From Saccostrea echinata (taxonomy: Eukaryota): 64,000 bases of DNA. The notes under the pieces were generated by a model. The model was given only the letters and a program-made list of their open reading frames with translations. It was not told where the DNA came from and did not search any database. This document shows positions 1 through 64,000 of the stretch, in pieces. The position numbers and the translations under genes are program-made. Positions within the stretch are counted from its first letter, which is position 1, and every line of letters starts with the position of its first letter. Where the stretch lies: assembly GCF_033153115.1 (NCBI RefSeq), contig NW_026889797.1, forward strand, positions 868,001 through 932,000, written 5' to 3'.

Positions 1-13100: not shown

Positions 13101-16100
13101 AAGTATAGAAACGAGGCATTTTCAGCTGCATTTAGGCCAATTCACCCTTCTAAGTCTTACTGGCGCGTCCCATGAAATCCACGTATATTTCAGAGCTGTC
13201 CTCCCCAACAACAAACTGGCTACACTCAAGTTCGTTATGCTCGTCATGTCCCATTAAACCTAAGAGTTTACAGTTATAGTAGAACATGGCATGTTGTTCT
13301 TCCACATCCTTTCTTCAACTCAGCTTGTTGAATCGCCTTTCAAAACCCGCGCTTCAGAGGGTTTTGCGTTTTGATCGGAAATATCAGCTACTGGGTCCAC
13401 TGTTTCTAGCTTGAAAGAACCAAACTCGGTTCCAGTTGCATTGCCCATATATTCGGCACCATTCAAATTCAGAATTCACACAGACCCTCGGATGTGGCGT
13501 TTTCTTCTTCAATTTCATCACGTACCTGCGAAATTCAATATCCTCTTTGATAGCTCCGCATATGTTAGAAAAGTCTTAATCACCTAAAATCACCGGAGTT
13601 AAAAGTCAACAAATCTTCTAATACGTCCATCCTCTTCAACTCTATCTACGTAAATGACAAAACGCGCAGCAATGTTGGCAGAATATGACGAGGAATTAGC
13701 GAAATGGCCCGAAAGTTAAAAGAACCAATAAAATACCGACTGCAGAGGCGAAAAAATATAAAAGAATTGATCAAATTCTGAAGATACTTTTGCGGACTGT
13801 GTTACGGAAAACCACGATGTTTTGGCGACCTGCCTTACTTTCGCGGGCTGTGTTATGGAAAACCCCAATATTTTTTGGGAATTGTGTTAAATGATATATT
13901 CACATGCTGTTTTATGGAAATTTTTGGCAACAATATTTCGAGCTTTCTGTTTGATTCGTCGATACAAATCGGTTAAATTACATTTATCTCGTGAAGTATG
14001 GAGGGGGGCGGACACTCCTTTGCTTCTCAAAATCCATGATATATCCATGATACACTAGAAAAAAATGTACCTTAAGGGCATACGCAACGTACCTTACCTA
14101 CTGATAATTTTTCAAGATATTCTTAATTTACGATTATAGTGCCATCAGCTGTTCGTCGACAAAAATTCAGCATGCTTTACCAGGGGTTTTGAATAGATAT
14201 CAATTGATGAAAATTCTTGTATAATTCAAAGAAAAAATACACAAAAATTACTAAACACATATTTTAGATGTTTTGTTTATCCAAACTTGTTTTAGAAGAA
14301 GTGTACAACAGCATATATAGACATACAGATGTAGTACACAATTCCTTTAATTATTGGAACTCTTCAACTCCAGTGAAAAAGACAATAAAGTTCAAACTAC
14401 ATTGCGTATGTCCTTAACTATAACTTACCACATTAATAGGTTGAATTATATTCTTACAATATCATAGGTTTTATAGGTTTTCCTGATGTAGTTGAATGTG
14501 AAACATTACATTTACCTCATTTAGTTACAGTCTATCCTTTTGGCCAAGACTTGAACAAACATAAATCTTACAAAGAATATGCATTTATATCCACATGACA
14601 ATTGATTCTTAGATGTTCTCTCAAAGGAATAAAAAGGTTCTTAATTAAAATAATGGGTCATATTATTGATTATTATTTATTCTATAGGTAGACATGTGAT
14701 AATGCTTTTCATCATGGTTTATGTACAAGTGTATGCTACGTCTCATGAAAAATTTTATATAACTTTCACTGACAAAATGCACTAATGAAAACTTTGAAAC
14801 TGAAAATGATATAAGTCTAACAAAGATACATAAATGTTATTACGAAGGACCCATGGACCACATCGCTCACCTGAACACATTGGTTGGAAAGAAGCAGAAA
14901 TCAGTTAAGTATTGAACGGTAGGTTGGGGTAAACTATAGTTTTCACTACCTCAGGATGATTCCATATCAATATTACTTATCTTGGCTTTCCTGTTCTTAA
15001 ATCGAAGAATTTTAAAGATTTTTTTCTTTCTCACCGTTCACTATAGCTCAGTCGGTAGAGCGCTCGCTCCGTAATCGGGAGGTCGTGAGTTCGAATCTCG
15101 GCCGCGACTGACCTAAGTCGATGAAAAAATGGGTAGCAACTGTTCCTTCGCCATGCGCTCGGCACTTTGAAGTGAAAGTTGCGGCCCCGTCCTACTAACC
15201 CTAAATTTGAAAAAAAAAAAAAATGAATCTACACTACTTGAGGATGATTCTGTAATAATATGACTTATCATGGCTTTGCCGTTCCTGAACTAAATATTTT
15301 TTTTCAAGATGATTGCTAAATATTCTTATGCAAAAATAAGACCCTCTGTTGCCCCCCCCCCCTAAAAAATTAATTCTACTATACCATAAGTTGCCTCTGT
15401 ATAAATATGACTAATAATGGCTTTGTTGTTTTTGAGAAGAAGATTTTTAAAGATATTTCCTATGTAAGATGTATGATAAGGTTCTTACAAGTGATATATA
15501 GGTTTTCTTTTTACTCGATCTGAGTTAATGATTAGAATGATTATTAAGACACCTCTGTTTGAGGGTATATAACACAGTACTTAAATTTTCTCTTATCTAG
15601 AGTGAGTAAGGTACCACTAGCACCGTGTGTCTAGATTCCCATTGATAGATAAGAACCGGGTGTCTCAATCTTATTCAGGTTTACTACACCTAGAACTGAA
15701 CATCAATCCCTTAGAATATTTGCCACTGGTGTTTATAGCTTTTGCACTTTTATTTCTTTCTTTCCCTTAAGGTTTTCCATCCCCAATAGGACCAAATTCT
15801 CTGTCCTCGAATGTCTATCACGTACATGATACTCTGATATTAATTTAAAGCACTACTTAGTAGAAAAGAACTTACCAAGAGAAAGTTTCAAAAATGCAAT
15901 AAACTTAGCAGTAACTATTTAACAAAGAATGCATTAAAGTCTATGGTGACAAGCAAGTTCTTTTAAAAATAAAACTTCAAATAATATCAATAAATATTGT
16001 GGTGTAAAGATGCATTAAAACATTAGAAATAGAATGACAATAGAAAACGATTTTGTTTATTAATTAAAAACAGAGAGAGATTACTCTTATCACAATTTAA

Positions 16101-18198
16101 TGCCATAAATTAGGACACATCTCATCCCTATATACTTATGGTAATAAATAGGAACTGTGTCTAAATATATGTAGTATTAAACCCCCTTCAGATCTATTAT
16201 GTATTCAATTTCAATGAATCTGTTGCTCTTAGGGATGTAATACCTTAACTTCTGAATTGCTGATTTAACATTTTACTTTTTCAGCTAGCTTCTGAATGCC
16301 TAATTTTCGAAAAGCTTTGCCTTACATACCCTTTGGTTTTGCTAGTCCATTCCAAGGGTTGTCAGGTCACAAGTTTTCCACTATTTGAAGTTTCAAAAAG
16401 GGTTTTACTCAAATGCCCCAAAACCATTATACCTATATATTCCTATGTAAAACTTTGACCAACTGTTTTTGCCCTGCTCTAACGCGAGGGTTCATGAATT
16501 GAACAAACTTGAATCTACACTACCTGAGATTACTTCTAGATTTGTATCAATATGACTGATAATGTCTTAAATGTCTTGAGAAGAAGATTTTTAAAATATA
16601 TTTCGTATATATAACTGTGGTAAATGTTGACCCCTGTTGGCTCTGCCCTACCCCCATGGGTCATGATTGGAACTAACTTGAATCGACACTACCTGAGGAT
16701 AATTCTATCATAACATGACTAATCATGGCTTTGCTGTTCTCGAGAAGATATTTAAAGCCATTCCCTATATATCCCTATGTAAAACTTAAACCCCCTCTTG
16801 CGGCCCCGCCCTTCCCCCGGGGGTTATGGTATGAACACACTGGAATCTAGAGTATGTAATTACGTTTTCACATGTCAAGATTCATCTTTTCTTGCCCAAT
16901 GGTTCTTGAAGATTTTTAAAAGATGACACCAAATTTTTACTAATTTTTAATTATCTCCCCTTAAAAGAGGGCGCGGCACTTCCGTTGAGCAAACTTTCCT
17001 TCCCCAAAGAATGTTTGGTGTCAAGTTTGGTTGAAATCGGCCTTGTGGCTCTTAGGAAGAAGTCGAAAATGTGATAAGTTTACAGACGACAGACCGATGC
17101 TGGGGACTCTTTGATCAGTAAAGCTCACTTGAGCATTCGGCTCAAGTGAGTTAATAACGATCAGAATTAGCTTTGTTGTCAAAAACAGAAGAATACAGCC
17201 AAGCAATAACCTTTCTTGAACTATCAAACATGTAAATTCTGTAGAAATTTAATTGCATAAAGATAATCGTTTAAATAATTAGAAATACCTTTTTACAGCA
17301 ACAATAGAACTTAGTCCCCATGTTAATTACTACGTAAGATTGTTTAATGTAGCTCAGGAAGAGATTTTTTTTTTTTTTAAATAAAAAAATTAACCATTGT
17401 CATTTTTATTCTCAGATTGTTTGCAATTGGGTCATTCCAAGTTTTTTCTATGTTTAGCGTCCACCCATCTTTCAAAAACCTACCTACCTATTCGCAAAAA
17501 ACACACAAGCCAAATAATAAAACACAGACAATATAGTCTTTAAAATGACGTATGTCATTTAAAGCATTTGACTTCATAAATCTATTATTCTCGTAGAAAG
17601 ATCTATTCTTTAGCAAAAGTAAGGTATTAAATGTTTAAAATATACCTAATATCACACATTGTAGACAGATACTTAGAGAAACTGATAGAATTTAAAGATT
17701 TTGACCAGAATAATCAGTTTCAGGACTCCTGATTTTGTTTGTTTTTTCTAATATGGGGTGTCAAAAACCAAGGCGCACGTGGACGCTAAACATAAAAAAA
17801 AAACTTGGAATGGCCTTGGTAGTAAATGAGTCAATAGAAAACCATTGAGATAAGGTTCCAGGTGTTCAGGTTATTGAAGGTATATTCAAATTAGAACCAT
17901 AATTTTATTCGTCCTGAAATTTGTTTTAGGACAGACGGAAAAAAATATCAAGGTTTTTACAATGCAATAAACAATTTTACGTACATCTGATATCGTATTC
18001 TTAAAAACAAATATCTTTACTTGTAAAATGTTACATCTTTGTGTCTATGGATATGAAATAAAACATTTAAATTTTAAACGGTCTTACACTTAAACTAAGA
18101 TAATTTTTTTTCAATAAAAACCTTGAAATCATACCTTGCCCATGTGTAAAATCTTTTGCATAAATCAAAACATATATCACTATGCTCTTCAGCGCCAT
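945..18198 (-). CDS. Gene A: spliced single-pass receptor (signal peptide, F-type lectin/F5-8-like domain, 5 EGF-like exons, TM, ITAM-like tail); MEGF10/SREC-like family, about 504 aa
   Basis: Ten GT-AG exons join into one stop-free 1515-nt frame: 18198-18135, 10936-10709, 10335-10081, 7712-7584, 7292-7155, 7019-6879, 4266-4129, 4016-3876, 3670-3559, 1113-945. More exons could be hidden in the gap at 6049-6190. Confidence 0.88.
3559..3670 (-). CDS. Gene A transmembrane exon
   Basis: AG/GT bounded; QTEEESVWQSRFYGTLGTFFVLFTANVFIIAYVFLKR, a hydrophobic helix followed by basic residues. Confidence 0.85.
3876..4016 (-). CDS. Gene A EGF-like exon 5
   Basis: 141 nt, phase 1-1, CLIGKYGNNCSENCSVNCVEPRRCYGTTGECQRGCLQGWEGIRCDK. 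Confidence 0.9.
4129..4266 (-). CDS. Gene A EGF-like exon 4
   Basis: 138 nt, phase 1-1, CNDGRYGQKCADRCGTCLGYKQCHHINGSCLEGCDAGFIGEFCTT. Confidence 0.9.
4922..6436. mobile_element. MITE-like element with ~130-bp inverted arms, spanning an assembly gap
   Basis: 4922-5052 is the approximate reverse complement of 6304-6436 (tacgaaa.cccagaaggctcat...aactaaccaatcaaaaggc...ttactcccc); no TSD identified. Confidence 0.55.
6879..7019 (-). CDS. Gene A EGF-like exon 3
   Basis: 141 nt, phase 1-1, CSVGKFGYNCESYCSDKCGVPHRCNRATGECDGGCQSGWKGLQCSE. Confidence 0.9.
7155..7292 (-). CDS. Gene A EGF-like exon 2
   Basis: 138 nt, phase 1-1, CNGGTYGQDCADRCGACLDYKQCHHSNGSCLEGCDAGYVGNLCEL (inside ORF 7123-7368). Confidence 0.9.
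   Translation of the reverse strand, partial: NAMAAHMDRIVQIDVEPVSIINNVITAMVHALRVVTLDMLEIFVN
7584..7712 (-). CDS. Gene A EGF-like exon 1
   Basis: 129 nt, phase 1-1, CISGYYGSTCSLPCPVNCRYCHIETGECQWCEPGYQGYQCKF; same length as the gene B counterpart. Confidence 0.9.
7780..8248 (+). mobile_element. Degenerate 3' part of a Penelope-like retroelement RT; split by the mariner, resumes at about 9619-9730
   Basis: Broken translation LYDKQDDFSLSIMNFPYLYNNIP resembles the C-terminal part of bivalve Penelope-like RTs; related to the copies at 23150-23480 and 55840-56660. Confidence 0.6.
8251..9616 (-). mobile_element. Decayed mariner (Tc1/mariner) transposon
   Basis: ~29-bp imperfect TIRs (cgagagttgtccgttaagttcgtggacca / rc cgagggttgtccgtagagttcgcggacaa); TA at the right flank, TG at the left; transposase fragments with ICARWVP and SPDLARMDF mariner motifs; frameshifted and internally deleted. 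Confidence 0.9.
10081..10335 (-). CDS. Gene A lectin-like domain exon 2
   Basis: 255 nt, phase 1-1, ASNLHTSRFLGFYVYISNTT...CFHD...CPVHGQYVIYYNER...LCEVEVL; LCEVEV is the typical end of an F-type lectin/FTP fold. Confidence 0.92.
10709..10936 (-). CDS. Gene A lectin-like domain exon 1
   Basis: 228 nt, NVALNNPTWQS...SSNAVDG...CAIS...WWVNL...IYYRTD; FTP/F5-8 hallmarks. Confidence 0.92.
11698..12759. mobile_element. Non-autonomous TIR element (MITE-like)
   Basis: 35-bp inverted repeats at 11698-11732 and 12725-12759 with 3 mismatches; non-coding interior; true ends and TSD not resolved. Confidence 0.6.
14076..14413. mobile_element. MITE with TTAA target duplication (Kolobok-like)
   Basis: TTAA|gggcatacgcaacgta ... 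tacattgcgtatgtcc|TTAA; GG-starting TIRs. Confidence 0.75.
15033..15184 (+). mobile_element. tRNA-derived SINE, 5' part only
   Basis: A box tagctcagtcgg and B box gttcgaatc, then body sequence matching the full copy at 36184-36535. Confidence 0.85.
15463..16431. mobile_element. Probable solo LTR (Gypsy-like)
   Basis: 969-bp insert splits a satellite unit; ends TGTAA...TTATA (one change from TTACA); flanked by a 4-bp direct repeat CCTA; contains AATAAA. Confidence 0.55.
17430..17815. mobile_element. MITE
   Basis: ~35-bp TIRs ggtcattccaagttttttctatgtttagcgtccac / gtggacgctaaacataaaaaaaaacttggaatggcc; possible 3-bp TSD TTG. Confidence 0.75.
18135..18198 (-). CDS. Gene A first coding exon (signal peptide)
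   Basis: ATG...G|GTATGA, 64 nt, MALKSIVIYVLIYAKDFTHGQ; same length and phase as gene B exon 1, with 8 of 21 residues identical. Confidence 0.8.
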
Positions 18199-18589
18199 GA
18201 TCCGTAAATATCTACAATCTTTAAGGAAATGTGGAAATGGGAGTAAGTGATGTGACTTTCTCTTTTCTCGTGTGATCATCAACCATATCAAAAATCACAA
18301 AATAAAAGAAGGCTTTACTTTGAGAATCTATTTAAAACAGATTTAAAACAGATACTGCTTTTTCAATGTACTGGTGTTCAAGGATATAAGCGACAGCCTT
18401 AGTCTTAACGGAAGTGATTTTTTGAATGGCTTACATTTCTTGCAGATATTCAAAGGAGGAAAAAAAGTTTAATGTATATTATTTGTCTTTAAAAAATGAT
18501 AAACGGTATCCAATTCCTGTATCAGTTAATATATAACATGTTTTGACATTAAACTGTTGTTCTTGTATTGGCAATTTTTTTTCTTCTGT

Positions 18590-18620
<31 letters not shown>

Positions 18621-18926
18621 GGGGGGGGATTGAGTTGGGGCATTGTTTTGTTTTCCGTTTGTTTGTTTGTTTGTTTTTTACTTATTGGGATTTCGAACAT
18701 TACTAGCATCAAGCAACACGTTTTACGTGTTTCATCAGAATGTAAAATTAAAACAAATATTTAAATTATTACTGTAGGGGAAAATAAGGAGTATTTGACA
18801 TTAGCTAAGAATGCAAAAATATCCAAATTGCTTGTCTATTTGCTAAGACGTCTTTCGATTCCCATACAAACATGGAAATTAAAGATGCCTCTCCTACATT
18901 GAAAATTGAACATAAAAATAGTGGAT

Positions 18927-18982
18927 TGATTGATTATTATTGTTTAACGCCGAGTCGGCAATATTTCAGCCATATTTCGGCG
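18927..18982 (-). mobile_element. 56-bp 5'-truncated retroposon (SINE tail)
   Basis: gttaaacaataataatcaatca tail on the minus strand; perfect 15-bp TSD ataaaaatagtggat at 18912-18926 and 18983-18997. Confidence 0.7.
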
Positions 18983-19253
18983 ATAAAAATAGTGGATAGT
19001 TCGATACTAATAGTGGATAGTTCGATACTAATTTAAAAGGGTATTCTGGTTAGGAATTAATTAAAGAGTTCTGAATTTTATAAAAATTAAATACAAACAA
19101 TTTTGTTTACATTTCCAATAAATTTCCCCTATGATTCTTTACCAAATAGATAACAGTTCATTTTCTCATGAACTACCATGGATGAGCATGAATATCTCCA
19201 TTGTTACGTGAAAATACCCTACTTGACGTCAAACAGAAAAAATAATATAAATA

Positions 19254-19408
19254 TAAGAGATGAATTTAATTTTTGAAAATTCATGAGGTACATGAACTAC
19301 AACGCTTCACATCTGCATATTTATCACGAAGCGCTTCATGAAATATGCCGGCGTGAAGCGTCGTAATTCATGTCCTCACGAATCTTCAAAAATTAAATTC
19401 GTTTCTTA
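19254..19408. repeat. 155-bp imperfect palindrome (hairpin element)
   Basis: taagagatgaatttaatttttgaa...gaagcgcttc...ttcaaaaattaaattcgtttctta folds back along its whole length. Confidence 0.8.
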
Positions 19409-22121
19409 AAACGAATCCCTACACCGTTCAAAACACAACGTATCAGGTTTAGAATGATTTAATTACGCAGCGAAACGCATTGCAAGTTCGGACTATTCAT
19501 TTCACATCATATCAAAAAACAATAAATTTGACTGCCAGTCATTCATGTAATATATATAGATTCATGTTTATAAATCAGATTTTTTATAATTAAAAATAAA
19601 TTGAGGAAATACGTCAACTAATTATGATAATTTGTACTCTACAATGCCAATAATAAGTAGAATATCTTCAAATTAACCGAAAGAAATGAACTGAAAAATA
19701 TACATATTAAGGACTGATTCAAAAGAATAAGAGAAAAAACAATTTCTTAATGATAAAAATCCATACAAAAAAGGGTTAAAAAAAAACAGGAAAGTTGATT
19801 ATTCTGTTGTGGTCAAATATTTTTTTCCATTGAAAATAGACAAATATCGAGAATAAATGTCATGAAAAAATAAACGCATTACTATACGTTATATAATGAT
19901 GAATAAATAACTTAAAAGGAGATTAGCTTTCGCAGATTTTGGAATATGAATATGAATCCTAACCCCCCACCCCCCCCCCACCCCAAGTAAAATGTTTCAA
20001 TAATAGAGCATGGTTTATGTTTTTCCAATTCCTCGGCCATTTGTACCTTACTCCCCCCCCCCCCCCCCCCCAAACATTCAAACATGAAGTTTGACAATAA
20101 AAATGCGATTTTAAAATATTCTTAATAATATTTAAACTTAAGTCTAACAGAATTGCAGAGAACTGCTTTGAAACAATGCATTTAATATGATTTTGAAGTA
20201 TTAAAAGCAAACAGTGAACATTTTTGTGACATGTTAATGCTCTTTTAGGACATCGAAAGTGGCGGCAAAGCAGGTGCTTTCTGTCAATAACATGATAGAT
20301 CAGTTGGTAGAGCTGATAAGGTCTTGGGTTTGTGTCCAATCTCTATTTGTCATCCTTTAAAACACATTCTCTCTTGATAAATATGTAACTAATATTATAA
20401 CATGGACTGGATTGACGTTCAAGGAATCCAACTTATGCATCTAGGCTTGTGCATTAGAGTGAAAGGTACATTGTAATTCTGAAATATGATAGTCTTGTAA
20501 GTTTACTCATTAGCATGTCAAATATTTTTTTTACACCTCTTAAATTTTGTTGATAGGTTTTGAGTTCAATTTGGTTCACTTTTGGCGATCCATTATATAA
20601 ATATATACATAATTAAAACAACTGATTTTGATGTCTATTTTGTGAATAAAAATATATCTAAAAAAAAAAAAACTATTACAGTGACAACAATAAACTGTAA
20701 GAATGGACTACAAGGATTTTTGTATAATAAGTGTTTTTGAGTAAATATCGGTCTTTATTTTTATTTTTTTTTTTACCCCCATGATATTTACACAATTTAT
20801 TAAGTATTGGTTATCATTATTTATGTTTTAAATACGATCTAGGAATCTAAGAAGATTGAGGCTTAAGCTCCTTTAAGCTTGAATGAGAATAAGTGAAATG
20901 AGAAAAAAAAAATACTCAAGCCGATTAGGTATTTTTAAAACTCGTTTTGCATTAACCGTAAGTAATGCAATTGGAAAGCTGCACTTTAGCCACGAGGAAG
21001 TTGTTAATGCAAACATTAAATAAGAATAACTTTTTTCCCTTTTACATTTGCAAAATAAACAGATCAAATGAATTTGTGTTGACACATGACTACCATCGAA
21101 ATAAAAAGAGCTTGTTGATAAAGATTTATCTTATATCTTTTTAGGGAAACAATTAAGTAAATTAAGTGAGTAAAATTTTATGCGTTGTAACTGCAAACTT
21201 GATATACAACAAAAATTGTACCCCTTTTAATAGAAAAAATGATCATTTAATCTATGAAGTGAGTTAGCACAGAACATAATAAAAATGAAATATTTATTAA
21301 AAAATATACTCTCTGTACGCTTTCCAAGGGATGATCTCCTGTAGATAAAGCAAAGCAAACTATGCAATAAACTTCAACTGCAAACCAGTCCTCAATCTAA
21401 GAAAACTACATACGAATAGCCTTAACATGCGTTGTTTGTATGGTGTATATTAACGGAGAAAATTGGGCAGAGAAATGTATTCATAAATATGGATAGGAAA
21501 AAAAAAGTATTGGAAGTAATGATAGACTTTGACCTCATCAGTTTGATTTAGATGTGATTGCTATTCCAAATTAAATTGTTAAGTGCCAATTTTTTTTTTA
21601 AATGATAAAAAAAAAAGTTTTTTTCTTTCAGCAAAAAAGAAAAAAAAGTAAAAAACCGTGTGATAATATTTTCTTATAATGTGGTAAAGGCACTCTTGTA
21701 ACAAAAACGGAAATATGATATCAGAATGTAGTTGTGATATAATAGAAGGTATTTATTTATTTATTTATTTTTTTTTGTTGTTGTTGTTTTAGTTTAGTTT
21801 AAGGAAGGAAGAATAATCACGAGGAAATACAAATATTTTTTGTCAACTATTCGCGATAAATACATGTAATCGGATATTTTTATTCTCTGTGAATTTTGAA
21901 AGAAAAGAGGTATGGGAAAAGGCATCGAAAATATAAAAAAGCTGACAAGATCTTTTTTTAAAGCAAAAATATTCGGAATGACCAACTCTTATAGTTTTCA
22001 ATTACATTTACACATATGCCTACCCATTAGGAGAGGTGAAATTTGACATAAATTTAGTTTGGCGTATAGACGCGTTCTTTAATGAAACGCAAATCTTTCT
22101 GCTTTTCTCAATTTTACACAG

Positions 22122-22448
22122 TAGCCCGCGTGGGGTAGTGGTTAGAGCGTTTGCTCTAAAGTCGCGGTGTAAGGCGTTGATTCTTACGTCGCAGGTTCGA
22201 ATTCCACTGCTGGAGGTGAAGGCCGGTCATTGGGAAGAGACTGTATAAACCGAGGTCCCGTGTTGCAGTAGGTGCTGGCACGAAAAAGATCCCTCACTGC
22301 TAAATAGCCCTAAGTTATTTGTATAATATTGTATAATATTCCGAGTATAGGTCAAAATTTGTAGTCCATCACCCGGCAGGTGCTTGCGTCTCCATATAAG
22401 TAAAAAATTCTCGAGAGGAACGTTAAACAACAAACAAACAAACAAAAA
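22122..22448 (+). mobile_element. Full-length tRNA-derived SINE (second family)
   Basis: tRNA-like head (gtagtggttagagcg...ggttcgaattcc), (AAAC)n tail, 13-bp TSD caattttac(a/g)cag. Confidence 0.85.
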
Positions 22449-22648
22449 CAATTTTACGCAGGGGTAGAGGTACATAATGGCGTAGGGCATTTAATTGAAC
22501 GGGCTAATGGTTGAAAAACCTAACAAAGGTAAACTTTCTTTGTTGATTTTAAGATAGATAATATATATTCAGTTTTTGTTGATATGAAAGAAGATAGATA
22601 ACAGCCAATGTAATTTATTTCCTGATATATGTTATTTTTTTTCTGGAT

Positions 22649-22712
22649 ATGGCGACGATAAATATTGCAATATATTTTTTACCCTATATTATAGGATGTA
22701 CACTTTGGTATG
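22649..22712 (+). CDS. Gene B signal-peptide exon
   Basis: MATINIAIYFLPYIIGCTLWY G|GTAAG, phase 1, joins to (A)NIALSKP. Confidence 0.78.
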
Positions 22713-23149
22713 GTAAGCACTCGTGATTTTAATTTTAACAATTATTTATACTGACTGATATCAAACAATGATAAAACATTTTGGCTTCACAAAGTTTTCA
22801 ATAGAATATTTGGATGACAATGGATACACACTTTGTGATTCAAACTTAGCGTGAAGGTGTGCCATAAAGTTTTATCTGGGATGATCCTGCAAGTATATGT
22901 ATATTTGATCTCATGGCAGTTCAGGCATCAGTGGATGTTTATTACCAATAAAATTGTTCATATGTATATATCATCAAACAAATCAAAAACTAAACAATTA
23001 TGTCTGAAATAAGTAACTTTTCTTCAATGGAACAAGAACATTTGTTTCAAATTGCAGTTATATAATTCAAATCTCTTGTAAGTAAATATTATCATAACGT
23101 ACAGAAACAACATAACTCTATGAAGATTGATTTCCCCTGTTGAAAGAAA

Positions 23150-23480
23150 GCATTGGAGTCTGATGAGTGTATATTGTAAAAGGTAGAGATAAGGAGCAGT
23201 GATCGATCTAAAGAAAAAAACCCATAAACAATACAAATATGTAAAGAGGGCGTAAAACATGGACCCGTGGAAATTCCAGAGATGGGATAAGATGCTTAGG
23301 AGGAATAAGCATCCCCTGTTGACATGTCACACCTGCCGTGAGCCCTATGTGTTGAAAAGGTATATGGAACTATCTGTAGTCAATTCAGTACAAAAACAAA
23401 GACCTAACAAATGGTATGAAATAAATCAGCCAAAATACGACCAAATGACAGGTTATATTTGCTAATAAGGTCAAGTGTAA
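23150..23480 (-). mobile_element. 3' fragment of a Penelope-like retroelement
   Basis: Reverse complement contains ggtgtgacatgtcaacaggggatgcttattcctcctaagcatcttatcccatc, similar to 8170-8225 and 56520-56575. Confidence 0.5.
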
Positions 23481-24308
23481 GTAAACAACACCATAATAGT
23501 GAGCACGTGGAACATTAAAACATTGACAAACATTTACATAATTGGATTTTAACTCTATTATTTCCCTTAAAACCATGAAATAATTAAATTTTCTTTTCGG
23601 ACTCCTTGACTATTGTTTCTTCTAGTAGCGATACCATCGCATTGAACTTATAAACAGAAATAATATTAAAAAAAAATATTGCTATAAATTAGGAGATATA
23701 GCATTGATATACACCCTTGCACTTCATGAAGAAAGAATCTTGAAAATCGGCGTTCATCGAACAATGAAGACAGGGAGCTATTATAATCATTAACACGCAA
23801 GGATTCTTATGATTAGCAGTTACAAATAACCATGCCACTGATTCCTTCGTTCACTTCAGAGTCATAAAGTAAATCTTATTTTGCTTTTATTCCTTAAAAA
23901 AAAAAAGCTAATTATGTACAAATATGCTAATACTGAAAAATATATCGTTGGTCTCCGATGTTGAAATCCTAACTTGGACTCGGAACTTGTATGGATCATG
24001 GCAAGTGGCTATTGAATGTTCAATATGAAAGACGCATTTTATTTATAAAATACAATACAAATATCTGGGTTTTTTGGTCATAGAATTAAGCTAAGAAAAT
24101 ATATGTAGCCTTATAACTTTTTTAATCATCAAGTTTAGCTTGTTTGATGCACCGGTAACGGTATTCTGATATGCATATTGTAGCATATACTTTACATACA
24201 TGTATATTACAGAATTTAAGAATTGATTCTCATGTCATATTTAATGCTACCTTGTTGTACGATTTAATAATTACCAATACTAAATGGGGATTTTTTTTTT
24301 TATTTCAG

Positions 24309-24542
24309 CAAATATAGCTTTGAGTAAACCAACGCATCAATCATTTCAGTATAATCCAGGAGATAGTAGATTCCAATCCAGTAAGGCTGTGGATGGACTG
24401 AGGACTGACCTCAGTGCATGGGGAGGACAGTGTGCAATATCAGCTGGGGGCCAGAGAACTGCAACCTGGTGGGTAAATCTTCAATCAATCTACACCATTC
24501 ATGATATAAGGATCTATTACAGGACAGATAATGTTGTATGGG
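24309..24542 (+). CDS. Gene B lectin-like exon 1
   Basis: tttcag acceptor, G|GTAAGT donor; NIALSKPTHQS...AVDG...CAISAGG...WWVNL...YYRTDNVVW. Confidence 0.9.
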
Positions 24543-24864
24543 GTAAGTGCATTTTCTACTGGAAATTAAATTTGGATCATCGTTTTAAAATAGGCAATCA
24601 GAAGTTAGAAGGTTATTCCCTATTCCCTATTGACTAATCGAATGGCAAACCGGATGCTGCTACCGGTTCCCTATTCAAATTACCGTAAGTGTCCTAATAT
24701 TTTTTTTTTTTTAAACTTGAATAACTCATTATAATACATTTTAAAGTAGCACATCAAAGACATCACTTAAAAAGGAAGAGTGAGGACCCCAAACCAATGT
24801 GGCTAGCCTGAACAAAATGATGGCAATGGATGGAAAAGGTAAACCTTGATCCAGGAGCTGGTTA

Positions 24865-37911: not shown

Positions 37912-39310
37912 CCGGCTGAGATGGGCAAACATGGTGTATTACGCACCTTCCCTTCGTTGCAAATTATGTGCACATATACAACCTTTCAATTTTTCGGCTT
38001 AGCAATTTACGGTAACTTTCTTTTTGCATACCATATCTTTTAAAATGACTCATTTTGATTGACCTTTAGCAGCTTAGTATCACTTACAAAATAAATTATT
38101 CCTTGCATTTTGCATCGCATTTATTATGCTTTATTAGTTTGTTCCCATACATTACACATATTATCAGAGAAGAATTCAAACTTGTAATACCCTTGGTTCA
38201 TACACTTACGAGGTTTAAGGACAATAACATGAACTTTTTACGCTTCGTACAGACTAGAATCTATTGCTAGAATAATTTTCAGAAAAAATAATAGGGACGC
38301 AATGAAACGTAGCATTTTTGATGTAATTGACGTCATAATCAAATGCGCACAAAACAAACGCTCGAATCGTCGAAATTGTGTACAGAAATTGATGTCAAAA
38401 GCTAACCTGCGACCTACATTTAACAGAAATATTTTGTGAAGCTATTATGTGTTCTTCTAATATGGATATTAATTGAAATAACATAGCAATTCTTTTTAGT
38501 GTAGAAATAAGTTAGGTCACCTCACTTGACAGCCATGCGATGAATGCATGCAATGTGTGCTATTTTATAGGTTGCAAACAAATTTCGATATCGCAACTGA
38601 TAGAACAAATGATGAATAAATAAATGTTAAATTATATTAACGTATCTTATATCTCGAAAGTTTTCCTGATTAAATACATTTGGCATTTTTTTAAGTTTGC
38701 GATTCCAAATTGGCATGTGCTCAAACACGTGCTTAAACAATTCTTTGTATTTTTTTTTTTAAATAAACAAACTGATCTGGTTTTCTTTTTACTGAATAAA
38801 ACAAATAAAATTAATAGTCATCATAATCAAATATTCCATGCAGAAATGAACGTCACACCACGCAATCTTTAAAAATAATAATTAAAAAAAAAATGCATAC
38901 GTTATAGCATAGCTTATCTGTTTATTAACTTGTTTGCAACAATAGGTATGTAGGATTTTGTTTAAATGGACCTTGAGATATATTGAGGATATTGATACGC
39001 AACATACCAAATACACAAACATTTAACAGACACAAGCAATGCAGGCATATAAATAAAGTTATATTCAAATTAGAGAATATCTTTGCTTTAGTTTCGAGAG
39101 AAAGAATTTTTTTTATAGTTTCCTTCTACCTAAATTGGTTATAGAAACGTCATTTTCAAAACAACTTCCTTAAAAAGAAGAGGAATAAATGTCACAGAGA
39201 TACGAGCATATGAATGATTATACTAAATTGGAAAAGAAATGATTTCTCACAAAGTATGAATTCTAAAGAAATTTTAAACTTTTCTTCAGAATTATTTTCA
39301 TTATCTTAAG

Positions 39311-39439
39311 GTTGTACTACTGGCTACTATGGATTTGACTGTTCTCTTCCCTGTCCTAAAAATTGTCGTTATTGTCATATAGAGACTGGAATGTGTTCCT
39401 GGTGTACACCAGGATATCAGGGATATCGGTGCAAAGTTG
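39311..39439 (+). CDS. Gene B EGF-like exon 1
   Basis: CTTGYYGFDCSLPCPKNCRYCHIETGMCSWCTPGYQGYRCKV, AG/GT bounded. Confidence 0.88.
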
Positions 39440-39746
39440 GTAAGAATCTAAATGAGAATCGTTTTATTCGAGCATGGAAAGGCAACGCATTTTTTCTTCT
39501 TTAGGGATTGAAACGAATCATTGCCTCAATGGTCATTTCCAATATTTTTACCTTTTACAAACAATATATATTGATATACTGTATGGTTATTGATCTAAGG
39601 CTATTTGAAAATAGAATACAGCATATGTATGCTTTGATGACAATTAGATATTACACTTTTGTCAATGCACGTACTTAAGGTAAGGATATATTTAATATTT
39701 TCTTTTTATCTCGAGAATTAAAAAAAGTTTTTATTTCTTTCAAAAG

Positions 39747-39884
39747 AGTGTGGTAGTGGCAAATACGGTCAGGACTGCGGAATTAGTTGTGGAGCTTGTC
39801 TGGGATATAAACAATGTCACCACATCAATGGGTCTTGTCTTGAAGGCTGTGACACTGGATATGAAGGGGTTCTTTGTAAAAGAG
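39747..39884 (+). CDS. Gene B EGF-like exon 2
   Basis: CGSGKYGQDCGISCGACLGYKQCHHINGSCLEGCDTGYEGVLCKR. Confidence 0.88.
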
Positions 39885-40998
39885 GTAACATGACTACTCT
39901 AAATATTGTTACAGTGCTGCTATCCCACAAGTTGACATGGGATGGGTTTGGATTGGATTCAGATTGAGGATTCACGATAAAAACATATAGTAGTTAATCC
40001 AATCCAATCCTATCCTATCCTTTATCCTACAGCCAATCAGATTCGAGAAAAGGTTGATTCATATTTCAGAATTAATTACAAAAACGGAATATGCTTTAAA
40101 ACGTTTACAAAAGAAATATTTATAAAATTACGATAGAAAATGAACATATTTTGTTTATTTTAACACAAATTAATAATAAACTTCGAGTGACATCGCGTGC
40201 GATTTAACCGTGAACGATCACCGGAAGAATTTTGCATGTAAACAATTAACAACGAAGAGTTCGGACATCAAGAGGTCTTATTTTCTTCAGCATGTTTGGA
40301 TGATTAAGCCAATTCCTACGTGTTTTAAAGTTCAATAACATGTAACTGTGTTAAATGTGCTCTGTTTGTCTGGGTAATTCTACACAAACCGCCAACGGCG
40401 GACTTGAGCAGATCGATATCGCATTTGTTTGGTGCAAGAACATGTAAGTATACTACACACTGTACATGTGTGCATGTTTATACATTTCCCCCTTTAAACA
40501 ATGTTATAATGACTTGAGCTATCAAAATTTTATTCTATTATAATATAGACAAAATCGGGTTGGAAAAATAGGTGGTGTGGGAAGGGGAGGGGGTTAAAAA
40601 ATTACAAATACTCTGTCATGATTCAATGTGTTCTAAAACAATAAGATGTATAATGCCTTTTTCAGTTTGTTATTACTATATTATTTCCCTACTGTGGTTT
40701 AAAAAATATTTTTTTATTTGAGTGCAATTATAATAAAATAAAGACAGAATCATTTCTTATGCTACATGTACTGTTTAAATTGTATTATAAGCCAACTCAG
40801 CACTTACATGTACATTGTATGTATGACCTATTCTGGGTTATGAATTATAAATTAATCATGCATTATTATTCATTGCAGAGAATGATACTTGGTTTTGCCT
40901 GCCCTCATCAAAATATTTTGTGAGGAAAAAAGGATTTTACATTTAAAAGGTAGGTATGATTATTAACATGTGTTTATGCATGGGTATCAATATAATAT

Positions 40999-41204
40999 TA
41001 GCATCTATTTGCTTACATACAAAATAGATGCCTTTATTTTACGAGAGAAGTATTTTGTTTGAGTCGGGCTCGGCCCGACTGAAGAAGTATATAAAGGCTC
41101 GGGTTTGTCCTTCACCTTCCTTTCTGCTGAACTTTTCAAAGGTAAAGACGTGTTGAAAGTGTTGTTAAAAAATTTAAGTAATTTTACGTTGTAAATTTCA
41201 AATA
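40999..41204 (+). repeat. Split direct repeat A1
   Basis: 206 bp; 2 mismatches seen against 46533-46738. Confidence 0.95.
41062..41095 (+). promoter_or_regulatory. Putative element promoter: palindrome followed by a TATA box
   Basis: agtcgggc-tcg-gcccgact, then tatataaa; repeated in A2. Confidence 0.55.
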
Positions 41205-41556
41205 TCTTATTTTTCTTTATTATTTTTAAATTCCCAACATATTTCAAGCAATATTCTCTAGGTTTAATTCATAAATACAGCGGATGACACTGGATTGTTA
41301 ATTTGCATGTGGCAGACGACACGTGCGTTATCTCTTAATCACGTACATAAGCAGTCATAAAAAAATTGTTTGGCAATTTAATTTATTTATTGCATCGTCG
41401 GCTGTCTCTGTATATAATTTAAAAGGAAATTGGATGGTATTGTTTTTAATTTTTTATGTATTATCAGACGCGCACGTTTCATGTACTCGTGTTATTTGTT
41501 CAGCATTAATTTATTCTATATTCTATTTACATGTTTCATAATTCATCAATGAAAAA

Positions 41557-42570
41557 ATGCCACCCAAGAAAAGGAGAGCCAACCAGAAAAAAGCCAGTGC
41601 TAGTACAAGCAGTGCACCTAGTCCAGCTGGTGTAGCCCCAATATTAGAAGAGGGCACAAGTGGAGAAAAGCATTTAGAGACTCAAGTTGATATGCACAGA
41701 CCTTCCAGTACCAAAAGAAAGAGATCAGAAACTGTTGTTTCATCACCAAACCCTGCTGTACCAGGTACATCTGCCCCCTTTGAATTGCCCAATTCGGTTG
41801 AATCAGTATATTCACATCTAGCAAGCATTGTCTCTAGTAACATTAGAACCAAAATAGTCAATTCTATTTATATTGATATTGCAGTGCTTCTAGATAACAC
41901 TTCACTTAGTGAGACAATGGAAAAGAAAATCTATTTTAACGATAAGGGGGAACTAATCACGAGGGAAAGTTCCCAAACTAAAGTTAAAATAACTTCAATA
42001 GATAAATGGACAGATGCATTTATCATTTATGCCAGTATTTACTCTGCATCCCACCCAGAGACGGTTCAAGATCTCTTTAAGTATTTGCATGATATTAGGC
42101 TCGGGGCTTCACGGGGTGGCAGTTCTATGGGCTGGAAGACATATGATGAGCAATTCAGGCTCCGACGAAGCTTAAACCCTGCTATATCTTGGGGCACTAT
42201 TGATTCCGAACTATGGTTAATGTACATGTCACCTGTAAGTTCACCTTCTGTGGTGGGAGGAACTAATTCTAGACAAACAGGCCATATGAAATGTTACAAT
42301 TTCAATTTTCAGGGTATTTGTAGTAGGGCTCAGTGCATTTATATGCACTGCTGTTTAAAATGCAGTGGGGCTCACCCACTCTCTACTTGTCCTGTAGGCA
42401 ATAATTACATGGCTCAAGCTAAACCAGCATATTCGTCAAATGTTCGAAACAGTTTAAGGTTGCCTCAGAGTCCTAACAACTTTTTTCGCTCTCGAATGCC
42501 CATCAACCCTCAATACACGCGACCCCTCAGACCACAAACAAATCTAGGAACTAGGAAAAACCCCAATTAA
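41557..42570 (+). CDS. gag: Ngaro ORF1, Gag-like protein
   Basis: 337 aa, ATG start, PPKKRR N-terminus, WKTYDEQFR motif, C-x8-C-x4-C-x3-H plus C-x2-C-x3-H-x4-C zinc fingers. Confidence 0.9.
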   Translation: MPPKKRRANQKKASASTSSAPSPAGVAPILEEGTSGEKHLETQVDMHRPSSTKRKRSETVVSSPNPAVPGTSAPFELPNSVESVYSHLASIVSSNIRTKIVNSIYIDIAVLLDNTSLSETMEKKIYFNDKGELITRESSQTKVKITSIDKWTDAFIIYASIYSASHPETVQDLFKYLHDIRLGASRGGSSMGWKTYDEQFRLRRSLNPAISWGTIDSELWLMYMSPVSSPSVVGGTNSRQTGHMKCYNFNFQGICSRAQCIYMHCCLKCSGAHPLSTCPVGNNYMAQAKPAYSSNVRNSLRLPQSPNNFFRSRMPINPQYTRPLRPQTNLGTRKNPN

Positions 42571-44155
42571 GATAGACAGACTTCAGGAGCATTTGAAAGA
42601 TTACCCTGATAAAAAGGTTGTAGTATTTTTAGAAGAAGGATTTACAAAAGGTTTTAAGATTTGCTATAAAGGTCTTAGAATCCATGTTTCATGTAAAAAT
42701 TTGTCATCTGCAAGAGAATACCATGATCAGCTTTTGGAAAAAATCAACAAAGAAATAAGCCTGGGTAGAATTTTGGGTCCTTTCATTGATTTACCAATAG
42801 CAAACCTTCATTTATCTCCAGTCGGTGTTGTCCCTAAATCTGATGGGGGATGGAGGATGATATCTCACCTCTCTTACCCCGAGTTAAGCGGTGTCAACTA
42901 TTTTATTGATCCTGAACTCTGCTCGGTACAGTATTCTTCATTTGATGGAGTCATAGACATGATTGCTAGGTTGGGAAAGGGGGCTCTATTAGGAAAAGTT
43001 GACATCAAAAGTGCATTTAGGTTGATACCTATTTACCCAGGAGATTTTGACTTGCTTGGTTTCTCATTAGATGGATTGTATTACATAGATAAATGTTTAC
43101 CTATGGGTTGTAGCATAAGCTGTAAAATATGGGAAACTTTTGCCACGTTTTTACATTGGTTGACAGGGTACAAATCTGGGCTTAAAACCTTGGATCATTA
43201 TCTAGATGATTTTATTTTTGCGGGGAGAAAAGAAACTCAGGAATGTGCTCTTCTCATGTCTCAATTTATATCGATAGCTTTCGACATTGGGGTTCCATTA
43301 GCTGATGAAAAAACCACAGGGCCTACCACAAGGTTAACATATCTGGGTTTTGTGATTGATACAGTAGAAATGATCATTAAAATACCCCAAGATAAAGTTG
43401 ATGCTCTACTACAAACTATTAAAGTTTTTCTTGATAGAAAAAAAGTGACTCTTAAGGAATTGCAATCATTAGTGGGAACTCTTAATTTCTTTTGTAAAGC
43501 GATTAGATCTAGTAGGGCTTTTATTCGCAGATTTTATGATGCAATGTCTGGGTGTCTTAAGTCATTCCACCACATTAGATTAAATTTAGACATGAAAAGT
43601 GACCTTAGAATTTGGGAGATTTTCCTAAAGCACTTTAATGGGGTAGCATATTTCTCCGATACGATTTGGCAGGATTCTAATATTTTAGAGTTTTATACTG
43701 ATAGTGCTGGTTCTAATGCTTTAGGATGTGGGGCTTATTTTCAGGGTAGTTGGTTTTTTCTTCCTTGGCCAAAACATTGGGAGAATCAGGAAATCATGAA
43801 GGATATTACATTTCTTGAGTTAATTCCAGTAGTGATAGCAATTGAAATTTGGGGGAATTTGTTAGTTAGGAAAAAAGTCTTATTTCATATTGACAATATA
43901 GCTTTAGTTAGTGTAATCAATAAGCAAACCTCTAAATCCAAGAGAATTATGGAGCTTGTTCGACATTTTGTGCTCAAACTTATGTTAAATAATGTTGTGT
44001 TTAAAGCTAAACATATTTCAAGTATTGATAATAACATTGCGGACTCTATTTCTCGGAAACAGTGGCAGAGGTTCAAGGAATTGGCACCATCAGCCAAGCC
44101 AAACCCAGAAGTCCCACCAAGGGAGTTAGTGAACATGATATACAATTTGAAATAG
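42548..44155 (+). CDS. pol: Ngaro ORF2, reverse transcriptase plus RNase H
   Basis: KVDIKSAFR, LPMG and YLDD RT motifs; RNase H residues in FYTDSAG, FLEL, HIDN and IADSISR; frame is open from 42548 with no AUG before the RT core. Confidence 0.95.
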   Translation, partial: ELGKTPIKIDRLQEHLKDYPDKKVVVFLEEGFTKGFKICYKGLRIHVSCKNLSSAREYHDQLLEKINKEISLGRILGPFIDLPIANLHLSPVGVVPKSDGGWRMISHLSYPELSGVNYFIDPELCSVQYSSFDGVIDMIARLGKGALLGKVDIKSAFRLIPIYPGDFDLLGFSLDGLYYIDKCLPMGCSISCKIWETFATFLHWLTGYKSGLKTLDHYLDDFIFAGRKETQECALLMSQFISIAFDIGVPLADEKTTGPTTRLTYLGFVIDTVEMIIKIPQDKVDALLQTIKVFLDRKKVTLKELQSLVGTLNFFCKAIRSSRAFIRRFYDAMSGCLKSFHHIRLNLDMKSDLRIWEIFLKHFNGVAYFSDTIWQDSNILEFYTDSAGSNALGCGAYFQGSWFFLPWPKHWENQEIMKDITFLELIPVVIAIEIWGNLLVRKKVLFHIDNIALVSVINKQTSKSKRIMELVRHFVLKLMLNNVVFKAKHISSIDNNIADSISRKQWQRFKELAPSAKPNPEVPPRELVNMIYNLK

Positions 44156-45182
44156 ACCGGTTACTTCAGGCATCAATTTCTAAGAACACCAAGTTGTCAC
44201 ATCAGACAGGACTAGCATCTTTTCAAAAATTCAGGTCAACTTTTGACTTGGACGACAACTGGCCACCATTAACAAGTCATCTGATCCAATACATTGCTTA
44301 TTTGTCACGCTTAGGATACTCATTTTCAACAGCAAGGTCTTATGTATCAGCAATAAGCTTTAACTGCAAAATTCAAAATTAACAAGTCATCTGATCCAAT
44401 ACATTGCTTATTTGTCACGCTTAGGATACTCATTTTCAACAGCAAGGTCTTATGTATCAGCAATAAGCTTTAACTGCAAAATTCAAAATTTTGATGATGT
44501 TACTAGGAATTTCATGGTTACAAAACTCTTGGAAGGGATGAGGAGACTAAACAAACCAGCTGATTCTAGACTTCCTATTACCCCCAATTTGCTCAATAAA
44601 ATATTACATATGTTGCATTCAGTGTGTTTCAATAGATATGAGACTTTGCTTTTTAAGGCAGCTTATTCATTGGCTTTCTTTGCATTTCTTAGAGTTGGAG
44701 AAATTTGTTTATCTGCAGGCAATGACAGTAACTCAATTTTGCAAGCCTCAGATATTGAATTTGATCAAGATCAAGCAAATATGTTATTAGTCATTAAACA
44801 ATCTAAAACTGATCAGACAGGCAAGGGTATTACAATATGTATTGAAGAAGTGGGTGGCAGTATTTGTCCAGTCAAATGCTTGAGGGAGTTTCTGTCTATA
44901 AGACCCAAAGTTAAGGGAGCATTATTTTGTCATTTTGGAGGTGAACCACTAACTAGATCCCAGTTTTCATCGGTTTTGGGCAAGGTGTTGAAGGTCTGTA
45001 AAGTTGGGGGCAATTACAAATCTCATTCCTTTCGCATAGGGGCAGCCACAGCAGCATTTGAATTGGGTTGTTCAGAAGATTCAATAATGGAGGCAGGTCG
45101 TTGGAAATCTAAGGTTTACAAATCTTACATTAGGTCTCCATTGGCAGGTTTAAGAAAAAATAGAATTTTTGATGATATCTAG
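44062..45182 (+). pseudogene. Ngaro ORF3, tyrosine recombinase, split by a 110-bp tandem duplication
   Basis: Catalytic set LRVGE, SKTDQ, HSFR, GRW, YKSY in ORF 44412-45182; N-terminal part in ORF 44062-44382; removing one repeat copy gives a single 336-aa frame. Confidence 0.92.
44268..44490 (+). repeat. Perfect 110-bp tandem duplication
   Basis: aacaagtcatctgatcc starts at both 44271 and 44381; ATT microhomology at the junction. Confidence 0.95.
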
Positions 45183-45364
45183 CTCTAGGTTTGGGTTGTT
45201 CACATGCTAGTACCATAGGTATCATGAAGTAAAAAATAAAAAGCTGTTCACAATAAATTGCACTTGCATTAGTTATTATACAATTGTCACTTAAATTGTT
45301 TGTTAGAACTTATTAATTGTCAGTCTAGTTCTTTATTTAGACTTTACAAGTTTTTTCAGCCCCC

Positions 45365-45964
45365 TTGCAAGTATGGTGTGTTGGTTCCTCCATTATAAAA
45401 AGAGCATTCTTGGAAGCCTTTAAAAGTCCCTCGGGGGTCAACTTAGCCTTAGAAAGAGTCGGACTAAATTTATGGTGGCAAGGCTACTCTGGACTAAAAT
45501 TCATTGAGTTAAAGAAAAAACTTTTGTACTTGAAGAATCTTGAGAATGAGCCTAACTTTATTCTTCTACATTGTGGCGGCAATGACATTGGTACCAAAGC
45601 ATATTCTTTATTTGAACTTATAAAAAAATTCAAGACAGATTTGGCTGAAATTAAGGGTCACTTTCCCCAGGCCATCCTGATATGGTCTCAAATCCTTCCC
45701 CGTATTCAATGGAGGTATTCCGAAGATTTAGTGACCATGGAAAACTATAGAAACCGTCTCAATAGGGCAGTAGCCAAATACATATTGGAACAGGGGGGCT
45801 GTTACCTGAAACATCCAGATTTGATGAAAGATATCGCCAAGTTTTTGCTACCTGATGGTGTACATTTATCAGAATTAGGAAACTCAATTTTTCTAATACA
45901 GTTCAAGGAGGTCTTGAATACTTTGCCCAAAAAAGGGGTTGCGTGTATCCAGACAAGTCTGTAA
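45365..45964 (+). CDS. Ngaro ORF4, SGNH/GDSL hydrolase
   Basis: Block I VGSSI, block II GYSG, block III GGND, block V DGVH; no AUG ahead of the catalytic blocks. Confidence 0.9.
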   Translation: MQVWCVGSSIIKRAFLEAFKSPSGVNLALERVGLNLWWQGYSGLKFIELKKKLLYLKNLENEPNFILLHCGGNDIGTKAYSLFELIKKFKTDLAEIKGHFPQAILIWSQILPRIQWRYSEDLVTMENYRNRLNRAVAKYILEQGGCYLKHPDLMKDIAKFLLPDGVHLSELGNSIFLIQFKEVLNTLPKKGVACIQTSL

Positions 45965-46077
45965 GTACCTAGAAAGAGTTGGGGGGACCTTGGGCAGTAT
46001 TGGGCGTGGAACAGTTGACTTGTGGCTTTCCCCATGTGTGGGGTGACTGCAAACTGTGCCAGTATGCAGCCATGTGG

Positions 46078-46532
46078 CATCTGCGCACACCAAGCCAACT
46101 GTTGACAATATTTGTGTGAAACTTGTACTATACTCAACTGGACTGGGTTGATGTGTGAACCACAGTTAAGTGTAGTATTATTTGACAGTGATATTAACTG
46201 TGAACTAGAAAAATGCATATTTGAGTTTGAGATTTGAAATTTTGAGATATTTGATATTTGAACTACTGTGAGTTTGAAATTTAATGTTTGATATGTGCAG
46301 TTTGATATTTGAACTTTGACATTTGAACTTTGAACTTTGTTTGATGTGTGCTGACCCTCCGCGGTAAACCCGGGACGGTTAGTGTGTACACATGTTGCTA
46401 TGATTTGATGGGATTGCCCTATTGAAATGGCATCCCATATTGTTTGTGATTTATTGTGCCACGACCAATACTCGCCATAAATTAAACATAAAACTAACAT
46501 TTGGTGTTGTATTCTTATCTCTGTATAAATAA
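46078..46532 (+). repeat. Split direct repeat B1
   Basis: 455 bp; no difference seen against 46910-47364; contains ATTAAA near its end. Confidence 0.95.
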
Positions 46533-46738
46533 TAGCATCTATTTGCTTACATACAAAATAGATGCCTTTATTTTACGAGAGTAGTATTTTGTTTGAGTCG
46601 GGCTCGGCCCGACTGAAGAAGTATATAAAGGCTCGGGTTTGTCCTTCACCTTCCTTTCTGCTGAACTTTTCAAAGGTAAAGACGTGTTGAAAGTGTTGTT
46701 AAAAAATTTAAGTAATTTTGCGTTGTAAATTTCAAATA
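46533..46738 (+). repeat. Split direct repeat A2
   Basis: Copy of A1 directly abutting B1. Confidence 0.95.
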
Positions 46739-46909
46739 CCCTCCCTCCCTCCACGTCAGATATGAAGTTGTATGTTAATTTAAAAAAGGAATTTCTGGTG
46801 CTTGGGTTTTTTCTCCTCTTCTTTTTCAGGTTTTGGGGCATCAGTTCCCTTAGGATTTAGTTGGATACATGCATAAGGAATCGTCGTGGCGCTATCCAGG
46901 ATTGATGAA

Positions 46910-47364
46910 CATCTGCGCACACCAAGCCAACTGTTGACAATATTTGTGTGAAACTTGTACTATACTCAACTGGACTGGGTTGATGTGTGAACCACAGTTA
47001 AGTGTAGTATTATTTGACAGTGATATTAACTGTGAACTAGAAAAATGCATATTTGAGTTTGAGATTTGAAATTTTGAGATATTTGATATTTGAACTACTG
47101 TGAGTTTGAAATTTAATGTTTGATATGTGCAGTTTGATATTTGAACTTTGACATTTGAACTTTGAACTTTGTTTGATGTGTGCTGACCCTCCGCGGTAAA
47201 CCCGGGACGGTTAGTGTGTACACATGTTGCTATGATTTGATGGGATTGCCCTATTGAAATGGCATCCCATATTGTTTGTGATTTATTGTGCCACGACCAA
47301 TACTCGCCATAAATTAAACATAAAACTAACATTTGGTGTTGTATTCTTATCTCTGTATAAATAA
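46910..47364 (+). repeat. Split direct repeat B2
   Basis: Copy of B1, offset 832 bp. Confidence 0.95.
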
Positions 47365-61579: not shown

Positions 61580-62400
61580 CATTCAAATGGAGTTCTGGTT
61601 TATCTACAGGAGCTTGGCAGTTTCAGCGGTCTGCACTTCTCCCGTACACCATGTTATAATCCAGTTACATCACAAAAACTGATTTCCGATACCAATGAGT
61701 TAAACCTCATTATGTTCTCCAAATGGGGCCACTCTATTTCTTGACTCTTCGCAAAATCCAAGATCTTTGGGTTTCGGGTAGACGATATCTTAAAGCATTT
61801 TTTTTTTAAATCTTAACATGAAACTATAGTGTGTAAAGGTACAACTACTCATGGGTCAGATTCAATTCTTCGAACTAGTCGTTTTCTCAATATAGAACTT
61901 GCAATTCATCCTGATAATTGCAACCGCCAAAACAAGAAACAGTTTATGATTGGAATGCATGCATTTTAAGTGGCATATTATGACGGGACAGCAGTACAAA
62001 CAGTATATATGATTCAACTTCAGCGTCATACACTTTGCAGCATAGCTGGTGGATTTGTTTTAATCAAAAAACTTTAGAGACCAACTCCATTGATCAGCTT
62101 CAAACAATCGTGGGCCAGTTTTCAGTCGCAATCTCGGCTCCACAGTACCCTGCATTACAGTGGCTGGAATGGAAGACTTTCGTAAACCTCTAAGGGGAAG
62201 ACAAAAGTACCACTGATTTCAAAGTACAGAGCTTGGTATTGTGTCTGCAGAAGAATGAGTTTCATTAGCAGAAGTGAGGATCAGCACATTAAAAGACGAG
62301 AAATTGTAACCAGGATAGGCCAGTTATTTCATAACCCATTGGTCTCATTGACTCTCGCAAGCATTTACCTGGTCATAAGTTTCCCATCGGGCCTGTCAAT
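61580..62400 (+). mobile_element. Heavily decayed DDE transposase remnant (Sola-like)
   Basis: Broken frames give IHPDNCNRQNKKQFMI and RHTLCSIAGGFVLIKK, resembling the DNCxGQNKN / GHT...D..FG motifs. Confidence 0.5.
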
Positions 62401-63212
62401 CGCTTGAATAACGTACATGTAATGACGCAGCTCTGTTTTGTATTTAGTTTCCTATTTCTTTGTCATCATAATTATTTTCTTTGTCGTTTTCAACAATATT
62501 TATTGGAAGCAAGAGGTTTGGTTTACCTTTATGAAATTAAGTTGATATACATAAACATGTATTTATTGTAGTCATTCACTGTGCAACATGTACAGATTCA
62601 CACACTAATGATTTAATAAATGTCCTTAGTGATATTTTTATTCAAAATGTGTAAGGATAAAGTTAGGTTAACATTCTATTTCATCATCAAATTAATCTTA
62701 GTCTCTGTTTCTAAGACGCCATTTTTAAAAATAATAAAAAAAAGATGACGTTATTGAATAACGCCAATGACGTTATTGTTTCAATAGAACATGTTGTTTT
62801 CAAACACATATATTTTTAAAACTATTGCAAATTAAATCCTCAAATTTTGACTATGTGTCAAAAATGGGCATTATATTTCTATGCTAAGCAATAAAATTAA
62901 CATTCTTTTTTTTTCAAAGCTAGTTTCTGAATAGGTAATGTGATACATGTACATATGTGCAACATAAGCCCAAAACTAACAATTGTCAATTATTCACTTC
63001 AACAGAAGCATTTCAATAATGTTCCAAATAGAATAACAATGGAATTTTAAAAAATGCAAAAAAGTAAAAAATTTAAAAATACCCCAAGGGCTTTTACTCA
63101 AATATATTTAAAAGTAAGACAATTGCAACAATTATATCAGATTCTTCCTGGTATTTCCAAAATCAATCAGGATTTGTAAATTCTGATTTTAATTTTCATT
63201 TCCTGAATTATG

Positions 63213-63375
63213 TTATCCATCTTTCTGCTGCATTGCATCATAATGAGAAGATTCTCCTAGCTTTTGAAGTTCCTGATATTCACCAGGGATATTTTCATAA
63301 ATATTATTTGCCTCACATTGTACAGGAGTACAGAATTCTTTCGTGATTGGTGGTACCTTTGTTTCCCTTCTTTTC
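63213..63375 (-). CDS. Gene C: last (cytoplasmic) exon of a third paralog; the rest lies beyond the window
   Basis: ttttcacag acceptor; KRRETKVPPITKEFCTPVQCEANNIYENIPGEYQELQKLGESSHYDAMQQKDG*; aligns with the gene A tail; absent from the ORF track. Confidence 0.85.
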
Positions 63376-64000
63376 CTGTGAAAATATAAGTATAAAATGT
63401 AACTGATGATTAATTTCTTTCCTCTTACTATACCACAACTATAATTTAAGCATTTTATTTAAATCAAATTATTCGATAACTTTACATACCACTTCAGACA
63501 GATTATAATGATGAAAACTGTATTAACTGTAACGGAAACGAAGACAGCACCGAGCGTGCTATAAAATCTAAACCTCCAGACTGTTCCTTCCTCTGTGCTT
63601 ACTACAATGAAAAAAATTATATTACTTGCTTAAAATGTACTTTATGAAGTACTGTAAATTCACTCATTTTCTGGGGTCAAATTTTCTTGGTTTGAGGAAA
63701 AAATGGTTCGTTATGCTTTGGTTTTGTGTTTATAGAAATGTTGTGTTGTTACCTGTCAATGGTATCCTATGCAAGGATGACGAACCTTTTTATTTCAAAA
63801 TTTCGGATCTCTGTTTAATGTACTGTATATGATATGAAAAAAAAAAAATCCTTATTGTTTCTTCCTCATTTGTTCTCTCTTTCATTGTGCCCTGGATAGG
63901 AACGAACTCTTTTGTTTACAAAATAAGAAAATGTTGATTGTTCCTTTGAAGTTTAAAAATCTAGGGTGAAGTTCTATTACATTGATGTAAAGAAATACTG

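Follow-up and report, generated by a model that had tools for sequence, protein, structure and literature searches.

Among described elements, the Xenopus retrotransposons DIRS-53_XT and DIRS-54_XT resemble the one considered here in having the layout A1-gag-RT/RH-YR-SGNH-B1-A2-B2, four open reading frames (ORFs) and no methylase (PMC9210276). Their hydrolase is presented as a separate ORF "with no proven function" (PMC9210276), whereas here it would be the second exon of a Gag-leader fusion. The function of the Ngaro hydrolase is called unknown both there and in PMC6681497, and PMC9210276 mentions neither splicing nor introns. Several other systems share parts of the arrangement. In the SD' RNA of MLV (P50/P60), a gag-internal donor is spliced to an acceptor further downstream, and the accessory protein encoded begins with Gag's N-terminal part, P50 being composed of MA, p12 and 110 aa of CA joined to the end of integrase, with reuse of the env acceptor (PMC10496198); the present case would differ in its short disordered leader, its dedicated AUG-less enzyme exon and its non-retroviral element. 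Bdelloid Vesta LTR elements likewise encode Gag and RT together with a GDSL esterase in an additional 3' ORF, and the ORF3s of LTR retrotransposons are typically expressed via spliced messages (PMC5408684). These ORF3s differ in being described as separate units, with no fusion to a Gag N-terminus mentioned in the available part of that paper, in elements with a DDE integrase and LTRs. Finally, ORF1p of ZfL2-1 (PDB 4C1B, PMC3905857) has an arginine-rich peptide, a proposed RNA binder, followed by an SGNH domain that is active and binds phospholipids, all in one unspliced ORF that has a coiled coil and replaces Gag; here, in contrast, the esterase accompanies Gag and would borrow Gag's basic leader through splicing. 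In the Ngaro, DIRS and esterase literature that our searches covered, we found no description of a Gag-leader/esterase splice.

The element and its source copy

The window, a stretch of 64,000 nucleotides from Saccostrea echinata, contains the body of a Ngaro tyrosine-recombinase retrotransposon with gag, RT/RNase H, recombinase and SGNH esterase. Judged from its sequence, the element is Ngaro-like on the basis of its split direct repeats (in the order A1 ... B1 A2 B2, as in Ngaro-like retrotransposons), its SGNH ORF and the lack of a methylase, and a gag-like ORF followed by RT/RNase H and a tyrosine recombinase (RVT_1, Phage_integrase and Phage_int_SAM_1) is the Ngaro order. Unlike in DIRS and PAT elements, no Pfam match to a DNA methyltransferase domain was found in the four ORFs. 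The features are as follows, X1 to X4 denoting sequencing runs introduced below.

40994..41204, + strand: terminal repeat A1, 211 nt, 3 differences from A2
41088-41095, + strand: TATA TATATAAA in repeat A1, seen in the sequence
41141/41142, + strand: donor-like site in repeat A1, second by score of 232 GT sites; a candidate only
41557..41764, + strand: shared coding leader, 69 codons + 1 nt, with a basic start and low complexity
41557..42570, + strand: gag ORF, 337 aa, 43% identity to P0068; used if the donor is not
41765..41770, + strand: probable phase-1 splice donor inside gag, CAG/GTACAT at 41764/41765 (X4 joint; ends of X1-X3 contigs)
42548..44155, + strand: RT/RNase H frame, +1 to gag and overlapping it, no initial ATG (RVT_1, E 9.9e-12)
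44061..44062, + strand: candidate phase-1 acceptor for the recombinase, in the RNase H motif D-x-x-S-R-x-Q-W
44063..45182, + strand: tyrosine recombinase, frameshifted in the source copy (Phage_int_SAM_1, E 1.8e-5; Phage_integrase, E 6.2e-7)
45358..45359, + strand: probable phase-1 splice acceptor of the esterase, ttttttcAG/CC at 45359/45360 (site score, X4 joint, family conservation)
45360..45964, + strand: putative SGNH/GDSL esterase exon without a start codon of its own; last ~20 codons out of the homologues' frame in the source copy
46078..46527, + strand: repeat B1, 450 nt, 0 differences from B2
46528..46738, + strand: repeat A2, 211 nt, 3 differences from A1
46910..47359, + strand: repeat B2, the 3' end of the element, identical to B1 over 450 nt

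The source copy is damaged, which the sequence-only reading had not seen: a 110-nt tandem duplication at 44268-44487 shifts the recombinase frame, a stop that sister copies lack interrupts the RT frame at 42545-42547, and a frameshift near 45895, judged against homologues and two run contigs, lies past the catalytic Asp/His of the esterase. The gag ORF has no Pfam match and is recognised through homology and a Cys/His finger at its C-terminus, with a conserved core that starts at about residue 75. From the gag ATG at 41557 to the donor there are 208 nt (69 codons + 1), which puts the donor in phase 1, and the leader thus delimited holds 12 K/R in 69 aa.

The esterase frame runs from 45341 to 45964 (207 codons stop to stop) and its first ATG is at 45737, behind blocks I-III, in agreement with the sequence-only reading, which had held that no AUG precedes these blocks. 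Two AATAAA motifs, at 45235 and 45252, lie between the recombinase and the esterase exon. Pfam GDSL/SGNH matches reach E 7.8e-7 and 2.4e-4, both slightly below curated cut-offs. The catalytic Ser (block I), Gly (II), Asn (III) and Asp-x-x-His (V) are present and, in an alignment, invariant or nearly so across 18 homologues, and the closest solved sequence relative is the ZfL2-1 esterase 4C1B (E 7e-11). In a model of the homologue P0002 the esterase part adopts the flavodoxin-like SGNH fold, as a fold search indicates, and the leader is of low confidence (pLDDT ~45-50) with no predicted coiled coil. On alignment and model, the exon's product is a putative SGNH/GDSL hydrolase.

The junction between gag and esterase

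The assembled contigs of six runs, X1-X6, were compared with the window; no RNA run was on record for it, their RNA label is a guess, and their word shares are small. One contig, in one of the six RNA-type runs (X4, record 27), joins gag to the esterase. Of its 313 nt, 93 match gag with 0 differences and 220 match the esterase with 5, and the contig skips the 3595 nt of 41765..45359, GT..AG, the joint being read at 41761->45357 with the cut at +3. The contig differs from the source insertion and originates from a sister copy or allele. Contigs from X1, X2 and X3 cease to match at 41764, 41764 and 41765. Unspliced contigs run through the acceptor in X2 (depth 9.5) and through the donor in X5. 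A second comparison (X2, X4, X5, X6, at 80%) added no run with the join among the rows listed; the X4 contig itself was found again.

Absence of the joined form from DNA was judged on genome assembly G000, where no processed gag-esterase copy occurs: the leader DNA is found four times, each time continuing into gag, and all seven close esterase copies retain the intron sequence upstream. A GT..AG junction present in a contig and absent from the assembly is what a U2-type intron would give, here with one contig from a run whose type is guessed. The host sequence made a weak RNA control: no contig covers 38570-39139, some contigs are intronic, and a GT..AG joint at 40443->40879 appears in X4 and X5 with a short side of only 30 and 23 letters.

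The sequence-only reading had proposed that a spliced RNA fuses the gag leader in frame to the hydrolase, from a phase-1 donor at 41764/41765 to a phase-1 acceptor at 45359/45360. Both coordinates and both phases hold, and the X4 contig joins exactly 41764 to 45360. The two checks suggested with that reading, a search for the junction in RNA data and a comparison of the sites in other families, both favour it. Its comparison with retroviral env fared less evenly: a spliced subgenomic form is supported, but the MLV SD'/P50 RNA, whose donor lies inside gag, is the closer parallel, and the coding first exon, the AUG-less esterase and the lack of a transmembrane helix in the model depart from an env-type arrangement.

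Conservation across families and in molluscs, with a possible extension to frogs

On the source copy alone, both sites are unremarkable. By score, the donor comes 7th among the element's 232 GT sites and 3rd among the 48 of gag, where it leads the phase-1 sites; the acceptor scores 1.7, as does a phase-0 AG at 45341. The sites exceed chance because the X4 contig joins both points exactly and because they are conserved across families. We compared about 20 Ngaro families of this genome, 35-60% identical, with picks made blind to phase. The top AG within 60 nt before block I is in phase 1 in 44/53 copies and 17/20 families. Null counts were 21/53 and 14/53 for windows upstream and 404/761 for RT (binomial p 0.003 versus the harshest null, with independence overstated by shared ancestry). 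Likewise, within the 150 nt that lead up to the Gag core, the top GT is in phase 1 in 38/45 copies and 17/22 groups, against nulls of 26/80 and 144/299 (p 0.005, again overstated by shared ancestry). The blind picks missed the acceptor of the source copy (for which the scorer chose the AG at 45341), the L072 acceptor and the L038 donor, and the donor is weakened in the sister copy L016. Phase and position of both sites are kept across about 20 families.

Database proteins extend this conservation to other molluscs. In five protein pairs the N-termini are 96-100% identical, and the two members diverge at a Gag glycine, one into Gag and the other into esterase: P0002/P0068 (Saccostrea cucullata, RefSeq), P0098/P0117 (Argopecten irradians isoforms X2/X1), P0099/P0169, P0226/P0158 and P0020/P0206, the RefSeq and ENA records among them being predicted gene models. 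The residue at the junction is E, G, D, G or A in every case; the codons of all of these start with G, as a phase-1 G/GT donor requires. P0317 agrees with the donor and the acceptor picked blind for the L039 family, and the Logan ORFs P0374 and P0376 give the full 269-aa form on contigs of ~1.3 kb. Frog gene models resemble the leader-esterase form; the Xenopus leader shows a clear likeness to the X. tropicalis Gag P0218 over the first ~20 residues only (E 0.011 with composition correction, E 5e-19 without), so that the sharing of this splicing by amphibians is suggestive only. Retrovirus-like leader splicing seems common to relatives in molluscs and frogs. A metagenome scan gave 2 weak loci at 33% identity, which were left out of the analysis.

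Two other accounts of the esterase have to be set against splicing. It could normally come from a short transcript of its own, be initiated at an upstream AUG or a non-AUG codon, or result from recombinase read-through, the junction then being an incidental cryptic splice. The unspliced X2 contig, which covers 45054-46376, fits such a transcript, as do the two AATAAA motifs, which could terminate upstream RNAs, and the in-frame Met found 10-45 codons upstream in 10/53 copies from 6/20 families, at which the database models P0010, P0013 and P0014 begin. However, 43/53 copies have no in-frame Met upstream, none of the 7 copies of the source family has an in-frame ATG ahead of block I (an AUG directly upstream in sibling copies being what the sequence-only reading had named as evidence against itself), most copies carry an in-frame stop 7-23 codons before block I, and for two of the six families with such a Met, spliced protein records exist in relatives (P0317, P0099). 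Incidental splicing would also leave the phase conservation of both sites unexplained over families this divergent, and we consider this account very unlikely. The X4 contig might instead be DNA, from a copy with an internal deletion that could itself stem from reverse-transcribed spliced RNA, or it might be an artefact of template switching at the 3-nt microhomology CAG, given that the run's RNA label is a guess and that X4 contigs also lie on intronic host sequence at 40262-40719. Yet the breakpoints fall exactly, to the nucleotide, on the predicted GT..AG, such a copy is missing from the assembly, and the X4 set is likely transcriptome-like, with 48 Mb of contigs, the longest 9.4 kb, against a 923-Mb genome; exact intron loss would itself imply splicing. 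We consider this explanation very unlikely too. A spliced RNA that joins 69 gag codons to the AUG-less SGNH esterase is, with high confidence, the best explanation as a whole.

Recombinase, reverse transcriptase and a proposed common leader

Recombinase frames are mostly AUG-less as well, and the leader donor likely also serves the recombinase, through a conserved phase-1 AG within the RNase H coding sequence. In 41/44 copies the Gln of the RNase H motif is encoded by CAG, against 221/584 elsewhere in RT (38% expected); downstream of this AG the recombinase frame is open in 40/42 copies, and a stop lies 1-19 codons upstream in 42/42. The candidate acceptor is situated 116-122 nt upstream of the recombinase core, and a 60-nt scan at the core gave no phase preference (26/14/13 of 53 copies). 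An X2 contig starts at 44060, by the candidate site. The recombinase might instead be reached by ribosomal frameshifting from RT or from a GTG start at 44062-44064, and in favour of this no contig in the RNA-type runs joins leader and recombinase, most copies read, in the recombinase frame, GTG with a purine (A or other) at -3 and G at +4, and ORFs commonly overlap in the group (PMC3783388). Frameshifting, however, has no need of the AG, and a -1 slippery heptamer occurs in just 1/21 representative overlaps; three copies have TTT/TTC after the site, which abolishes the GTG, and two of these retain the AG, as does one family by way of a Lys codon. We regard these routes as unlikely, if still worth considering beside splicing.

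Three further routes were rejected. Splicing from the shared donor to RT is at odds with the inconsistent acceptor phases in the open overlap (9/5/5 for phases 0/1/2 of 19), and for a second gag donor serving RT no conserved site was found; 29/44 copies are in phase 1 near the RT start, probably because of Arg codons in the overlapping gag frame. The A1 donor at 41141, if joined to the esterase as a coding route, would leave it without an AUG, and none of the contigs shows this join.

Under the proposed mechanism, splicing from the gag donor would skip the Gag core, RT and recombinase and yield a leader-esterase, unspliced RNA would yield Gag and the genome, and the same donor joined to the AG inside RNase H would yield a leader-recombinase. 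One basic, disordered leader would thereby head three proteins, as a predicted RNA-binding or nuclear tag carrying the esterase (and the recombinase) to the element's ribonucleoprotein, and the leader-esterase would recreate the arrangement of ZfL2-1 ORF1p, a basic peptide with a membrane-binding esterase. We lean slightly towards a broader view, in which esterase-bearing Ngaro elements from molluscs to frogs splice in the manner of complex retroviruses, one basic leader exon heading Gag (unspliced), recombinase (acceptor in the RNase H code) and esterase as a shared tag for their assembly on element RNA or in the nucleus, and in which many "uncharacterised" or misnamed RefSeq host genes are the spliced products. 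Gene models that are likely transposon products bear the names "SRRM2-like" (Xenopus laevis), "serine/arginine-rich splicing factor 4" (Ranitomeya) and "AP2-associated kinase 1-like" (Ostrea).

These findings bear on the expression of the overlapping, AUG-less Ngaro ORFs and on the role of their hydrolase. The product to consider would be the leader-esterase, with exact junctions defined, rather than the bare ORF, and a probable route of expression is supplied for the recombinase. They also suggest that two unrelated classes of retroelement have reached a basic peptide coupled to a membrane-binding esterase.

The element and its surroundings

A complete Ngaro-type retrotransposon occupies 40994-47359 of the window and is arranged as follows:

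40994-41204, repeat A1 (3 differences from A2 over 211 sites)
41557-42570, gag
42548-44155, reverse transcriptase (RT)/RNase H
ending at 45182, tyrosine recombinase
45341-45964, SGNH/GDSL esterase frame
46078-46527, repeat B1 (0 differences from B2 over 450 sites)
46528-46738, repeat A2
46910-47359, repeat B2

Xenopus Ngaro elements share this layout, and their hydrolase frame is credited with 'no proven function' in the relevant passages of PMC9210276. The window copy is damaged at three points: a duplication of 110 nt throws the recombinase out of frame, a frameshift near 45895 alters the last ~20 esterase codons, and the RT frame has a stop within its gag overlap. A second locus of the genome assembly (L013, G000:C58) is 99.7% identical and carries the same duplication, so either the damaged version was copied or the two are allelic duplicates of the assembly. 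The degenerate relative L019 (G000:C54), which has A1 only ~650 nt upstream of its esterase region and lacks gag, RT and recombinase, retains the sequence preceding the acceptor and is thus an internal deletion rather than a processed copy. The esterase-bearing Ngaro set of this genome is unusually rich: at least 150 scored esterase matches (601 candidates), 32-100% identical, fall into at least 20 families. The element lies within an intron of a host gene (24284-52586) and in its orientation; the gene has F5/8-type-C-like exons, many EGF-like exons and a probable transmembrane segment, and is presumably MEGF/scavenger-receptor-like. A donor-like site lies at 40950, ~45 nt upstream of the element start.

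The junction between Gag leader and esterase

The sequence-only reading had proposed that the Gag N-terminus (the leader, 69 codons plus 1 nt, 41557-41764) is spliced onto an esterase without its own AUG. Its coordinates and phases are correct: the donor 41764/41765 lies 208 nt from the gag ATG and is in phase 1, as is the acceptor 45359/45360, and the first in-frame esterase ATG (45737) falls downstream of catalytic blocks I-III. When scored with approximate splice-site frequencies, the donor ranked third among the 48 GT sites of gag and the acceptor equalled a phase-0 AG 19 nt upstream; the sites of this one copy would by themselves prove little. Two AATAAA motifs (45235, 45252) between the recombinase stop and the acceptor could direct polyadenylation in competition with use of the esterase exon.

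Six sequencing runs guessed to be RNA (X1-X6), none recorded as such and each holding a small share of the window, were all compared as assembled contigs. A 313-nt contig of X4 connects 41761 with 45357, three letters at the joint being compatible with either side. Placing the cut at +3 makes 41765-45359 the skipped segment, bounded by GT..AG, and the junction then agrees with the predicted one to the nucleotide; this evidence is one contig, with a weak host-exon control. The contig shows 0 differences over 93 nt on the gag side and 5 over 220 nt on the esterase side, so it demonstrates the splice for the family and not for the window insertion. Contigs of X1, X2 and X3 cease to match at 41764, 41764 and 41765, respectively. 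Unspliced contigs run across the acceptor in X2 and across the donor in X5, the pattern predicted if spliced and unspliced RNAs coexist. No joined copy is present in the assembly, where leader DNA occurs at four places, always followed by gag, and the seven close esterase copies all retain the upstream spacer.

Besides the esterase exon, the donor seems to have an additional partner. A 1037-nt contig of X2 (window 41515-41764) exits the element exactly at the donor, its remaining 781 nt finding no fit within 38000-46520 at 80%, and an X3 contig has 27 unplaced letters past 41765. Some contigs reach 20-300 times the depth of the coding region and match nothing beyond parts of A and B (41017-41150; 45982-46477), at ~85-93% identity and with B-to-A joints, which suggests a far more abundant related RNA, perhaps from a non-autonomous derivative or another family. 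A small spliced RNA starting in A2 is also possible: a donor-like site in A (41142, with its A2 twin near 46676) faces an acceptor-like site at 46828-46830 in the A2-B2 spacer, the strongest scored (10.7).

Conservation across families and species

Sixty loci (20 from a DNA search and 40 hand-picked to cover the spread of identities among the 150 scored protein matches) were sampled, giving 61 with the window. Block I was located in 53 of these (8 dropped), and the best AG within 60 nt upstream was picked without regard to phase. It was in phase 1 in 44 of the 53 copies and in the majority of copies in 17 of 20 families, and usually stood 8-29 nt ahead of the Trp codon. Control windows gave phase 1 in 21/53, 14/53 and 404/761 (by family, p = 0.003 relative to the most demanding control). 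For the donor, the conserved Gag core could be delimited at its start in 45 loci; within the 150 nt ahead of it, the best GT was in phase 1 in 38 copies and in 17 of 22 groups (one further group tied and four were not in phase 1), with controls at 26/80 and 144/299 (p = 0.005); the groups are partly dependent on one another, and two singletons are probably parts of other families. The check proposed in the sequence-only reading, conservation of phase in other Ngaro families, comes out in favour of the splice within this genome (acceptor 44/53, donor 38/45). At L038 the donor pick was wrong, protein P0099 placing the true donor just beyond the 150-nt scan. An in-frame upstream Met is absent from 43 of the 53 copies and present in 10 copies of 6 families; all seven copies of the window element's own family lack one, contrary to the sibling AUG that would have told against splicing.

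Protein database searches gave 67 records with the esterase as query and 5387 with a profile, 150 of the latter being listed. In a set of 65 retrieved proteins whose block I is preceded by 35 residues or more, 40 have a basic start with a non-hydrophobic leader (cluster members counted singly). In five cases the esterase leader matches a Gag N-terminus at 96-100% identity, all such records being gene models:

P0002/P0068, S. cucullata
P0098/P0117, A. irradians isoforms X2 and X1
P0099/P0169, C. virginica model versus Gag
P0226/P0158, C. angulata model versus Gag
P0020/P0206, ENA

Every pair parts at a Gly in Gag and at a residue with a G-first codon in the esterase form. P0317 fits both blind site predictions for the L039 family, P0002 fits the predicted donor of L033 and L072, and P0096 is an unspliced reading through the intron in the family of P0020. 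The conservation looked for in other bivalves extends beyond S. echinata, e.g. to S. cucullata and A. irradians, at the level of gene models. Long low-complexity leaders are annotated on the same esterase in Xenopus laevis, Ascaphus, Ranitomeya and Bombina, although their connection to Gag is suggestive only. Leader-only short isoforms (P0078, P0379, P0380; 99-121 aa) are annotated in Ostrea and Ruditapes leader-esterase clusters and may point to another short terminal exon.

Proposed expression strategy and possible role of the leader

The recombinase is probably also expressed by splicing, to a conserved AG in the RNase H motif (candidate acceptor 44062/44063), judging from codon usage and reading frames. 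No Met stands in the open frame ahead of the recombinase core in 42 of 53 copies. The motif D-x-x-S-R-x-Q-W was located in 44 of the 53 (9 dropped), and its Gln position is encoded by CAG in 41 (AAG, CAA and CTG once each), compared with CAG at 221/584 other Gln positions of RT and 65/147 when T follows. This AG is in phase 1 relative to the recombinase in 42/44; between it and the core lie 39-40 codons, which contain no stop in 40/42 (expected at 1.7% per copy from the frame's stop rate), with a stop 1-19 codons upstream in 42/42. An X2 contig begins at 44060, the point at which a spliced and an unspliced path would come together, a weak, post hoc observation. For RT, a search across copies found no consistent splice site; a +1 frameshift or an unrecognised splice is possible. 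In the scheme we propose, the spliceosome would generate a subgenomic RNA encoding leader-esterase and probably a second encoding leader-recombinase, with the unspliced RNA serving as Gag message and genome.

What the leader contributes is more speculative. It starts basic, 13 of the 16 loci listed having 5-9 K/R among their first 20 residues (two of the other three appear 5'-truncated), and could be a plain nuclear-import signal, or it might merely supply a start codon. It is also predicted to be disordered (P0002: pLDDT ~45-50 over residues 1-70, domain >90); the catalytic residues of the esterase are conserved in the homologue alignment. The closest solved relative by sequence, the ZfL2-1 ORF1p esterase, binds phospholipids and not RNA, which is thought to be reached through an arginine-rich peptide (PMC3905857, in part). 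From this relative, the disordered basic leader and the retained catalytic residues, our leading, if tentative, reading is that the leader may tie the esterase to the element's ribonucleoprotein for membrane engagement. We regard the Gag-leader/esterase splice itself as a real feature of this element.

Spliced subgenomic RNAs are known in retroviruses and LTR elements. MLV uses a donor inside gag to yield a Gag-headed accessory protein (passages of PMC10496198), and GDSL ORF3s, described as typically spliced, occur in bdelloid LTR elements (passages of PMC5408684). The literature searched, which did not reach two founding reviews, held no report of Gag-leader splicing in Ngaro, and a term look-up in main-text passages of PMC9210276, PMC7192593, PMC8547959, PMC6681497, PMC3783388 and PMC10294476 found no mention of it.
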